Source of the DNA: a virus
Lineage: Duplodnaviria; Caudoviricetes
Length of the DNA stretch: 64,000 bases
IMG/VR virus record: IMGVR_UViG_2524614838_000004
Coordinates: 1 to 64,000 of that record
Reading direction: 5' to 3' (one strand)
Below, piece after piece: positions 1-64,000 of the stretch (positions are counted from its first letter, which is position 1; the number at the start of each line of letters is the position of its first letter). Below the pieces are notes generated by a model, which had not been told where the DNA came from, did not search any database, and saw only the letters and a list, made by a program, of their open reading frames with translations. Made by a program: the position numbers and the translations under genes.

Positions 1-825
1 GTGAAGACTTCATCATCAGAACTTAAAAAGCGTGCAAGGCGGAACTTAAAAGGCGGATACGGCCTGTGCATTGGTGCCCAATTTCTTGCAGGGGCAGTTC
101 TTGTGGTCATTTCCCTGGTGTATGTATTGACATCATTTTCCATGGGGCTGGTGAAAGATCCTTTTTCCGCCGGAATAAACAGCACATTTGCGGGAAATAT
201 GGCTTTGAGGGCAGGGATTTATTTATCCTTTCTGGTGATCCTTTCCGTATACAGCCTTTTAATACCCGGAACCCTTAAGATTTATCTGAATATGAGTACC
301 GGCCATAAGGCCAGGCTGTCTGATCTGCTTTTTGCATTTCAGAATAAACCGCATAAATTCATTGGACTTTATTTATTAAATGTTTTAATTGGATTTATAT
401 GGGCTATCCCGTATTTCGTGGTGCTTGCTGTTGCATTGATCACTGATTTCATACCGGTCATGGTGGTATTGCTGGTGCTTACGTATCTGTTTCTGCTCAT
501 TGGAAGCATCTTTACAATGCTGTGCTTATCCCAGTCCATGTATATCCTCATTGAATCTCCGGATCAGAGGGTATGGAGGTGCCTTAAGGAAAGCGCACAT
601 ATGATGAAAGGAAATAAAGGCAGGTTTTTTTATCTTTGTATAAGCTTTTCCGGCATGATCATCCTGGGATACTGTTCCCTTGGGATCGGTTTTCTTTGGA
701 TATTCCCTTATATCTATGCTACCATGACAGAGTATTATCTGGATCTTAAGGGGCAGTTTTCCCATAACTCCTTTGGAGGCGTTGAGGAAGCCTTTTCTCA
801 GTCCATGTGGGAAAATCAGTGGTAG
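1..825 (+). CDS. DUF975-family integral membrane protein (host)
   Basis: Multi-TM ORF with N-terminal ELKKRARRNLKG, and MKGNKGRFF...GIGFLWIFPY motif typical of DUF975. Confidence 0.75.
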   Translation: MKTSSSELKKRARRNLKGGYGLCIGAQFLAGAVLVVISLVYVLTSFSMGLVKDPFSAGINSTFAGNMALRAGIYLSFLVILSVYSLLIPGTLKIYLNMSTGHKARLSDLLFAFQNKPHKFIGLYLLNVLIGFIWAIPYFVVLAVALITDFIPVMVVLLVLTYLFLLIGSIFTMLCLSQSMYILIESPDQRVWRCLKESAHMMKGNKGRFFYLCISFSGMIILGYCSLGIGFLWIFPYIYATMTEYYLDLKGQFSHNSFGGVEEAFSQSMWENQW

Positions 826-877
826 AACCGTGTCATACGGGATGTGTGCGCATAGAATACACTAAGGAGGTGTATCT

Positions 878-928
878 ATGCGCATTTGTGAGTATATGCT
901 AAAATGGTATCAGTATTTGACACACTAA
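878..928 (+). pseudogene. 5' stub of an interrupted host gene (MRICE..., YlmC/YmxH-like start) running into phage DNA; candidate attL near 885-900
   Basis: Strong RBS TAAGGAGG at 863-870, ATG 878, 16-codon ORF ending head-to-head with the integrase stop; family assignment rests on five residues only. Confidence 0.5.
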
Positions 929-2499
929 ATTTTCGGATAAATTTTAAGGTTAAAATCTGGGATTTCTTTCTTGGTTCCGCGCTTTTCTTTTGAATATTCA
1001 ACCTTTTCCAAGACCTCCTTTAATAAAGTATTTTGTTCTTCTGGTGTTAACGTATTAAAATTATCTAGTAAAAACTCTATTTTCGGTATTAGCAACGTTC
1101 TTTTTTTCTCAAAATCCTCTTGGCGTTTTTGTTGTTTAAGTAGTTCATCTAGTGCATTTTGTGCGGAATTTATTTCCTCTCTTATTTTTTCCACCCTATT
1201 CTTCAGTGTATCTGCATCATAGACCCCTGTCTCAAATGCCTCATATGCCTTGTCTAACCGTTTTTTGTGCTTATCTATAAAATCCATAGTCTCATTTATT
1301 TTGGTCTGCGTAATAGCTATTCCAACAACTGAAAGTTGAGGAGAGGAAATGGAGATGCGATAATCAGCAAGCCAAGATCTCAATGCTAACATTAATTTAT
1401 CAATTACATCATCAACAGCGGCTCCGGGCATATCGCATTTCTTACATAAGAACAATTCTTGTTTAATTCTTCCACTAACTGGACGGCGAATCATTGTATA
1501 CCCACAGCCTTGGCATTTTAGAAGTCCAGCAAGAGGATTTTTGATTGTTCCACTTAGCCAAACAGGGGGTTTAGATCGAGAATTGAATACTTTTTGTGCC
1601 AGATCAAAGGTTTCTTTATCAATGATAGGTTCATGTAATGCAGGAAAATAATCACAATCTTTGTTGATTGGCGTAGAATTTTTAACAGTGCCATTAGTCA
1701 TGACCTTGACTATTTTGCGTCTGCCAGCTGGTATTTCTCCAATATATGTTCGATTAAGCAAGATATCACGTATGACGTTATGAGCCCATGTCTCACTATA
1801 CCTAGGCTTAATAAACATTTTGTCCAGTGTTTTACCGATAGCAGTAACACTGATAGGTTTATTATAGGTTTCTGGAGTTCCTGCAGTATACATAGCATAA
1901 ATCAAACGCACAATTTCTGCTTCTTCGGGAACTATTTTAAGGCTATAGCCTTTTTGTCCCTTTAGTTTATAGCGTTCATACCCAAATGGTGCTTTTCCCC
2001 AAGGCCATTTCCCTTCCTTGGCAGTGTTGTATTTTCCATCTCGTAATCGCCTACGAATTGTTTTATATTCGCGCCGGCTCATGAAAAGTCCAAATTCAGC
2101 ATACTCCTCATCAAACTCATTGTTGGGATCGAAGGTTTTCATCGGAGTAATTATCTTTGTATTGCCATATTTGAAAGTTTCCATAATGAGCCCCTGGTCC
2201 CTTGTATCTCCACGAGCCAAACGTTCCAGTTCTACGACTAGAACACCATTCGGTTGATCGTTTTCAATATCGGTAAGCAAACGCATCATTTCTGGCCTTG
2301 CGGCAATAGTTTCTCCGGACACAACCTCGCGATAAACTTTAGAAATTGAAATTCCTAAATGGTTAGCGAGCTCCTTCAAACGGTTCTCATGTCTAGCTAA
2401 AGTCTCGCCTTCTCCGTGTGCCTCTGCTTCTACATCTTCACGTGACTTGCGTAAGTACATATAATACTTACCATTGGGATCTAGCGTCAATTGTATCAT
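925..2499 (-). CDS. Large serine recombinase (prophage integrase)
   Basis: YLRKSRED catalytic motif, VVELERLARGD, recombinase domain, CxxC...CxxC zinc ribbon, coiled coil; start set at the RBS-preceded ATG 2499. Confidence 0.95.
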   Translation of the reverse strand: MIQLTLDPNGKYYMYLRKSREDVEAEAHGEGETLARHENRLKELANHLGISISKVYREVVSGETIAARPEMMRLLTDIENDQPNGVLVVELERLARGDTRDQGLIMETFKYGNTKIITPMKTFDPNNEFDEEYAEFGLFMSRREYKTIRRRLRDGKYNTAKEGKWPWGKAPFGYERYKLKGQKGYSLKIVPEEAEIVRLIYAMYTAGTPETYNKPISVTAIGKTLDKMFIKPRYSETWAHNVIRDILLNRTYIGEIPAGRRKIVKVMTNGTVKNSTPINKDCDYFPALHEPIIDKETFDLAQKVFNSRSKPPVWLSGTIKNPLAGLLKCQGCGYTMIRRPVSGRIKQELFLCKKCDMPGAAVDDVIDKLMLALRSWLADYRISISSPQLSVVGIAITQTKINETMDFIDKHKKRLDKAYEAFETGVYDADTLKNRVEKIREEINSAQNALDELLKQQKRQEDFEKKRTLLIPKIEFLLDNFNTLTPEEQNTLLKEVLEKVEYSKEKRGTKKEIPDFNLKIYPKI

Positions 2500-2544
2500 C
2501 TCCTTGTTAAATGTACGTAAAAAAGGGCATAAAAATAACACCCA

Positions 2545-2666
2545 TTGACCGGTTGCACCAAGGATGTTATAATGCGAGTGTCATACTGGTATTATATATT
2601 CTGGTGTTAACCGGATAATAGTATCTCTGCAAAGCCGTTCGGTGTTGGTAGCACTGGGCGGTTTTT
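2545..2666 (+). ncRNA. Candidate ~90-nt small RNA antisense to the bPH-integrase transcript
   Basis: TTGACC(2545)-17-TATAAT(2568); hairpin AAAGCCGTTCGGTG/CACTGGGCGGTTTT plus T-run at 2631-2666; no ORF. Confidence 0.5.
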
Positions 2667-2679
2667 GCTGTTTATTAGT

Positions 2680-3057
2680 CTATAAAGTATAAGAAGCTAT
2701 AAGTTGACCTATTCGTTCTATATCACATGAACCTGTAAATTCAAATTTTACTTTACCTGCGCCACTGAAATATACTTCTAATTCACTGTCTAAATCAAAT
2801 ACCCCAGATGTTTCTACGGAAAATACTTGTATTTTGGAATATGGCATCGAAGTGAAATCTTTCTTTGTGCCTGTCATTCCTTGAACATTTACAGAGATAA
2901 TACGCTTATTCGTAAAAACAACATAATCGCGCATTCCTTTGTAGCATCCTATCGTCTCCTCACCAGAGATATAAAGCTTGGTAACTCCATCTGCTATAGA
3001 ATTATCTACTTTTTTTAATTTTACAAAGGATCCATTTTTAAAATCAATCATACTCAT
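2680..3057 (-). CDS. Bacterial PH-domain (bPH_1-like) protein
   Basis: RDYVVFTNKRII.V.VQGMTG.KKDF.S.PYSKI..FSVETSG.FDLDSEL pattern. Confidence 0.8.
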   Translation of the reverse strand: MSMIDFKNGSFVKLKKVDNSIADGVTKLYISGEETIGCYKGMRDYVVFTNKRIISVNVQGMTGTKKDFTSMPYSKIQVFSVETSGVFDLDSELEVYFSGAGKVKFEFTGSCDIERIGQLIASYTL

Positions 3058-3081
3058 TTTCCTCTTTCTTTTGTTTTTTTA

Positions 3082-3744
3082 TTAAAACCCATGACCATGC
3101 AAATGGTAAAACTCCGCTTGTTCAAAAATATATCCTTCACCCATAAGAAATCGATGAGTACTAAAGAAATTGGAATCATATGTTGAGCATTCAGGTACCG
3201 GATCTATTTGGATTGGGATATCAGAAATATTACGTGGGAAAAACCAGTTGCAAATACTTTTATGTAAATCGCTCTTTATCCTTACATAATCAATTTTATA
3301 ATCTCTTGCTATCCGGTTAGCAGCCATACATGAAACATTAAATGTATTATAGATGTCCTTTACCGATTCACAATGCAAATACTGCATGATTGGCCTGGGA
3401 GCCAATATATTACTGGAAAAGAAGTCAGCCTCTTTCTCATTTTTTGGGCATTCTCCCACATGATTAAGAACAATATGACCAACTTCATGCATCAATGAAA
3501 AACGTTGTCGTTCTTTGTGGGGAAATTCATCGTTATAAAAAATTACACCTTGAAGAGTAAAAGCGTCATTACTAACCAAAAGACACTTTCTGGCTTTAGG
3601 CCCAGGGAGTTCCGAATATTTGTATAATGGAATCCCTAAACCTTTGATAATCTTAAAGCAATCAATAGGGAAACTTTTAATATTGCATTTCTTGTACACT
3701 TCTAATGTCTTTTCAATAATTCTGCATTGCTCCAACAAAATCAC
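3082..3744 (-). CDS. immA: ImmA/IrrE-family metallopeptidase (antirepressor protease)
   Basis: RQRFSLMHEVGH (HExxH) and EKEADFF, next to the repressor. Confidence 0.85.
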   Translation of the reverse strand: MILLEQCRIIEKTLEVYKKCNIKSFPIDCFKIIKGLGIPLYKYSELPGPKARKCLLVSNDAFTLQGVIFYNDEFPHKERQRFSLMHEVGHIVLNHVGECPKNEKEADFFSSNILAPRPIMQYLHCESVKDIYNTFNVSCMAANRIARDYKIDYVRIKSDLHKSICNWFFPRNISDIPIQIDPVPECSTYDSNFFSTHRFLMGEGYIFEQAEFYHLHGHGF

Positions 3745-3747
3745 CCT

Positions 3748-4074
3748 TTAATCATCGGACAGTAGAGTTCTTATAATGTCCTGTTTTTGTTCAAGCGTGA
3801 GTTTCTTTCCGTTCCTGGCGATAAGACTTTGGATGTCTTCATAAGTCGGCTCATGTATAGTTTTTGCTGCACCTTTTGCCATTTCATCTAACCCTTCAAC
3901 AGTAATACCCAATTCTTTACAAATGGATATAACGATGTTAACACTAGCTCCACCGACACCTCTTTTTAAAATAGAATAAAGAGTACTCTCTGAAATACCA
4001 CATTTTTCTGCAAAGGCTCTTTTGCTGAGTCCAGTATCATTAATCAATTTTTCTAATATTCTAGCTTTTTCCAT
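3748..4074 (-). CDS. XRE-family HTH immunity repressor (ImmR/CI-like)
   Basis: N-terminal HTH LSKRAFAEKCGISESTLYSIL; divergent from Cro. Confidence 0.85.
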   Translation of the reverse strand: MEKARILEKLINDTGLSKRAFAEKCGISESTLYSILKRGVGGASVNIVISICKELGITVEGLDEMAKGAAKTIHEPTYEDIQSLIARNGKKLTLEQKQDIIRTLLSDD

Positions 4075-4103
4075 TTTTCCACCTCACTTAATACAATAAT
4101 AGT

Positions 4104-4254
4104 ATACGCGCAATTACGCAAAAAGTAAAGCAAAATTTTCGCAAATACGCAAATGTGATCATGGATTAAAATATTCATGCAATTGCACGAATAAAGCCCT
4201 TGACAATACGTGCAATTGAGCGTATCATATAAGCAAGGTTAGCGCAGTTGCGCA
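4104..4254. promoter_or_regulatory. Lysis/lysogeny switch: rightward promoter and related GCAATTGC-core operators
   Basis: TTGACA(4200)-17-TATCAT(4223); TCATGCAATTGCACGA 4175-4190, TACGTGCAATTGAGCGTA in the spacer, GCGCAATTACGC near 4108, GCGCAGTTGCGC near 4242. Confidence 0.75.
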
Positions 4255-4273
4255 GATGATTGGAGGTGAGAAT

Positions 4274-4489
4274 ATGTATAAAAACCTTCTGTTTGCAATG
4301 AATGAGAAAAAAATAACGTTCACGCAAATATCTGAACTGCTTCAATGTCAGTTAAGGACAGTCTCAGAGAGGTGCAAAGGAGTGGTAAAAACAGAGTTTA
4401 CCGTTAGCGAGGCGCTACTAATGAAGAAAGTGTTTTTCCCCGAGTATGACTTCAACTGGTTGTTTGATAAAGAGAAGTTGTCAGCCTAA
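4274..4489 (+). CDS. Cro-like HTH regulator
   Basis: Small HTH (ITFTQISELLQCQLRTVSER...EFTVSEA), RBS GGAGGTG. Confidence 0.75.
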   Translation: MYKNLLFAMNEKKITFTQISELLQCQLRTVSERCKGVVKTEFTVSEALLMKKVFFPEYDFNWLFDKEKLSA

Positions 4490-4495
4490 TACAAA

Positions 4496-4507
4496 GAACA
4501 CACGTTC
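4496..4507. promoter_or_regulatory. Putative LexA/DinR (SOS) box
   Basis: GAAC-ACAC-GTTC matches the Firmicutes GAAC-N4-GTTC box; TATAAT at 4516. Confidence 0.5.
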
Positions 4508-4509
4508 GA

Positions 4510-4758
4510 ATGCTTATAATATACCACTATCATATGGACGTGTCAATGAAAAAAGGGGAGATAAGCGGGGAGGTGAGATTTAATTCTGTGAATGCTTGGA
4601 ATATAGTACCTGTGTATTTAATGACCTGCCTGTTGTGTATCATGTCATATTGGCACGGTCACAGCGAGGTAGGTTGGGGGAGAATGGGACTGCTGTATAC
4701 CATCATATTGGGATTCGTTTTTGCTGTGTTTGCAGTAAAGTTGCCAATATTTCGTTGA
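4510..4758 (+). CDS. Small membrane protein (true start probably downstream)
   Basis: Two hydrophobic segments; start uncertain. Confidence 0.4.
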   Translation: MLIIYHYHMDVSMKKGEISGEVRFNSVNAWNIVPVYLMTCLLCIMSYWHGHSEVGWGRMGLLYTIILGFVFAVFAVKLPIFR

Positions 4759-4848
4759 ACTCATTATATAAGGACGTAGTGTCTGGCTGGAAACAAGTAC
4801 AAACCGTACCACATAGTATCAATTAAAGGGATTAAAAAGAGGTGCTTT

Positions 4849-5010
4849 ATGAAAGTAAAGGAATACAAGTTTGATAATTGTACAATTGAAATTCATGATG
4901 ACTACCTTGTCGATGAAGTGAGAAAAAAAGAGATTCTCGAAAATGCGGGGAAAATTGTATCCAGAGCATTGGAAAGACAGCTCATGGAAAAGCAAAGCGG
5001 AACCGCCTGA
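4849..5010 (+). CDS. Hypothetical 53-aa phage protein (MKVKEYKFDNCTIEIHDD...)
   Basis: RBS AGAGGTG; below the ORF-track cutoff. Confidence 0.6.
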   Translation: MKVKEYKFDNCTIEIHDDYLVDEVRKKEILENAGKIVSRALERQLMEKQSGTA

Positions 5011-5049
5011 TATGGCGGGCACGATGGACAAGGAGGAGGTGAATGGAAA

Positions 5050-5190
5050 ATGAGCAGATTTACAAATGCAGAGCAGACAGATATCAATTTAGTTCCAGTT
5101 TTTGAGATGGACAAACAGATTATGCTTGAAAACTGGTATCCGGTATGTATTAATGATGGCCGAATTGTTGGAACAGAAGATGAAGATTGA
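5050..5190 (+). CDS. Hypothetical 46-aa protein
   Basis: RBS GGAGGAGGT upstream; fits operon spacing. Confidence 0.45.
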   Translation: MSRFTNAEQTDINLVPVFEMDKQIMLENWYPVCINDGRIVGTEDED

Positions 5191-5206
5191 GATGAGGTGA
5201 GGGAAG

Positions 5207-5536
5207 ATGGCAAAGATAGAAATTCAGAGTGAAGAAGTATTACTGAAAAAACTAGATGCTCTAGGCGTTACTGATGAGGACCAGAAGAAAGAAATTACCT
5301 GTAGCCTTATCGGGCACAGTAAAATTCAGACATTTTGCTTCGGATATTTTAATTGTGCAAGATGTGGAGATCAGATGGGTGATAGCTTGGGAGGTTATTA
5401 TCCCGGTGCGGCAGATGCCGTTATTGTAGGCCACAAATGTCCAACGTGTGAAGCAAATTTCAAGAAACTGACATGGCGTGATAAGGTGTTTTGCCCTGAT
5501 CCATTTGCTGATGATAAGAAAGGAGAAAAATCATGA
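5207..5536 (+). CDS. Hypothetical Cys-rich (zinc-binding) protein
   Basis: CARC and CPTC motifs; RBS. Confidence 0.7.
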   Translation: MAKIEIQSEEVLLKKLDALGVTDEDQKKEITCSLIGHSKIQTFCFGYFNCARCGDQMGDSLGGYYPGAADAVIVGHKCPTCEANFKKLTWRDKVFCPDPFADDKKGEKS

Positions 5537-5820
5537 AGTCAACTGGCATCATAAGAAGAATTGACGATCTTGGGAGGATTGTTATTCCAAGGGAGATACG
5601 GCGAAACATAAGAGTGACCGAAGGTTCCCCCATGGAAATCTTAGTAACAGAAGAAGGCGTGCTTCTTAAAAAGTATTACCCGCAGACAGTCCTTTTAGAT
5701 TTATTATCTACCATTGCTAAAGAAGTAGAGGAATTAAGTGCAGATCTAGGTCCGGAGAAAACTGGAGATATCAGACGATATATCAGAGATATTCAGAAGG
5801 CTCTTAAGGAGGATCTGTGA
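5533..5820 (+). CDS. AbrB/SpoVT-family DNA-binding protein
   Basis: MKSTGIIRRIDDLGRIVIPREIRR is the AbrB/SpoVT N-terminal signature. Confidence 0.9.
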   Translation: MKSTGIIRRIDDLGRIVIPREIRRNIRVTEGSPMEILVTEEGVLLKKYYPQTVLLDLLSTIAKEVEELSADLGPEKTGDIRRYIRDIQKALKEDL

Positions 5821-5999
5821 TGGACAAGCGGAAAATAGCTGAGATCATTTTACAGGCTATTGATGATCACGGACCAGTTCAGGTTAACTGGAGCATGGAA
5901 AATCAATGGATTAGTGCCATTCTAAGAGGCCTTACCATGGTTGATATGGCTGAAAAAGTAGAAACCCCAGGAGCGGCTACTCCCAGGGAATCAAGGTAA
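5817..5999 (+). CDS. Hypothetical protein
   Basis: Coupled overlap with the upstream gene. Confidence 0.6.
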   Translation: MMDKRKIAEIILQAIDDHGPVQVNWSMENQWISAILRGLTMVDMAEKVETPGAATPRESR

Positions 6000-6051
6000 C
6001 TGAAAATTAATTTACACCTCTATTATACAGGGGAGAACGGAGAAAATCAAG

Positions 6052-6324
6052 ATGGATGAATTATTAAAAGCGGTTCTTATGGAGCGGATGACGGACCGGA
6101 ATAAAGAAATAAGCGAAGCACCTGCGACAATTTCTTTTGAGAAAGAACATGGAATGGACGCAACCACGAAAATCAAAATGGAGGGACATGTATCTGTTTT
6201 ACTTTTTGGCTGTGAATGTTTGGTTTCAGAGACAGTTAAAAAGGCAAATGAAAATAAAATGGCACAGGCTCTTATTTTAAAACTGATGTACGAGAACATA
6301 AAAAGAGATTTAGAACTTAAATAA
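6052..6324 (+). CDS. Hypothetical protein
   Basis: RBS, operon position. Confidence 0.6.
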   Translation: MDELLKAVLMERMTDRNKEISEAPATISFEKEHGMDATTKIKMEGHVSVLLFGCECLVSETVKKANENKMAQALILKLMYENIKRDLELK

Positions 6325-6341
6325 GGAGGATAACAGACAAT

Positions 6342-6977
6342 ATGAGTACTATACAGAATAATACTGTTACATTAATCGGAGAGATTGTTTCCGGATTTAC
6401 ATACAGCCATGAGGTGTTTGGTGAAGGATTCTATACAGTGGACCTTTCTGTTAAGCGTCTCAGTGAACAGGTTGACATTATTCCGCTTACGATCTCAGAA
6501 CGCCTGATTGATAAAAACGAGATTTCCATGGGTGACACGATTGAGGTCATCGGACAGTTTCGCTCTTACAACCAGTCTGGACCAGAAAGAAAGAGACTTA
6601 TTCTTTCGGTGTTCGTAAGAGAAGTTAATTTTTTGGAAGAGGAATTTACAGATTACACCAAGACAAATTTAATCACATTAAATGGTTTCTTGTGCAAGCC
6701 TCCGGTTTATCGAAAAACTCCATTAGGGAGAGAAATTGCAGATTTGCTTCTGGCGGTAAACCGTCCGTATGCCAAATCAGATTATATCCCTTGCATTACA
6801 TGGGGGAGAAACGCAAAATACGCCTCAGGGCTTTTTGTCGGCACTCGACTGGAAATATATGGAAGAATTCAGAGCCGGGAGTACATTAAGAAACTCAGTG
6901 ACACGAAAGAAATAAAGCGCACTGCTTATGAGGTTTCCGTTTCAAAGATGGAGGTACCGGAAGATGATAAAAGATAG
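6342..6977 (+). CDS. ssb: Single-stranded DNA-binding protein, tandem OB-fold type
   Basis: NNTVTLIGE...YRKTPLGREIADLLLAVNRPYAKSDYIPCITWGRNA...GRIQSREY. Confidence 0.9.
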   Translation: MSTIQNNTVTLIGEIVSGFTYSHEVFGEGFYTVDLSVKRLSEQVDIIPLTISERLIDKNEISMGDTIEVIGQFRSYNQSGPERKRLILSVFVREVNFLEEEFTDYTKTNLITLNGFLCKPPVYRKTPLGREIADLLLAVNRPYAKSDYIPCITWGRNAKYASGLFVGTRLEIYGRIQSREYIKKLSDTKEIKRTAYEVSVSKMEVPEDDKR

Positions 6978-7419
6978 AGCAAAAGATATTTTGATTAAAA
7001 TGGGAATGCCAGCTTCGGTCAATGGGCTTGAATACATAGCTGAAGCTATGGGACTATTTGATTCCGAATTTTGTGGCATTAAAATCATGGCCTTATATGA
7101 AGAGATTGCTAAAAGGCATAACACAACCGGTACTGGCGTTGAGAGAGCTATCCGCCATGCGTTTGGAATTGTAGTAACAAAGGGGAAACTTTCATTGGTT
7201 GAAAAGTATTTATCCATTGATAATGCTACTAATTCCAATTTGTTAAATCTTCTCTATTATCGTTTGAAGCAAGAAGAAATGGAAGAAAATTCGTCTGAAA
7301 TGCAGGTAGTAATGCCGGAATCCAATCCGGAGAAAGGGACGGATCCGTATCAGACTTTGGAAGATGATATGATTTTGGCTGTCCAGAAATTTATTAAGAG
7401 TTTGAGGGAGGAAAATTGA
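6964..7419 (+). CDS. Spo0A C-terminal DNA-binding domain protein (no receiver domain)
   Basis: LIKMGMPASVNGLEYI...LYEEIAKRHNTT.TGVERAIRHA matches the Spo0A effector domain. Confidence 0.85.
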   Translation: MIKDRAKDILIKMGMPASVNGLEYIAEAMGLFDSEFCGIKIMALYEEIAKRHNTTGTGVERAIRHAFGIVVTKGKLSLVEKYLSIDNATNSNLLNLLYYRLKQEEMEENSSEMQVVMPESNPEKGTDPYQTLEDDMILAVQKFIKSLREEN

Positions 7420-7420
7420 A

Positions 7421-9424
7421 ATGCATGTAGTAAAGTTGATTAGTGCACACTGCGAAAACTTCAAGGGATTCAAAAGCTTTGATGTGCAGTTTGGGGACAA
7501 GATTACCCATATTAGAGGTGCAAACGGCCTGGGTAAGTCCAGCATTGCCGAATTGCTTATGTGGGTGCTTCATGGGGTAGGCAATGACCTGACCAGTAAT
7601 CCGAAGGTGCGCCGGGAAGTTGACAAGATCCCTGTGGCAGATGTCCCGGTGGTCGGTGAAATCACTATGGAAGTTGATGGGAAAGAAATCATTGCGAAGA
7701 AAGTCCAGAAACGGACCACTAAAAAAGACGGTAGCTATTCTGATGATAATACATATTCCATCAATGGTGTGGAGAAGAACTTAAAAGATTTCATCGGATA
7801 TTTTGACTTTGATTTCGACGATCTGCTCATGTGCATGAATATCGGAGCATTCCTGGCAAAGAAACCAAAGGAAATGAGAGAATTTCTCTTCAAGCTGCCG
7901 CAGGATATTTCCATTAACGACATTGTGAAAAAATATTCGGAATTTGCAGATCTGGTACCATTGCTTGAGAAGTATAACATTGATGAGATTTCTTCCATGA
8001 ATAAGGCCAGTGTACTGAAATTGAATAAGGAGATAGCTGGGTATCCTGGTCGTATTGATGAAGTTAATCGTCAAATCGTAGAGGACATTGATACTGCGGA
8101 GTTGGAATTACAGAAAAATGAATTGCAGCATCAAATTTCAAATATCGAAAAGCAGGAAGAAGATTCACTTGCGCAGGCTAAACTGCATGATTCCAGGACC
8201 AAGGATATCATGGAATTACAGTTTAAACGTTCGGAAATAGAACGGACAGGCAATTCGAAACTAATGGAGCAGAAGAAAGAAATCCAAAGGCGCATTGATG
8301 CAGCAGAAATGCAGTTTAGGAAGGCTATGAATGATTCAACTATGGCTGAAATGGATAAGCAGAGGGTATTGGAGGCTATAAAGCGAAAAACGGAGCAGAA
8401 GGCCAGTTTATTAGTTGAATACACCAATGTTTCACAGAATGTTTTTCCTTCTTATACGCCACTACCTGATTTGGGTTCTGATATATTTATTTGCCCTACT
8501 TGCGGGCAGGATTTGCCAGAGTCAGTTAAGAATCAAAAGCAGGAACAGTATGAGGTAAACAGCCAGCGACACCGTCAGCAGTATGATAATGATAAAAAGG
8601 AATGGGAGCAGCGGAAATTAGATCTTTTAACTTCCATTTCTGAAAAAGGCAGAACGTTAAAAGCGGACATTGAAAATCTGGAAAGTATTGATCTTGCTGA
8701 GGTCGAAAACCGTTTAAAATCTGCAAATGAACAGAAGGTTACTGCCAATAGTGCAAAGAATAAGGCGCTGGAAGAAATGAATGCACTCCCCACTCAGATA
8801 GATTTATCAGAGAACCAGGAATATGAAGCCCTTTGCCAGGAGATTGCCAAAAAGGAAGAAGCTTTAAGGGCCGTAAATACGGGTGCCGATTATCGGGCTA
8901 CGCTTCGGAACCAGAAAGCCGAAATTCAGGCCGAACTGGATTCTGTGAAAGAGAAAATTACCAGAATGGCTAAGAATGTGGAACTGGAAGAGAGGTTAAC
9001 CTTCCTGCGGAATGAGCAGTTGCAGAAAGAACAGTCAAAGGCTAATTGTGAAAGAATCCTTGATTTGCTGGATCAGCTTGACCAAAAGAAAAATGAACTT
9101 TTGGTTGATTCAATTAACAGCTACTTCGGCGGTAGGGTGACATGGGATTTATTTGCCTTTGCTAAGAACGGTGGATATAAAAAAGATTATTGTGTTCCAA
9201 GGATTGACGGCTATGAGATCCATGACAATACGGCGAACCACGGCAGGAAGATTGAAGCCATGATGATTATCGCCCTGACCATTCAGAAAATCGTGGGTAT
9301 TCAGTGTCCGGTTATTCTTGATGATGGGGAGAGCCTTGATCCATGGCGGCTCCCGGTATGTGACAGTCAATTAATCGTAATGAGCCGAGCTGATAACAAA
9401 GAGTTGATGGTTGAGATTAAATGA
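7421..9424 (+). CDS. SMC/RecN-like AAA ATPase
   Basis: Walker A GANGLGKSS, long coiled coil with CPTC hook, C-terminal VILDDGESLD. Confidence 0.85.
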   Translation: MHVVKLISAHCENFKGFKSFDVQFGDKITHIRGANGLGKSSIAELLMWVLHGVGNDLTSNPKVRREVDKIPVADVPVVGEITMEVDGKEIIAKKVQKRTTKKDGSYSDDNTYSINGVEKNLKDFIGYFDFDFDDLLMCMNIGAFLAKKPKEMREFLFKLPQDISINDIVKKYSEFADLVPLLEKYNIDEISSMNKASVLKLNKEIAGYPGRIDEVNRQIVEDIDTAELELQKNELQHQISNIEKQEEDSLAQAKLHDSRTKDIMELQFKRSEIERTGNSKLMEQKKEIQRRIDAAEMQFRKAMNDSTMAEMDKQRVLEAIKRKTEQKASLLVEYTNVSQNVFPSYTPLPDLGSDIFICPTCGQDLPESVKNQKQEQYEVNSQRHRQQYDNDKKEWEQRKLDLLTSISEKGRTLKADIENLESIDLAEVENRLKSANEQKVTANSAKNKALEEMNALPTQIDLSENQEYEALCQEIAKKEEALRAVNTGADYRATLRNQKAEIQAELDSVKEKITRMAKNVELEERLTFLRNEQLQKEQSKANCERILDLLDQLDQKKNELLVDSINSYFGGRVTWDLFAFAKNGGYKKDYCVPRIDGYEIHDNTANHGRKIEAMMIIALTIQKIVGIQCPVILDDGESLDPWRLPVCDSQLIVMSRADNKELMVEIK

Positions 9425-9819
9425 TGACCAATGACAGTCAGATTCGTATATCGGAGCTCATTCATGCAATAAAAATATTAATTGCGGTGGCTAATCGTCT
9501 GACAGATGAGGATATGGTACATCTGAATAAAGTCGCTGAATTGTTGGGAAAAAGTGGAGGAAAAGCTAAGGTGAAAAAAGCACAATTTGAAAAAGCTGAA
9601 CCAATCATGCAGCAGATAAAACATTTGAATGATTTAAAAAAGTCCATCAATCTGCCGCCGGAATGCTACACTGTAGAATTTAGACTTTCCTATGGGAGTG
9701 GAGTGATTGCCGACAATACTGACCTTGGTGCTTTAAGCATGAAGCGATTAATCAATGAATTTAAAAGTATCATTGATGAGCAAATTAGGAGTCTTGAAAA
9801 GGAAATGGAGGAAATCTAA
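9421..9819 (+). CDS. Hypothetical protein
   Basis: Coupled ORF. Confidence 0.6.
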   Translation: MMTNDSQIRISELIHAIKILIAVANRLTDEDMVHLNKVAELLGKSGGKAKVKKAQFEKAEPIMQQIKHLNDLKKSINLPPECYTVEFRLSYGSGVIADNTDLGALSMKRLINEFKSIIDEQIRSLEKEMEEI

Positions 9820-10050
9820 ATGCAGTTAATTAAAGCAAGGTACATCAAAAACGGAAAACCATCTGGCGGTACATACACTTTTCGTTCCTCTGAACCTGTA
9901 GTCCCCGGTGACAAGGTTCTTTTGCCCGGCGGCGGCCATGGGATCGTCGTTGATGGGAAAATTGACATGGAATGGGTAAATTCCTATGGTGAGGAAAATA
10001 TCAAGGTTATTGATGGCAAGGAGCCAGCAGAGGAGGCACAGGAAGTATGA
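9820..10050 (+). CDS. Hypothetical protein
   Basis: Coupled ORF. Confidence 0.6.
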   Translation: MQLIKARYIKNGKPSGGTYTFRSSEPVVPGDKVLLPGGGHGIVVDGKIDMEWVNSYGEENIKVIDGKEPAEEAQEV

Positions 10051-10283
10051 CCAATGAGCATTTCAATGTATATTCTTCCAGAATAGCACAGGAGCATTAT
10101 TGTAAAGAGTATAACTACCCTTATTTCGCTCCCGAAAGTGGTATTTGCTGGAGATGCAATCAGCAGATTTATGCTGAAGGTAAAAATCGTAGCGGAAATT
10201 TATCCAAGGGGATATCGGTTGAAAAGGCCGGGAGTGAGTTAATCACTGGCTGCCCTCATTGCAACTGGTCATATTGCGATTGA
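10047..10283 (+). CDS. Hypothetical zinc-binding protein
   Basis: CWRC and CPHC motifs. Confidence 0.65.
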   Translation: MTNEHFNVYSSRIAQEHYCKEYNYPYFAPESGICWRCNQQIYAEGKNRSGNLSKGISVEKAGSELITGCPHCNWSYCD

Positions 10284-10302
10284 CCGAGATTAAGGAGGAT
10301 TT

Positions 10303-10635
10303 ATGAAACAGAATCCTTGTAGATATTGTGCTTTGAGTTGGGAGCATAATGGCAAACATTACCCGTCTTACGAATCGCCTTGTGCTGAATGTGAAAATAT
10401 CAAGAAACACAAGGATTATCTGAAATCTAAACGATTATTTATGGAAGGTGTTCCAATCACATCACTTGATGAACTTTTGAAACAAAAGTGGGTTATGTGG
10501 TATCACCAGACAAGGCACATTGAAGTCATTAAACATACGCAGTTATCAACTGTCTTGCATTGGCTTGACAGGGGAGCATTTCATAAGGCAATCAGAAAAG
10601 AAAGTGAGAAAAACAGTGAACCAGGAATTAGTTGA
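10303..10635 (+). CDS. Hypothetical protein
   Basis: RBS AAGGAGG; CRYC and CAEC motifs. Confidence 0.6.
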   Translation: MKQNPCRYCALSWEHNGKHYPSYESPCAECENIKKHKDYLKSKRLFMEGVPITSLDELLKQKWVMWYHQTRHIEVIKHTQLSTVLHWLDRGAFHKAIRKESEKNSEPGIS

Positions 10636-11203
10636 AAGATTCGAAAAGTTGTTATTGGAAACAAAGCGTCCGGGAATTGAAAACCTTCTTGAATTTATTC
10701 GCAAGAGTGATTTTTATACGGCTCCGGCCAGTACCAGATTCCATGGAGCGTATGAGGGCGGTTTGTTGGAACACAGCATTAATGTTCTTGAATGCTTAGC
10801 AGAGAAGAAAGCAAGCTACAATGCTATTTGGCACAAAATATTAGTAAATGTACAGAGTGAAAGTATTGTAATCTCTTCTTTACTCCATGACCTTTGCAAA
10901 ACATATTTCTACACCACGGAAATGCGGAACAAAAAAGATGAATCCGGTGCTTGGGTGTCGGTTCCCTTTTATACAGTGAATGACCTCATACCCTACGGGC
11001 ATGGCGAGAAGAGTGTCATGATGATTGAGGAATACATAAAACTGTTACCGGCTGAAAGATATGCCATTCGTTGGCACATGGGTTCATATGAGCCAAAAGA
11101 ACTTTGGAATACCCTGGGGACAGCCATGGAGAAGTATCCTCTGGTCCTGGCATTGCATGAAGCGGATATGGAAGCAACTTATTTATTGGAAAAGGAGAAA
11201 TAG
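10616..11203 (+). CDS. HD-domain phosphohydrolase
   Basis: DFYTAPASTRFHG..EGGLLEHS, LLHDLCK, GHGEKS, AIRWHMG, LHEAD. Confidence 0.9.
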   Translation: MNQELVERFEKLLLETKRPGIENLLEFIRKSDFYTAPASTRFHGAYEGGLLEHSINVLECLAEKKASYNAIWHKILVNVQSESIVISSLLHDLCKTYFYTTEMRNKKDESGAWVSVPFYTVNDLIPYGHGEKSVMMIEEYIKLLPAERYAIRWHMGSYEPKELWNTLGTAMEKYPLVLALHEADMEATYLLEKEK

Positions 11204-11205
11204 AT

Positions 11206-12135
11206 ATGGCAAAACAGGAAGTGATGGCAACAGGAACACAGCAGGCAGCTCTTATTGTAAATAATCCATTTATTGACGGTTTAAGTGCGCAGCTAAAACA
11301 GAAGCAGGAATACGGGCTTACATTCCCGGCAGATTATAATCCAACAAATGCTTTAATGGGAGCGTATCTCATTTTAAAGGAGACGAAGGATAGAAACGGT
11401 AAATATGTTCTGGAAACATGCTCTCAGGCCAGCATTGCTAATGCACTCATGGATATGGTGACAATGGGCCTGTCAATGCAGAAACGGCAGTGTTATCCAA
11501 TAGCCTACGGCGGGAAGTTGCAGTGTCAGGTATCCTATCATGGACATAAAGCCATGGCTCACAGATATGGTGCCAAAGATATTAATGCAGAGGTTATCTA
11601 TGAAGGAGATACGTTCAAATACCATATTGAAAATGGTCGAAAGATTCTTGATGAGCATACACAGGATTTTGAGAATATCGATCTGACCAAAATCAAAGGT
11701 GCCTATTGCATAGTTGTCCTTGATGACGGCAGTACATACATGGAAGTGATGAATATTAATCAGATTAAGACAGCATGGAAGAAAGGTTATGGCTATAAGG
11801 AAAACAGCGGAACCCATGCGGAATTTACTGACATGATGGTTAAGAAAACAGTTACTTCCAGGGCTTGCAAGCAGATTGTACAGCAATATGGTGATGTGTT
11901 TACCATTGAAGCAGCTGATAAGGCAGAAGATATTGATTCTGTAGATGTAGTGGCAGAAGATGTTGCCCATGATGTCCAGAGTTACGCAAATGCTCAGGAG
12001 TTTCCAATGCCAGAGGAGCAGGAGCCGGTTGAACAGGAAGAATCACCTGCAGGTGAAGAAGTTCCAGATCAACAGGCAGGATCCAAACCGGAGCCAGCAC
12101 CGGCAGCTCAGCCGCAGAAGCCTGATTGGGCATAG
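11206..12135 (+). CDS. recT: RecT-family ssDNA annealing protein
   Basis: SIANALMDMVTMGLS..K.QCYPIAYG, VSYHG, EMMVKKT-like motif. Confidence 0.85.
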   Translation: MAKQEVMATGTQQAALIVNNPFIDGLSAQLKQKQEYGLTFPADYNPTNALMGAYLILKETKDRNGKYVLETCSQASIANALMDMVTMGLSMQKRQCYPIAYGGKLQCQVSYHGHKAMAHRYGAKDINAEVIYEGDTFKYHIENGRKILDEHTQDFENIDLTKIKGAYCIVVLDDGSTYMEVMNINQIKTAWKKGYGYKENSGTHAEFTDMMVKKTVTSRACKQIVQQYGDVFTIEAADKAEDIDSVDVVAEDVAHDVQSYANAQEFPMPEEQEPVEQEESPAGEEVPDQQAGSKPEPAPAAQPQKPDWA

Positions 12136-12144
12136 GAGGGTGTC

Positions 12145-12519
12145 ATGAGGATTGTTTCGCAGAATGGTAAATATGACGCTCCGTATGAGCAGTGTATCAT
12201 ATCCGTTAGAGGTGGCATGATAACAGCTGAAATTCCTTCAACTAATAGCAGTACATGTTCATTCCTCATGGGAGAATATTCTTCCCCGGAAAAGGTTCAG
12301 AAAGCCATGGAGATGTTACATAGGGAGTATATCGGCATAATGCCAAGCCTGATTATTTCAGATTGTGGTTTCTCCCAAACGGACTTAGAGGATTTAAAAC
12401 AATCCATGGTTGGCGGTCAGATTATGGTGCCAAGTCAAGGTGATGGGCGCGTTGAATATCATATGCTGCCCCAGATATTCCGCTTCCCGGCAGATGAGGA
12501 AATTGAGGTGGAGGAATGA
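12145..12519 (+). CDS. Hypothetical protein
   Basis: RBS; operon position. Confidence 0.6.
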   Translation: MRIVSQNGKYDAPYEQCIISVRGGMITAEIPSTNSSTCSFLMGEYSSPEKVQKAMEMLHREYIGIMPSLIISDCGFSQTDLEDLKQSMVGGQIMVPSQGDGRVEYHMLPQIFRFPADEEIEVEE

Positions 12520-12719
12520 GCGAAGCACAAAAAATAATTGACAACTTAGATGGAGAAGTACTTTGCAAGTATTGTACATTTAGTCTGGATTGCTCGGGTG
12601 GTGTAAAAGGTGGCCCAGATGGCCCAATCTTTCCGCCGTGTGCAGATGGGTTAGATGAATGTTATTTTGACTTAGATTCTTATCTTGAAGATTTAGAGAA
12701 GGAGGCTGAGATGGAGTAA
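12516..12719 (+). CDS. Hypothetical protein
   Basis: Coupled ORF. Confidence 0.55.
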   Translation: MSEAQKIIDNLDGEVLCKYCTFSLDCSGGVKGGPDGPIFPPCADGLDECYFDLDSYLEDLEKEAEME

Positions 12720-13099
12720 TGAAGAAAGAAGATTTCCATAAAGGCCAAACAGTGTATCTGCTACTTTTGTGCAATGCCGCCAGGGGTAAGCATGGTGAGG
12801 AACTTATAATGGAAGCCACTGTTACCGGAATCGGGAACAAGTATATCACTGTTTCTCCTGGTTATTATTCGAGAAATGTTCGATTTGAGATAGAGGATAA
12901 TTTCAAAGAACATTCAAATTACTCACCGGAGCATAAATTGTTTCTTTCAAGAGAGGAAATTGTAAATCGTCTTGAAAAAGAAGAATTACTTGCTTGGTTT
13001 CGGGATTCCTTTAAAAGTATCTTTTCGAAAAGAGTTTTTAGCTTGGTTGCACTTCGGGAAGCAAAGCAAATTTTAGAGAAAAGCGAGGTGGAAGAATGA
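12719..13099 (+). CDS. Hypothetical protein
   Basis: Coupled ORF. Confidence 0.6.
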   Translation: MKKEDFHKGQTVYLLLLCNAARGKHGEELIMEATVTGIGNKYITVSPGYYSRNVRFEIEDNFKEHSNYSPEHKLFLSREEIVNRLEKEELLAWFRDSFKSIFSKRVFSLVALREAKQILEKSEVEE

Positions 13100-13449
13100 T
13101 ATCAGCCGAGGAAAAAGAACAGTTAAAAGCCGAAATTATGGCAGAGGTCAAGGAAGAATTAAAAGGTACTTTAATCAGAGAAGATACTCAATCCGTTTTG
13201 GCAGAGGTCCGGCATAAGTGGTTTGGAAACTCTGGATATACCGGGAAAATGACCGAGGTATTTGATATATATACAGTTTGGAAGATATAGGAATGTGTAA
13301 GAAAAATCACCTGCCTTGTGTGTGGCGAAAACTATGTTCGCAGATTGTCCGGGAAAGAAGAAGTGGCAAACAGTGTAGCTGAATGTATCTGCCAGACTAT
13401 CTATAATGCAAGAAAATGGTCATTAGCCCAAAATGAAAAGGTCGATTGA
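13096..13449 (+). pseudogene. Hypothetical gene with an in-frame TAG at 13288-13290
   Basis: The same frame stays open for 52 more codons (ECVRKITCLVCGENYV...KVD) and ends just before the next ATG. Confidence 0.65.
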
Positions 13450-13450
13450 T

Positions 13451-13516
13451 ATGGTATTAAAAGTAATCGGCAGTTCCAGTAAAGGAAACGGATATGCCCT
13501 CAATAAAAGGAAGTGA
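13451..13516 (+). pseudogene. Orphan 5' copy of the MBL nuclease gene (MVLKVIGSSSKGNGYAL...)
   Basis: 21-aa ORF resembling the start of 14096 (MFLKCISSGSKGNAYAL). Confidence 0.65.
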
Positions 13517-13520
13517 TTTA

Positions 13521-14096
13521 ATGACTGAGGAATGGAAATGGATAAGCGGATTTGAAGGACGCTATTCTATTTCTAATATGGGAAGATTAAAAAGTTACTG
13601 TTCTGATAAATATGGGAAAATCATTTCACTAAAGAATCAGCATGGTTGGTATTTTACTGTAAATCTTCTGGATCAAGGTGGGAAGCGACATACGAAGCGG
13701 ATTCATGTAATGGTTGCTGAAGTTTTTATTGGAGAAATACCCAAAGGATACCATGTTCACCATAAAGATGGAAACAAGCAAAACAATATGGTTTCTAACT
13801 TAGAAATAATTCACCCAATGAAACATTATAAAGAAACCTTAAAAGAACACCCACAAATTGTTACTGGTATTAATTACTACAATCAATATGAAAAGCCAAA
13901 AGAAGTTTTAATGTATGATAAACAGGGAAATTACTTGGCTTGTTTCCCTAATTCCATCATAGCTGAAAAAATCACTGGAGTGTGTCAAAGAAACATTCTA
14001 CAAGTAGCAAGCGGTGAGGAATATAAGCCAGGGAGAACTAGAAAATCTGCCGGAGGCTATGTTTGGAAATATAAAGTAGAGAGGCAGGTGATGTAA
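13521..14096 (+). CDS. NUMOD4-HNH homing endonuclease
   Basis: EEWKWISGFEGRYSISNMGR (NUMOD4), HVHHKDGNKQNN..SNL (HNH), NUMOD1-like C-terminus. Confidence 0.9.
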   Translation: MTEEWKWISGFEGRYSISNMGRLKSYCSDKYGKIISLKNQHGWYFTVNLLDQGGKRHTKRIHVMVAEVFIGEIPKGYHVHHKDGNKQNNMVSNLEIIHPMKHYKETLKEHPQIVTGINYYNQYEKPKEVLMYDKQGNYLACFPNSIIAEKITGVCQRNILQVASGEEYKPGRTRKSAGGYVWKYKVERQVM

Positions 14097-14832
14097 TGTT
14101 CTTGAAATGTATCTCCTCTGGTTCAAAAGGAAACGCATATGCCTTGCAGGGTAAAGATGAAACTCTCCTGTTAGAATGCGGAAAACCTTTCATTGAAGTT
14201 AAAAAAGCCATTGATTGGCAAATTCTAAAGATTAAGGGTTGCTTACTATCTCATGAACATGGTTAGGCGACCACTCTAATAATACTAAAGATTTTCTAAA
14301 AGCCGGAATCCCGGTATATACCAACGATGAAACAAAACGAGCCGTGGGAGAAGTCCCCGGAGCACAGTTTTACAACGTGCTAGAGTTTAAAGCGGTTCAT
14401 ATTGGAGGATTCAAAGTTATTCCTTTCTTTGTTCCACATAACGGAACACCGAACTTTGGATATCTAATTGAACATAAGGAAATGGGAAGATTGCTATTTG
14501 CCACAGATTATGAATACATTCCGTACAACTTTAAAAAACAGCAGATTCAGCACTTTCTTATTGAAGCAAATTATCAGGTGCAGTTCATTGATAAGGAGAT
14601 CCCGAACTACGAACATAAGCTCCTGGGACACGCTTCCCTTGAAACCTGTATTGGAGCAATTAAAGCGAACCAGTCACCAAACCTTAGAACCGTCATAATG
14701 TGCCATCTGGGAGCCGGTTCGAGTGCTGGTAAGTATTTTATCAATGAAATGCAGAAAGAGACTGGCCGCAACGTTAATGTGGATTGTGCGGTACCTGGGC
14801 TTGTTGTGGAAGTAAATAAAGATCCATTTTGA
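14096..14832 (+). CDS. MBL-fold metallo-hydrolase (YycJ/WalJ-like nuclease) split by GGT-TAG-GC-GAC; 243 aa if 5 nt are bypassed
   Basis: ORF1 14096-14266 ends SHEHG*; a second frame starts GGC(14266) GAC CAC and runs to 14832 with H, D and H motifs (VPHN, FATD, MCHL). Confidence 0.8.
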
Positions 14833-14845
14833 TGAAAGGAGTTTC

Positions 14846-15412
14846 ATGAAAGACGTTGCGAGAGTAATTGTTACATACGATTGTCCCCGGAATTGTCCAA
14901 ATTGCTGTAATGAGCATATAGGCGATGTACCGGAGGTCAATTTTAAGGATTTATTGAAATATAAGGAGCTGGTCATTACTGGCGGCGAACCAATGGAAAT
15001 TGCCCCTCAAGTAGTGGAAATGATTCACCGTCTCTGGGCAAACGGATATAAGGGTAAGATTTGGCTTTATACGTCCTGCATTAAGACGGCGAGATGGGCA
15101 GATAGAGCGGTTTTGCGGCAGGTGAATGGAATTACATATACCTTACATCATAAACCGTCACAGAAAGATTTGAGTGATGTCCGTAAGCTAAACAAATTTC
15201 TTCTGGATAATCTTGATAACCGGAAGCATAACCGTTCTGACCGTCTATTGATTGACAGCCGGTGCTATACCGAGGAAGTTCTAAGCATTATCGGTTTATA
15301 TGATACCGGCACAAAGCATTGGTCAAGCATTAAATCTTTGGTATGGAAAGACGATGAATGTCCGCTGCCTGATAACGAGGAGTTGATATATTACGATTTG
15401 GAAAAGGAGTAG
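14846..15412 (+). CDS. Radical SAM protein
   Basis: CPRNCPNC (CxxxCxxC) and ITGGEP. Confidence 0.85.
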   Translation: MKDVARVIVTYDCPRNCPNCCNEHIGDVPEVNFKDLLKYKELVITGGEPMEIAPQVVEMIHRLWANGYKGKIWLYTSCIKTARWADRAVLRQVNGITYTLHHKPSQKDLSDVRKLNKFLLDNLDNRKHNRSDRLLIDSRCYTEEVLSIIGLYDTGTKHWSSIKSLVWKDDECPLPDNEELIYYDLEKE

Positions 15413-15415
15413 AAG

Positions 15416-16171
15416 ATGGATACTTTTGAGCAAAAAATAATTAGTGTTCTCAATGAAAAGTTGAATGATGGAACAGTTGAAAAAATCATTGAGGAAAAGT
15501 TAAAGAAAGGCATTTCAGAAGCGCTTGACGGTTTGTTTGGCTATCGTGGGGTAGCTAAAGAGGTCATTGAAGCCAAAGTAAAAGAAGTAATGCTGCCAGT
15601 AATTGAACAGCATGATTTTAACCAGTATGTTGTGAAACTGGATTCCTGTCTTACTGAAATTGTAAGCAGTACAGACCTGATAGATAACAAGAAAATGTTG
15701 GAAAATTTCCAGTCTATCATGAAAGAACCGGAATACAAGGAAATCAAGCTCTCAGATATCTTTGAACGGTACTGTAAGCATGTATCAGAGAATGTGGATA
15801 CAAGCGACTTAGAAGCGGACTGTGAGGACGGAGAGCCATATTATCAGAACGTAACAGCAAACATGGTAGTAGAACATGAGGATAAAGGATGGTTTAAATC
15901 CAGCTTTGATGATTGCTTTGTGAAATTCTCTTGCGATGAAGATGAAGATTTAAACTGCCAAGTCAAACTCTACAAAGATAGTAATGAGGATAAATGGGGC
16001 ATTTTAAAATGTTCTGATTCCATTGAAATCAATTCATTGAGAAATGTCAGTGACTTCGAAATATTCCTCTCTGTTTTGAAAAGAGGATTCATTAAAATCA
16101 TTCTGGATACGGAAAGTGAATGTGCGGATGATATTGAACCGGAAGAGAAGCCGGAATTTACATTGAGTTAA
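15416..16171 (+). CDS. Hypothetical acidic phage protein
   Basis: RBS AAGGAG; long ORF. Confidence 0.7.
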   Translation: MDTFEQKIISVLNEKLNDGTVEKIIEEKLKKGISEALDGLFGYRGVAKEVIEAKVKEVMLPVIEQHDFNQYVVKLDSCLTEIVSSTDLIDNKKMLENFQSIMKEPEYKEIKLSDIFERYCKHVSENVDTSDLEADCEDGEPYYQNVTANMVVEHEDKGWFKSSFDDCFVKFSCDEDEDLNCQVKLYKDSNEDKWGILKCSDSIEINSLRNVSDFEIFLSVLKRGFIKIILDTESECADDIEPEEKPEFTLS

Positions 16172-16267
16172 TTCATATGGGCGAAATCCCATTCAAAACT
16201 ATAAGACGTTTTTAACCCGGGTTGAAATAAATGTAACTTATTAATCGAGCCAATGGAGGAAAATATC

Positions 16268-16702
16268 ATGGCAAAAGTAAAGTTGGAAGAACTGGCAGAT
16301 GGCGGTTTGCAGGAACTGTATACAGTAGCACAAGAAAAGGTGTTACAGAATATGCAGGATCCCAATACTCCTTATAAAAACAAAAGAGCTATTACCATTA
16401 AGCTGACTTTTGAACAGAATGAGGACAGAGATGATACTCAAGTAAACATTTCTGTTGAAACAAAGCTGGCTCCTGTTAAGCCTATCGTTACCAGAATGGC
16501 AATCGGTAAGGATTTAAAGACCGGTAAGGTTTTCGCGCAGGAGTACGGCGGGCAGCTACGAGGTCAGATGTCTCTGGAAGATTACCAGACACCGCAGGGA
16601 GATTTAAAGGTTGATGGAAAGATTGTTGATCCTGAAACCGGAGAAATCAAAGAAGAATCAGATGGCAAAGTAGTTGATTTGAGAGCGGCCAAGCAGGCTT
16701 AA
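16268..16702 (+). CDS. Conserved phage protein
   Basis: LEELADGGLQE...NMQDPNT.YK.KR.IT.KLTF pattern. Confidence 0.7.
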   Translation: MAKVKLEELADGGLQELYTVAQEKVLQNMQDPNTPYKNKRAITIKLTFEQNEDRDDTQVNISVETKLAPVKPIVTRMAIGKDLKTGKVFAQEYGGQLRGQMSLEDYQTPQGDLKVDGKIVDPETGEIKEESDGKVVDLRAAKQA

Positions 16703-16716
16703 GGAGGATATGAATT

Positions 16717-17433
16717 ATGGATATGTCAAAAGAAGCATTACAATATGTGGTTGGATTAAAAGAAGCAAAGCTCCTGGATATTTACGGAGATAAATATACC
16801 GATAAGGAGATTTATCGTGTTGACAATAATCTTCGTGCGGCTGCCATTGAGATGAATACTCTTACCAGTTTGGTAGACTATGCCAAGTCATTTACTGTTG
16901 AGATGTCAGATCAAATGTTGGTGCAGGTGGTGTCCCCTACGGAAGTCAAATTGATTTCCTGCCTTGATTCAGATCGGAAACGTGAATGTCTTGTAAGTGT
17001 GAAAGCCATGATTCCGGAATTTGGGTACGGAAGATATATGGATCATGAAAGTTTCATCATTGCTTTACAGTCAAAATTCATTGAGAACAAAGACCGTGAG
17101 TTGCTGTTACGATTTGCCGGTACTGTGAAAGATGAATCTATTGCTCAATACGGGGACGACGGAGTTACTCAAAAAGCTACAATAAAAACAGGAATAACTT
17201 CTGTCGGCGAAGCAATTGTTCCGAATCCGGTTAACCTGAAACCGTTCCGTACCTTCGTTGAAGTGGATCAGCCCGAGAGCGCCTTTATATTCCGTATGCG
17301 TCAAAATAATGGTGTAGAATGTGCCATCTTTGAAGCTGATGGCGGCGCTTGGAAGAATGAAGCCATGAGAAATATCAAAAAATATCTTGGCTTTGCTCTG
17401 GAAGAATTACCTCATTTTACAGTGATTTCATAA
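16717..17433 (+). CDS. Conserved phage protein
   Basis: PNPVNLKPFRTF.EV.QPES.FIFR...ADGGAW pattern. Confidence 0.7.
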   Translation: MDMSKEALQYVVGLKEAKLLDIYGDKYTDKEIYRVDNNLRAAAIEMNTLTSLVDYAKSFTVEMSDQMLVQVVSPTEVKLISCLDSDRKRECLVSVKAMIPEFGYGRYMDHESFIIALQSKFIENKDRELLLRFAGTVKDESIAQYGDDGVTQKATIKTGITSVGEAIVPNPVNLKPFRTFVEVDQPESAFIFRMRQNNGVECAIFEADGGAWKNEAMRNIKKYLGFALEELPHFTVIS

Positions 17434-17484
17434 CATCATTACCGCCGGTTCAGTAATGGGCCGGCGGAGAAAGAAGGACATAGT

Positions 17485-17937
17485 ATGAACAGAGTGATTT
17501 TATGCGGAAGACTGACCCGTGACCCGGAAGTGAGATATTCCCAGGGTGAACGTGCTATGGCAATAGCAAGATATACTCTTGCCGTTGATCGTAGGGGGAG
17601 CAAGCGACAGGAAGGACAGCCAACAGCAGATTTCATTAACTGTATAGCCTTTGACAAAGGCGGAGAGTTTACAGAGAAATATTTTCGCCAGGGAATGAGG
17701 GTGCTTGTTTCTGGCAGAATCCAGACTGGCAGTTATACAAATAAGGACGGCGTAAAGGTCTATACAACAGATATCATTGTTGATGAGCAGGAGTTTGCTG
17801 ACAGCAAGAATGCTTCTTCAGGGGATTCCGGTGGCGGTAATCAGGCCACAAGCAGACCTGAGCCGTCCAACTCCATTGGAGAAGGATTCATGAACATTCC
17901 TGATGGCGTTGAAGACGAAGGCTTGCCTTTTAACTAA
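17485..17937 (+). CDS. ssb: Single-stranded DNA-binding protein
   Basis: MNRVILCGRLTRDPEVRYS; acidic tail ending DEGLPFN. Confidence 0.95.
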   Translation: MNRVILCGRLTRDPEVRYSQGERAMAIARYTLAVDRRGSKRQEGQPTADFINCIAFDKGGEFTEKYFRQGMRVLVSGRIQTGSYTNKDGVKVYTTDIIVDEQEFADSKNASSGDSGGGNQATSRPEPSNSIGEGFMNIPDGVEDEGLPFN

Positions 17938-17943
17938 TAGGGG

Positions 17944-18342
17944 GTGCCACATGTGAAAAAGAAAAACGAACCAAAGCCTTCCGAAGTAATAAAAGATTTC
18001 CTGGATTATCTGGCTGACTGCCAGAAAGAATATCAGGCAGCCTGTACGGAAATGTTCGCAGAAGATAAAAAACATCAGGACTTTGTCCATGCTATTGAGT
18101 TTGAAAATAACGCTAAAGAGCGGAGTAAAATAGCCACTCAATTCAATATCAGCCGGAACAGGCGCAGAGCGGCGAAAGACAGATCTCTTAAGCTTGAGCG
18201 GATTGCAAAGTTCTACTCTGACAAGGCAAATAAAACCTTCATTGACAAATTGCGTAGCATGGTTAGGGATCAGAAAGAAGAAGAGAAATGGCTTGAAAGT
18301 GAGCGAACCTATTATCCCAGAGGAGGTGATTCCATTTGCTGA
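17944..18342 (+). CDS. Hypothetical protein
   Basis: Operon position. Confidence 0.65.
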   Translation: MPHVKKKNEPKPSEVIKDFLDYLADCQKEYQAACTEMFAEDKKHQDFVHAIEFENNAKERSKIATQFNISRNRRRAAKDRSLKLERIAKFYSDKANKTFIDKLRSMVRDQKEEEKWLESERTYYPRGGDSIC

Positions 18343-19091
18343 TTTTGGAAGATACCAGACAGCAGGAAAAGAAGCATGAGACTAAGCATGAGTACTTCCG
18401 ACGTGTTGGAATTCATTATAATCGAACAGCTTTATATTGCGGGGATTATACTCTCCCGGCTAATCAGAGTGTTTGTATAGACACCAAAAAAGATATTCAT
18501 GAGCTTATCGGTGATATCCAGGTTAAGCAAATGCCAAAAAAAGAAGTGAAAGATAAAGTGTATGAAATCTGTGAAAATAAGCGAATTTCTTTTGATCTTG
18601 CTAATGATGTATATCATGCGATTTGTGATGATGACACAGATCGATTTGCAGAAAAAGATATTAATGAGGTTTGCTGCAAATATGCCATACCTGAGGGCAT
18701 CATAGTCTTATTTCAGGCTCTTTATGTTAAGCGACACGGATTCTTTCACCGGGGGCTTAAAAGGGCGCAGAATAGTGGAATACGGCTTTACATTTTGGTT
18801 GAGAATGAAGACAAGGTTACTTCCTTAGATGATTTATTTCATTGGCATAATCCCAGGCTTGATAAGTTGGTTAACAGTAATCAGATGTTGGGTTTTTGGA
18901 AAAATGGTAAGCCCATATATAAGAAGGTCAGGAAATATCCTTATGCGGCTACCGGAGAATGGTTAGAAAAGGCTTGTCTGACTATGGAATTAAAATATGG
19001 TTGTAAGTTTCTTTTCTGCAAACCGGAAGATTCCGGGGCTAAGATTTTAGAACTTTTAGGAGTGAATGAATATGCAGAAAAGACCTCCTAA
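18336..19091 (+). CDS. ERCC4-domain nuclease (resolvase-like)
   Basis: ILEDTRQQ...LYCGDY...CIDTKKDI.EL. Confidence 0.75.
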   Translation: MLILEDTRQQEKKHETKHEYFRRVGIHYNRTALYCGDYTLPANQSVCIDTKKDIHELIGDIQVKQMPKKEVKDKVYEICENKRISFDLANDVYHAICDDDTDRFAEKDINEVCCKYAIPEGIIVLFQALYVKRHGFFHRGLKRAQNSGIRLYILVENEDKVTSLDDLFHWHNPRLDKLVNSNQMLGFWKNGKPIYKKVRKYPYAATGEWLEKACLTMELKYGCKFLFCKPEDSGAKILELLGVNEYAEKTS

Positions 19092-19545
19092 GTGCTGTTA
19101 TCCAGATTGCTTTAATTGCCCTTATATTGATTGCAGATATGATCGCCTGGAAACAAAAGATTTCTCTGAGTCTAATAGCCGAGATTACGAACATTTTGAA
19201 GCGTGGAATGGTAAAAAATTGCACAGAAATGCTGGAAAGGAATACTATAGTGGCCGTCAAACGGCGGCCCAAAGAACAAGCAGAAAATATGTTGATCGGC
19301 ATGAGTATAACCAATCTTATTATAAGTTGTATCGGCAAGAAATTCTGGATAAAAGACGGGCTGAGTATGATACGGATAAAAATACAAAAAAGTGTCGGAA
19401 ATATGTAAAATCGCATTCCAGCGAAAGAAAACAGTATCAAAGTGATTATTATCAAAGAAACGCTGAAAGGAAACTGGAATATGCGCGGTTAAGATATCAT
19501 CAAAAGAAATCTCAAAAGCAAGTGGAAATTGACGGGAGGGTGTAA
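19066..19545 (+). CDS. Hypothetical basic protein
   Basis: CCYPDCFNCPYIDC N-terminus; K/R/Y-rich tail. Confidence 0.6.
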   Translation: MNMQKRPPKCCYPDCFNCPYIDCRYDRLETKDFSESNSRDYEHFEAWNGKKLHRNAGKEYYSGRQTAAQRTSRKYVDRHEYNQSYYKLYRQEILDKRRAEYDTDKNTKKCRKYVKSHSSERKQYQSDYYQRNAERKLEYARLRYHQKKSQKQVEIDGRV

Positions 19546-19547
19546 AT

Positions 19548-20312
19548 ATGACACATAGTTTTGACTCTGAGATAGCAGGAGAATATGGGATTTTAGAAGC
19601 AGTTCTCCTCAATCATATTTTTTATTGGATTGAAAAGAATCGTGCAAATGAACAAAACTTTTTTGATGGTACTTATTGGACGTATAACAGCACAAGGGCA
19701 TTTAATGAATTATTCTCTTATGTATCTGAACGGCAGATAAAGAATGCGCTGAAACATTTACGAGAAGAGGAAGTTATCATTACCGGAAATTATAATGAGA
19801 ATGCCTATGATCGTACTTTGTGGTATGCATTGTCCCAAAAGGGATTATCCATTGTGCAAAAACGTCCAATGGAAGAGACAAAAACGTCCAATGGAAAGGG
19901 CGATAATGTCCGACCTATACCAGATATAAAACCAGATAATAAACCAAATAAAGAACCAGATAATAATACAGTATCTAACGATACTGTTCGTAGCACTGAC
20001 GTGCAACGCGTCATTGGGGCTTGGAACTCTTTGCCAGCAGTGAAGCATGTAACAAGATTGGTTTCGGAATCACAACGCTGTGAATGGTTAAAAGTTCGGA
20101 TCAGGGATTATGGAATTGATGATGTTCTAAAGGCCATCGAAAACATTCGATATAGCCCGTTCCTCCTTGGGCAAAGCAAGGGAGGCTGGGTCATTACCTT
20201 TGATTGGTTTATCCGGCCAAACAACTTTCCAAAAGTGCTTGATGGTAATTATCTTGAAAACAAGCCAGAAGATCCGGAACCTGTAGATGATGGTGGAGAG
20301 GTATGGCAGTAG
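19548..20312 (+). CDS. Phage replication initiator
   Basis: MTHSFD.EIA.EYGI.EAVLL wHTH N-terminus; C-terminal TFDWFIRPNNFPKVLDGNY. Confidence 0.8.
   Translation: MTHSFDSEIAGEYGILEAVLLNHIFYWIEKNRANEQNFFDGTYWTYNSTRAFNELFSYVSERQIKNALKHLREEEVIITGNYNENAYDRTLWYALSQKGLSIVQKRPMEETKTSNGKGDNVRPIPDIKPDNKPNKEPDNNTVSNDTVRSTDVQRVIGAWNSLPAVKHVTRLVSESQRCEWLKVRIRDYGIDDVLKAIENIRYSPFLLGQSKGGWVITFDWFIRPNNFPKVLDGNYLENKPEDPEPVDDGGEVWQ
19857..19968. repeat. Origin iterons inside the initiator gene
   Basis: CAAAAACGTCCAATGGAA at 19857 and 19879 (22-bp period), a degenerate copy at 19901, then ACCAGATA(A)TAA-type repeats at about 19919-19968. Confidence 0.7.
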
Positions 20313-22342
20313 GACAGAAAGTATTCAAACCTGATGAAATCCGAAAAACAATCAACGTACTAAAGCCAGAGGGTGAATTGTTTGAGGTCCGTTGTCTGGA
20401 GGCAAATGGCCGGAAAGTATACAGCGGATACTTTAAATCTCAGGAATCCTTGATTGACCAGCTTTGTAGGCTGAATTCTACAGACAGCAATATTTACATA
20501 ACCCTGGGAAAGGTAAAAGAAGATTGTTATTCACGGGAGCAGCGAGAAAAGTTCGTCATGAATGCTAAGAATACAACGAATGACAATGATGTTGTGGGGT
20601 ATAAATGGCTTTTCATAGATGTTGATCCTCAACGGCCGGCCGGTGTATCTAGTTCGGACGAGCAGTTACAGGTGGCAAAGGAACGTGGCAATAAGATTTA
20701 TGTGTTCATGAGGAATCTTGGATTCAATGATCCGGTAACGGCATTGAGCGGTAACGGTATTCACCTGCTTTATCGGATACAGATTGCCAATAACGAGGAA
20801 AACAAGGCTTTGGTTAAAAAGTGCTTAGCGGCGCTGGATATGTTTTTCAGTGATGATGAACTGAAAATTGATACCACAAACTTTAATCCTTCCCGTATTT
20901 GTAAATTGTATGGGACCATGGCCCGTAAGGGTAGTAACACGGAGCAGAATCCCCACAGGCTAAGCCATCTGCTTTCAGAGGGGAGCAGGGAGCCAACAGA
21001 TAGGATATACCTGGAAAAGCTAGCTTCAATGATTCCAGAGAAGCAGGAAAAGCCTCAGAAGTATAACAATTACAATCCCAGGGAGTTTGATTTAGAGGAG
21101 TGGCTACAACGGTATAATATCCGATACAGAAAAGCCAGCTATAGTGACGGGACTAAATTCATTCTGGACGAATGTCCTTTTGACAGCAACCATAAAGGGA
21201 AAGATGCTTGCATTTTTCAGACTCGGTCCGGAGCCATTGGATTTCATTGCTTTCACAATTCGTGTTCGGATAAGACATGGCAGGACGTGAGAAAACTATT
21301 TGAGCCAGATGCTTATGAGAAGCGGCAGCAGGAGTATGAACGGAAGATCTATTCAAGGCTGCCAGTTCAGCAAAGGCCAGTTCAGAGTATAGTTCCGGTT
21401 CTAGGGAATCCGGTTTTCTTCACAGCGAGGAATATTCTGGATTTGCAGGTACCAGAGGAACGGTTTGTTAAAAGCGGAATTGCTGACATTGACAAGAAGC
21501 TTAGGGGATTGAAGAAAAGCTATGTTACAGTTATGTCTGGTTTGAGAGCCTCCGGCAAATCTAGTGTCATATCTGAAATGGCATTGGATGCTGTAGAATC
21601 TGGAAATAATGTCGGTATCTTTTCTGGGGAGCTGGCTCCTAAGAATTTCATGAGGTGGATGGACCTGCAGGCAGCCGGAAAAGGGTATACGGAGCCTACG
21701 CAGTTTGAAGGATATTACAACGTCTCCAGGAAATATAAAGAGCAAATTGCAGAATGGCTAGGGCAGCATTTCTACCTGTACAACAACGATTACGGCAATG
21801 ATTACCGGGCGGTGGCAGAACAATTTGAGAAGGCCATTGAGGAAAAGAAACTGGACTTACTGATTTTAGATAATCTAATGGCATTCAATATCCTTTGCTT
21901 ATCAGATAACAAATTTGAAGCACAGACGGCCTTCATTCTGGATATGCAGCGGATTGCTAAAAAACATAATGTTCATGTGCTATTCGTGGCACACCCAAGA
22001 AAAGCAATGGGATTCCTGCGATTAGATGATATTTCCGGAACTGCGGATCTGGGGAATGCCGTTGACAATGCTTTAATAGTCCACCGGGTAAACAATGATT
22101 TTAAGAGACTTGGCAAGCAGATGTTCGGGTGGAAAGATGATAACCCATTATTCAACGCAACCAACGTAATAGAAATCGCAAAGGATCGTGATGGTGGTAC
22201 ACAGGATCATTTTGTACCACTGCATTATGAGCAGGAGACCAAGCGACTGAAGAATTATCCGGCCGAAAATAAAATCTATGGCTGGAATAAATCAGATGAT
22301 GGGTTCCTGAATGTGGAGCAGGGCGAGATTCCCTTCGATTGA
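20303..22342 (+). CDS. Primase-helicase (primase-like N-terminus, DnaB-like C-terminus)
   Basis: FIDVD...SGNGIHL primase motifs; SGLRASGKSS Walker A, LILDNL, VAHPRK, IAKDRDGG. Confidence 0.85.
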   Translation: MAVGQKVFKPDEIRKTINVLKPEGELFEVRCLEANGRKVYSGYFKSQESLIDQLCRLNSTDSNIYITLGKVKEDCYSREQREKFVMNAKNTTNDNDVVGYKWLFIDVDPQRPAGVSSSDEQLQVAKERGNKIYVFMRNLGFNDPVTALSGNGIHLLYRIQIANNEENKALVKKCLAALDMFFSDDELKIDTTNFNPSRICKLYGTMARKGSNTEQNPHRLSHLLSEGSREPTDRIYLEKLASMIPEKQEKPQKYNNYNPREFDLEEWLQRYNIRYRKASYSDGTKFILDECPFDSNHKGKDACIFQTRSGAIGFHCFHNSCSDKTWQDVRKLFEPDAYEKRQQEYERKIYSRLPVQQRPVQSIVPVLGNPVFFTARNILDLQVPEERFVKSGIADIDKKLRGLKKSYVTVMSGLRASGKSSVISEMALDAVESGNNVGIFSGELAPKNFMRWMDLQAAGKGYTEPTQFEGYYNVSRKYKEQIAEWLGQHFYLYNNDYGNDYRAVAEQFEKAIEEKKLDLLILDNLMAFNILCLSDNKFEAQTAFILDMQRIAKKHNVHVLFVAHPRKAMGFLRLDDISGTADLGNAVDNALIVHRVNNDFKRLGKQMFGWKDDNPLFNATNVIEIAKDRDGGTQDHFVPLHYEQETKRLKNYPAENKIYGWNKSDDGFLNVEQGEIPFD

Positions 22343-22358
22343 GAGGAGAAAGGGTGAT

Positions 22359-22784
22359 TTGAATACTTACGTAATTACTTTGTCAGGATATGATATGCCG
22401 GCAACTGCTTACGGTGAAACACCGGGAAAAGCTAAGTATAATTTTTTCTTAGAAATGGGAGATTTTTTTGACAGTTTTGCAGAGTTTTTACGATTTGTAA
22501 AAAGTATAAGACTGGTCCATAAATTCAGACCATGTGATTTGTTTGGTGACGTTGAACAATTTGAGCAAATGAAAGAATACCGTAATATCACGTTTGCGTT
22601 CATGGGAATGAAGGTGATTTTGAAATCCAAAAGCAGAGGAAATATTAAAGGAACCATTGTTGGTTCAAATGACAGTATGAACCTGGATATATGTTTTGAT
22701 GGAACCTGTCACAAAGAGAATTGTCACCCACATTATGAATTGATTTATTTAGATAATAGTGGAAACATTATAGCCGAATTTTAA
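22359..22784 (+). CDS. Hypothetical protein
   Basis: TTG start after RBS. Confidence 0.6.
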   Translation: MNTYVITLSGYDMPATAYGETPGKAKYNFFLEMGDFFDSFAEFLRFVKSIRLVHKFRPCDLFGDVEQFEQMKEYRNITFAFMGMKVILKSKSRGNIKGTIVGSNDSMNLDICFDGTCHKENCHPHYELIYLDNSGNIIAEF

Positions 22785-22821
22785 TCGAGAATTAAAAATC
22801 AGGATAGAGAGGAGTAAAGGT

Positions 22822-23025
22822 ATGACAGAATATTTAGCGGAAAGAACCCTTGCAAATATGAGATTTGGCTTGTCCATAACAAAGCCGGGAATAAATGCTG
22901 TGAAAGAGAAGATGGCCCTTGAAATGGCTATAAGTGCTTTGCAAAAACAGATTCAGGCTCAGCCAGTAAATGATGGTGCATTCGGGAAATGCCCGGATTG
23001 CGGGAAGAAGATTCAAAATTGTTAA
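22822..23025 (+). CDS. Hypothetical protein
   Basis: RBS AGGAG; CPDC motif. Confidence 0.55.
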   Translation: MTEYLAERTLANMRFGLSITKPGINAVKEKMALEMAISALQKQIQAQPVNDGAFGKCPDCGKKIQNC

Positions 23026-23050
23026 ATTAATATTTTAAGGAGGAACGCAT

Positions 23051-23215
23051 ATGGAAGCTGATGAAAAGGTTGTTATAACAAAAGAACAATTAAGAGTATT
23101 GAGAGACGGCCTGTGTGTGTGGAATACAATTGTACTAAACAGTTTAACCGAGAGAGGGCGAACAAAATTGTACGATGCGCAGGACCTAGTGGAAAGGCTG
23201 TGGAACAACAAATAG
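23051..23215 (+). CDS. Hypothetical 54-aa protein
   Basis: RBS AAGGAGG; below the ORF-track cutoff. Confidence 0.55.
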   Translation: MEADEKVVITKEQLRVLRDGLCVWNTIVLNSLTERGRTKLYDAQDLVERLWNNK

Positions 23216-23231
23216 TAGGGAGGAGTGTAAA

Positions 23232-24149
23232 ATGCTTTTCTATGAATATTTTAAAAGTTGGTTCGAAGCATACAAAGCCGGAACGGTGGCAGAAGTGACA
23301 TTGTCAAAGTACCGGATGACATATATGCGGCTGAAAGAACTGGCGCCTACACTGGATTTAAAAGTAATAGGGCGCAGGGAGTATCAGCAATTAATAAATG
23401 ACTATGCGCTTACGCATGAAAAGCAGACAGTCATGGACTTTCATCGTCAGCTGAAAGCGTGTCTCCTGGACGCTTACGACGAAAAGTTAATAGAGCGGGA
23501 CCCTACGCGGAAAGTAGCAATCCGGGGGAAAATGCCGGCAGAAAAGAAAATGAAATATCTCAACAGAGATGAACTGGAAAAACTGCTGAATGTGTTGCCG
23601 CTTCATCCTGATCGGGTCGGATTCGATTGGCTTATATTGCTTCTGGCTAAAACGGGACTAAGGTTTGCGGAGGGGTTAGCATTAACGCCGAATGATTTTG
23701 ACTTTGCCAATAAAAAGATAAGGGTAAACAAAACCTGGAATTATAAATCTGCAAATGGAAGATTCATGCCTACCAAAAATCAATCCTCTGTAAGGGAGGT
23801 AACAATAGATTGCGGTTTGGCAGAACAGTTTGAGCAGTTGATCAAAGGATTTCCGGCAGATGAACCGTTTTTCTTTGATAAGGCAGACCGGATATTTAAT
23901 TCTACCTTGAATAATTATCTGGAAAGATATTGCAGAGAGGCAGGCGTGCCGGTGATATCCGCACATTGTTTAAGACATACACACGCTTCCGTCCTGCTTG
24001 CTGCCGGTGTGTCAATTCCGAGCGTTTCTAAAAGATTAGGACATTCGAACGTCACTACAACGCAGGATACATATATCCACATCATACGGGAGCTGGAGGA
24101 AAAAGATAAGAATAAAGCAATGGACTGCATGTCCAGTTTGTGCGGATAG
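23232..24149 (+). CDS. Tyrosine recombinase 1
   Basis: KTGLRFAEG, HCLRHTHAS, RLGHSNVTTTQDTY (R-H-R-H-Y). Confidence 0.95.
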   Translation: MLFYEYFKSWFEAYKAGTVAEVTLSKYRMTYMRLKELAPTLDLKVIGRREYQQLINDYALTHEKQTVMDFHRQLKACLLDAYDEKLIERDPTRKVAIRGKMPAEKKMKYLNRDELEKLLNVLPLHPDRVGFDWLILLLAKTGLRFAEGLALTPNDFDFANKKIRVNKTWNYKSANGRFMPTKNQSSVREVTIDCGLAEQFEQLIKGFPADEPFFFDKADRIFNSTLNNYLERYCREAGVPVISAHCLRHTHASVLLAAGVSIPSVSKRLGHSNVTTTQDTYIHIIRELEEKDKNKAMDCMSSLCG

Positions 24150-24160
24150 GAGGTGGCGGA

Positions 24161-24661
24161 ATGTCGCGTGATGTTTGGGGGACTTATGTTTCTCCTGATG
24201 ATTACATAAATGCCGCAAAATCGGGAATATGCAGGCAGACGGTTAATTCCAGGATTGCAATGGGGTGGAAAGCAAAAGATGCCATTTCTGCCCCTGTAAT
24301 GGCAACGAGTGAAGAATACAAGATATATAAGCAATTAGCAGAAAAGAATGGGATTGGTGCAAATACCTACAAGCGGAGAACACAAAGAGGCTGGACGCTG
24401 GAGGCCGCAGCAGTTACACCACTGGTCAGCAGAGCGGAAAGCATTGAAAGAACCAGAAAGACGAGGCAAAGGGTAATCCCCAAAGACTTGGTAATTCAAG
24501 CAGAAAGTAACGGGATATGTTACCACACTCTATACAGCCGCCTGCAGATGGGGATTCCAGCGGATCAGGCTGCAACAAAACCAGTGGTTACTGCCAAAGA
24601 CCACCCATGGAGGAAAGCCGAAACTGATAGAATAAACTTAATAATGCAAAAGCAATGCTAA
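24161..24661 (+). CDS. Protein with three repeated small HTH-like units
   Basis: Repeats of GI...T...R...GW....A...P. Confidence 0.6.
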   Translation: MSRDVWGTYVSPDDYINAAKSGICRQTVNSRIAMGWKAKDAISAPVMATSEEYKIYKQLAEKNGIGANTYKRRTQRGWTLEAAAVTPLVSRAESIERTRKTRQRVIPKDLVIQAESNGICYHTLYSRLQMGIPADQAATKPVVTAKDHPWRKAETDRINLIMQKQC

Positions 24662-24709
24662 TAAATAAAGAAAATTGGGATATCCGGCTGAGCCGGAGGA
24701 AGGGGGAAC

Positions 24710-24889
24710 ATGGAAAATAATAAAGTTACTGTCCGTTGGTGGGATGGTTATATGGAGGATTTTGAAGCTACAGAGGTGAGATTTGGGAGTGATTTATTAT
24801 TCCTTCGCTTGACAGATGGAAAGAACAGACAAATACCGTTACGTGGTGTAAGGTGGTTCGGAATGAGCCAGGAAAGTCACCAAAACTGA
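24710..24889 (+). CDS. Hypothetical 59-aa protein
   Basis: RBS; below the ORF-track cutoff. Confidence 0.6.
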   Translation: MENNKVTVRWWDGYMEDFEATEVRFGSDLLFLRLTDGKNRQIPLRGVRWFGMSQESHQN

Positions 24890-24906
24890 AATTTGATTTA
24901 TAAAAA

Positions 24907-24954
24907 GAAAGGAGCCGGAACCTTTCCGGAAAACAGGCGCGCCGGGTTCCTTTC
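24907..24954 (+). promoter_or_regulatory. SD-sequestering twin-palindrome leader, copy 1
   Basis: GAAAGGAGCC/GGTTCCTTTC stem enclosing TTTCCGGAAA and GGCGCGCC; ATG 6 nt after the stem. Confidence 0.7.
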
Positions 24955-24960
24955 GAAAAA

Positions 24961-27468
24961 ATGGATTATTTAAAGTTTTTGAAATCCAAGATTGAGATTG
25001 CAACAGATACGGGTTTTACAGTAGATCGTAGCAGTATCAACAAGGCATTGAAATTTCATCAGAGTGACGCAGTTGCATGGGCTCTGAAGGGCGGTTGTCG
25101 GGCATTATTTGAAAGTTTCGGATTGGGAAAAACTGTTCAGGAAATAGAATTCTGTTATCAGGTTATAAGAAAGTTTGGCGGCAAAGCCCTTATTGTTTGT
25201 CCATTAGGTGTTAAGCAAGAATTCATAAGGGATGCTCAAAATATTCTCGGTTATGAAAAGCCAGTATATGTTAGGACTATGAAAGAAGTTGAAGCTGCAG
25301 GTGCCGGTATTCTGATTACAAATTATGAACGTGTTCGTGATGGAGATATTGATCCAAGCTACTTTACGGCAACGTCTCTTGATGAAGCCAGCGTCCTCCG
25401 GAGCTTTGGAAGTAAGACTTATCAAACCTTTTTGGACAAGTTCAAAGAGGTTCCGTATAAATTGGTAGCCACGGCTACGCCTAGCCCGAACAAATACAAA
25501 GAACTGATACACTACGCAGGATATTTGGGAGTTATGGATACCGGGCAGGCTTTGACAAGGTTCTTTCAGCGGGATTCTACAAAGGCCAATAATTTAACCC
25601 TATACCCGAACATGGAAGATGAGTTCTGGTTATGGGTGAGCAGCTGGGCATTATTTATTACAAAGCCTTCTGATGTAAATCCAGATTATTCAGATGCTGG
25701 ATATATTCTTCCACCTTTAGATGTAAGGTGGCATGAACTTCCTATAAATTACGGAGACACAGCAGATAGAGATGGCCAGTTCCAGTTATTTAACGAAGCG
25801 GCGGCCGGCCTGAAAGAAGCAGCGCAGGTAAAGCGTGAGAGTATTGATGTTAGAACGGAGAAGATGAAAGAGATTCTTGAATCTGATCCGGAGGCTCATT
25901 TTATTATATGGCATGACCTGGAAGCGGAGAGACTTGCAATTAAGAAAGCGGTACCTGGAGTTGTTGATATTTATGGTTCCCAGGATTATGAAACCAGGGA
26001 ACAAAGGGTTATAGACTTTTCAGAGGGCAGTTGCCAGTATTTCGCAACAAAAAAAGAGTTATCAGGATCTGGTTGCAATTTCCAGAAACATTGTCACAGA
26101 GAAATATTTCTGGGGATCGATTATGAATTTAATGACTTTATCCAGGCTATTCACAGATGTTTCCGTTTCCTCCAGGATAAGTCGGTAATTATTGATATTA
26201 TCTACATGGAAAATGAGAGAGAAATAAAAGACGTATTGCTGGAAAAGTGGAAGAATCACAATCACATGGTTGAAAAAATGATTGAGATTGTGAGAAAGTA
26301 TGGATTGTCAGCAGCAGGGAAAGAAAAACGCTTGGAGCGGAAGATGGGAGTTGAAACAGTGAAGGTCAAAGGGAAGAAGTATACGGCAGTTTACGATGAT
26401 TGCGTAGAAGAAACAAGGCGTATGGAAAGTAACAGTGTTGGCCTGATTCATACATCAATACCTTTCGGAAACCATTACGAATATTCGGCCAATTATAATG
26501 ATTTCGGGCATAATCAAGATACAGAAAGATTCTTTGAGCAGATGGATTTCCTTACACCGGAACTTTTTAGAATGCTGCAACCTGGACGAGTGGCCGCTAT
26601 TCATGTTAAGGACCGTGTGCTTTTCGGAAATGCAACAGGGACCGGAATGCCAACTGTAGAGCCGTTTCATTCACTTTGTATTAGCCATTATATGAAACAT
26701 GGCTTTCAGTATTTTGGCATGATTACGATTGTTACAGACGTGGTGAGGGAAAACAATCAAACATACCGGCTTGGGTGGACCGAGCAATGCAAAGACGGTT
26801 CTAAAATGGGAGCAGGTTGTCCAGAATATATTTTACTCTTTAGAAAACTACCTACTGACAGATCAACAGCTTATGCAGATGTCCCTGTTCATAAGACCAA
26901 AGAAGAATATACCAGGGCGCAATGGCAGATAGACGCTCACGGATTTTGGAGATCTTCAGGTGACCGCCTTATTAGAAAAGAGGAATTAGAAAATGTTTCA
27001 GTAAAGAATCTTCAGGCTATTTATCGAAAATATAGCAGGGACCATGTTTATGATTATAAAGAGCATGTAGAGCTGGCTAAGAAACTTGATACGGAAGGTA
27101 AACTCCCAGCTACATTTATGGTGGTTGCGCCGGGAAGCTGGACATGGGAAGTATGGGACGATATTAACCGTATGCGCACCTTAAATACTACACAGAGCCG
27201 GAGAAGAGCACAGCTCCATGTATGCCCTTTACAGCTGGATATTGCAGAACGAATTATTAACAGATATTCCAACGAAGGCGACCTTGTAGCGGATCCGTTT
27301 GCGGGCCTTATGACGGTTCCTATGACTGCTATTAAAATGGGTCGGAGAGGATATGGAATCGAATTAAATCCGGATTATTTCAGAGATGGCGTTGGATACC
27401 TGCAGGCGGCAGAGGACAATATAGATACACCTACATTGTTTGACTTTATGCCAGAAATAATTAGTTAA
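24961..27468 (+). CDS. SNF2-like helicase fused to an N4/N6 DNA methyltransferase
   Basis: FESFGLGKT, LDEAS, ATATPSPN; TSIPF and DPFAGLMT methylase motifs. Confidence 0.85.
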   Translation: MDYLKFLKSKIEIATDTGFTVDRSSINKALKFHQSDAVAWALKGGCRALFESFGLGKTVQEIEFCYQVIRKFGGKALIVCPLGVKQEFIRDAQNILGYEKPVYVRTMKEVEAAGAGILITNYERVRDGDIDPSYFTATSLDEASVLRSFGSKTYQTFLDKFKEVPYKLVATATPSPNKYKELIHYAGYLGVMDTGQALTRFFQRDSTKANNLTLYPNMEDEFWLWVSSWALFITKPSDVNPDYSDAGYILPPLDVRWHELPINYGDTADRDGQFQLFNEAAAGLKEAAQVKRESIDVRTEKMKEILESDPEAHFIIWHDLEAERLAIKKAVPGVVDIYGSQDYETREQRVIDFSEGSCQYFATKKELSGSGCNFQKHCHREIFLGIDYEFNDFIQAIHRCFRFLQDKSVIIDIIYMENEREIKDVLLEKWKNHNHMVEKMIEIVRKYGLSAAGKEKRLERKMGVETVKVKGKKYTAVYDDCVEETRRMESNSVGLIHTSIPFGNHYEYSANYNDFGHNQDTERFFEQMDFLTPELFRMLQPGRVAAIHVKDRVLFGNATGTGMPTVEPFHSLCISHYMKHGFQYFGMITIVTDVVRENNQTYRLGWTEQCKDGSKMGAGCPEYILLFRKLPTDRSTAYADVPVHKTKEEYTRAQWQIDAHGFWRSSGDRLIRKEELENVSVKNLQAIYRKYSRDHVYDYKEHVELAKKLDTEGKLPATFMVVAPGSWTWEVWDDINRMRTLNTTQSRRRAQLHVCPLQLDIAERIINRYSNEGDLVADPFAGLMTVPMTAIKMGRRGYGIELNPDYFRDGVGYLQAAEDNIDTPTLFDFMPEIIS

Positions 27469-27482
27469 AATATTATCCAATA

Positions 27483-27664
27483 TTGAATAATATCCGTATG
27501 TGAAGTATAATAAATCAAAATGATGAAGGAGTATGAAAGGAGACAGAAATTTGAAGAATTGGGTTAAATGGGTGAACGTAGCAGCTGTAGTTTCTATTGG
27601 AATTTGTATTACTAAGAATCTTAATTGCTTATGGGCGTTTTTCATTCCGGTTTTCTGTGAATAA
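27483..27664 (+). CDS. Micro-moron: own promoter plus a 43-aa hydrophobic peptide (ORF 27533-27664)
   Basis: TTGAAT-17-TATAAT at 27483-27511; RBS; hydrophobic peptide. Confidence 0.55.
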
Positions 27665-27680
27665 CGGAGGTATACCGGCT

Positions 27681-27836
27681 ATGAGATATAACTTACATAT
27701 GTTTTTACGAAAGACAATAATGCGGTGGACCAGGAAGAACTGCGGTACCTGCAAGCATTATGACGGAAGATTTGGTGATGAGACCTGCTTTACCTGTGAG
27801 CGGAGTATAAAGGCGGTGGGATATGAACGAAGGTGA
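27681..27836 (+). CDS. Hypothetical Cys-containing protein
   Basis: RBS GGAGG; CGTC and CFTC. Confidence 0.55.
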   Translation: MRYNLHMFLRKTIMRWTRKNCGTCKHYDGRFGDETCFTCERSIKAVGYERR

Positions 27837-28242
27837 ACTTAGGAAATACTGGTCCGCTTATACGGACGCTTGGAAACTTATGAAGAATCGTCAGATGGTA
27901 AGACCGGAGCATGTAGCACAAATGATAAAGAAGCATGAGAATCCTGTCATGAGTAGGCTGTTCTGCCTGGTGGTCTGGCAAGAAATAAAAAGGATTAAAG
28001 CTGGGGGCACTTCTCTTCTGGATAAGCAGTACGAAGAATGCCTTACCGGAGCATGGAAACTGTTTAAGAAGTACAGCGAACCGAATGATACAGATGAATA
28101 CTGGAATGGTCTTGTTGACATGATTGGAGCCATGTCCAAAGAATATAGCAATTGTAGTTTTATAAGCAATCTCCTGGTCCATGTTACGCTGGAAGAACTT
28201 GAGCGGATTTGGAGAGCCAGTAAGAAAGTAGGTGAAAAATGA
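27823..28242 (+). CDS. Hypothetical protein with an internal duplication
   Basis: YTDAWKLMK / LTGAWKLFKK repeat. Confidence 0.65.
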   Translation: MNEGELRKYWSAYTDAWKLMKNRQMVRPEHVAQMIKKHENPVMSRLFCLVVWQEIKRIKAGGTSLLDKQYEECLTGAWKLFKKYSEPNDTDEYWNGLVDMIGAMSKEYSNCSFISNLLVHVTLEELERIWRASKKVGEK

Positions 28243-28625
28243 AATTACAGGCCACAGAACATAGTTATTATTGTAGCGAAAGCAATCATTATGTCGGCAA
28301 TCAGCATGGTGAAAATTTCGGAAGATGCGAATATGATACGTGGGCAGATTTTCAAGAAGAATGGCTTGATTCAGACGGCGTAAGCATTGATATTGACTAC
28401 AATCTATGTTTTCGCTTTGATATTGAGCAGAAACACAATCCAGATACAGATGAGCCGATAGCTGAATTTGAGCTTTGGTTATTCTTTATGCTACAAAGAA
28501 AAGGGATTTATCGCCCGGTATGGATTAAGCATATTGATGAAAAGGACATGCCTGGAATAAAAGGCTTTTTGGAAAAACAATGGCACTACATACAGTACCA
28601 ATGGAACGAGTTGATTGAAAAATAA
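28239..28625 (+). CDS. Hypothetical protein
   Basis: Coupled ORF. Confidence 0.65.
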   Translation: MKLQATEHSYYCSESNHYVGNQHGENFGRCEYDTWADFQEEWLDSDGVSIDIDYNLCFRFDIEQKHNPDTDEPIAEFELWLFFMLQRKGIYRPVWIKHIDEKDMPGIKGFLEKQWHYIQYQWNELIEK

Positions 28626-28626
28626 T

Positions 28627-28671
28627 GAAAGGAACCGTTCCCCGGCCGGGAGAGTGTACACGGAACCTTTT
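28627..28671 (+). promoter_or_regulatory. SD-sequestering twin-palindrome leader, copy 2
   Basis: GAAAGG-AA-CCGT/ACGG-AA-CCTTTT stem enclosing CCCGGCCGGG and GTGTACAC; ATG 6 nt after the stem. Confidence 0.65.
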
Positions 28672-28677
28672 TGAAAA

Positions 28678-30066
28678 ATGAAAGATGTAATTATAGACTA
28701 CTTCTGCGGTGGTGGAGGTGTAAGTGTTGGTGGACAGATGGCCTGGGGGCGTAGCTTCGATTTTGCAATTAATCATAGTCCTTCAGCCATATCAATGCAC
28801 AAATACAATCACCCGTATACGCACCATTTTCCAGAAGATATCATGAGAGTAAAAATTGGAAAATTTCTTTCATGGGGGCAGAGAGTTAGCTTTGTTTGGG
28901 CAAGTCCAGACTGTACCTCGCATTCGAATGCAAAAGGAGATAAGCCCATAGAAAGAGGATTGCGAATACTTCCAATGGGTGTCTGGAAGCAATGCAAACT
29001 GATTTTAAAAGCAACAGGGAAAGTTCCAGAAGTTATTATGATGGAAAACGTTAAAGAAATCCAGAAATGGGGACCTCTAGATAAGAACGGTAAGCCCATT
29101 AAGGCCCGTGAAAGTGAGTATTACAATAAATTTATTCGCCTTATGAAAGCTTTTGGGTATGAGTTTGAATGCAGGGTTTTAAATTCTGCTGATTATGGAG
29201 CGCATACAGCCAGGGTGCGCTGGTATGGACAATTTAGGTGTGATGGTAGGCCGATTGTTTGGCCGGAGCAGACACATTCTAAAGGTGGTGTAAATGGCCT
29301 AAAGCCTTGGGAGCCGATTAGTCAGGATATTGATTTTACGGATTTAGGCAACCCTATATTTACTAGGAAACGGCCTTTGAAAGATAAGACACTGAGCCGT
29401 ATCGCAGCCGGGATTAAAAAGTTTGTAATTGATGATCAGAACCGGTTTATTCTTCCGGACAAAGTGGCGGCGCCGTTTTTAATACAATATCATTCCGAAA
29501 CAGTAAAGGGAGAGGTCCGGGGCCAGAGTTTAAAGGAGCCAATACAGACTATTGATACTGCAAACCGTTATGCTCTTGTAACCTGTTTCCTATCGAAGTT
29601 TTATAAGACAGGAACGGGCCAGACAATAAATGAGCCAATCCATACGATAACCACCTCTCCTGGGCATTTTGCTTTGGTGTCAGCTTTCTTGATTAAATAT
29701 TACAGCGGAGACATCGGCCAGAGTTTAAACGAGCCAATCCATACGATTGTCACAAAGGACCGGTTTGGTCTTGTCCTTGTGGTAATAGATGGAGTAACAT
29801 ACCAAATCATAGATATATGGTTCCGAATGTTGAAGCCTGAAGAACTGAAATTGGGACAGGGATTTCCAAAGGATTATATCATTGATTTTAAAATGCCGAA
29901 TGGTAAGCCTTATCCTAAAACAATGCAGGTTGAGAAAATCGGAAACAGCGTTGTCCCCCTGATGGCAGAGAAGCTTTGTTATACAGCTTGCCCTTATCTA
30001 AAGGTGGGGGAACGAATGCCGAACATGAGGATTGATGATAGCCAGGAGCAGCTTAGGTTTGCTTAA
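28678..30066 (+). CDS. C5-cytosine DNA methyltransferase
   Basis: DYFCGGGG, WASPDC (PC-equivalent), MENV, ADYGA..AR.R, KIGNSV. Confidence 0.9.
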   Translation: MKDVIIDYFCGGGGVSVGGQMAWGRSFDFAINHSPSAISMHKYNHPYTHHFPEDIMRVKIGKFLSWGQRVSFVWASPDCTSHSNAKGDKPIERGLRILPMGVWKQCKLILKATGKVPEVIMMENVKEIQKWGPLDKNGKPIKARESEYYNKFIRLMKAFGYEFECRVLNSADYGAHTARVRWYGQFRCDGRPIVWPEQTHSKGGVNGLKPWEPISQDIDFTDLGNPIFTRKRPLKDKTLSRIAAGIKKFVIDDQNRFILPDKVAAPFLIQYHSETVKGEVRGQSLKEPIQTIDTANRYALVTCFLSKFYKTGTGQTINEPIHTITTSPGHFALVSAFLIKYYSGDIGQSLNEPIHTIVTKDRFGLVLVVIDGVTYQIIDIWFRMLKPEELKLGQGFPKDYIIDFKMPNGKPYPKTMQVEKIGNSVVPLMAEKLCYTACPYLKVGERMPNMRIDDSQEQLRFA

Positions 30067-30096
30067 TATGATTGAAGAATATCAGGAGGTTGAGAC

Positions 30097-30324
30097 ATGA
30101 AATATAAATGTATAAAGCAAATGTGCTTAGAAAAGGTAGATGGGGACGGCTTCAGCATTCCGAATGAATACGGAATTGTGCCGGTAGGTTCTATCTGGCA
30201 TGAAGATAAATCAAGCATTATTGGTGGTGAAATTCATCTGGAATGCGCAAGCGGAGCAGAGGATTTGGGCTGGATAGAAATTTCTAAAAAGGATTTGGAG
30301 GAGTTTTTTGAATTAATAAGCTAA
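30097..30324 (+). CDS. Hypothetical protein
   Basis: RBS AGGAGG. Confidence 0.6.
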   Translation: MKYKCIKQMCLEKVDGDGFSIPNEYGIVPVGSIWHEDKSSIIGGEIHLECASGAEDLGWIEISKKDLEEFFELIS

Positions 30325-30344
30325 GGCTTTTGAAGAGGTGAGCT

Positions 30345-30821
30345 ATGAGCAGTAGGCCAGAGGTTACAAAATTTTTATCATTGTCTATCCAGAAGCACAT
30401 AAACCCCAATAATGACCCAAGAATTTACTGGGCGGCAGAAGTGACATTTGACTATGCCACCAGTAATGCGGTCCGGGTCGATTATATGAAATTTAAACCA
30501 GTAAACAATACGGTATCTGGTATTGAAAAGGGGGACTTCTACTGCTTTGAAGTGAAGTCCTCGGTGGAAGATTTTCATTCAAAGAACGGACATAATTTCT
30601 TGGGCGATTTCAATTATTATGTCATGCCTGAGGAAGTATACGAAAAAGTGAAGAATGAAATACCGTACAGAATCGGGGTATATGTTCCTGATGGAAAGAA
30701 TTATCAGGGCGATTGGTATGATTTAAAATCTGTCAAGAAAGCCGTGAGGAAAGACAGGGACAGATCGGTACCAGAAATGTTGCTAATGATGTTTCGGTCA
30801 GCAACAAGGAGAAGTGTCTAA
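30345..30821 (+). CDS. PD-(D/E)xK nuclease-like protein (MmcB-like)
   Basis: AEV...RVDY...CFEVKSS.EDF pattern. Confidence 0.6.
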   Translation: MSSRPEVTKFLSLSIQKHINPNNDPRIYWAAEVTFDYATSNAVRVDYMKFKPVNNTVSGIEKGDFYCFEVKSSVEDFHSKNGHNFLGDFNYYVMPEEVYEKVKNEIPYRIGVYVPDGKNYQGDWYDLKSVKKAVRKDRDRSVPEMLLMMFRSATRRSV

Positions 30822-30858
30822 TCTGGAATTCTCTTAGCAGTGGAAGAAAGGAAGCATT

Positions 30859-31125
30859 ATGGAAATAGGCGAATTAGATATGCATTGTGGCAACTGTGGT
30901 GTAATTGATTATTGCACAGAACCGTTTGAAACGCCAGCTTTATGCTGTGTCAGTGCACTTGCTGATGTTTCCGAAGAAGATTATATTCAGCTGGCAGAAG
31001 AAATAACGTCAGAGGAAATTGAAGAGAAACAGCGGCAGTATGAAGAAAATGGTGTGGGCTGGACGGACGAGGATAAAGGGGCTATTTGCGATATCGTACT
31101 GGAAAAATTGTTTTCAAAAGAATAG
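30859..31125 (+). CDS. Hypothetical acidic protein
   Basis: RBS; CGNC motif. Confidence 0.6.
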   Translation: MEIGELDMHCGNCGVIDYCTEPFETPALCCVSALADVSEEDYIQLAEEITSEEIEEKQRQYEENGVGWTDEDKGAICDIVLEKLFSKE

Positions 31126-31154
31126 GATTTAAAAGAAATATTGTTCCTTGATAA

Positions 31155-31183
31155 TTGAATATTGATGGTTGGTGGTGTATAAT
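31155..31183 (+). promoter_or_regulatory. Moron A promoter containing the left 17-nt inverted repeat (31157-31173)
   Basis: TTGAAT-17-TATAAT; GAATATTGATGGTTGGT. Confidence 0.75.
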
Positions 31184-31217
31184 TATCTTATCAAATTTTA
31201 TACAAGGGGGATAAGAA

Positions 31218-31589
31218 ATGGAGCAAAGAATTATTAATGGTCAAGCATATGCACACCCGTTTGAGTACATCATGCGTGACGTATTCCAATGTGACAGAGG
31301 CGGAGCTTGCGGAATGGCAGATGCTGATTTTATTAGAAAGCATCCTTATACAGCGGTAGCAGCAACATGTATGTACATATATGCTAATGCCGACGAGAAG
31401 AAAAAAGAAGAAATAGAGAAATTTCTTGAAGATGCCTATTTTCATTTCCAATTTGACTTAGACACACTTCTCTCATTTGAAACGAATGAGAAAGAAATTG
31501 ATGGTGGATCATATACTTTGAGTTATGATAACGGAGAAGCAACAATTGAGGCGCTTGAAGAAAAGTTCAGGAATATTTGTAAGAAATAA
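31218..31589 (+). CDS. Moron A, hypothetical acidic protein
   Basis: Own promoter, RBS and terminator. Confidence 0.75.
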   Translation: MEQRIINGQAYAHPFEYIMRDVFQCDRGGACGMADADFIRKHPYTAVAATCMYIYANADEKKKEEIEKFLEDAYFHFQFDLDTLLSFETNEKEIDGGSYTLSYDNGEATIEALEEKFRNICKK

Positions 31590-31593
31590 TTGT

Positions 31594-31629
31594 AAAAACC
31601 AACTATCAATATTCGGTAGTTGGTTTTTT
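31594..31629 (+). terminator. Moron A intrinsic terminator containing the right repeat (31598-31614)
   Basis: ACCAACTATC-AATATTC-GGTAGTTGGT followed by a T-run. Confidence 0.8.
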
Positions 31630-31641
31630 GTTACCCAAAAT

Positions 31642-31689
31642 GAAAGGAGGTCGGAGCTTCTGGCCAGGAGACACGTGTCGGCTCCTTTC
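31642..31689 (+). promoter_or_regulatory. SD-sequestering twin-palindrome leader, copy 3
   Basis: GAAAGGAG/CTCCTTTC stem enclosing CTGGCCAG and GACACGTGTC; ATG 6 nt after the stem. Confidence 0.7.
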
Positions 31690-31695
31690 GAGAAA

Positions 31696-32790
31696 ATGTA
31701 TTTGCTTAAAGAAGGATTGAAATTCCCTAAAACAACGTTTGTCAATATGAAACATATGCCATTTGAGATAAAACCATCTTTTAGCGCACAGCGCATAGTA
31801 CAGTGGCACGAACATTGGGGTGGATTAATTTACATAGCATTTAGCGGAGGTCTTGATAGCACGGTGTTGGCTCATTTAGTCTGCATGACTTATCGAGAAT
31901 ATGGACTGACCGGAGAGATACCATTGGTTTTTTGTGATACTGGAGTGGAATTCCCGGAGATTAGAAAATTTGTTAAGGAATATGTCGCATGGTTGAAAAC
32001 CCAATTTCCAGAGCTGACTATTACTTTAAAAATAATGTACCCAAAACATAATTTCAAGTGGGTGTGTGAGCATAAAGGATTTCCTCTGATCAGCAAAGAT
32101 ACAGCCAGTAAGATTAAAAAGTTAAGACATGGAAAACTAAGCGAGAAGTATCGCAATTATCTTCTTAATGGTGATGAACGTGGAAAATTTGGCATGTTGG
32201 CTAAAAAGTGGCATTATCTAGCGGATAAACAGATTACAGAAGAGGATATTTCGGACATATGCTGTGAGATTCTTAAAAAAGAACCTTTCAAGAGATATGT
32301 AAAGGAGACAGGTAGATATCCATTTATCGGGATTACACAGGACGAGGGATTTCGTCGAGAAAATCAGTACAATCATACGGGGTGCAACGTATATGATGGT
32401 ACTACCATTAAAAGTCAACCGTTAGGATTCTGGACGAATCAGGATGTTCTACAGTATAAAATGGAGAATGAAATTCCCATTTGCTGTGTATATGGAGAGG
32501 TAAGAAAGAATCATTGTGGGATATATGAATTAACGGGAGAACAAAGAACTGGTTGTATCATATGTGGCTTTGGCTGTCATCTGGAAGCAGAGCCGAATCG
32601 CATACAACGCCTGGGAACTTCTTCTATTGATACACATAGAGAAGTATATAATTGGGGAATGAGAATTGAGAACAATGGAGTTACTTATCAAGAAGCATTG
32701 AAACATTGTGGCGTAGCTACGGAGACCTGGGAATCGATTGGGCAAATGAATCTTGCTGATTTTCTGAATGAAGAAAGGAAGGAACTCTGA
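31696..32790 (+). CDS. PAPS-reductase-family (PP-loop) protein
   Basis: AFSGGLDSTVL, CDTGVEFPE, CC..LKK, QRTGC..CGFG. Confidence 0.85.
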   Translation: MYLLKEGLKFPKTTFVNMKHMPFEIKPSFSAQRIVQWHEHWGGLIYIAFSGGLDSTVLAHLVCMTYREYGLTGEIPLVFCDTGVEFPEIRKFVKEYVAWLKTQFPELTITLKIMYPKHNFKWVCEHKGFPLISKDTASKIKKLRHGKLSEKYRNYLLNGDERGKFGMLAKKWHYLADKQITEEDISDICCEILKKEPFKRYVKETGRYPFIGITQDEGFRRENQYNHTGCNVYDGTTIKSQPLGFWTNQDVLQYKMENEIPICCVYGEVRKNHCGIYELTGEQRTGCIICGFGCHLEAEPNRIQRLGTSSIDTHREVYNWGMRIENNGVTYQEALKHCGVATETWESIGQMNLADFLNEERKEL

Positions 32791-32791
32791 A

Positions 32792-32995
32792 ATGGCACAA
32801 GTAAAATGGTTAGATGAAACCTGTAACTGCTGTGGTAAGCCAATTAACAGTTGGGATAAGCGAATATCAAAGGTCCTGGCCTATAAATATCCTTGCTGTG
32901 AGAAATGTATAGCAAAGGAGTATGATGTGGCAGTAGGAGCTCTTAGAAGCCGCATGGAGGATTATTTTGGCATTAGGCCATGCATGGGGATATAG
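32792..32995 (+). CDS. Hypothetical zinc-binding protein
   Basis: CNCC and CEKC motifs. Confidence 0.6.
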   Translation: MAQVKWLDETCNCCGKPINSWDKRISKVLAYKYPCCEKCIAKEYDVAVGALRSRMEDYFGIRPCMGI

Positions 32996-32998
32996 GTA

Positions 32999-34186
32999 AT
33001 GGAAAAAGAATATAATTTACTTACCAAAGAGCTTTTGGCGGAGGGATACACGGTTGATAATTTCCCTGCTTATGTGAGGATATGCACTTCCAGATTTTCA
33101 GGAGACAATCCACTTTTTAATTTGGCAGGCGGATTTGAATATCTTCCATCATACAGAGATGAATTTATATATAAAACAGGCTGTGGAATGTATGTAAAAG
33201 GGAGCCATGTACTTAGCGATATGAGCTATATGGGTATTGATTGGAGCCATGAAAATAACTGCCCGGTTATCCGTTGTCCTTATGATAGAGCTGATTGTCC
33301 GGATAATAATGAGATTTTACATGGTTTGCAAGGCGGTGGCCTGTGTATCCAATGCTGGTGTGTCTGTCATAAGACCCAAGAAATATATGATTATGAAAAT
33401 AGTTTGGAAAAGGCCAATAAAGAACGCAACGATGAAATAGACCGAAAATACAAAGAATATGTTGAAACTCACCATGGCAGAGTGTGCCGCAATCACATGG
33501 GTTATGATGAGCGAATAAGGACGTGGAGCCAGTATTATGAACCTTCCAGATGTGCTAAAATTTGCTATAGTCAGGACGGATATTGCCCTATACTTGGAAA
33601 ACAGTTAAACAAGAAGCGTGGAAATGTTTATTATGATTTAAAAACCAGTTGTCGCCGGCATGATGATACAATCTTCAATGGGGACCATTCGGTCTCAGTC
33701 GAAAAAGGTATCCGGTATTTTGACCGTCCTGTTAGTATGGATATTTGTGAGGCATTTATTAAAGTACAGTCTGGTAATATTTATGAACGCCTAAAACGTA
33801 ACGTGCGTTCCGAGCAATTTTTTGACAAGAGTTATTCCATAGAGGTCTTGAATATTCGAGCAGAATCGAAACCCAGCAGAGATTTATTACAAGACTTGCA
33901 GGACATAAAAGACGGAATTCAGGTTACTCATGCAACCGATGTGGAAAAGCTTTCTAAGAGTGCAAAAAGAGAACAGCGCCAGATTACGAAGCAAAAGAAA
34001 ATTGAGAAATTAGAAAAGAAAATACTTGAGGTCGGATATGAGAATTTTGAAGAGTTTAGCCTTGATAAGATACATGCTGATAAATGGCTTTCGGAAGAAC
34101 GAATAGAAGAGTTGGAAAATATACGAAAACAGAAGATAAAAGAAGAACAGGAGAAACCAGTACAGTTAAGCCTGTTTGATTTGTAA
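32999..34186 (+). CDS. Cys-rich hypothetical phage protein
   Basis: 395-aa ORF ending PVQLSLFDL (clamp-binding-like motif). Confidence 0.7.
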   Translation: MEKEYNLLTKELLAEGYTVDNFPAYVRICTSRFSGDNPLFNLAGGFEYLPSYRDEFIYKTGCGMYVKGSHVLSDMSYMGIDWSHENNCPVIRCPYDRADCPDNNEILHGLQGGGLCIQCWCVCHKTQEIYDYENSLEKANKERNDEIDRKYKEYVETHHGRVCRNHMGYDERIRTWSQYYEPSRCAKICYSQDGYCPILGKQLNKKRGNVYYDLKTSCRRHDDTIFNGDHSVSVEKGIRYFDRPVSMDICEAFIKVQSGNIYERLKRNVRSEQFFDKSYSIEVLNIRAESKPSRDLLQDLQDIKDGIQVTHATDVEKLSKSAKREQRQITKQKKIEKLEKKILEVGYENFEEFSLDKIHADKWLSEERIEELENIRKQKIKEEQEKPVQLSLFDL

Positions 34187-34200
34187 ACTTTAAATATATA

Positions 34201-34346
34201 GCCGGGGCAGAGTCCCCGGTAAAAAAATAACCCGAAAAGAACATACATTCGAATCAATAACAATAAACAAGCGGCAGAGTCCCCGACCAAAGTTCTTCTA
34301 CCGCTTTACGCTTAAGGACATTATAAATCAAATTGTCTCCTTAAGC
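34201..34346 (+). promoter_or_regulatory. Structured leader of recombinase 2 with a 13-bp direct repeat and a near-LexA box
   Basis: GGCAGAGTCCCCG at 34206 and 34273; GAACATACATTC at 34239-34250; three hairpins. Confidence 0.5.
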
Positions 34347-34379
34347 AACTGAAATTTATAGAAAAGGAGATTACATGTT

Positions 34380-35417
34380 ATGAATGGACAAACTGTTAAA
34401 GCACAGGTTATCAATAATATTATTGTTGCTATGGCAGGGCATGTGGCGAAAGATGTTCTGGATATTCTTCATCAGGTGATTGTAAAAGAATTTGTAAATG
34501 TCAATATGGAAGAGATAACAACCCTCCCGGCAGAGTACCAGAATGATACGGATCAGAAGAATAAGTATATCATTCAGCTTTTCATCGTCAAGAAGAAAAT
34601 CAAGGATAATACAAAGGAAGCGTATCTTAGTGCCATTAAGCGTCTGATTACCCTGATTGATAAGCCATTGGACCGAATAGAGGAATCCGATATCAGCTAT
34701 TATCTGTCCTGGTATGAGAAGCGGAATATTAATGCCGGCGGTAAGAAGAATCAGGCCGTGACCGTGAATAATGAAAGACGTTTCCTGTCAGCATTCTACA
34801 CCTGGATGAGGAAGGAAAAGTTAATCAGTGACAATCCTGTGGAGGCAACAGATCCGCTGAAAACAATTCGAAAGCCGATTGATTATTTTAAACCAGAAGA
34901 GATGGCGAAGATGAGGGACGCATGCAAGAATTCTAGAGATCGCGCATTAATTGAAGTGTTGCGGAGCACCGGGGCCAGAGTGGGAGAGTTGGTTGAGATC
35001 ACCCTTGACCAGATAGACTGGAATACCGGGGATATTATGATTCAGGGGGAAAAGAATGACAGGTATGAGCCTATATTCTTAGATGATGAAGCGCGGTATT
35101 ATTACAGGCAGTATCTGGATTTAAGGAATGATGAAAGTCCGTTTATGTTTCCACAATGTAGGGCACCTTATTGGAAAATGTCAACGTCTGGAATCCGGAG
35201 CGTTATAAAAACCATTGGCAATCGAGCAAAGTTGAAATGCCGAGTGTATCCTCATAAATTGCGTAAAACTCTGGGAATGAGCCTTAAAAACAAGGGAGTG
35301 GACCTTGGCACCATTCAGGAGATTTTGAGGCATTCCAGTCCGTCAGTAACGGCTATTTATTACGCTCAATCTACACCGAATACATTAAGAAGTGTGAGAG
35401 AGAGGTGTGCAGGATAA
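34380..35417 (+). CDS. Tyrosine recombinase 2 (with N-terminal SAM-like domain)
   Basis: STGARVGE, PHKLRKT, ILRHSS..VTAIY. Confidence 0.9.
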   Translation: MNGQTVKAQVINNIIVAMAGHVAKDVLDILHQVIVKEFVNVNMEEITTLPAEYQNDTDQKNKYIIQLFIVKKKIKDNTKEAYLSAIKRLITLIDKPLDRIEESDISYYLSWYEKRNINAGGKKNQAVTVNNERRFLSAFYTWMRKEKLISDNPVEATDPLKTIRKPIDYFKPEEMAKMRDACKNSRDRALIEVLRSTGARVGELVEITLDQIDWNTGDIMIQGEKNDRYEPIFLDDEARYYYRQYLDLRNDESPFMFPQCRAPYWKMSTSGIRSVIKTIGNRAKLKCRVYPHKLRKTLGMSLKNKGVDLGTIQEILRHSSPSVTAIYYAQSTPNTLRSVRERCAG

Positions 35418-35788
35418 TGGGAAATAATACAAGAAATCAATTAAAAAATCTGGTTACCATTAATGCTGCAATCGAAGAAGCAGGGGAAGAAATCCAGATG
35501 GTGCAGAAGGAAATGAATATTCATGGCCATGATAAAAAGTATGTTTCTGCTTTGAATGCGCTGAATCAAAAGATTGTATATTTTCGGTATCAGAAAGTCA
35601 AAGTCTGCATGGATTTGTATGATAAAATTGAAGCCATTGAAGATGAACAGGAGAAGCGGTTGCTTAAGTACCGATATATAAGAGGTTACCGATGGGAGAT
35701 TATTGCTGATAAGATGGGATATAGTGTCAGGCAGGTTTTCAATATACACAATAAGGCCATCAAGTTACTTTGCATAGAAGTGCAGTGA
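35417..35788 (+). CDS. ArpU/RinA-like transcriptional activator 1
   Basis: LLKYRYIRGYRWEIIADKMGYSVRQVFNIH sigma-4-like HTH. Confidence 0.75.
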   Translation: MGNNTRNQLKNLVTINAAIEEAGEEIQMVQKEMNIHGHDKKYVSALNALNQKIVYFRYQKVKVCMDLYDKIEAIEDEQEKRLLKYRYIRGYRWEIIADKMGYSVRQVFNIHNKAIKLLCIEVQ

Positions 35789-35829
35789 ATCTTTGTGATA
35801 TGCTCCAAATTATAAAGGAGGCTTATTGC

Positions 35830-36585
35830 ATGAACAGTTTTATTAGTTGGATTGGTGGAAAGAAGTTATTGAGAAAGCAGATACTGGAACAGTTCCCGGA
35901 TCAGGATTCCTATAACCGGTATATTGAGGTATTTGGCGGAGCTGGCTGGCTATTATTTTCAAGAGATAAACATGCTCCTTTGGAAGTCTTTAATGATGTC
36001 AACGGGGAATTGATCAATCTATACCGGGTGGTTAAATATCACCCGGAGCCATTGCAGAAAGAGATGGAATGGTTATTAATGTCTCGCGAGCAATTCTTTG
36101 ACGAACTGAATCGAAACACCAGAGGAGTGACGGATATACAACGCGCTGCTAGGTACTTCTGTTTGATTAAGGAAAGTTTTGGAACAGACTGCAGATCATT
36201 TGGAGTGAGTTCCAGAGACATACATAAGGCAGTGGATTATTTGAAAGATGTATCAAATCGATTGAACCGCGTCGTTATTGAAAACCAGGACTTTGAACGA
36301 CTGATAAAAACATATGACAGGCCAGATTCGTTATTCTATCTGGATCCTCCATATTACGAAGCAGAGAAATATTATCCGGACCGGTTCAATCCGGAGGATC
36401 ATGAAAGGCTGTGTAAATGCCTGAGTGATTTAAAGGGAAGATTCGTTTTATCTTATAACGATTGCCAGCAGATACGTGATTTGTATGAGGGATATACTAT
36501 CATTGAAGTTGACAGAATGAATAATTTGTTGAACAAGGATAGGAGCAGGAGATACAAGGAGTTGATCATAAAGAATTTCAAATAA
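35830..36585 (+). CDS. Dam-like (D12 class) N6-adenine methyltransferase
   Basis: WIGGKK, EVFGGAG, NDVNGEL, FYLDPPY. Confidence 0.92.
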   Translation: MNSFISWIGGKKLLRKQILEQFPDQDSYNRYIEVFGGAGWLLFSRDKHAPLEVFNDVNGELINLYRVVKYHPEPLQKEMEWLLMSREQFFDELNRNTRGVTDIQRAARYFCLIKESFGTDCRSFGVSSRDIHKAVDYLKDVSNRLNRVVIENQDFERLIKTYDRPDSLFYLDPPYYEAEKYYPDRFNPEDHERLCKCLSDLKGRFVLSYNDCQQIRDLYEGYTIIEVDRMNNLLNKDRSRRYKELIIKNFK

Positions 36586-36913
36586 GGTAAATGATTTTGA
36601 TACCCCCCGGGTATGCGTTTCTTAATCTGGAATGCTCATTTTGAAACTTTGAAAATTAACGTTAAAAATCTGACTTAGATTGTGCTGATATTTTGAAAAA
36701 AATCCAGTTCATATCCTTGTGATATTTTGAAAATTTTCAGATTGCTCTTGTAAAGGATTATCGTTCTTGCTATGATTATGCAGGCATTACCACATGGCTT
36801 AATCCCCAGCCAGGGCCTTGTATTTGCCCCGCAGAGGGCATTAAGATAGCACGTGGTCACTTGATCGCATTTAGAGACCCGAACCAATATAAAGGCTATT
36901 TGGTGTTATGATA

Positions 36914-37003
36914 TCATATGCCAGTAGAGACTTCAAGGACAAAATCAGAAAGCCAATTGAACCGCCAGAATGGTGGCCCGCGTTGCGTAGCTTTATCAAA
37001 CAT
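36914..37003 (-). CDS. 29-aa peptide MFDKATQRGPPFWRFNWLSDFVLEVSTGI
   Basis: Very strong RBS GAGGAGGT ahead of the ATG. Confidence 0.45.
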   Translation of the reverse strand: MFDKATQRGPPFWRFNWLSDFVLEVSTGI

Positions 37004-37019
37004 AAGCTTGTACCTCCTC

Positions 37020-37256
37020 ACTTAGATTTTTGCATACATCAAGCCGCGCCCGTCCACGTCCTGCCCCGTGGCTTTGTAGGGCGTAGCCTGATCATATGCG
37101 GGGTGCTATCGTGCAACCGTTTAAACGCCGGATTACATCACCGGGGCGGTGTAAGATGGATAGTTGCCGGCTTGCGTCAGGCAGTAGGCAGGTACACGCC
37201 TTTAGCAAGTGCTTAATGGCCGCCGCCGGAATCGAACCAGCGGTACTCCAACGGCC
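37020..37256 (-). ncRNA. tRNA-minihelix (37217-37256) plus a GC-rich multi-stem RNA
   Basis: Acceptor GGCCGTT/GGCGGCC-A, T arm GCTGG-TTCGATT-CCGGC; several further long-range helices downstream. Confidence 0.5.
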
Positions 37257-37264
37257 TGCGAGTG

Positions 37265-37585
37265 CTATTTTTCGATGTATCCAGCTTTTTCGAGTGCTAG
37301 AGCCACAGGGTCAGTTATACTGACTATGGCATAGGTGTTCCAACCATTTTCTACTACGGTGTGGACGATAGCTTCAGCACCCATACGGCGACACCACTTA
37401 GCGAAACGTTCGATATTGCTTCGAAAACAACGGGGGTATTTATAGCGCTCAAGGTTAATGCAGTATAAGTACCCGGCTATGCAACCGGGGTACTTGGCGT
37501 AATTTGTTATCTGATGAATTAACGCGACCCTCCTATAACGGCCCTGATATCCAAGTAAGGTGTCAACATATTTTGGTATGGTCAT
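37265..37585 (-). CDS. Hypothetical protein (leftward cluster)
   Basis: RBS-preceded ATG 37585. Confidence 0.65.
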   Translation of the reverse strand: MTIPKYVDTLLGYQGRYRRVALIHQITNYAKYPGCIAGYLYCINLERYKYPRCFRSNIERFAKWCRRMGAEAIVHTVVENGWNTYAIVSITDPVALALEKAGYIEK

Positions 37586-37682
37586 CTTTCCTTTTTCTTC
37601 CCTTATCCCTGGGAGCCGGGAAATAAAAGAACGGTGGCGGACTGAACCGCCCACGGCTTAACCGTAACCGCCTAAATTGGAT

Positions 37683-38117
37683 TTACTGGACCATGGTTTT
37701 AATAAAATCATCTATGCTGTTATTTGCAGTAAAATAATTTGCTGGGAAGTGCTGATCCACTATCTTTTTCAGTGCTGATATTGCGCTTTTTAAGGTTTTT
37801 TATGGTTTGTATAAAGTCCAGTAGTCTTGATATTCATTTAATAACTCAGAGAAGTAAAAATCCTTTTGCATTATCACGTATTGCCCGTCTTGGGATTTTA
37901 CCATGTAACTGTTCTTTATTTCCTCTTCTCTTTCTTTAAGCATATTCCGATCGCTTTCCTCTTCAACAATTTCAACAGAATTGCATTTCTGGAGGTTATC
38001 AGAAACAATTCCGATATTAAAAACTTTCCCTACGTAATAAGCTGTAGCTTCTTGAACTGTCCCATTGAAGCGTGTTGTTGTGTTGTCACCGTTTGCATAA
38101 TTTACTTTAATTGTCAT
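37683..38117 (-). pseudogene. Probably two small genes: first stop lost, second has an in-frame TAA at 37800-37802
   Basis: Internal RBS plus ATG (MLKERE); frame continues KTLKSAISALKK...TMVQ after the TAA. Confidence 0.5.
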
Positions 38118-38188
38118 AGTGTTGTCCTCCTAAAATTTGGTAATCCGGCGGTTGCTTTGACGCTACGGCTTGACCGCCGCCGGTTAAA

Positions 38189-38395
38189 TTAGATAATTGC
38201 AATTCGCTTGTCTCCACTGTCAAGGGCTTTCTGGAGCTTGTTAGACATACTGGTTAAGTTCTCCGCTTTGAGATTTAAGAGCCCCTTTTCAATGGTGCTT
38301 GCTTCGGGGGACGCGGCGGCATTTGTATTGATTGCCGCATTCCTATCAAGCTCCCCAATAATCCATGCAATTTCAGTTGTTGTCAAATTAATCAT
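38189..38395 (-). CDS. Hypothetical protein (leftward cluster)
   Basis: RBS GGAGGT. Confidence 0.6.
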   Translation of the reverse strand: MINLTTTEIAWIIGELDRNAAINTNAAASPEASTIEKGLLNLKAENLTSMSNKLQKALDSGDKRIAII

Positions 38396-38687
38396 TCTGT
38401 TACCTCCGATTTTTTGTTTTCCTCCGCTCTGCATTTACCAGGGCTTGTGACCTGCGGAGCTTGTCCGGCTGCATTAGAGGGGCGGCAGTGGCCGCCTAAT
38501 AAGCGAATTTCGAATTGAAGATGATGGACATGTAATGAGATTTTGAAACTCTTATCGGCCGGAAGTTCAGGCAACCTACTTGCTGGCCTATGTAGTAGTG
38601 GTTGCATTTTGAAATTTTGCAGATCCAAATTTTATTTTGATTCCAGTTATCTACCCTGTGTTCTGTTTTCATGTGGAGCTCCTTTCC

Positions 38688-39023
38688 TTAAGCGAATATG
38701 AAATTGTGAATCTTATTTTTCATGGTAGCAGGCATTAAGAAAGCGTAACCAGTGCGAACTCTCCAGCTACAAACTGCACGAGTAGCAATGTAAAGCCGTT
38801 TCTGCTGTTCACTATCAAGTTGTAAAACTTCTATAATCGCCTGAACTGCGCTTTGTGCTCTATCGTGTGACTGATTGGCATATGACAGGTGATCTTTGCG
38901 TTTTTTCAAGCCATCAAAATCTCCGTTGTAAAGTGTCTTCCCAGAATAGCAATAATCGTTATAACAGGTGTTTTGTTCCTCGACTAAATCAATCAGCCTT
39001 TCGATGTCAATGTTCATTTTCAT
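38688..39023 (-). CDS. Hypothetical protein (leftward cluster)
   Basis: RBS AAAGGCGGT. Confidence 0.65.
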   Translation of the reverse strand: MKMNIDIERLIDLVEEQNTCYNDYCYSGKTLYNGDFDGLKKRKDHLSYANQSHDRAQSAVQAIIEVLQLDSEQQKRLYIATRAVCSWRVRTGYAFLMPATMKNKIHNFIFA

Positions 39024-39115
39024 AATTTCTACCGCCTTTCAATGCGACTTGTTTATAAGTATCCCGACCGCCAGCCGGCGGTTTCGTCTTAATTTTCAAA
39101 GACTCTTCAGGGGAT

Positions 39116-39316
39116 TTATTCTCTATTTTCTAATTCTTCTTTTGCTGATTTCAAAATATCATCATCATAAACAGAATTGGCAATCTGTATTCTTACTACT
39201 TCCATTCCGTAACTTTCAAGGTATTTTTTACACTCTTTGGTGCTTTTAAAATATCTATAGTCTTTGTAAACTTCCTTGGTGTTTGGATATGTCATAATAA
39301 ACTCGAATAATTCCAT
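39116..39316 (-). CDS. Hypothetical protein, first gene of the leftward cluster
   Basis: RBS AAAGGCGGT; consensus promoter upstream. Confidence 0.65.
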   Translation of the reverse strand: MELFEFIMTYPNTKEVYKDYRYFKSTKECKKYLESYGMEVVRIQIANSVYDDDILKSAKEELENRE

Positions 39317-39366
39317 GATAGTTACCGCCTTTCGATTGACTTATTTGTGTTGCTTGCTATGTTTAT

Positions 39367-39459
39367 ACTATATCACTTTAGAAAGTGACTGTCAAGCGAT
39401 TTTATAACTTTCTTAAGTGATAAATATGATTTGACTTTTTGTCAAAGATATTTTATACT
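39367..39459. promoter_or_regulatory. Divergent promoters with two 16-bp operators
   Basis: Minus strand TTGACA-17-TATAGT with TCACTTTAGAAAGTGA (39373-39388) as spacer; TAACTTTCTTAAGTGA (39405-39420); plus strand TTGACT-17-TATACT. Confidence 0.8.
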
Positions 39460-39482
39460 TAATTAACTGGAGGAGGTGCGTT

Positions 39483-39725
39483 ATGTTACGATATAAAATA
39501 GATGTTGCTGATGCCTTGGAGCGCAAAGGGTTTAATTTGTATAAGGCAAAGACGACAAAGCTTTTAAGTCAAGACACACTAAAGAAAATTAAGAAAGAGG
39601 ATACTACTATATCCTTAGAAAGCCTTAACCGGATATGTCTAATATTGGATATGCAACCAAAGGATTTGATAGAGTTTAAAGCAACTGAAGAAGAAGAGGA
39701 AATAAAAAAGAAACATAACTTTTAA
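39483..39725 (+). CDS. Cro/C1-type HTH regulator (Aca-like context)
   Basis: ISLESLNRICLILDMQPKDLIEF HTH_26-like pattern. Confidence 0.85.
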   Translation: MLRYKIDVADALERKGFNLYKAKTTKLLSQDTLKKIKKEDTTISLESLNRICLILDMQPKDLIEFKATEEEEEIKKKHNF

Positions 39726-39733
39726 AAAATGTC

Positions 39734-39762
39734 TTGAAAATAACTTTTGGAAGTGATAATAT
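39734..39762 (+). promoter_or_regulatory. Promoter with a third operator copy
   Basis: TTGAAA-17-TAATAT; TAACTTTTGGAAGTGA at 39741-39756. Confidence 0.7.
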
Positions 39763-39813
39763 AGGGGCAACAAATAAAATACCTTGCAAGACAAGGGAGA
39801 AAAGAGGAAGATT

Positions 39814-40077
39814 ATGATGACAAGAGAAAGGGCATGGGAGTTAGCAATCGAAGGGATTGAAAAAGCGTATGAAGAAAAATTCGGGGAACCGTTATGGCAG
39901 GCCTTTGGAAACTCCGTAGCCTATCAAACATATCTTCGGCAGATCGAGAACGATAGCGATTTCTCAGATCTTGATGAGTATGCAACGGAGGAAGAGTACA
40001 AAGATTCTTGGTATAAGTGGTTCATGGATGAAGCCGAAGAGATCACGGATAATGACCGAAAGGAATATCAGTTATAA
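39814..40077 (+). CDS. Small very acidic protein
   Basis: 87 aa, 24 D/E versus 9 K/R, aromatic-rich. Confidence 0.7.
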   Translation: MMTRERAWELAIEGIEKAYEEKFGEPLWQAFGNSVAYQTYLRQIENDSDFSDLDEYATEEEYKDSWYKWFMDEAEEITDNDRKEYQL

Positions 40078-40110
40078 TAATTTATGTCTGAATCCAGAAA
40101 GGCGGAGGAT

Positions 40111-40812
40111 ATGAGGCAAGTGAGAGACTTAACCGGCCAGCGATTCGGCAGGCTTGTAGCTAAGTATCCCACAGACAAGAGACTCGGTACATCCGTGATT
40201 TGGCATTGTGCCTGTGACTGTGGGAAAAGCTGTGAAGTTGCTGCCGTGAATCTTTTGGCAGGAACTACTAAAAGCTGTGGGTGCTTGCGAAGCGAAGCGG
40301 CGAAAGAGCAAATCGATAAAAACAGAAATCCGAAGTATATCGACATCACGGGCAGGACCTTTGGAGAGCTTACCGCGAAGTATCCCCTCCTGGACGGAAA
40401 GCGTGGCAAGGGTATGAGTATGACTTGGCATTGTGAGTGCAGTTGTGGAAAGGCGGTCGATGTGCCATATGGCAGTCTAGCAAGTGGGAGTACGACATCA
40501 TGTGGCCATGTTTGTGTGGACAAGATTAGGGAGCTTTATGTCAACGGTACAGCCCCGTGTAAATTGACATCCACGATTAGTGCGTCAAATAAATCCGGAG
40601 CTACGGGCGTGTATTACAACAAAGTGCGAAAAAAGTGGATAGCCCAAATAATGTTTAAGCGCAAGAATTATTATCTCGGAGGTTACGATGTTTTAACTGA
40701 TGCAATGGACGCACGAAAGCAAGCAGAGAAAGAGATTTACGGTCCTTTCTTGGAGTGGTACGCAAAAGCATATCCTGATCAGTGGGAAAGATTGCAGAGA
40801 AAGAAATGTTAA
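40111..40812 (+). CDS. AP2-domain DNA-binding / endonuclease-associated protein
   Basis: Two DLTGQRFGRL..WHC.C.CG..TxSCG repeats; C-terminal AP2 (GVYYNK..KKWIAQI...YYLG). Confidence 0.8.
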   Translation: MRQVRDLTGQRFGRLVAKYPTDKRLGTSVIWHCACDCGKSCEVAAVNLLAGTTKSCGCLRSEAAKEQIDKNRNPKYIDITGRTFGELTAKYPLLDGKRGKGMSMTWHCECSCGKAVDVPYGSLASGSTTSCGHVCVDKIRELYVNGTAPCKLTSTISASNKSGATGVYYNKVRKKWIAQIMFKRKNYYLGGYDVLTDAMDARKQAEKEIYGPFLEWYAKAYPDQWERLQRKKC

Positions 40813-40986
40813 GGACCGGCGGTTGTTGGCTCTTTTCGTATACATTTTGATTCCAATTTGTACACAAAATGTTTCCACAGATTTAGATATAGATATATAA
40901 ATACATTGCGCAAAAACATGATCATTGCATCATATGCAAGGCCGGACTTCTCCAAAAACTCTATAATGATTAATAAATAAAAGTTA

Positions 40987-41170
40987 TTGACAGATATTGG
41001 ATATTCTGTTATCGTAAAGATAATTGAAAGAAGGCCGTATATAGCCACGTTAATATATACATTTTCGGAGGATAGGGATATATAGATTTTATATATTACT
41101 CCTTCACCCTGGTAGCTCTAGGAGCCGTGACCCGTTGCATAACGTACTTGCAACAGGTGGCGGCTTTTTT
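40987..41170 (+). ncRNA. Candidate ~150-nt small RNA
   Basis: TTGACA-17-TATCGT; long hairpin 41123-41165 plus T-run; no ORF. Confidence 0.4.
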
Positions 41171-41335
41171 ATTTGGCCGTAAATCGATTTTAAGGAGGTA
41201 GACGAGAAAATGTCCGCGGAAGAGATTGGAAACGGCGTAAGATGGCAATATGAACGCTAAAACAGCATTTGATCTATAGGTTATAGTACAACTAGAACAA
41301 ATTCAGAATGAATCTAAAATTGAGGGGTGAGGCAG

Positions 41336-41506
41336 ATGAAAGGAATGAGTGATAAATGTGATCGGAAAAGTTGCCGGTTTTGTGAGACCGGTAAATGCAC
41401 AGATCAGGAGCAACGGAACGAATGCTTAGGCCTACTCTTTCAAATCCTCCCCGATCCTGATGACCGGATAACATTTGCCCTGGTAGACCAGGTTGTAAAA
41501 AATTAA
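41336..41506 (+). CDS. Hypothetical Cys-rich 56-aa protein
   Basis: RBS GGGGTGAGG. Confidence 0.5.
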   Translation: MKGMSDKCDRKSCRFCETGKCTDQEQRNECLGLLFQILPDPDDRITFALVDQVVKN

Positions 41507-41626
41507 ATAAACCTACTGGGATATCAATGATAAGTACCCAGATGTTAAATATATAAAGCTTTTATATGTATCTGTATGATGTATATATGATACCCGTATA
41601 AGAGCCAGAAAGGAGTTATAAATATT

Positions 41627-42271
41627 ATGCCTAAGTCAGATGAGTATACAGTAGATGGCTTTGATATAGAGCTTGATACAGATGATAAAGATACAGACGA
41701 TAGAGATTATATTAATAATATTACAGCTACAATTATGGATATATCTAATGAGTTTATAAAGAGGCATAGTAATATTAATCTATGTTCTTCTCAAGGATTA
41801 TCTGAGTTATTAAAGGATATAGGACGTAAATATAAAGTTGGATTTAATACAGTCACTAAAGAGTATGATATCAAAGAACTAAATATATTATGGGACATCT
41901 ATACAGTTATCTGTTGTACATGTAGGATTAAGCCCACACTGCTCCGCTTTAGTATGATGGCGGGTATTAACAAGGACACGATAAACAGCTGGTTAAAAGG
42001 TGAATTTGATGGGCGGGTCGCTTCCGGCCATTCCGTTTCGGCACAAAAATGGAAATCGGAATGCGAGTCAACTTTGTACGATGAGGTAATCCAAACCGGC
42101 AATATCGGCTGTATGTTCGCCCTAAAAGCCAATTATGGATACCGGGATAATGTCCAGATCATAGCCTACGATGATAAGGCCGGGAAACCGGAATACACCC
42201 GGTCGGAGATTGAGGACAGAGCAAAAACAGTGGACCTGCTGCCGGGATCGGCTGACGAACTACCGGATTAA
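41627..42271 (+). CDS. Probable terminase small subunit
   Basis: HTH (FSMMAGINKDTINSW), GNIGCMFALKANYGYRD; no other TerS candidate seen. Confidence 0.6.
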   Translation: MPKSDEYTVDGFDIELDTDDKDTDDRDYINNITATIMDISNEFIKRHSNINLCSSQGLSELLKDIGRKYKVGFNTVTKEYDIKELNILWDIYTVICCTCRIKPTLLRFSMMAGINKDTINSWLKGEFDGRVASGHSVSAQKWKSECESTLYDEVIQTGNIGCMFALKANYGYRDNVQIIAYDDKAGKPEYTRSEIEDRAKTVDLLPGSADELPD

Positions 42272-42309
42272 AGGCAAAAGAAAAGCCCCGGCGAATGCCA
42301 GGGCAGATG

Positions 42310-42888
42310 TTAAATCAAGAATAAATGTTTCTGTATTGCTTCTTCGACTTGTTTCGGTTGTATACCGATATATCTTTGAGTAACGGCGGTACTTGAATGT
42401 TGCAGGAGTTGCCGAACGATTTCAATGTTGTAGCCATTGCTGTTATAAATGTCGGTAGCATAATACTTGCGGAAGCTGTGAGAACCGATATTTTCAAGGC
42501 CTAGAGATTCACAAGCCAGTTTTAAATGCTTTTGTATGGCTCTTTCGCTTATGTCAAACAGCTTTGCACGGCTTGAAATGCCGTTATCAAGCGCATATTG
42601 CAAGATGTAATTATACAGTTCGACCGGTACAGTAAAATTCCTTTGCTTTTTAGTTTTCCCCTCTGTGATGTCAAGGCGATAGCGTTCGCCGTCTTTGATT
42701 ATGTCACAGGCATGGAGCCGCAGCACATCGCCTATACGTAAGCCCAGGTTGGCTTCCAGCACTAAGGCAGTAGCGATCCGGTTGTTTGGCTTACAGATGG
42801 TTCCGTCCTTGGCCGTAAAGCCGGACCGGATAGTGTCAATGATAAGCTGATATGTTTCTCTGGTTAGTGCAACTGTTTTTTTATTCAT
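42310..42888 (-). CDS. Tyrosine recombinase 3 (catalytic domain only, resolvase-like)
   Basis: NLGLRIGD, GSHSFRK, LLQHSS..VTQRY; promoter TTTACA-17-TATTAT at 42952-42980. Confidence 0.9.
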   Translation of the reverse strand: MNKKTVALTRETYQLIIDTIRSGFTAKDGTICKPNNRIATALVLEANLGLRIGDVLRLHACDIIKDGERYRLDITEGKTKKQRNFTVPVELYNYILQYALDNGISSRAKLFDISERAIQKHLKLACESLGLENIGSHSFRKYYATDIYNSNGYNIEIVRQLLQHSSTAVTQRYIGIQPKQVEEAIQKHLFLI

Positions 42889-42904
42889 TCTGTACTCCTC
42901 CTTA

Positions 42905-43018
42905 AAAGTTCGTAAAACACCTATTAAAAGTTCGTATAATCTATTGATACCATAATACCATATGATGAAACCATTGTAAATACGTAATAGTTCGTAATTT
43001 GATTATTTTACGAACTTT
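42905..43018. repeat. Four AGTTCGTA arms: candidate lox/res site
   Basis: AAAGTTCGTAAAA (42905) and perfect inverse (43006-43018); AAAAGTTCGTATAA (42926); AGTTCGTAA-10-TTACGAACT (42989-43016). Confidence 0.65.
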
Positions 43019-43165
43019 GAAAACGCAAGCAAATAAGACACCCGGCAGGGGGGGTCTATAGGAATTGATTTTTAGGCGTAGTTGGGTCCCGAAGTAACGA
43101 AAAAATCAAAAAAGGCTTTTTATCAAAGTCAAGAATCTGATCAAGAAAGTAAAGAGGTATTCATC

Positions 43166-43624
43166 ATGGTAGACCTTACAGGAAAATTTATAACCACTAC
43201 GACAAATGAAGAAAGTGAAAGATTGCTTAGAATGGCTTCTGCACGAGGATATAGAACAGATATTGGATTGAAAGCAATGGTCAACAATAGATTATTCTAT
43301 TTCTCTGAATTTCCTAAGTGGATATCTACTCCGGCTTATTTTCATTCACCAGATAATGCTTATACATACCAGGAATTATTTGGTGAAGAAGATGAGGAAA
43401 TGAGCAGGATACTATCTGATTCATTGCGCTTCTGCCGGGCTCATGGATATAGCATTTTCAGGATTTATGTTGATGAAGAAACCATGGCATTTAAGGGCAA
43501 GGCGATAGCCAAAGGAATTTCAGGAGATCGTAAAGAAATTGATATGAGCATTGGGAAACCTATTAAGCTTTCAAAAGCTGATATTGAACTGCTTGTAGGC
43601 TGTCCTGTTGAAATCGTTTCTTAG
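43166..43624 (+). CDS. Hypothetical protein
   Basis: RBS AGAGGT. Confidence 0.65.
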   Translation: MVDLTGKFITTTTNEESERLLRMASARGYRTDIGLKAMVNNRLFYFSEFPKWISTPAYFHSPDNAYTYQELFGEEDEEMSRILSDSLRFCRAHGYSIFRIYVDEETMAFKGKAIAKGISGDRKEIDMSIGKPIKLSKADIELLVGCPVEIVS

Positions 43625-43684
43625 AAAAGTGATTCTCAAATTTTTAAAAAATATAAAAAGGCCTTTTCCCGGGAGGATACATAA

Positions 43685-44131
43685 ATGTTCAATCGAAAAT
43701 TATTGTTTGCCAAAAGGCATAGAGGAACTTTCCTGTTTGCTTTTGTAAATTTCAAAACTCAGGAATGCTATGAATGGTATATCCAGTTCTCTTTAAAAGA
43801 TCCTTGGTGGGTTCCCAAATATGATCCGTACTACCTCAATGGAAAATGCCCATTAGCCGGCTGGTTATTTTTCTACTTTGGCAGACATACAAGAGGAGCT
43901 GTTATTCCTTGTCAGGAAAGTGATATTCATGAGGGCGAGAAACCTATAATTGATAAGGCCGGGAATCTGTATATGATTTATAATCTGCCAGATGAAGAAC
44001 TGGCCAGAAAGTTCCGGCGGACGATTCTCCGGTATAACTGTGATGTTGAAATCGAGAAAGATGGCGATAACGTGACACTTGTTAATCGGGTCCGGTCCAG
44101 AAGATGGATTTCAATTTTTCTTAAAAAATAA
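43685..44131 (+). CDS. Hypothetical protein
   Basis: RBS GGAGG. Confidence 0.6.
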   Translation: MFNRKLLFAKRHRGTFLFAFVNFKTQECYEWYIQFSLKDPWWVPKYDPYYLNGKCPLAGWLFFYFGRHTRGAVIPCQESDIHEGEKPIIDKAGNLYMIYNLPDEELARKFRRTILRYNCDVEIEKDGDNVTLVNRVRSRRWISIFLKK

Positions 44132-44151
44132 AAAAGGGGTTGTAGGAAGTC

Positions 44152-44277
44152 ATGATTAATATAGCAGCAATAATAGCGTCACAGACAGCAATGCGTGCCG
44201 CAACGCAATTTACTTTGAATCAGGCAAAAAGGAGACGTGAAGAGGAAGCAAAAAGAAAAGATAAGCCTAAAAAGTAA
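44152..44277 (+). CDS. Hypothetical 41-aa peptide
   Basis: RBS; hydrophobic start, charged tail. Confidence 0.4.
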   Translation: MINIAAIIASQTAMRAATQFTLNQAKRRREEEAKRKDKPKK

Positions 44278-44381
44278 ATCTACGGGTTCCGGCGTGCATG
44301 GGAAGCCAGATTAAATGCGGTCAATCAGGTGGCGGCACCTGGGCGTAAAGTAGCCCGTAACTGGAATATGAGGTAAATATA

Positions 44382-44684
44382 ATGAGTGTAAGTAATGATT
44401 CGTATTATAAGCCAGAGGAAGCGTTACAGGAATTAATGCTTCAAGAGCGTATTCTTTGTACTGCTATTGATATTCAGGCGCTACTTGGCCTTTTGGTGGA
44501 TAAAGGGATTATTTCGAAGGAAGAGATTGATATGTTTAGAGACAGGGTTCGAAATCTTCCGAAGTACAAAAACTCTATTGAGGAAATAGAGCGGTTGAAA
44601 AAGGGATTTTCAGTTGCTAAAGATAATCCAGAAGCATATTTGAAAGCAATTTTAAATGCAAAGATGAGTGGCAAAATAAAATGA
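44382..44684 (+). CDS. Hypothetical protein
   Basis: RBS GAGGT. Confidence 0.65.
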   Translation: MSVSNDSYYKPEEALQELMLQERILCTAIDIQALLGLLVDKGIISKEEIDMFRDRVRNLPKYKNSIEEIERLKKGFSVAKDNPEAYLKAILNAKMSGKIK

Positions 44685-44709
44685 ATTATTGAATTGGGGA
44701 GGTTATGAA

Positions 44710-45666
44710 ATGTCAAAAGTAGAAATCAAAAACGATAAAGTAAATAATTCAGTGTTATTGAATGGAACAGATATAAGCAATCTCTTATCTGGGGTTGATT
44801 TGAGGATAGAAGCTGGGTGCTACCCAAATTTAACTCTTTATGCTCCGTTGGTGCCATCAGCAGCTATATTGCTGAACAATGCAGAGGTTAAGATTGATAA
44901 TAAATTACTCCAGATTGCAGCAGAAATCATGCGAACTGAATTTATGCAGAAAGGTGACTGGTACAATGCTCTGGTAGATTCCATTGCACAGTATTTGAGA
45001 GCCATTCCAGCCAATGAAGGTTTATACAGCGTAGCGGAGGGACTTGCAGACCGTATTGTTGGTGCAGAATCGGACCGGGACAGCATTGACAATCTGGACC
45101 TTACTGTCAGGACATATAACTGTCTGAAACGTGCAGGTGTGGAAACAGTGAGCCAGCTTCGTCAGATGTCAGCAGTTGATTTTGCGAATGTAAAAAACTT
45201 CAGTCAGCGGTGCTTTGAAGAAGTTTTGGAAAAGCAAAAAATTATAAGTGCTGAGAAAGGGGACTCCATGGACAAGAAAGAATTGGCAAAGCTCATTGAT
45301 GGGTATGAATACAGATCCGAACCTGAACCGTTTAGTAGTGTTAGGCAGGCAGCGAAAGAAGCTGGTTTGGTTATTGTTAGCGGAGCTTCAGATGATCTAA
45401 TGATTTTTGATGGGGCCATTTATGATGAGGGTGGCTGCTTTGACGGTGGAAAGGTATTCTTTGACCGGAATGGCGTATCACAAGATGATTCAGAGCGTGC
45501 AAACTGCATTGAAGCTTTCTGGTGCGATAAGTCCGCAATAGATGAATATGGGAATGTCATTACCTGGACATATAAAACGGATATTCCACACGAAACATTC
45601 ATGATGTATGAGGACGGGCAGCCGTATTGCCGGGGTATTGTGTTTGATTTGGCAGATGTGAAATAG
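44710..45666 (+). CDS. Protein with an RNA polymerase alpha-CTD-like domain, read in frame into a second ORF (internal RBS and ATG at 45268)
   Basis: SIDNLDLTVRTYNCLKRAGVETVSQL...VKNFSQRCFEEV. Confidence 0.75.
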   Translation: MSKVEIKNDKVNNSVLLNGTDISNLLSGVDLRIEAGCYPNLTLYAPLVPSAAILLNNAEVKIDNKLLQIAAEIMRTEFMQKGDWYNALVDSIAQYLRAIPANEGLYSVAEGLADRIVGAESDRDSIDNLDLTVRTYNCLKRAGVETVSQLRQMSAVDFANVKNFSQRCFEEVLEKQKIISAEKGDSMDKKELAKLIDGYEYRSEPEPFSSVRQAAKEAGLVIVSGASDDLMIFDGAIYDEGGCFDGGKVFFDRNGVSQDDSERANCIEAFWCDKSAIDEYGNVITWTYKTDIPHETFMMYEDGQPYCRGIVFDLADVK

Positions 45667-45668
45667 GG

Positions 45669-45842
45669 GTGAGAGAATTGGAAGCATTGAAGTGGATTGT
45701 TACGGTTTGGAATGTATTTATGGTGATTTTTATTCTTTGGTTTTCCAGGGGACTGATCTGGAAGAGAGATAAGGCAGCAACAGTCGGATTTGGTGTTATG
45801 GCAATCATGTATATTCTGGCTTTGCCGCTAATATGGAGGTAA
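45669..45842 (+). CDS. Small membrane protein
   Basis: Two hydrophobic segments; GTG start. Confidence 0.5.
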   Translation: MRELEALKWIVTVWNVFMVIFILWFSRGLIWKRDKAATVGFGVMAIMYILALPLIWR

Positions 45843-45847
45843 CTGAT

Positions 45848-46153
45848 ATGATTTGTTTCTCAGAGCAACAGAAACAGGAAATAGTACATACAGGAATACT
45901 GGTAATTGAGTTCAAGAGGTCAATTGTAAAGGTCTTTGAATCCCTAAAAGACGTGATTGTGATTGTAAACGATGTATTGCTACAGTTTGCAGATAGAATC
46001 CTCAAAAGTGTACAGATAATTTGTAAAGAATACCAAAGTATGCCACCAAAGGAAAAATATAAGGGGGTCCGCGGGCTGGACAAGTGTGGATACACTGAAA
46101 AAGAAATTAACTTGATGGTAGGGGGAACATACCACTGCCGCAATAATTGTTAG
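45848..46153 (+). CDS. Hypothetical protein
   Basis: RBS GGAGGT. Confidence 0.55.
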   Translation: MICFSEQQKQEIVHTGILVIEFKRSIVKVFESLKDVIVIVNDVLLQFADRILKSVQIICKEYQSMPPKEKYKGVRGLDKCGYTEKEINLMVGGTYHCRNNC

Positions 46154-46167
46154 GGAGGATATTGGAA

Positions 46168-46710
46168 ATGAAGAATTGGAAAGTGTTTGTAATTGGAGCT
46201 GCTGCAGTATTTGCAGTGATTTTAATGGGAGTGTTTGGAATCCAGGGAAGCCAGAATAAGGCAATCTACCTGGAAGAATCCATTCAGACGGCTCAGTCAG
46301 ATATTAAGGTGCAAGAAAAGCGCCGGGTAGATTTGGTTTATAACCTTGCGGATTGCGTAAAGCAGTATGATAAGCACGAGGCAGATACCCTGACAGCGAT
46401 TGTAGAGGGGCGGGGCAGTACTGGAGATATTGAGAATGTGACAACGGCAATAACGGCGGTATCTGAAGCTTATCCGGAATTAAAGAGTAATGAGAATTAT
46501 AAGCAGCTCATGACTGAATTAGCCACAACCGAAAATCTGATGGCACAGTACCGGGAGAATTATAACCGGCAGGTGGGTGCATATAATCGTTATGTTAAAG
46601 GATTCCCAGCCAGAGTTTATCTTGATTGGTGCGGATATGAACGTCAGGATTACCAGCGATTGGATTACAATGCCCCGTCAGATGCTCCTCAGAATTTGTT
46701 TAAAGAATAG
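46168..46710 (+). CDS. lemA: LemA-family protein
   Basis: N-terminal TM; KRR.DLV.NLAD.VKQY; EAYPELKSNENY..LM.EL..TEN....R..YN. Confidence 0.85.
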   Translation: MKNWKVFVIGAAAVFAVILMGVFGIQGSQNKAIYLEESIQTAQSDIKVQEKRRVDLVYNLADCVKQYDKHEADTLTAIVEGRGSTGDIENVTTAITAVSEAYPELKSNENYKQLMTELATTENLMAQYRENYNRQVGAYNRYVKGFPARVYLDWCGYERQDYQRLDYNAPSDAPQNLFKE

Positions 46711-46721
46711 GAGGACGATTC

Positions 46722-46916
46722 ATGGAAGAATTAAAGATGTCCATAGATGAGATGATTTCAACACTTGATGGTGCAAGCGGACGGTTAACCGTTGAAGCGC
46801 TTAAGAACCCGGTAATCAGGGAAGCAAAGGAAATGGTTATGAAAGTCAGCATAGCCCTTGGAGAATTAGCAGAGGAATTGGAAGAATCTGCTTACCTTGA
46901 AATTGACGAAGATTAA
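46722..46916 (+). CDS. Hypothetical protein
   Basis: RBS AGGAGG. Confidence 0.6.
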   Translation: MEELKMSIDEMISTLDGASGRLTVEALKNPVIREAKEMVMKVSIALGELAEELEESAYLEIDED

Positions 46917-46928
46917 AGAGGACTTGAT

Positions 46929-47669
46929 ATGAAAAGGTCATGGGATTTTGGAGATTTTGAAATCACATTACGAGAAGTCATAGCCAGCGTTACCATTGTT
47001 GCTGTTATGTTCCTGATTGGATTTGTGATAGCTGGGAAAATAGAAGCTTACCAGATGGATAAGAACGCTGAATATAATAAGGCGGTACATATTACGGACA
47101 CAGAAATGTTCCGTTATGGCATGGACACAAGCCTTGGGAATGCTTTTGTTTATGGGAACCTGCAAGCAGTTGATCCGGTGACATACCCTGAAATTGGCGG
47201 AGAGTACTTATATGTAGAAAAAGTGAAAGAAAGATATACAAGACATACCAGAACAGTTCATCATTCGAATGGAAAAACTTCATGGACAACAACTGAAACA
47301 TATTGGACATGGGATAAGGTCGGATCAGAAAATATACATTCGAACAATATACGGTTTTTGGAAATTGAATTTCCCTATGGAAAAGTAGTTATTCCACATA
47401 GTGAGTACATGGAAACAATTAAAGAATCAAACAAGATCAGATATAAATATTATGGTTGCCCGAAAGAACACACCGGATCCATATATACATTTCTGAAAGA
47501 TGGCACCATAGCAGACAATACGGAATTCTTTAAAAATATGAATATTGAAGAAGCGTTGAATCAAAAGACTTCTGGAATTGGATTATGGCTGTTTTGGATA
47601 TTCTGGATTGCTTTAACTGGTGTCGTGATGTTCGGATTCTATTACCTGGATAACGGATGGTTAGAGTAA
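46929..47669 (+). CDS. Two-TM membrane protein with a large soluble loop
   Basis: N- and C-terminal TM helices; follows LemA. Confidence 0.75.
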   Translation: MKRSWDFGDFEITLREVIASVTIVAVMFLIGFVIAGKIEAYQMDKNAEYNKAVHITDTEMFRYGMDTSLGNAFVYGNLQAVDPVTYPEIGGEYLYVEKVKERYTRHTRTVHHSNGKTSWTTTETYWTWDKVGSENIHSNNIRFLEIEFPYGKVVIPHSEYMETIKESNKIRYKYYGCPKEHTGSIYTFLKDGTIADNTEFFKNMNIEEALNQKTSGIGLWLFWIFWIALTGVVMFGFYYLDNGWLE

Positions 47670-47792
47670 AAATTTTCTCCTCATAGCTGTTTGCTGTTAA
47701 GGCGGAGCGAATCTGCCGTGAGGTTTTTATCCTTGTCTCCACTTAGTGGGATTTTCTGCATAAAGTCCTGTCGATGGGAGATGTATGGATAG

Positions 47793-47904
47793 CAGGTATT
47801 AGTTTTATGATGGTTAAAACAGGCAGAAGCGTATGTGAAGACATGCAGGTTGACAGACATACGTCAGGAAGCAAGACATGCGGTTCGAATCCGCATATAC
47901 CTGT
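47793..47904 (+). ncRNA. tRNA-like RNA with an expanded anticodon domain
   Basis: Acceptor CAGGTAT/ATACCTG, D arm GTTT/AAAC with GG, T arm TGCGG-TTCGAAT-CCGCA; ~57-nt insert with a CGTATGT/ACATACG stem. Confidence 0.6.
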
Positions 47905-47905
47905 T

Positions 47906-48082
47906 GGGAATGATCTGGCTTAGCCAGTCAGAGAATTTCAAGTAAGAGGTTGCAAACTTTTGCGTGATTGCGGTGGTGGTTCAAATCCACAATCCCGTTA
48001 TATGAGTATGTGTGAGGCTAACATTGAAAGTATGGCAGGTAAGGCGTAGGGATAATCGCAGGTTCGATTCCTGCCACCGCAA
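47906..48082 (+). ncRNA. Two overlapping degenerate tRNA-like folds
   Basis: T loops TTCAAAT and TTCGATT; TT-GCA-AA loop; acceptor TGCGGTG(47969)/CACCGCA(48075). Confidence 0.45.
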
Positions 48083-48101
48083 TTTATAAAATTGTTTAAG
48101 A

Positions 48102-48174
48102 GGGGAATAAGCTAATCTGGTGAAAGCGCCTGCCTGAAGAGCAGGAGAGATAGGGTCGGAACCTATACTTCCCA
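48102..48174 (+). tRNA. tRNA-Phe(GAA), non-canonical
   Basis: CCTGC-CTGAAGA-GCAGG anticodon arm; T loop GTCGGAA and one acceptor mismatch. Confidence 0.6.
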
Positions 48175-48194
48175 TTTGCTTCTTTTTTTCATTC

Positions 48195-48449
48195 ACAGCC
48201 GAAAGCGACAACCTAATGGAGCAGGTGCAGGGTCTAATAGGATTGTGGTTGTGTCTAAGAGTTGCATCATAACTAAGGAAGCAAGCGTTGCCGAATAGCT
48301 ATCGGCTGATGTGAGAGTGAGCGCAACGCCTTACAGAGAATGACAATGCCTGCTGAAAGCGCCCGGAGCGTATTCGTGCACAAGTACGCTTGCGAAATCT
48401 CCATAAGAGGGTGAGTAGACGGTATGATAATCTAAGCGGGCCGTGCTTA
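48195..48449 (+). ncRNA. Candidate structured ncRNA between tRNAs
   Basis: GCAGG/CCTGC, GCGTTGC/GCAACGC, GCCGA/TCGGC, AGCGTA/TACGCT and ACGG/CCGT helices; no ORF. Confidence 0.5.
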
Positions 48450-48522
48450 GGACCCTTAGCTCAGAGGTCAGAGCCTCCGGCTTCTAACCGGAATGTCCTG
48501 GGTTCGAATCCCAAAGGGTCCA
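48450..48522 (+). tRNA. tRNA-Arg(TCT)
   Basis: GGACCCT/AGGGTCC acceptor, TCCGG-CTTCTAA-CCGGA, GGTTCGAATCC. Confidence 0.9.
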
Positions 48523-48700
48523 TTGGTGGCTGAAAGTTTAGTGTGAACGTAATAAGCCAAATTCCTCATGTGAGAAAACACATGGGAACTCATGAATATG
48601 GGTGAATGGCATTTGGAAAATCCTTATTTCTGTTCTTAGTAGCCAGTAAGTGAACGTGCTTCATGCAAGTGGTTTGCGTGGATATGGTTCTACCCCACGA

Positions 48701-48772
48701 TGGGCTATTGCCAAACGGTAAGGCACAGGATTTTGATTCCTGCATTTCCCGGTTCGAATCCGGGTAGCCTGA
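48701..48772 (+). tRNA. tRNA-Gln(TTG)
   Basis: TGGGCTA/TAGCCTG acceptor, CAGGA-TTTTGAT-TCCTG, GGTTCGAATCC. Confidence 0.9.
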
Positions 48773-48787
48773 TTTGCACATTGGAAA

Positions 48788-48816
48788 TTGAATATTGATG
48801 GTTGGTGTGGTATAAT
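48788..48816 (+). promoter_or_regulatory. Moron B promoter containing the left 17-nt inverted repeat (48790-48806)
   Basis: TTGAAT-17-TATAAT with TGn; repeat identical to moron A. Confidence 0.75.
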
Positions 48817-48847
48817 TTTTCTATTACAAATGATGAGGGGGGTTATT

Positions 48848-49882
48848 ATGGATAAACGATATCAGGTTTTTGTTAGTTCAACATATAAAGATTTACAAGA
48901 TGAGCGTAAAGAAGTTATGCAAGCATTACTTGAATTAGACTGCATACCGGCTGGAATGGAACTTTTTCCAGCTTCGAATGATGACCAATGGACTTTAATA
49001 AAAAAAGTTATTGATGACTGTGACTATTATATTTTGATTTTAGCAGGTAGATATGGTTCTGTTAATGAAGATGGTATGGGTTATACTGAAATGGAATATC
49101 GATATGCTTTGGCGGCGAATAAGCCTATAATAGCTTTTCTGCATAAAAATCCAGGAGATATATCATCAGCTAAAACTGAGGATACGCAAGAAGGTAAGGA
49201 AAGATTAAATCTATTTAGGGATTTGGCCCAAAAAAAGATGACTAAATATTGGACTAACCCTTACGATCTAGGAAGCGTAGTTTCAAGGAGTATGATTACT
49301 CTTATTAAAACATTTCCTGCTACAGGGTGGGTCAAAGCTGATAATATAACAGATGAAAATACGATGAAAGAATTACTTAGACTTCAAAAAGAAAACAAAG
49401 AATTAAAAGAACAACTGGAGTTAAGTAATATTCAAGCACCTGATGGAGCGGAAAATTTCTCACAAGGTGAAGATACAATTGTATTGAATTTCGTGTATAG
49501 GTATTTTGATAAACAAAACAATAGATATTCAAGCTCAATGGATTTTGTGTTTACATGGAATGAATTATTTAAAGTTGTAGCTCCTTATTTGGTTAATGAA
49601 TGTGACGAGGTAGATATGACAGAGGTTATTACAACCTACATGAAAGAAAAATGTCATGATGAAATAATAATTTTAAAGTCAGAAATGAAAATACGGTCAT
49701 TTGATAAAATTCAATTAAAAGTTGGTCATTTTCAAATAATCAAAGTACAATTTCAAGCACTTGGATTGATACAGAAAAGTATCAAGAATAGAAGTGTTAA
49801 AGATAACTTAACATACTGGAAATTAACCCCATATGGAGAGAGGATAATGACTCAATTAGTCGCAATTAAAAAAGAAAAATAA
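48848..49882 (+). CDS. Moron B, DUF4062 (TIR-like) domain protein
   Basis: YQVFVSSTYKDL.DER..V..ALLE...P.GMELFPA...CDYYILILAGRYGS...TEMEY.YA; AT-rich. Confidence 0.85.
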   Translation: MDKRYQVFVSSTYKDLQDERKEVMQALLELDCIPAGMELFPASNDDQWTLIKKVIDDCDYYILILAGRYGSVNEDGMGYTEMEYRYALAANKPIIAFLHKNPGDISSAKTEDTQEGKERLNLFRDLAQKKMTKYWTNPYDLGSVVSRSMITLIKTFPATGWVKADNITDENTMKELLRLQKENKELKEQLELSNIQAPDGAENFSQGEDTIVLNFVYRYFDKQNNRYSSSMDFVFTWNELFKVVAPYLVNECDEVDMTEVITTYMKEKCHDEIIILKSEMKIRSFDKIQLKVGHFQIIKVQFQALGLIQKSIKNRSVKDNLTYWKLTPYGERIMTQLVAIKKEK

Positions 49883-49889
49883 GATTTCG

Positions 49890-49924
49890 CTACCAACTAT
49901 CAATATTCGGTTGGTAGTTTTTTT
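49890..49924 (+). terminator. Moron B intrinsic terminator containing the right repeat (49892-49908)
   Basis: CTACCAACT-ATCAATATTC-GGTTGGTAG followed by a T-run. Confidence 0.8.
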
Positions 49925-49945
49925 ATGGGAAAATGAGGTGGGAAC

Positions 49946-50083
49946 ATGAGTAACGTTGAAATAGTATTTATGGTGATTAAATTCGTAGTATTTTTATACG
50001 CAGCTTGGAAGTTTGTAACTGGAGATAAGGAAAAGATAAGTACGTTATGGTATGGAATATTCCTGATAGGTTTATTGCTGTGA
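49946..50083 (+). CDS. Small membrane protein
   Basis: 45 aa, two hydrophobic segments, RBS GAGGTG. Confidence 0.55.
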   Translation: MSNVEIVFMVIKFVVFLYAAWKFVTGDKEKISTLWYGIFLIGLLL

Positions 50084-50091
50084 GGTGGATT

Positions 50092-50274
50092 ATGGACGGA
50101 TTCCAGCTTTGCTTACGTAACTTTTGCTCTTACTGCCCGGATTTTGAGCCGGAGGTCGATAAAGAGGATTGTACCTTGATCGGGGATTCTTCTTCCAAAG
50201 TCATGAATATTATCCGGTGCCAGAATGAGGGCCGGTGTATCAATATTGTGGAAAATTTGGAAGGTAGGGTATGA
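50092..50274 (+). CDS. Hypothetical protein
   Basis: RBS; Cys-rich. Confidence 0.55.
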   Translation: MDGFQLCLRNFCSYCPDFEPEVDKEDCTLIGDSSSKVMNIIRCQNEGRCINIVENLEGRV

Positions 50275-50570
50275 CTATGCCGCCGAAATGGAATGAAAGC
50301 CCGGAAACGGTATATATGCGTGGTACTGATGGCACGGAGATCCCTGTAAGTGATATTCCAGTGCTTGATTTTAAAATGGACCAAGATGAAGAACTGCAAA
50401 AGGCCATAGACGAATTTAAGAAGCCTGTTTCCTTGGATTTCTCAATGGCTGTGTTATTACCACCGGGAGAATTGGCCGCTGTCATATGTGGTTTATGTAC
50501 CTTGGAGCAGGTCCAGCAGAATAATTGGCGGCGGCTTCATGGCATGCCTATGAAAAGGAGGACGAAATGA
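50271..50570 (+). CDS. Hypothetical protein
   Basis: Coupled ORF. Confidence 0.6.
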   Translation: MTMPPKWNESPETVYMRGTDGTEIPVSDIPVLDFKMDQDEELQKAIDEFKKPVSLDFSMAVLLPPGELAAVICGLCTLEQVQQNNWRRLHGMPMKRRTK

Positions 50571-50953
50571 GATTAAGAGATGTTTTGGCAGTTATTGATG
50601 ATAATGAAACGGTTGCTATCAGCCTTGATTATAAGAGCCTAAAGAGCTGTGAAAAATTAAGAAGAGAGCATTTAATTGATCTGCTTGATATGACGGTAAA
50701 GGGTGTTAAGACTGAAAGTTGCTCAATGCTGTTTATCACAGGAGAAGCAACGATTACAAGTGATACAACCAACCTACATGCAGATGAGATTGAGCATTTT
50801 TTACGGGTAGAGATTGAAGTTTCAAGGAATCGTATTGAAAGTAAAGAGGAAATTAGAGCCTTTAATGGTGTAGGGGTTGGACCTGAAGCCGCAAAAGAAT
50901 TGAATAAACGGCATATTGCGTTTTGCCAGCAGCTATTAGATATGATTCATTAA
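50567..50953 (+). CDS. Hypothetical protein
   Basis: RBS AAGGAGG. Confidence 0.55.
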   Translation: MRLRDVLAVIDDNETVAISLDYKSLKSCEKLRREHLIDLLDMTVKGVKTESCSMLFITGEATITSDTTNLHADEIEHFLRVEIEVSRNRIESKEEIRAFNGVGVGPEAAKELNKRHIAFCQQLLDMIH

Positions 50954-50977
50954 AACCTGTAGGAGGTTGGGGAAATT

Positions 50978-51184
50978 ATGGAAAAGAGTAATCCAGTTGT
51001 AATATATCGTTGCCGCCGGTGCGGTAAAGAATTTCAAGAGACAGGTGTTATAAGAGGAAGCATGCAAACTAATGGTGTTGATGTGCCTGTTGGTCCAGTT
51101 TATTTGTATCATCTTTGTGATGATGGCATATTTGGACTGGATGATTTAATCGGAGGATATGAGGTGAAAACAAAAAATGGATAG
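50978..51184 (+). CDS. Hypothetical protein
   Basis: RBS; CRRC motif. Confidence 0.55.
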   Translation: MEKSNPVVIYRCRRCGKEFQETGVIRGSMQTNGVDVPVGPVYLYHLCDDGIFGLDDLIGGYEVKTKNG

Positions 51185-51449
51185 AGGCTATACAGCTAAA
51201 GAGGGATTAGAAATGGGGGAAAGCATAATGGCAGGTTTTATAAGTGGTTTTAAAAAATCCATGAATCCTCCGGAAGATGGATTTGACGGGCAAGCGGATA
51301 TAAGAATCTTACCAGATGGAAGCCGTTGGGCAGTTTGTCCTTATTGTGGAAAAAAGGCAGTAAAGATTTTGCCAGAAACAAAAATACATATGATGCCGTA
51401 TAAATGCAAGAACAGCAAGTGCCAAAGTGATTTTATTGTAAATGTATAA
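51177..51449 (+). CDS. Hypothetical zinc-ribbon protein
   Basis: CPYC and CKNSKC motifs. Confidence 0.6.
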   Translation: MDRGYTAKEGLEMGESIMAGFISGFKKSMNPPEDGFDGQADIRILPDGSRWAVCPYCGKKAVKILPETKIHMMPYKCKNSKCQSDFIVNV

Positions 51450-51532
51450 AGTGATTTTTAAAGTCTGATTTAAACCAGTGCCTTGTGAGCCTTCGGACCT
51501 TTGTTAATAACAGAGGAAGGAGGCTTTTTTCT

Positions 51533-53200
51533 ATGGATTTCCAGGAACACCGGGAAATAATCAAAAAATTAAAGCGGCAGATTGAATCACCGCCTTCTTA
51601 CGACATTCTAAACATTCTGTTATCAGAACTCCAATATACAATGCAGGATAATCCGGATTTGCCCGTTGAGGAACGGGATTTCATCATGACCTATTCCGGG
51701 TTTATCAAGAAATGGGCCGTCACTAGATTTGTCCAGACAATGGATACCTGTTGGGATGATCTGTACTGGAAAACATTGCATTTTGAGGCTCCGTATTTAT
51801 TCGAATCGTATCTGATTTATCTGGAGAAGAATCGGGAAGCGAAGGATCGCTTTTATTTACCGAAACGCAAGCAGCTGAATAAGCATGGATTGATTCAGGC
51901 CATGCAGGATCTGGAAGATGATAGGCTGGATATCTTAAGCATATCAATGCCACCTGGGACGCAGAAAACGACCTTGGAGAAGTTCTTTGCCTCATGGGTA
52001 ATTGGCAAGCACCCAGATGATTTCAGTTTGTTCTATTCCCATAGTGGCGATATTACCAGAATGTTCTATGACGGTATTTATGACATCACTACAAATTCAG
52101 ATGAATACACCTGGAGCGAAATATTCCCAGACGTGAGACTTGAAAGTACGAATGCCAAGACTGAGACAATAAATTTTAATAAATACAAACCTTTCCCCAA
52201 CATACAGTGTACGTCCATTGGCTCAAAGAATGCCGGTAAAGTTAGGTGTAACCGGTACCTGTATTGTGATGATCTTATTGGCGGCATTGAAGAAGCTCTG
52301 AATAAGGTTCGGTTAGATAAACTTTGGTCCCTATACAGTGTGGACGGTAAACAGAGAAAAATGGACGGCTGTAAAGAGATTCACATAGCGACGAGGTGGT
52401 CTGTCCATGATGTGATTGGACGAATAAAAAACCTATATCAAAAAAGCGACAGAGTGAGATTTATTGAGGTTCCAGATATTGATCCAGTGACTGAGGAATC
52501 AAACTTTGACTATGAATACAATGGCTTTTCAGTAGCTTTCTTTAATGATCAGGCACTGGCTATGGACGAAATTTCTTATAAGTGTCTTTATAAAAGCCAG
52601 CCTATTGAACGTGAGGGTCTGCTATATCATGAAGATGAATTAAGACGATACTTTACACTTCCGCAGGGAGAACCTGATGCCTTACTTGGAATATGTGATA
52701 CGAAGGACAAAGGAACAGACTTTATGTTTCTTCCTTGCGTGGCTCAGTACGGAAGTGATTATTACTGCCTGGATTGTGTTTGTGATGATAATTCTGACTA
52801 TGGAATTCAATACGAAAGGTGCTCCCAAATAATAGTGGATAATAAGCTGCAGCAGTGCCAGTTCGAAAGCAATAATGGCGGTAGCCGGGTAGGGTACGAA
52901 GTGAATAAACTGGTGGAGCAAAAGAATGGCCGTTGTAACATCACCACTAAATTCACTGATAGCAATAAGGAAACAAAGATTATCGTAAATGCGGACTGGG
53001 TAAAGAAACATGTTTTATTCAAAGATTCTTCTCTTTACAAAGCCAAAAGTGATTATGGGGTTATGATGAGTTTTCTGCTTAGTTATTCAGTGAAAGGTAA
53101 GAACGTTCATGATGATGTACCCGATGGCTGGGCGCAGTTTGCATTGTTCACACAAAATATGGGTGGCGCTAAAGTCACAGTTTTCCAGAGACCGTGTTAA
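51533..53200 (+). CDS. terL: Terminase large subunit
   Basis: SMPPGTQKTT Walker A-like, YCDDL, IATRWSVHD, CDTKDKGTD, FESNNGG, HDDVPD. Confidence 0.9.
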   Translation: MDFQEHREIIKKLKRQIESPPSYDILNILLSELQYTMQDNPDLPVEERDFIMTYSGFIKKWAVTRFVQTMDTCWDDLYWKTLHFEAPYLFESYLIYLEKNREAKDRFYLPKRKQLNKHGLIQAMQDLEDDRLDILSISMPPGTQKTTLEKFFASWVIGKHPDDFSLFYSHSGDITRMFYDGIYDITTNSDEYTWSEIFPDVRLESTNAKTETINFNKYKPFPNIQCTSIGSKNAGKVRCNRYLYCDDLIGGIEEALNKVRLDKLWSLYSVDGKQRKMDGCKEIHIATRWSVHDVIGRIKNLYQKSDRVRFIEVPDIDPVTEESNFDYEYNGFSVAFFNDQALAMDEISYKCLYKSQPIEREGLLYHEDELRRYFTLPQGEPDALLGICDTKDKGTDFMFLPCVAQYGSDYYCLDCVCDDNSDYGIQYERCSQIIVDNKLQQCQFESNNGGSRVGYEVNKLVEQKNGRCNITTKFTDSNKETKIIVNADWVKKHVLFKDSSLYKAKSDYGVMMSFLLSYSVKGKNVHDDVPDGWAQFALFTQNMGGAKVTVFQRPC

Positions 53201-53214
53201 GGAGGTTTTACTAT

Positions 53215-53802
53215 ATGGCAAAAACATTGAGGAATCCAAAGAAAGAAAACTTAAGTCTATGGAATTCTTATCATAGCATGAAAAAACGCTGTTTAAATCC
53301 TAATTGCAAGCGCTATAAAGACTACGGTGGAAGAGGAATCAAGATATGTGAAGAATGGCTTAAAGGCTTTGATGCATTTGCAGATTGGGCAAAAGCAAAT
53401 GGATACAGGAACGGATTGACCATAGAGCGAAAAGATGTGAATGGCAATTACGAGCCGGATAACTGTATATGGATCACAAAGCAACAGCAGGCTTTTAATA
53501 AAAGGGATTCAATATTTGTCACTTATCGAGGACGGACAAAAGATTTAATGGTGTGGTGTAATGAATTAGGGCTGACGTATGATACATTTCATAACCGTAT
53601 TACTTGTGGGTGGTCCCCTGAAAAGGCATTTGAAAGCCCTGCTAACGGAAAATCTTTTGCTCAAGTGTGTAGGGAGCATGGTTTAAAACCAGCAACGGTT
53701 AGAGATAGAGTTTACAAATTGGGTTGGGACTTAGAAGTTGCATTGAATACGCCAAGTGCAGGCCTGGGAGCCAATCAGCAGACTTATATGGGGAGGATTT
53801 GA
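53215..53802 (+). CDS. HNH-family homing endonuclease
   Basis: MKKRC.NPN..RYKDYGGRGI.ICEEW...TIERKDVNGNYEPDNC. Confidence 0.85.
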   Translation: MAKTLRNPKKENLSLWNSYHSMKKRCLNPNCKRYKDYGGRGIKICEEWLKGFDAFADWAKANGYRNGLTIERKDVNGNYEPDNCIWITKQQQAFNKRDSIFVTYRGRTKDLMVWCNELGLTYDTFHNRITCGWSPEKAFESPANGKSFAQVCREHGLKPATVRDRVYKLGWDLEVALNTPSAGLGANQQTYMGRI

Positions 53803-53804
53803 TT

Positions 53805-54236
53805 ATGAAATTAACGAGAGAATATTTAGCGACTTATACATATCTGGAATCCGAAATTAAGCGTCTTAGGCGCAGGATAAAATACTATGAAAATAATCCA
53901 TTGACTTCTGAATATGGGATTGTGAAAGGATCTTTAAAGCAGTTCCCATTTACGGAATGTCATTTTGTAGTTTCAGGGGCAAACGTGAAATCGAATGAAG
54001 AAAGGGAAAAGGCGGTTCGGCAGCTCCTAATAGATTTGAAAGGTAACGAGCAGCTTTTTGAAGATATGAAATTGGAGATAGAATGTTTTCTTGAAAAGTT
54101 GGGTCCGGAGCAGGTGGAAATTAAGCAGATCCTGTATTATAGATATGTTGAACACTGGCCTTATGACGAGATTGCAAAGAAATTGAATTATGATAGGACA
54201 ACCATTCAAAAGAAGATTGAAAAGTTTTTGAATTAG
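53805..54236 (+). CDS. ArpU/RinA-like transcriptional activator 2
   Basis: ILYYRYVEHWPYDEIAKKLNYDRTTIQKKI. Confidence 0.75.
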   Translation: MKLTREYLATYTYLESEIKRLRRRIKYYENNPLTSEYGIVKGSLKQFPFTECHFVVSGANVKSNEEREKAVRQLLIDLKGNEQLFEDMKLEIECFLEKLGPEQVEIKQILYYRYVEHWPYDEIAKKLNYDRTTIQKKIEKFLN

Positions 54237-54361
54237 TTACAATAGAAATAGAATTTTATTGAATATCGTTGCAATTAGGTATGAATTGATATAATATTTT
54301 TATATAACTTGAATGAACTAATCTGTTTACTATTTAGAAAAAACATTAATGGAGAATTAAT

Positions 54362-55294
54362 ATGAAAAAACCAAAGGTATTAGGAAAAAACAATATAAGA
54401 GGAACAATATACGTTGATGATTTTAAATTTAGTAGTGGTCATAGCGCACCAATTTACGAAGTTTTTGACTGTCATGGATTAAATAAAATTATTGGTTATG
54501 CCAAACTTTTAAATCAGGAATATGGAAAAGTTTATTACAGAGGACAATGTAATTTATATGAATCGTTGTTGCCCAGTTTATTTCACGAAAAAACAAATAA
54601 AAGTGGAATGAAAATTTCTAAACTAAAAAAAATTATCAATGCTTCTTTAAATGATAAAAAATTTTCAAAAGAAATACATTTAAACAAGGATAACAAAAAT
54701 TCATATGATATTATTGAAGGTATGTTGCAGCATTATGGGATTAATACTCGCTGCATTGATGCGGTAGATAATCATTGGATTGCATTATGGTTTGGTTTAA
54801 ATAAATATTACTGTCAAAGTATAGGGAAAATTACCTACGCAACATATATTAATAGAATTAAAAATAATTATAGTTCTGAAATGATAACGAGAATATTAAA
54901 AGGCGATGATCCGTTAAGGTATCAATATGTTATGTTAATTGCGGCAGATAGTAATGAAGCAATTAATGGTGTTGAAAACGGAAATGATATAATAACAATT
55001 GACTTAAGAATTGCATTACCTTCAACTTTTTTAAGACCACATGCACAACATGCAATTATACTAAAAAAAAGATTACATGATAATTCTTGTGATTATGATA
55101 TCTCTAGAAATGTCGTAGGCATATTGAAGGTTCGAAATGATATAGTCTATTCTTGGTTGGGGGATGGAGAACTTGTAAAATTCAATAATCTTTTCCCCTC
55201 TCCATTTTATGACAATGCATATAGAATTTTGTTACAAAGAGATGATTTATTTAATGATGGGAAAAATTCGATTGTGCGGTATACTTATGACTAA
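54362..55294 (+). CDS. FRG-domain protein (AT-rich moron)
   Basis: YYRGQ..LYESLLPSLF; MLQHYGINTRCID..DN.WIALWFG; RPHAQHA. Confidence 0.85.
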   Translation: MKKPKVLGKNNIRGTIYVDDFKFSSGHSAPIYEVFDCHGLNKIIGYAKLLNQEYGKVYYRGQCNLYESLLPSLFHEKTNKSGMKISKLKKIINASLNDKKFSKEIHLNKDNKNSYDIIEGMLQHYGINTRCIDAVDNHWIALWFGLNKYYCQSIGKITYATYINRIKNNYSSEMITRILKGDDPLRYQYVMLIAADSNEAINGVENGNDIITIDLRIALPSTFLRPHAQHAIILKKRLHDNSCDYDISRNVVGILKVRNDIVYSWLGDGELVKFNNLFPSPFYDNAYRILLQRDDLFNDGKNSIVRYTYD

Positions 55295-55299
55295 AAGAA

Positions 55300-55388
55300 A
55301 ATTTCCCACATTTCCCATTTCATATATGTTAAAATGATATTGTGGTATAGAATGAAAAGAAAGCGTTATCCTAGAGATGGCGCTTTTT
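55300..55388 (+). promoter_or_regulatory. Probable activator-dependent late promoter and hairpin
   Basis: TTTCCCACATTTCCCATTTC repeat then TAAAAT -10; AAGCGTTATC/GATGGCGCTT hairpin. Confidence 0.45.
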
Positions 55389-55409
55389 GTTATGTCTGGA
55401 GGTGGGGAT

Positions 55410-55808
55410 TTGGCATTTGAAGGCTGGCTATTAAAAATAAATGGAACAGTGTTTCCAACTGAATTGATTGCGCTGGAATCCTATAAATGTATACCAGATC
55501 AGATAATGGACCTGGACCCCTACAGAGATGGAAGTGGGGAGTTACATCGTAACGTATTGCCACATACAGCTACGTCCATGGAATTCTCCACCACGCATCT
55601 GCGATTGAGAGATGTTGACAGACTAAACGCCTTTGTCCCCCATGGTAACAGGGTAAAATGTGAAATAGAATATTGGAATCCCAATACGTCCTCGTATAAG
55701 TCGGGGGCGTTTTATATTTCCGATATTCCGTATGAAATTGTAAATATTGATGAGAAAAGAAAGGATATACTATACAAGCCTATTAAGATAACAATAACCG
55801 AGTATTAA
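55410..55808 (+). CDS. Distal tail-type protein (DUF6711-like)
   Basis: RDGSGELHRNVL motif; precedes the tail-tip gene. Confidence 0.7.
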   Translation: MAFEGWLLKINGTVFPTELIALESYKCIPDQIMDLDPYRDGSGELHRNVLPHTATSMEFSTTHLRLRDVDRLNAFVPHGNRVKCEIEYWNPNTSSYKSGAFYISDIPYEIVNIDEKRKDILYKPIKITITEY

Positions 55809-55821
55809 GGAGGCTAGATCT

Positions 55822-57819
55822 ATGCTGAATATCCCAGAAGAAATAAAAGAACTGTTTCGGGCAGATAATGCCCGGTCAGAAACTGTAAAGCATTTGAAAC
55901 TTCGTTTTTATGATGAGGAGATAAGGCTACTTTTTCCAGAAGATACACTCTTCCCATCAGATGACTTATTTCCAGTTGATCAGGAACCGGTCTATGTGAT
56001 AGATAACAGTCAGATTTATTCTGAATCACTGGCAATAGAGGAAAATCTATGCGCAAGTCAAGACTTGGCATTTGGAGAATGTAATTCATCACAGTTTGAG
56101 ATAACGGTGGCTGATGTTTTGATGGACCTGACTGGAAAAGAATTTATGGCCACTGTTGAAATCGGTGGTTATGAAATGGCGTTGGGTATTTATAGGGTAG
56201 ATAGTTTTGAGCGTCAGGCTGATAGACGAATGAAAAAGATTGTTGCTTATGACAGAATGCTGAAATTTGATATTGATGTAGCGGATTGGTATCGGGGACT
56301 TACCTTTCCTATGACTTTGAAGCAGTTCCGGGATTCGTTATGCGCTCATGTGGGAGTTACACAAATCACGGCTACTTTACCTATGGACGATATGCAGTTG
56401 ACTAAAACTATTGATCCAGAGCAATTGAATGGCCGTAAGGTTTTAATGGCTATATGCGAAATAAATGGGTGCTTTGGAAATATTGATAAGACTGGCAGGC
56501 TTACATATAAATTCCTTGGAACTTCCGGTTTGTTTCCATCTGAAACCTTATTTCCTGATGATGAATTATTTCCCGCTGAGATGACTAATGCGGAAACTTT
56601 ATCCTACTACAAGCAATCGGAAACACATTATGAAGACTATTTGGTCAATCCTATTGACAAGGTGCAGATCAGACAGGAGGAAGGTGACGTTGGGGCTTCC
56701 TATGGACCGGGAAGTAACTGCTATGTAATCCAGGGGAATTTCCTGGCATATGGGAAGTCAGCTGAACAGCTTCTTGCGATTGCTTCCACGGTTTATGATC
56801 AGGTTTCCGGAAGGATTTATAGGCCGTGTCAAATCGTTGGCCCGGCCCTTCCTTGGGTGGAAGTTGGGGACGGCATTATCTGCTATACTACTGATGATGT
56901 GATTGAAACCTATTGTCTTAAGCGGACAACGAAAGGTATTCAGGGTATGATGGATACTTACGAGGCTAGCGGCAATATTGAACAGGAGCAGAGAACCGGC
57001 CTAAGTGATCAGATTATTCAATTGGAAGGTAAGACAGCTGTCATCAAGAAATCAGTTGAAGAAGTATCTGTTAGGGTAACAGATCTGAAGGAATATACCG
57101 AAGCGCAATTTAAGGTGACAGCTGACCAGATCCTTGCGGAAGTTACCAGGGCAAAACAAGCCGAAGCATCATTGAGTATTCGCGCTGATCAGATTGCTAC
57201 ATCGGTAACGAATCTTGCCAATGATACCAATTCCCGATTTACGCAGACGGCAAATCAGATTGCCCTGAAGGTAAGCAAGGGTGATGTTTCTTCACAGCTT
57301 TCAGTAGAGAGTGATAAGGTAACGATATCCAGCAATAGGCTCATTGTAAACAGTACAAACTTTCAACTTGATGGAAATGGAAATGCCACATTTAGTGGAA
57401 GAGTACAAGGAGCTCAGGTGATTGGTTCTTCCATAAGTGGCGGCTCCATCAATATAGGCAACGGTACTTTCTGGGTGGATTCAGGAGGGAATGCTGCTAT
57501 TAATGCGGGAAATATTGATCTGGGACCTATAAGTATTAATTCTAATTATACAGATTTGGGAGCGTTTAGAGTATCCGGAAATCAATATGGGGCCTTTTTT
57601 AGTCAGAATGATGAAATATGGCTCTATACGAGTGCATGGCCGCTTGGTAACGGTCCAGCCCTTGAATTTAAAAGGGGAGGGACCGTTACAACAAGAATTG
57701 GATGGGGTGGAATGAATACTCAACAAATTAATTGCAATGATATATATTTAGACGATCCCTGGGTTGCTGGTTGGAGTCTCGTGGATATGCTGAAAGATAT
57801 TTATAACAGATTACCATGA
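55822..57819 (+). CDS. Tail-tip / baseplate hub protein
   Basis: FGECNSSQFEI, ICEINGCFG.I, GPALPWVEVGD, coiled-coil region with ITQTA-type repeats. Confidence 0.8.
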   Translation: MLNIPEEIKELFRADNARSETVKHLKLRFYDEEIRLLFPEDTLFPSDDLFPVDQEPVYVIDNSQIYSESLAIEENLCASQDLAFGECNSSQFEITVADVLMDLTGKEFMATVEIGGYEMALGIYRVDSFERQADRRMKKIVAYDRMLKFDIDVADWYRGLTFPMTLKQFRDSLCAHVGVTQITATLPMDDMQLTKTIDPEQLNGRKVLMAICEINGCFGNIDKTGRLTYKFLGTSGLFPSETLFPDDELFPAEMTNAETLSYYKQSETHYEDYLVNPIDKVQIRQEEGDVGASYGPGSNCYVIQGNFLAYGKSAEQLLAIASTVYDQVSGRIYRPCQIVGPALPWVEVGDGIICYTTDDVIETYCLKRTTKGIQGMMDTYEASGNIEQEQRTGLSDQIIQLEGKTAVIKKSVEEVSVRVTDLKEYTEAQFKVTADQILAEVTRAKQAEASLSIRADQIATSVTNLANDTNSRFTQTANQIALKVSKGDVSSQLSVESDKVTISSNRLIVNSTNFQLDGNGNATFSGRVQGAQVIGSSISGGSINIGNGTFWVDSGGNAAINAGNIDLGPISINSNYTDLGAFRVSGNQYGAFFSQNDEIWLYTSAWPLGNGPALEFKRGGTVTTRIGWGGMNTQQINCNDIYLDDPWVAGWSLVDMLKDIYNRLP

Positions 57820-57911
57820 TGGCCTTAAATATTCATATTTCATAAGAAATAGGAAGGAGGGTTGATTTAAAAGAAAATAGTGGATATAATACAGATAAGG
57901 AGGTAATGTCA

Positions 57912-58427
57912 ATGAAAAGAATAAAAATAGTATCTATATTAGCTGTATTATTTATCACCTTATTTTCTTTTAATGCTTTTGCCATGGGGAAAGAATATAG
58001 AGAACCTGAACGCCCATCACCACTAAACGAAGAACTTGGTAAAGGGTGGACATGGTTAAGCGATGATACTTGCGCACAATTTAAAATGTCAGAAGACATT
58101 AAAATAAGTAACATCAAAAGAATGTTTGACCTTGGAATGGTGCGTGGTTGGCAAGGTATACAGAACCGTGACACTTATTCCGGAAAATGGTCCCAGTCTT
58201 CAGAAGGAATCTGGTCATTCGAGTTTGACGATAAAACAATTCCGGTGGGAGTAACTAAGATTGACGGCGTTCTATATGCCTTTACAGGCTATGGAGAACT
58301 GAAGGCCGATTATGAGTACTATGATGGCCTTAAGACTGGTGCAGATGGCCTTGTGACGGCTGACAGTGCAGAGTTTAAGGACTGGCTTGCAACGCAGTAC
58401 CTTCCTGAATGTACAAGCCACGAATAA
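57912..58427 (+). CDS. Secreted moron protein with a cell-wall-binding-like repeat
   Basis: Signal peptide ending AFA-M; GVTKIDGVLYAF; promoter TTGATT-17-TATAAT; terminator at 58447-58474. Confidence 0.75.
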   Translation: MKRIKIVSILAVLFITLFSFNAFAMGKEYREPERPSPLNEELGKGWTWLSDDTCAQFKMSEDIKISNIKRMFDLGMVRGWQGIQNRDTYSGKWSQSSEGIWSFEFDDKTIPVGVTKIDGVLYAFTGYGELKADYEYYDGLKTGADGLVTADSAEFKDWLATQYLPECTSHE

Positions 58428-58499
58428 TTTAATAAAAACTATTACAGAGAGCGAGGATTATTCCCCGCTCTTTTTGTGTGCCGAAAGGAGTAAGAAGCA

Positions 58500-58859
58500 A
58501 TGGAAATACATAGTTTGGAAATCGACATCGATGTTGGCGTTTTAAAGATCAACGGAAGAGATTATAAAGAAAAACCTATTGTTGTTACGCTCCCGGGTCC
58601 GGAAGGCTGGCCGTTGGTGAGACTTTTTAATGCTGAAAAAGCAACTGGAATTCCGGGAGCGTGTGATGAGTTAACAGTATCCTACGTGGAAAAAGTGGAG
58701 GTGAAGGAGATGTCAGAAGAACAGAAAAGATTAGAAAAGGCGCTATTAGATTTCATTGAAAGAGTTTCAAGTAATGCTGCTTCTGAGAAAGAAGTAGAGA
58801 TTATCCCAGAAGCAGCATTGGCCTTGATTGAATTATGGAAGATTACGAGATCATTCTGA
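58500..58859 (+). CDS. Hypothetical protein
   Basis: RBS AAGGAG; converges on 58851-59033. Confidence 0.55.
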   Translation: MEIHSLEIDIDVGVLKINGRDYKEKPIVVTLPGPEGWPLVRLFNAEKATGIPGACDELTVSYVEKVEVKEMSEEQKRLEKALLDFIERVSSNAASEKEVEIIPEAALALIELWKITRSF

Positions 58860-59033
58860 TTCGTATGTATCTTCAAGTAATTCTACAAACTCATTGTAAA
58901 TTTCACGCATAAATAAGGCCACGTTCTTTCCGGTCTTTTCTTCCATCGTGATAACTGAGTTTGACAATTTGGCTACCATCAATTCTTTGGTGTAGTCTAC
59001 AGCAACTTTTTTGATTCTAGGATCCAAAGCCAT
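58851..59033 (-). CDS. 60-aa antisense-oriented moron protein (MALDPRIKK...)
   Basis: RBS GAAAGGAGA before ATG 59033. Confidence 0.65.
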   Translation of the reverse strand: MALDPRIKKVAVDYTKELMVAKLSNSVITMEEKTGKNVALFMREIYNEFVELLEDTYESE

Positions 59034-59135
59034 GTTATTTTTCTCCTTTCTTCTGTACTTGGCCGGGCATGACCTGTAATCACAGTATAGAAGATTTGGG
59101 AGAATATGGCAATTCACTTTAAGAAAGGAGAGTCT

Positions 59136-59456
59136 ATGAATAAAGTAATTACTTTTACAGAGGAGCAGGTGCTGCAAATTCAATACATGCTGAATGCTGT
59201 CACAGTGACCGGGATCCAGAATGCCAAGCAGATAGCGGCCATTGCGCAAATGTTGGAGCTGGGAACGCCGGGTGAAATTAAGGAACCTGAAAAGAAAGAA
59301 AATCATTATTCCTCGGATGATTGGGAGAATCCGCCTGAACAAAAGACCAGTGTTAGTGATACTCCCTCTAAAAGGCCTGTCCATAGTAAATGGGAAAAGT
59401 TATCCGACATTGATGCTAGGGTCAATGAGGAGGAAAAGAAAGAGGGTGAAGGTTAA
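59136..59456 (+). CDS. Hypothetical tail-associated protein
   Basis: RBS AAAGGAG. Confidence 0.6.
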   Translation: MNKVITFTEEQVLQIQYMLNAVTVTGIQNAKQIAAIAQMLELGTPGEIKEPEKKENHYSSDDWENPPEQKTSVSDTPSKRPVHSKWEKLSDIDARVNEEEKKEGEG

Positions 59457-60571
59457 TGGCATTGCAACCATTTTACACCGTTACAGATTGGCAGAACTTG
59501 CCATCGCAGAAAACAGCACTAAATCGGACTAATTTACTTCACACGGAAAATGGAGTAAAGGAACTGGATAACAGGACCGTACAGCTGGACGCAAGCAAGG
59601 CAGATAAATCCCTGGTTAATGCTTTGGTAAAAGACATTACGGTGGACGCTGACACCGGAATATTAACAATAACCTATCAAAATGGTACGGTTAAGACTTA
59701 TGATCTGGATATTGAAAAGGTAGTAACAAACTTTGATATCAACGATGATAATGAGTTAGTGCTTACCCTGGCAGACGGTACGCAGAAGATCATTGATCTT
59801 ACCAGATTTGTTTATTCGGTAGCAAGTACGGCCACTATCTCCATGACGATCACTGACCGAGTCATGCGGGCGACTATTGTTGATGGTTCCGTAACCATGG
59901 CAAAATTAGATGCTGCTATTCAGACAGAATTCCGGCAGTATATGCTTGACGCTCAGGCCGCCCGTGATGCCGCCCTTCAGTATCAATTATTTGCTAAGCG
60001 GTACACGCTTGGAGATCAGAGTTTTCCAGGGAGTGAAATAGATAATGCTAAATATTATTACGAGCAGACGAAAACCGCAGAGGAAAATGTAATCCAGAAT
60101 GCTCAATCCGCTGCAGAGAGTGCCGGCACGGCTACGGAGCAGGCCACGATTGCAACGCAAAAAGCCACAGCTGCTACAGCTGCCACGAATACGGCAACCG
60201 CAGCGGCACAAACGGCTACGGAGAAAGCCAACGCAGCAGCAGCCAGTGAGCAGGTGGCAACACAGAAAGCGGCAGCTGCAGGGGCCAGCCAAATAGCGGC
60301 AGCTCAGAGCGCCACTGAAACCTCTGATAGTGCGTTACAGGCCAAACGATATGCAATAGGCGGCGTGGTGCCGGAAGATCCGGAAGATAATGCAAAATGG
60401 TATTATCAACAAACAAAGAATCTGAAAGAACAGGTGGACGCGGCGGCTAAGATATCGGTTCCACATTTTTATGTGGATCCTGTCACTATGCAGCTCATGA
60501 GTGATACGGAAGCCAAGGGTATGAGGTTTTGGTACAATAATGGAAAGTTTTATGGGGAGGTGACAGCATAA
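59456..60571 (+). CDS. Tail fibre / upper-baseplate shaft protein
   Basis: Ala/Thr/Gln-rich coiled coil, repeated NAKYYYEQ/NAKWYYQQ. Confidence 0.75.
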   Translation: MALQPFYTVTDWQNLPSQKTALNRTNLLHTENGVKELDNRTVQLDASKADKSLVNALVKDITVDADTGILTITYQNGTVKTYDLDIEKVVTNFDINDDNELVLTLADGTQKIIDLTRFVYSVASTATISMTITDRVMRATIVDGSVTMAKLDAAIQTEFRQYMLDAQAARDAALQYQLFAKRYTLGDQSFPGSEIDNAKYYYEQTKTAEENVIQNAQSAAESAGTATEQATIATQKATAATAATNTATAAAQTATEKANAAAASEQVATQKAAAAGASQIAAAQSATETSDSALQAKRYAIGGVVPEDPEDNAKWYYQQTKNLKEQVDAAAKISVPHFYVDPVTMQLMSDTEAKGMRFWYNNGKFYGEVTA

Positions 60572-61443
60572 TGGCTGAAATATATGGAACAATCGGGATC
60601 CGCCCTATGGGGGAATATAATCCTGATACAAAATATGAATTGTTGAATTTAGTCAATTATGACGGTAGCAGCTATGTAGCTCATACAGAACCGCCGTTGG
60701 GAACTCTGCCATCGAATACGGCATACTGGCAGGTATCAGCCCAGGGAACCAGTAAAGCTACGGCTGACAGCGTAGGAACGGTAAAGCCGGACGGAGTAAC
60801 AACGGAGGTTAGCGCTGATGGTACATTGAGTGCTAAAACTGCCTCGCAATCCACTGCTGGTATGGTGAAGGGTAGCCAAGGTATTACGGTAGGGACGGGC
60901 GGCGCAATTGATGTGAATACGGCCTTTACGCAGGCCACAGAACTGGCCAATATTATAGCCGGGGAAGCAATTGCGCAGGTGCTGGGGAAAATATCTAAGG
61001 CTATTGCAACAACAATGAACTTAGATCAAAACGCCTTACTTAAGAACATGCTGACTAATATGGATGCCAATGATCAGAATAAGATCAATACCGCTGCATA
61101 TGTACATACTCTTACGGAGCGCATTGGCATGAGTACAGAGCTGACTGCAGGTGCCAATTTAACCGCAGCCCTTAATGCACTAAATAGCAATTTACCGAAC
61201 CTAATCATAGCACAATCACAAACGCTTCCGGAAACAGCGGTACCGGCTAATGGTTATGTTGATATTTCGTACACCCCTACGCCCATAAACGGATATACTC
61301 CATTTCAGTATTCGCTTTGGTCTGGAGGGAATCCCTCTGTCGGTATTGTGGCTATCACATCCAGTTTGGTCAGGTTACGTAATTTTTCTGGTGCATCAAT
61401 AAATGCCACACCAATTATATCGGTGACATATAAAAGGGCCTAA
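60571..61443 (+). CDS. Receptor-binding tail fibre with exchangeable C-terminus (tip 1 currently expressed)
   Basis: GEYNPDTKYELLNLVNYDGSSY carbohydrate-binding-like start; ALNSNL crossover motif. Confidence 0.8.
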   Translation: MAEIYGTIGIRPMGEYNPDTKYELLNLVNYDGSSYVAHTEPPLGTLPSNTAYWQVSAQGTSKATADSVGTVKPDGVTTEVSADGTLSAKTASQSTAGMVKGSQGITVGTGGAIDVNTAFTQATELANIIAGEAIAQVLGKISKAIATTMNLDQNALLKNMLTNMDANDQNKINTAAYVHTLTERIGMSTELTAGANLTAALNALNSNLPNLIIAQSQTLPETAVPANGYVDISYTPTPINGYTPFQYSLWSGGNPSVGIVAITSSLVRLRNFSGASINATPIISVTYKRA

Positions 61444-61725
61444 ATGCTCATTTTTCGACCCAAGATCCCCATGTATTGACCCTCGTTCTTATCCAAAATC
61501 TAGGGGCCACCTCTAATGAGGTAAATTTTTGGATCGCGAAAGATGATGAGTCAATAAACATTGTTTCTACAATGCCGTGGAACGCAGCAGGAAGATTAGT
61601 GCAACTACTTGCTGCCCTGTATACAGAAAGAACATTGATGATGGTTGGAATTTCATTCAGATTTCCAGCATACTCACCTCTGTTTACTACCTTTGCGGAA
61701 ATATTGTTTAAATTGCTATTTAGTG
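61178..61725. mobile_element. 548-bp invertible tail-fibre segment bounded by 17-bp perfect inverted repeats
   Basis: CACTAAATAGCAATTTA at 61178-61194 and its exact inverse at 61709-61725. Confidence 0.9.
61448..61723 (-). other. Silent alternative tail-fibre tip (91 aa, pyocin-knob-like)
   Basis: Start-less open frame LNSNLNNISAK...GNLNEI...CTNLPAAFHG...QKF...WIRTRVNTWGSWVEK*, in frame with the repeat. Confidence 0.85.
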
Positions 61726-61797
61726 AAGAAAAGAAACTTGTAAATCACAGTCCCATAAGGGGCTTATTTTTATGCTCATCTGAGCGGAAAGGAAATT

Positions 61798-62208
61798 ATG
61801 AGTAATATAAGAATCGAAAGAATTAAGTTTGGTACTCAGGAATTCGATCTGATCGCAGCCGGGGTTAATCTTGGAGAAAGTGGTGGAACCATTGCCTTTT
61901 TGAAAGGGTCCGCTTCTTTCGAGTCCATCGAAGCTGCCTTGAAAGAAAATGGAAGCATAGTACAGATCGGATTATCCGGAGAGCCGGACTGGACCCGGTC
62001 TGACTTAGTTTATGCGGGCAAGCTGGCAAAACAGTCCGATCAGGTTATCGGCACGGCAGAAGATGGTGTGACCTCCATCACAGCAGATGTCATAACCGCC
62101 ACTTTTCGCACACCGGATCTGACCGAAACCGTAAAGGAACAGGCTGCAGAGATCAAATCATTAAGAGCAACTGTTGACACATTAGTATTATCAAGTTTGG
62201 AGGGATAA
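61798..62208 (+). CDS. Hypothetical tail-assembly protein
   Basis: RBS; position before an XkdX-like gene. Confidence 0.65.
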   Translation: MSNIRIERIKFGTQEFDLIAAGVNLGESGGTIAFLKGSASFESIEAALKENGSIVQIGLSGEPDWTRSDLVYAGKLAKQSDQVIGTAEDGVTSITADVITATFRTPDLTETVKEQAAEIKSLRATVDTLVLSSLEG

Positions 62209-62210
62209 GC

Positions 62211-62339
62211 ATGTTTGATACATTAATGAGATTATTTGATAGCGGCAAGGGCCCGCTGACAACTGCAATGTTGGCGAATGCAGTCATTAAGAAATGGATT
62301 ACCGAAGAACAGAAACAGGAGATCCTTGCATCTAAATAA
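62211..62339 (+). CDS. XkdX-like small protein
   Basis: AVIKKWITEEQKQEI motif. Confidence 0.7.
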   Translation: MFDTLMRLFDSGKGPLTTAMLANAVIKKWITEEQKQEILASK

Positions 62340-62358
62340 ATGAAACGGAGGTGCTGCC

Positions 62359-62685
62359 ATGACTGAAACGGAGGTTGCGGTTAGATTGGAAGCCCATGAG
62401 CATGAAATAAAGTCTTTGAAACACCGAATGGAAGATCAGGAAGAACAGAGCAAATCTATACAGGACCTGGTTCTATCGGTAAAGGAATTAGCTCTTAATA
62501 TGCAGGCAATGCTTAAGGAGCAGGGGAGCCAGGGGGAAAGGTTGGCTAAATTGGAGGCAGCTCCAGGAGAAACATGGAATAACATGAAACGGACGTTTGC
62601 AAACAGATTTATTGATATCATTGCCGGGGCGCTTGCTACCGGCATTATTGTTATGATAATTCAAAATTTAAAAATAGGAGGATAA
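62359..62685 (+). CDS. Lysis-accessory protein (coiled coil plus C-terminal TM)
   Basis: EHEIKSLKHRM coiled coil and one TM; precedes the holin. Confidence 0.65.
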   Translation: MTETEVAVRLEAHEHEIKSLKHRMEDQEEQSKSIQDLVLSVKELALNMQAMLKEQGSQGERLAKLEAAPGETWNNMKRTFANRFIDIIAGALATGIIVMIIQNLKIGG

Positions 62686-62689
62686 TATC

Positions 62690-62893
62690 ATGAACAAAGA
62701 TTATATGGTAAAGTGGGCAAAGGCAGCAGGAGTAAGAGCGGTAAAGACGATGGCGCAGACAGCTATTGCAACAATCGGGACAACGGCGGTAATGTCCGGT
62801 GTAGATTGGATTATGGTGGGATCAGCAACAGCACTGGCCGGGATCCTTTCCGTACTTACATCGGTAGCTGGACTGCCGGAGCTAAAAGAATAA
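62690..62893 (+). CDS. Holin (r1t-like)
   Basis: AAGVRAVKTMAQTAIATIG...VDW..V.S...LAGILSVLTSVAGLPE. Confidence 0.9.
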   Translation: MNKDYMVKWAKAAGVRAVKTMAQTAIATIGTTAVMSGVDWIMVGSATALAGILSVLTSVAGLPELKE

Positions 62894-62963
62894 CAAGTTG
62901 TAACGTCACAACTTTTCGGGCCTGGGATCTCCCGGGCCTTTTCTTTTTGATTGGAGGATTATC

Positions 62964-63824
62964 ATGGAGATTAAAAAACTACTTACACCGTATAACCATA
63001 ATATCGGCACTCTGGATCGTATCAAGTACATCGTGATCCATTATGTTGGGGCCCTGGGAGGTGCAGAAGCAAACTGTAAATACTACGCGTCCCAATACAT
63101 TGGAGCCAGCGCTCATTATTATGTCGGGTTTGATGGGGGAGTTTGGCAGTCTGTTGAGGATCAGAACATAGCATGGCATTGCGGAGCAAAAACCTATACT
63201 CACCCGGAATGCCGGAATGCAAACAGCCTGGGGATCGAGCTCTGTGTTAGGAATAAGGGGAGTCAGGCGGATACAAGCTGGGATTGGTATTTTGAGGAGG
63301 CTACGGTGCAGGCAGCCATTGAACTGACCAAGGAACTGATGGCGAAGTACAACATCTCTGCAGATCATGTAATACGGCACTATGATGTGACCGGGAAGAT
63401 TTGTCCCAATCCTTATGTTTATAATCACACACAGCATACTTGGGAGGCATTTAAGACGGCTCTGACGGCTACACCGGAAAAGAAATTCGGCTGGCTCCAG
63501 GAGGACGGCGGATGGAGATTCTACAACGGTGATACCGGCGAGTATGTCCGTAATGATTGGCACCAGGATCCTGATGGTAAATGGTACTGGTTTGATGGTG
63601 CCGGTATGATGGTCTCAAACGTCTGGTATCAGCACAAGGGCGCATGGTACTACCTGGGACCAGACGGCGTTATGTGTGCTTCACAACTTGTAGAAAATTC
63701 CGGAAAGATTTATGCGGTAGATGCGGATGGTAAAATGGTTACTGAACCTGTAATGTTAACTCCTGATGCTGATGGTGCATTGCAGTATCCGGGGTTAGCT
63801 AACCAATTATTTACCAACCTTTAA
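62964..63824 (+). CDS. Endolysin: N-acetylmuramoyl-L-alanine amidase with cell-wall-binding repeats
   Basis: YIVIHY, ASAHY, AWHCG, SLGIELC, VIRHYDVTGKICP; WYWFD/WYYL repeats. Confidence 0.95.
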   Translation: MEIKKLLTPYNHNIGTLDRIKYIVIHYVGALGGAEANCKYYASQYIGASAHYYVGFDGGVWQSVEDQNIAWHCGAKTYTHPECRNANSLGIELCVRNKGSQADTSWDWYFEEATVQAAIELTKELMAKYNISADHVIRHYDVTGKICPNPYVYNHTQHTWEAFKTALTATPEKKFGWLQEDGGWRFYNGDTGEYVRNDWHQDPDGKWYWFDGAGMMVSNVWYQHKGAWYYLGPDGVMCASQLVENSGKIYAVDADGKMVTEPVMLTPDADGALQYPGLANQLFTNL

Positions 63825-63871
63825 ATTGTAAGTATATTTGAAATGAAGTTAGGTGAAGATAATTGTAAAAT

Positions 63872-64000
63872 ATGGATGAAATAGAAAGGAAAGTGTGGTA
63901 TAATGGCAATCAATGGGGGGTACATAGATGTGAAGAATGAAAATGCATTAATTGCTTTAGCCTATATAAAAGAAACAGATAATCCATTAACAGTATTTTG
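63872..64000 (+). other. Start of a post-lysis moron (promoter plus ORF running off the window)
   Basis: TGGTATAAT extended -10 near 63896-63904, AT-rich open frame. Confidence 0.4.

Follow-up and report, generated by a model that had tools for sequence, protein, structure and literature searches.

To our knowledge, the well-studied phage tip switches are almost all serine-invertase systems of enterobacterial phages. In the Gin (Mu), Cin (P1), Pin (e14) and Min (p15B) systems, inversion joins the constant fibre part to one or another C-terminus and thereby switches host range, and an adjacent serine recombinase acts at 26-bp sites with a 2-bp crossover, aided by a Fis-dependent enhancer. The R64/IncI shufflon uses the tyrosine recombinase Rci and sfx sites, and convergent pairs of C-terminal ORFs are fused to constant pilV through multiple inversions, with one-sided conservation around the crossover site. 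We know of no mid-segment palindrome in the R64 shufflon.

For the Rin shufflon of Bifidobacterium prophages, sequencing reads demonstrated inversion (Mavrich et al. 2018, PMC6109161); the paper also describes Min, Gin and Cin. The bifidophages 689b-1 and Bb423phi2 carry a second inversion with no flanking recombinase, for which trans action was proposed by the authors (PMC6109161).

The window analysed here is the whole stretch of 64,000 nucleotides that forms positions 1 to 64,000 of IMG/VR record IMGVR_UViG_2524614838_000004. It covers part of a prophage of ~85 kb that runs past the window edge and is carried by a Lacrimispora-type gut/sludge bacterium (genome G000). A repeat finder located inverted arms at 61178-61194 (plus strand) and 61709-61725 (inverted copy, minus strand), which are 17 nt long, 100% complementary and spaced by 514 nt. 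With up to 2 mismatches allowed, the 17-mer has only these two copies in the window, against 0.01 expected, and none of 100 shuffles reached two matches. The left arm, with a 14-bp core TAAATAGCAATTTA at 61181-61194, lies in frame within the tail-fibre gene of the present assembly (60571..61443, plus strand; 290 aa), where it reads A-LNSNL-PNL. The constant part of the fibre extends to residue 203, LNSNL occupies residues 204-208, and the expressed tip (tip 1a) follows. The gene product gave weak PHROG matches to tail-fibre and virion proteins. Fibre homologues occur in 13 of 36 genus genomes at 69-78% identity, and their similarity ends at about residue 209-212, i.e. at the site. Tip 1a is 87 aa long, counted from the L of LNSNL, and its variable part (61195..61440, plus strand) is unrelated to the same-position tips of relatives.

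Translation of the minus strand from the right arm gives S-LNSNL-NNISAK...WGSWVEK and a stop, in a frame open from 61744 to 61448 and start-less, ATG, GTG and TTG being absent upstream of LNSNL. This hidden alternative tip (tip 1b; 61448..61723, minus strand) comprises 91 aa, counted likewise, plus the stop. The two stops, TAA at 61441-61443 and TCA (minus-strand TGA) at 61448-61450, are 4 bp apart. A sequence-only reading of this DNA had described a perfect 17-bp inverted repeat encoding LNSNL, on which repeat finder, shuffles and in-frame translation agree, and an internal dyad TAAA-TAGCAA-TTTA, which is present; its account of a current 87-aa tip and a hidden 91-aa minus-strand tip with adjoining stops is borne out by the translations and stop positions. 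It had also called the plus-strand ORF 61476..61805 over tip 1b a shadow. This ORF matched no family in a Pfam search, and the minus frame that it overlaps is the conserved one, being a domain family with 121 representatives in a profile search in which the domain is mostly C-terminal; the ORF is not regarded as a gene. Directly downstream of the cassette lies a gene for a conserved 136-aa protein (61798..62208, plus strand; PHROG 12931, function unknown), which adjoins the cassette in relatives too, at 51-73% identity.

The core, in which inverted arms of 4-5 bp enclose an asymmetric spacer, occurs in 8 copies in G000 against 0.12 expected. Within the genus there are ~108 matches in 35 of 49 genomes, compared with ~9 control matches; elsewhere in the family the level is about background (13 of 399 other-genus genomes, with a convergent pair in one only). 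The same layout was found in about 35-42 cassettes. Across ~60 arms from relatives the 14-mer alone is invariant and both flanks and tips vary, and in ~40 cassettes it begins every tip. Two spacer variants, AGTG and AGCG, are always matched between both arms of one pair, and in G024 all four arms of two cassettes carry AGCG. The inter-tip junction (61440..61453, no strand assigned) contains both stop codons in AAATGCTCATTT, a one-mismatch copy of the palindrome AAATGATCATTT. With 0-2 mismatches, this palindrome stands at the tip-tip junction in 38 of 42 distinct cassettes, and none of 382 control windows came closer than 3 mismatches.

The locus had been described as a two-state switch in a phage with no visible capsid genes. 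The first description is too small, as the same prophage has two more two-tip cassettes with the same core, at window-equivalent 69944/70585 and 85221/85746 (cassettes 2 and 3), making three in total with all six tips open. The second arose from where the window ends: at window-equivalent 70.8-84.3 kb there are genes for portal, scaffold, major head, adaptor, terminator, major tail and tape-measure proteins. The two extra cassettes are promoter-less and placed at operon boundaries. A late-promoter-like word, TTCCCACATTTCCCATT (55303..55319, plus strand), heads the Dit-Tal-fibre block; an identical copy is found 17 nt away from cassette 2's outer arm (window-equivalent 70615), and the word also stands ahead of the portal gene in relatives. 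A site-driven rearrangement unique to this strain was considered for the split late region and rejected, the same gene order being present in G015, G031, G035 and an IMG/VR provirus.

An alignment-based model of tip 1b has five strands and a pLDDT of 89.8 (the AF2 single-sequence model, with a pLDDT of 40, was unusable). In the PDB, it matches the R2 pyocin fibre 6cl6_A best (TMq 0.69, rmsd 2.0 Å, 26% identity, at a Foldseek E-value of only 2e-3), followed by 6ct8 and then staphylococcal phage baseplate RBPs, and the nearest named Atlas cluster is 'pyocin knob domain-containing protein' (score 0.94). As had been suggested from the sequence, tip 1b is thus predicted by the model to be a compact beta-sandwich knob like that of the R-pyocin fibre. 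The model superposes on the R-type knobs 6cl6 and 6ct8; unlike in R-type pyocin, one knob of 91 aa would sit on the short fibre of a Gram-positive phage. A homologue of tip 1b (59% in the alignment summary) occupies the expressed position after LNSNL in P0005. A word-indexed search with tip 1b, limited to longer proteins, returned no match.

Hidden tips have a dN/dS ratio of 0.05-0.21, as measured on pairs whose two members are each hidden or orphan. Judged by these ratios, hidden tips are under purifying selection, and selection of this strength would require that they are occasionally expressed. Relatives carry tips in differing cassette positions. The hidden tip at L072 2514-2882 shares 97.3% DNA identity with two expressed ones, at L079 3949-4317 and L074 584-952, amid flanks that are colinear at 75-81%, and the hidden tips of L033/L044 are 88% identical in amino acid sequence to the expressed tips of L058/L059. 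At the level of sequence, these comparisons show that tips have swapped position historically.

No serine or tyrosine recombinase gene was found within 18 kb of the cassette, which agrees with the earlier statement that no invertase adjoins it. That statement had been coupled with the suggestion of a remote tyrosine recombinase. The best candidate is a XerC/D-like enzyme of 345 aa encoded 26 kb upstream (34380..35417, plus strand), which lacks an arm-binding domain. It has the Pfam domains SAM_4 and Phage_integrase, as do recombinases embedded in cassettes of relatives, and it retains the catalytic residues R200, K225, H292, R295, H318 and Y328. Among G000 proteins it is the best match, reciprocally, to the cassette-embedded recombinases and the sole G000 member of the clade found in or beside cassettes in relatives. 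In G023, G012, G030 and G007, a 340-aa tyrosine recombinase is encoded within 2.3-2.5-kb segments bounded by inverted sites, and in G018 a 340-aa enzyme adjoins one such site. A 348-aa tyrosine recombinase lies between two cassettes and adjoins a fibre gene in G007, and in G033 a 355-aa one has a site ~100 bp away. Orthologues of the 345-aa enzyme with 85-93% identity occur in multi-cassette relatives. Counting all orthologues (41-93% identity), 13 loci combine one with cassettes on a shared contig, at distances of 9-33 kb. In G077, where sites and tips have decayed, the orthologous gene is a pseudogene.

Against this assignment, the enzyme is only 24-28% identical to the cassette-embedded recombinases and its neighbours are DNA-modification genes; it may therefore have another job. 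Its linkage to cassettes could reflect a shared phage backbone only. The clade is also absent from many genomes with intact cassettes (G069, G028, G005, G010, G021, G022 and G032), and ~40-kb proviruses with a cassette have the integrase at their far end as sole recombinase. The suggestion of a remote enzyme gained a candidate, the only one of the three window enzymes that belongs to the cassette-linked clade, but no flipping was seen in the assemblies at hand, and the chances that the 345-aa enzyme is the invertase appear about even.

Other recombinases were set aside. A minimal 192-aa tyrosine recombinase beside terS (42310..42888, minus strand) is a weaker candidate, set aside for its narrow distribution (besides G000, just 6 of 49 genus genomes have it); on contig G015:C7 the distance between it and an orphan cassette is 1.4 kb. 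The closest matches of a 305-aa tyrosine recombinase (23232..24149, plus strand) are integrase-type proteins, making it an unlikely invertase. A large serine recombinase (925..2541, minus strand; 538 aa), probably the prophage integrase, has Resolvase, Recombinase and Zn-ribbon domains; no other Resolvase-domain gene is present in the window. No recombinase features were found in the 136-aa, 116-aa, 191-aa and 659-aa neighbours.

The segment 61178-61725 very probably belongs to a real programmed-inversion system. We somewhat favour reading it as an invertible cassette of working type in a tail-fibre shufflon, with the 345-aa recombinase as the most likely enzyme. Under this reading, LNSNL, the end of the constant fibre part, would be encoded by the recombination site itself, and two convergent receptor-binding tips of 87 and 91 aa would lie between inverted site copies, meeting at a palindrome related to the site, with both stop codons inside. 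Conservative site-specific recombination at the inverted sites would flip the 0.5-kb segment, so that the constant part acquires the other tip and the progeny change in receptor specificity. The phage's own 345-aa recombinase would act from 26 kb away, and successive inversions across the three cassettes could make up to six tips reachable. We infer continuing inversion of the present copy and also inversions from one cassette to another. None of the latter was observed directly, and against them, intermediate states would have inverted lysis or head-tail operons.

This arrangement resembles the Rin shufflon (PMC6109161) in having a constant N-terminal RBP or fibre part with interchangeable tips (~90-100 aa in Rin), a short asymmetric crossover site ahead of each tip, a XerD-like tyrosine recombinase architecture without an arm-binding domain (here that of the 345-aa candidate), and host-range change as the expected outcome. 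In this prophage, as in Rin-type systems, constant part and tips are in frame at the crossover site, and the repeat before every tip is asymmetric and rare in the genome. The site is 14 bp long (TAAATAGCAATTTA), whereas the rix site is 11 bp (PMC6109161). Further, tips here are in convergent pairs joined at a palindrome, and cassettes are dispersed over ~25 kb at operon boundaries, in contrast to the single block of Rin. The candidate recombinase is 26 kb off, with adjacency seen in the relatives G007, G023, G012, G030, G018 and G033, and inversion is read-supported in Rin, whereas contigs show one orientation here.

Segments with two convergent C-terminal ORFs that can be joined to one constant gene, a tyrosine recombinase (here the candidate) and one-sided site conservation are shared with the R64 shufflon. 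That system differs in serving a plasmid pilus adhesin rather than a phage fibre, and its segments are contiguous with rci adjacent.

Alternatively, the cassette flips but the enzyme is supplied in trans, by a host tyrosine recombinase, another prophage or a chromosomal RHS-associated shufflon. We consider this unlikely. It would account for perfect-site cassettes in at least 9 genomes and in ~40-kb proviruses that lack the Rin-like clade, for the heterogeneity of the integrases of those proviruses, and for the near confinement of the sites to one genus, as a host factor would predict. A precedent was proposed for the bifidophage inversion without a flanking recombinase (PMC6109161). In 689b-1 and Bb423phi2, too, a segment of ~500 bp comprising a structural-gene 3' end and a small opposed gene is inverted at a short repeat (PMC6109161); that case involves an 8-bp repeat in one phage pair, in contrast to the ~40 cassettes, defined site with co-varying spacers and candidate recombinase clade found here. 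Against trans supply, every recombinase physically tied to sites belongs to the Rin-like clade, and a universal candidate was not found. The conserved host Xer-like gene (351 aa) at the GC-skew maximum was set aside, as the palindrome adjoining it is different from and unrelated to the core; a B. subtilis-like dif was not found. The small serine invertase of G000 has its own hix-like sites, genes of the IS110/Piv type are absent from the proviruses and from G069, and the prophage integrases of the ~40-kb relatives were set aside as heterogeneous and located at the far prophage end with no extra site nearby.

The cassette might instead be a frozen relic of past tip exchange between co-infecting phages, either site-specific or by short homology, with no useful inversion rate in the present copy. 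A single orientation is present in all assemblies of the strain, and Logan contigs of three isolate runs contain the reference orientation only, contigs being a format that drops rare variants. An exact junction search of metagenome and viral contigs left the flipped junction unmatched; the metagenome collection holds neither orientation, which leaves this negative without meaning. The junction palindrome also has one mismatch here, and the evidence for tip movement is between species, not within one culture. Such a relic would not be expected to keep perfect 17-nt identity of the arms, six open tips in three cassettes and all catalytic residues in the candidate recombinase 34380..35417, nor is it in line with the strong purifying selection on the family's hidden tips, and we regard it as improbable. 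Separately, a raw-read run with the same species label was without this prophage, coverage being confined to ~100 bp at 61747-61851; neither this run nor the Logan contigs inform on flipping.

An analogy with Mu gin and P1 cin had also been drawn from the sequence. The constant/variable fibre logic of Mu and P1 is indeed shared, but membership of that class is not: the sites are not gix- or cix-like. Inversion of the segment by a Gin/Cin/Hin-type serine invertase, after the manner of Mu and P1, is very improbable. G000 has one small serine recombinase (L003; 200 aa, 2927662-2928096), which is 1.6 Mb away and flanked by its own 26-bp, hix-like sites (12-bp half-sites around AC) bracketing a 102-bp segment. 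The fibre sites lack this 12-2-12 structure; conservation is confined to 14 bp between variable flanks, and the true hix-like site of G000 looks different. No small serine recombinase adjoins the segment, in contrast to the Gin, Cin, Pin and Min systems, and the cassette proviruses have no Resolvase-domain gene. That repeat and minus-strand frame are chance features has a negligible probability, with nothing in its favour except that the repeat is short, and is refuted by the site recurrence and conservation, the shuffles, the selection on hidden tips and the junction palindrome.

Phage tips are 76-96% identical to tips of RHS loci; in a chromosomal RHS locus, a small MSSTNK... protein adjoins a 366-aa protein and an RHS-repeat protein. 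We tentatively raise the possibility, less probable than not in our judgement, that single-tip modules, defined by the site pair of asymmetric core and symmetric palindrome, move as units within the phage and between replicons, so that the knobs of phages and RHS loci form one pool. Movement within the phage would then occur via inversions between cassettes at the boundaries of self-promoted late operons.

Switching between constant-part fusions is a known type of system; the sites, the dispersed spare cassettes and the distant candidate recombinase are unusual. Programmed switching of receptor-binding tips is a compact route to wider host range, and a family of ~40 cassettes, mainly in one Lachnospiraceae genus, is described here with a 14-bp site, a symmetric junction site, co-varying spacers and a candidate recombinase clade. 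Since sites, spacers and candidate clade are defined, the system is directly testable and might serve as a small orthogonal tool for inversion. A further point that it touches is the question raised by the bifidophages, whether a fibre switch can be run by a non-adjacent recombinase. If the common pool is real, one recombination system would diversify both phage host range and RHS-associated targeting, and tip sharing between phages and RHS loci would, if confirmed, tie phage adsorption to bacterial antagonism by way of receptors common to both.

The ends of the cassette, at 61178-61194 and 61709-61725, form a 17-nt inverted repeat without mismatch, the arms of which were placed 514 nt apart by the repeat finder. 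At ≤2 mismatches the 17-mer was found in only two places in the window, against 0.01 expected from dinucleotide shuffles. Within the tail-fibre gene (60571..61443, plus strand; an ORF of 290 aa), the left arm is in frame and encodes LNSNL as residues 204-208. On the minus strand, a 91-codon frame opens with LNSNL without an upstream start codon and ends at a TGA (61448-61450); 4 bp separate this stop from the plus-strand gene's TAA. The sequence-only reading had described each of these details (perfect repeat encoding LNSNL, 91-aa minus-strand frame, stops 4 bp apart) correctly. Its view of the plus-strand ORF 61476..61805 as a shadow of the minus-strand tip frame, which this ORF overlies, was borne out; the ORF has no family match.

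A profile built from the minus-strand (hidden) tip and two relatives matched 121 cluster representatives among 1.84 billion proteins, with the domain mostly C-terminal in proteins of 120-460 aa. One fibre protein, P0005 (280 aa), carries after LNSNL, in the expressed position, a tip homologous to the hidden tip over its length (59% in the alignment summary). The AlphaFold model obtained with the profile alignment (pLDDT 89.8) has the R2 pyocin fibre knob (6cl6_A and 6ct8; TMq 0.69, rmsd about 2 Å) as its closest PDB matches, followed by staphylococcal phage baseplate receptor-binding proteins, which agrees with the pyocin-knob-like tip proposed earlier. For homologous tip pairs in which both copies are hidden or orphan, dN/dS was 0.05-0.21, with dS >1 in some. 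Never-translated sequence would not give such values.

The 14-bp core of the repeat, TAAATAGCAATTTA, occurs in 8 copies in the 6.38-Mb genome that carries the prophage (G000), against 0.12 expected. With one mismatch allowed, three convergent site pairs lie inside 25 kb, at 61181/61709 and, in window-equivalent coordinates, at 69944/70585 (cassette 2) and 85221/85746, and each encloses two tips that are open over 87-111 aa and start-less. Of the 49 genomes of the genus Lacrimispora, 35 carry the exact 14-mer (about 108 copies vs about 9 control hits), mostly as convergent pairs with a spacing of 270-710 bp. Its frequency does not exceed background among 399 genomes of other genera of the same family, only one of which has a convergent pair. 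Three more exact copies in G000 (G000:C1:4722631, 4725565 and 5046518) have truncated or absent tips, one retaining a remnant of 40 aa that shares 83% identity with a hidden tip in the related genome G005; these copies look like relics of older cassettes.

About 40 cassettes, taken from genomes and from IMG/VR proviruses, share one constant layout. A long open frame ending at the core is followed by a tip of 60-130 aa, and a convergent second tip, which lacks an open frame ahead of it, begins at the inverted core. Fibre homologues share 69-78% identity up to residue ~210 and are unrelated beyond. The 14-mer is the sole invariant part, the outer flanks falling into several classes and the tips being highly diverse. 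As LNSNL has hundreds of possible encodings, the constraint acts on DNA. Spacer variants always match between both arms of a pair: TAAATAGTGATTTA pairs are found in G000 (3235308/3235952), G016, G020, G022, G023, G012, G030 and G007, and TAAATAGCGATTTA in 4/4 arms of the two G024 cassettes. The tip-tip junction is a palindrome, AAATGATCATTT, with arms as in the core and a symmetric spacer. Among 42 distinct cassettes it has no mismatch in 21, one in 11 and two in 6, and it is kept regardless of the stop codons and frames used; none of 382 control windows of the same segments contained it with fewer than 3 mismatches. The window copy (61442-61453) has one mismatch. Together, the co-varying spacers and the junction palindrome point to a recombination site. 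In one provirus (IMG/VR 3300021319_000171; L058 10888-11916), a 343-aa ORF that by eye resembles an SGNH/GDSL hydrolase replaces one cassette tip, and the right arm keeps a 7-codon relic of the lost tip.

Many Lacrimispora cassettes are non-phage and lie in a chromosomal locus with a small protein starting MSSTNKTSLGLNMWEASDKP, a 366-aa protein and an RHS-repeat protein (>1500 aa); in L100 a penicillin-binding-protein gene occupies the opposite flank. The MSSTNKTSLGLNMWEASDKP protein, with LNSDL/LNSNL at its end, carries a two-tip cassette of the same kind, and the tips share 76-96% identity with those of phage fibres. A 340-aa tyrosine recombinase is encoded between two cassettes, or next to a site with tips, in five genomes. 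The G000 representative (G000:C1:3235308-3235965; L099 6309-6966) is a predicted chromosomal shufflon outside phages; further loci are L075, L078, L080-L084, L086, L093-L098 and L100. Some RHS-locus proteins (L082 1093-1126, L083 3926-3960, L075, L084 and L086) have the core in tandem, 21 bp apart (NSNLDNVNSNLDN), so the LNSNL site is part of a heptad-like repeat with several alternative crossover points.

A hidden 369-bp tip of G015:C7 (L072 2514-2882) has counterparts in G022 and G031 that are expressed and 97.3% identical in DNA; its flanks are colinear at just 75-81%, and the similarity begins exactly at the core. In a second position swap, between L033/L044 (hidden) and L058/L059 (expressed), the tips share 88% aa identity and the flanks are colinear. 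Such swaps show historical tip movement at the sites, as distinct from flipping in this strain. Contigs assembled from three runs, of this strain or a near-identical one, had the reference orientation only. The prophage was absent from a single raw-read run under the species label, and both the flipped and the reference junctions were absent from the metagenome collection.

Besides a large serine integrase (925..2541), the window encodes three tyrosine recombinases (23232..24149, 34380..35417 and 42310..42888). The module common to ~40-kb relatives (Dit, Tal, fibres, 136-aa protein and lysin) has no recombinase inside, and cassette-bearing proviruses of that size have a far-end integrase as sole recombinase. 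It was the variant sites that gave the decisive lead to a recombinase clade. A segment of 2.3-2.5 kb that is flanked by inverted sites and lies between two tip cassettes encodes a 340-aa XerC/D-like recombinase in G023, G012, G030 and G007; in G018 the same recombinase adjoins a site and tips. Relatives of 348 aa (G007, between two cassettes beside a fibre gene) and 355 aa (G033, about 100 bp from a site) were also found. The best G000 match of these proteins, reciprocally and ahead of the host Xer proteins, is the 345-aa product of 34380..35417, which shares their SAM-like and catalytic domains and has the R-K-H-R-H-Y set intact. Its orthologues in multi-cassette relatives (85-93%) and homologues in a sister group (41-44%) share a contig with cassettes, 9-33 kb away, at 13 loci, and in G077 the orthologue is a pseudogene and the sites and tips are degraded. 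Against this candidate, identity to the cassette-embedded recombinases is just 24-28%, the 345-aa gene adjoins DNA-modification genes, and the whole clade is absent from many genomes with intact cassettes. We give it about an even chance of being the cassette invertase, and most of the remaining probability goes to another enzyme acting in trans. The only small serine invertase of the genome was set apart, as a 102-bp segment is bracketed by 26-bp hix-like sites of its own.

This 200-aa serine recombinase (G000:C1:2926162-2929596; L003 1345-2280) has the two sites, 12-bp half-sites TGATAAAAAGGT around AC, just upstream; the adjoining gene looks like one for a methyl-accepting chemotaxis protein, and the segment probably acts as a promoter inverton separate from the cassettes. 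The cumulative GC-skew maximum (5,075,561) coincides with a conserved gene for a 351-aa tyrosine recombinase, beside that for ribosomal protein L25 (G000:C1:5074332-5075387; L011 1000-2055), as expected of dimer resolution by a single XerS/XerH-like recombinase. A 14-6-14 palindrome is found 260 bp upstream.

Among described systems, the bifidophage Rin shufflon comes closest; the paper on it also reports a separate 500-bp inversion that lacks a flanking recombinase and for which its authors proposed action in trans (PMC6109161). Across bacteria, tail-fibre genes are over-represented in predicted programmed inversions (PMC9881135). The system would work like a shufflon and falls outside the Gin/Cin family. 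A literature search for the site or cassette family in Lachnospiraceae found no description.

The sequence-only reading saw no capsid genes in the phage. However, portal (Pfam SPP1_portal), scaffold, major head, adaptor, terminator, major tail and tape-measure genes are present at window-equivalent 70.8-84.3 kb. Two HNH endonuclease genes of PHROG 3377 lie after terL (53194-53802) and in the head-tail block (L025 13488-13991). The order is terL, Dit-Tal-fibre-cassette, lysis, orphan cassette, late-promoter word and portal to TMP; as it is kept from terL to TMP in G015, G031, G035 and an IMG/VR provirus, it is the normal layout of the family. A 659-aa protein that matches no family is encoded between lysin and cassette 2 (window-equivalent 64011-69941; L025 11-5941), together with the SOS-response peptidase SRAP, the Y-family DNA polymerase IMS and a seemingly membrane-anchored protein of 191 aa. 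Their genes look like cargo of the segment that a cassette 1-cassette 2 inversion would turn.

Identical copies of the 17-nt late-promoter word, TTCCCACATTTCCCATT, each with an extended -10-like box downstream, head the Dit-Tal-fibre block (55303-55319) and the portal block (window-equivalent 70615-70631; L025 6615). The late genes form two permuted operons, in an order conserved in four relatives. From the second copy of the word to the outer arm of cassette 2 the distance is 17 nt, which places orphan cassettes at operon boundaries, where inversions between cassettes would turn whole transcription units.
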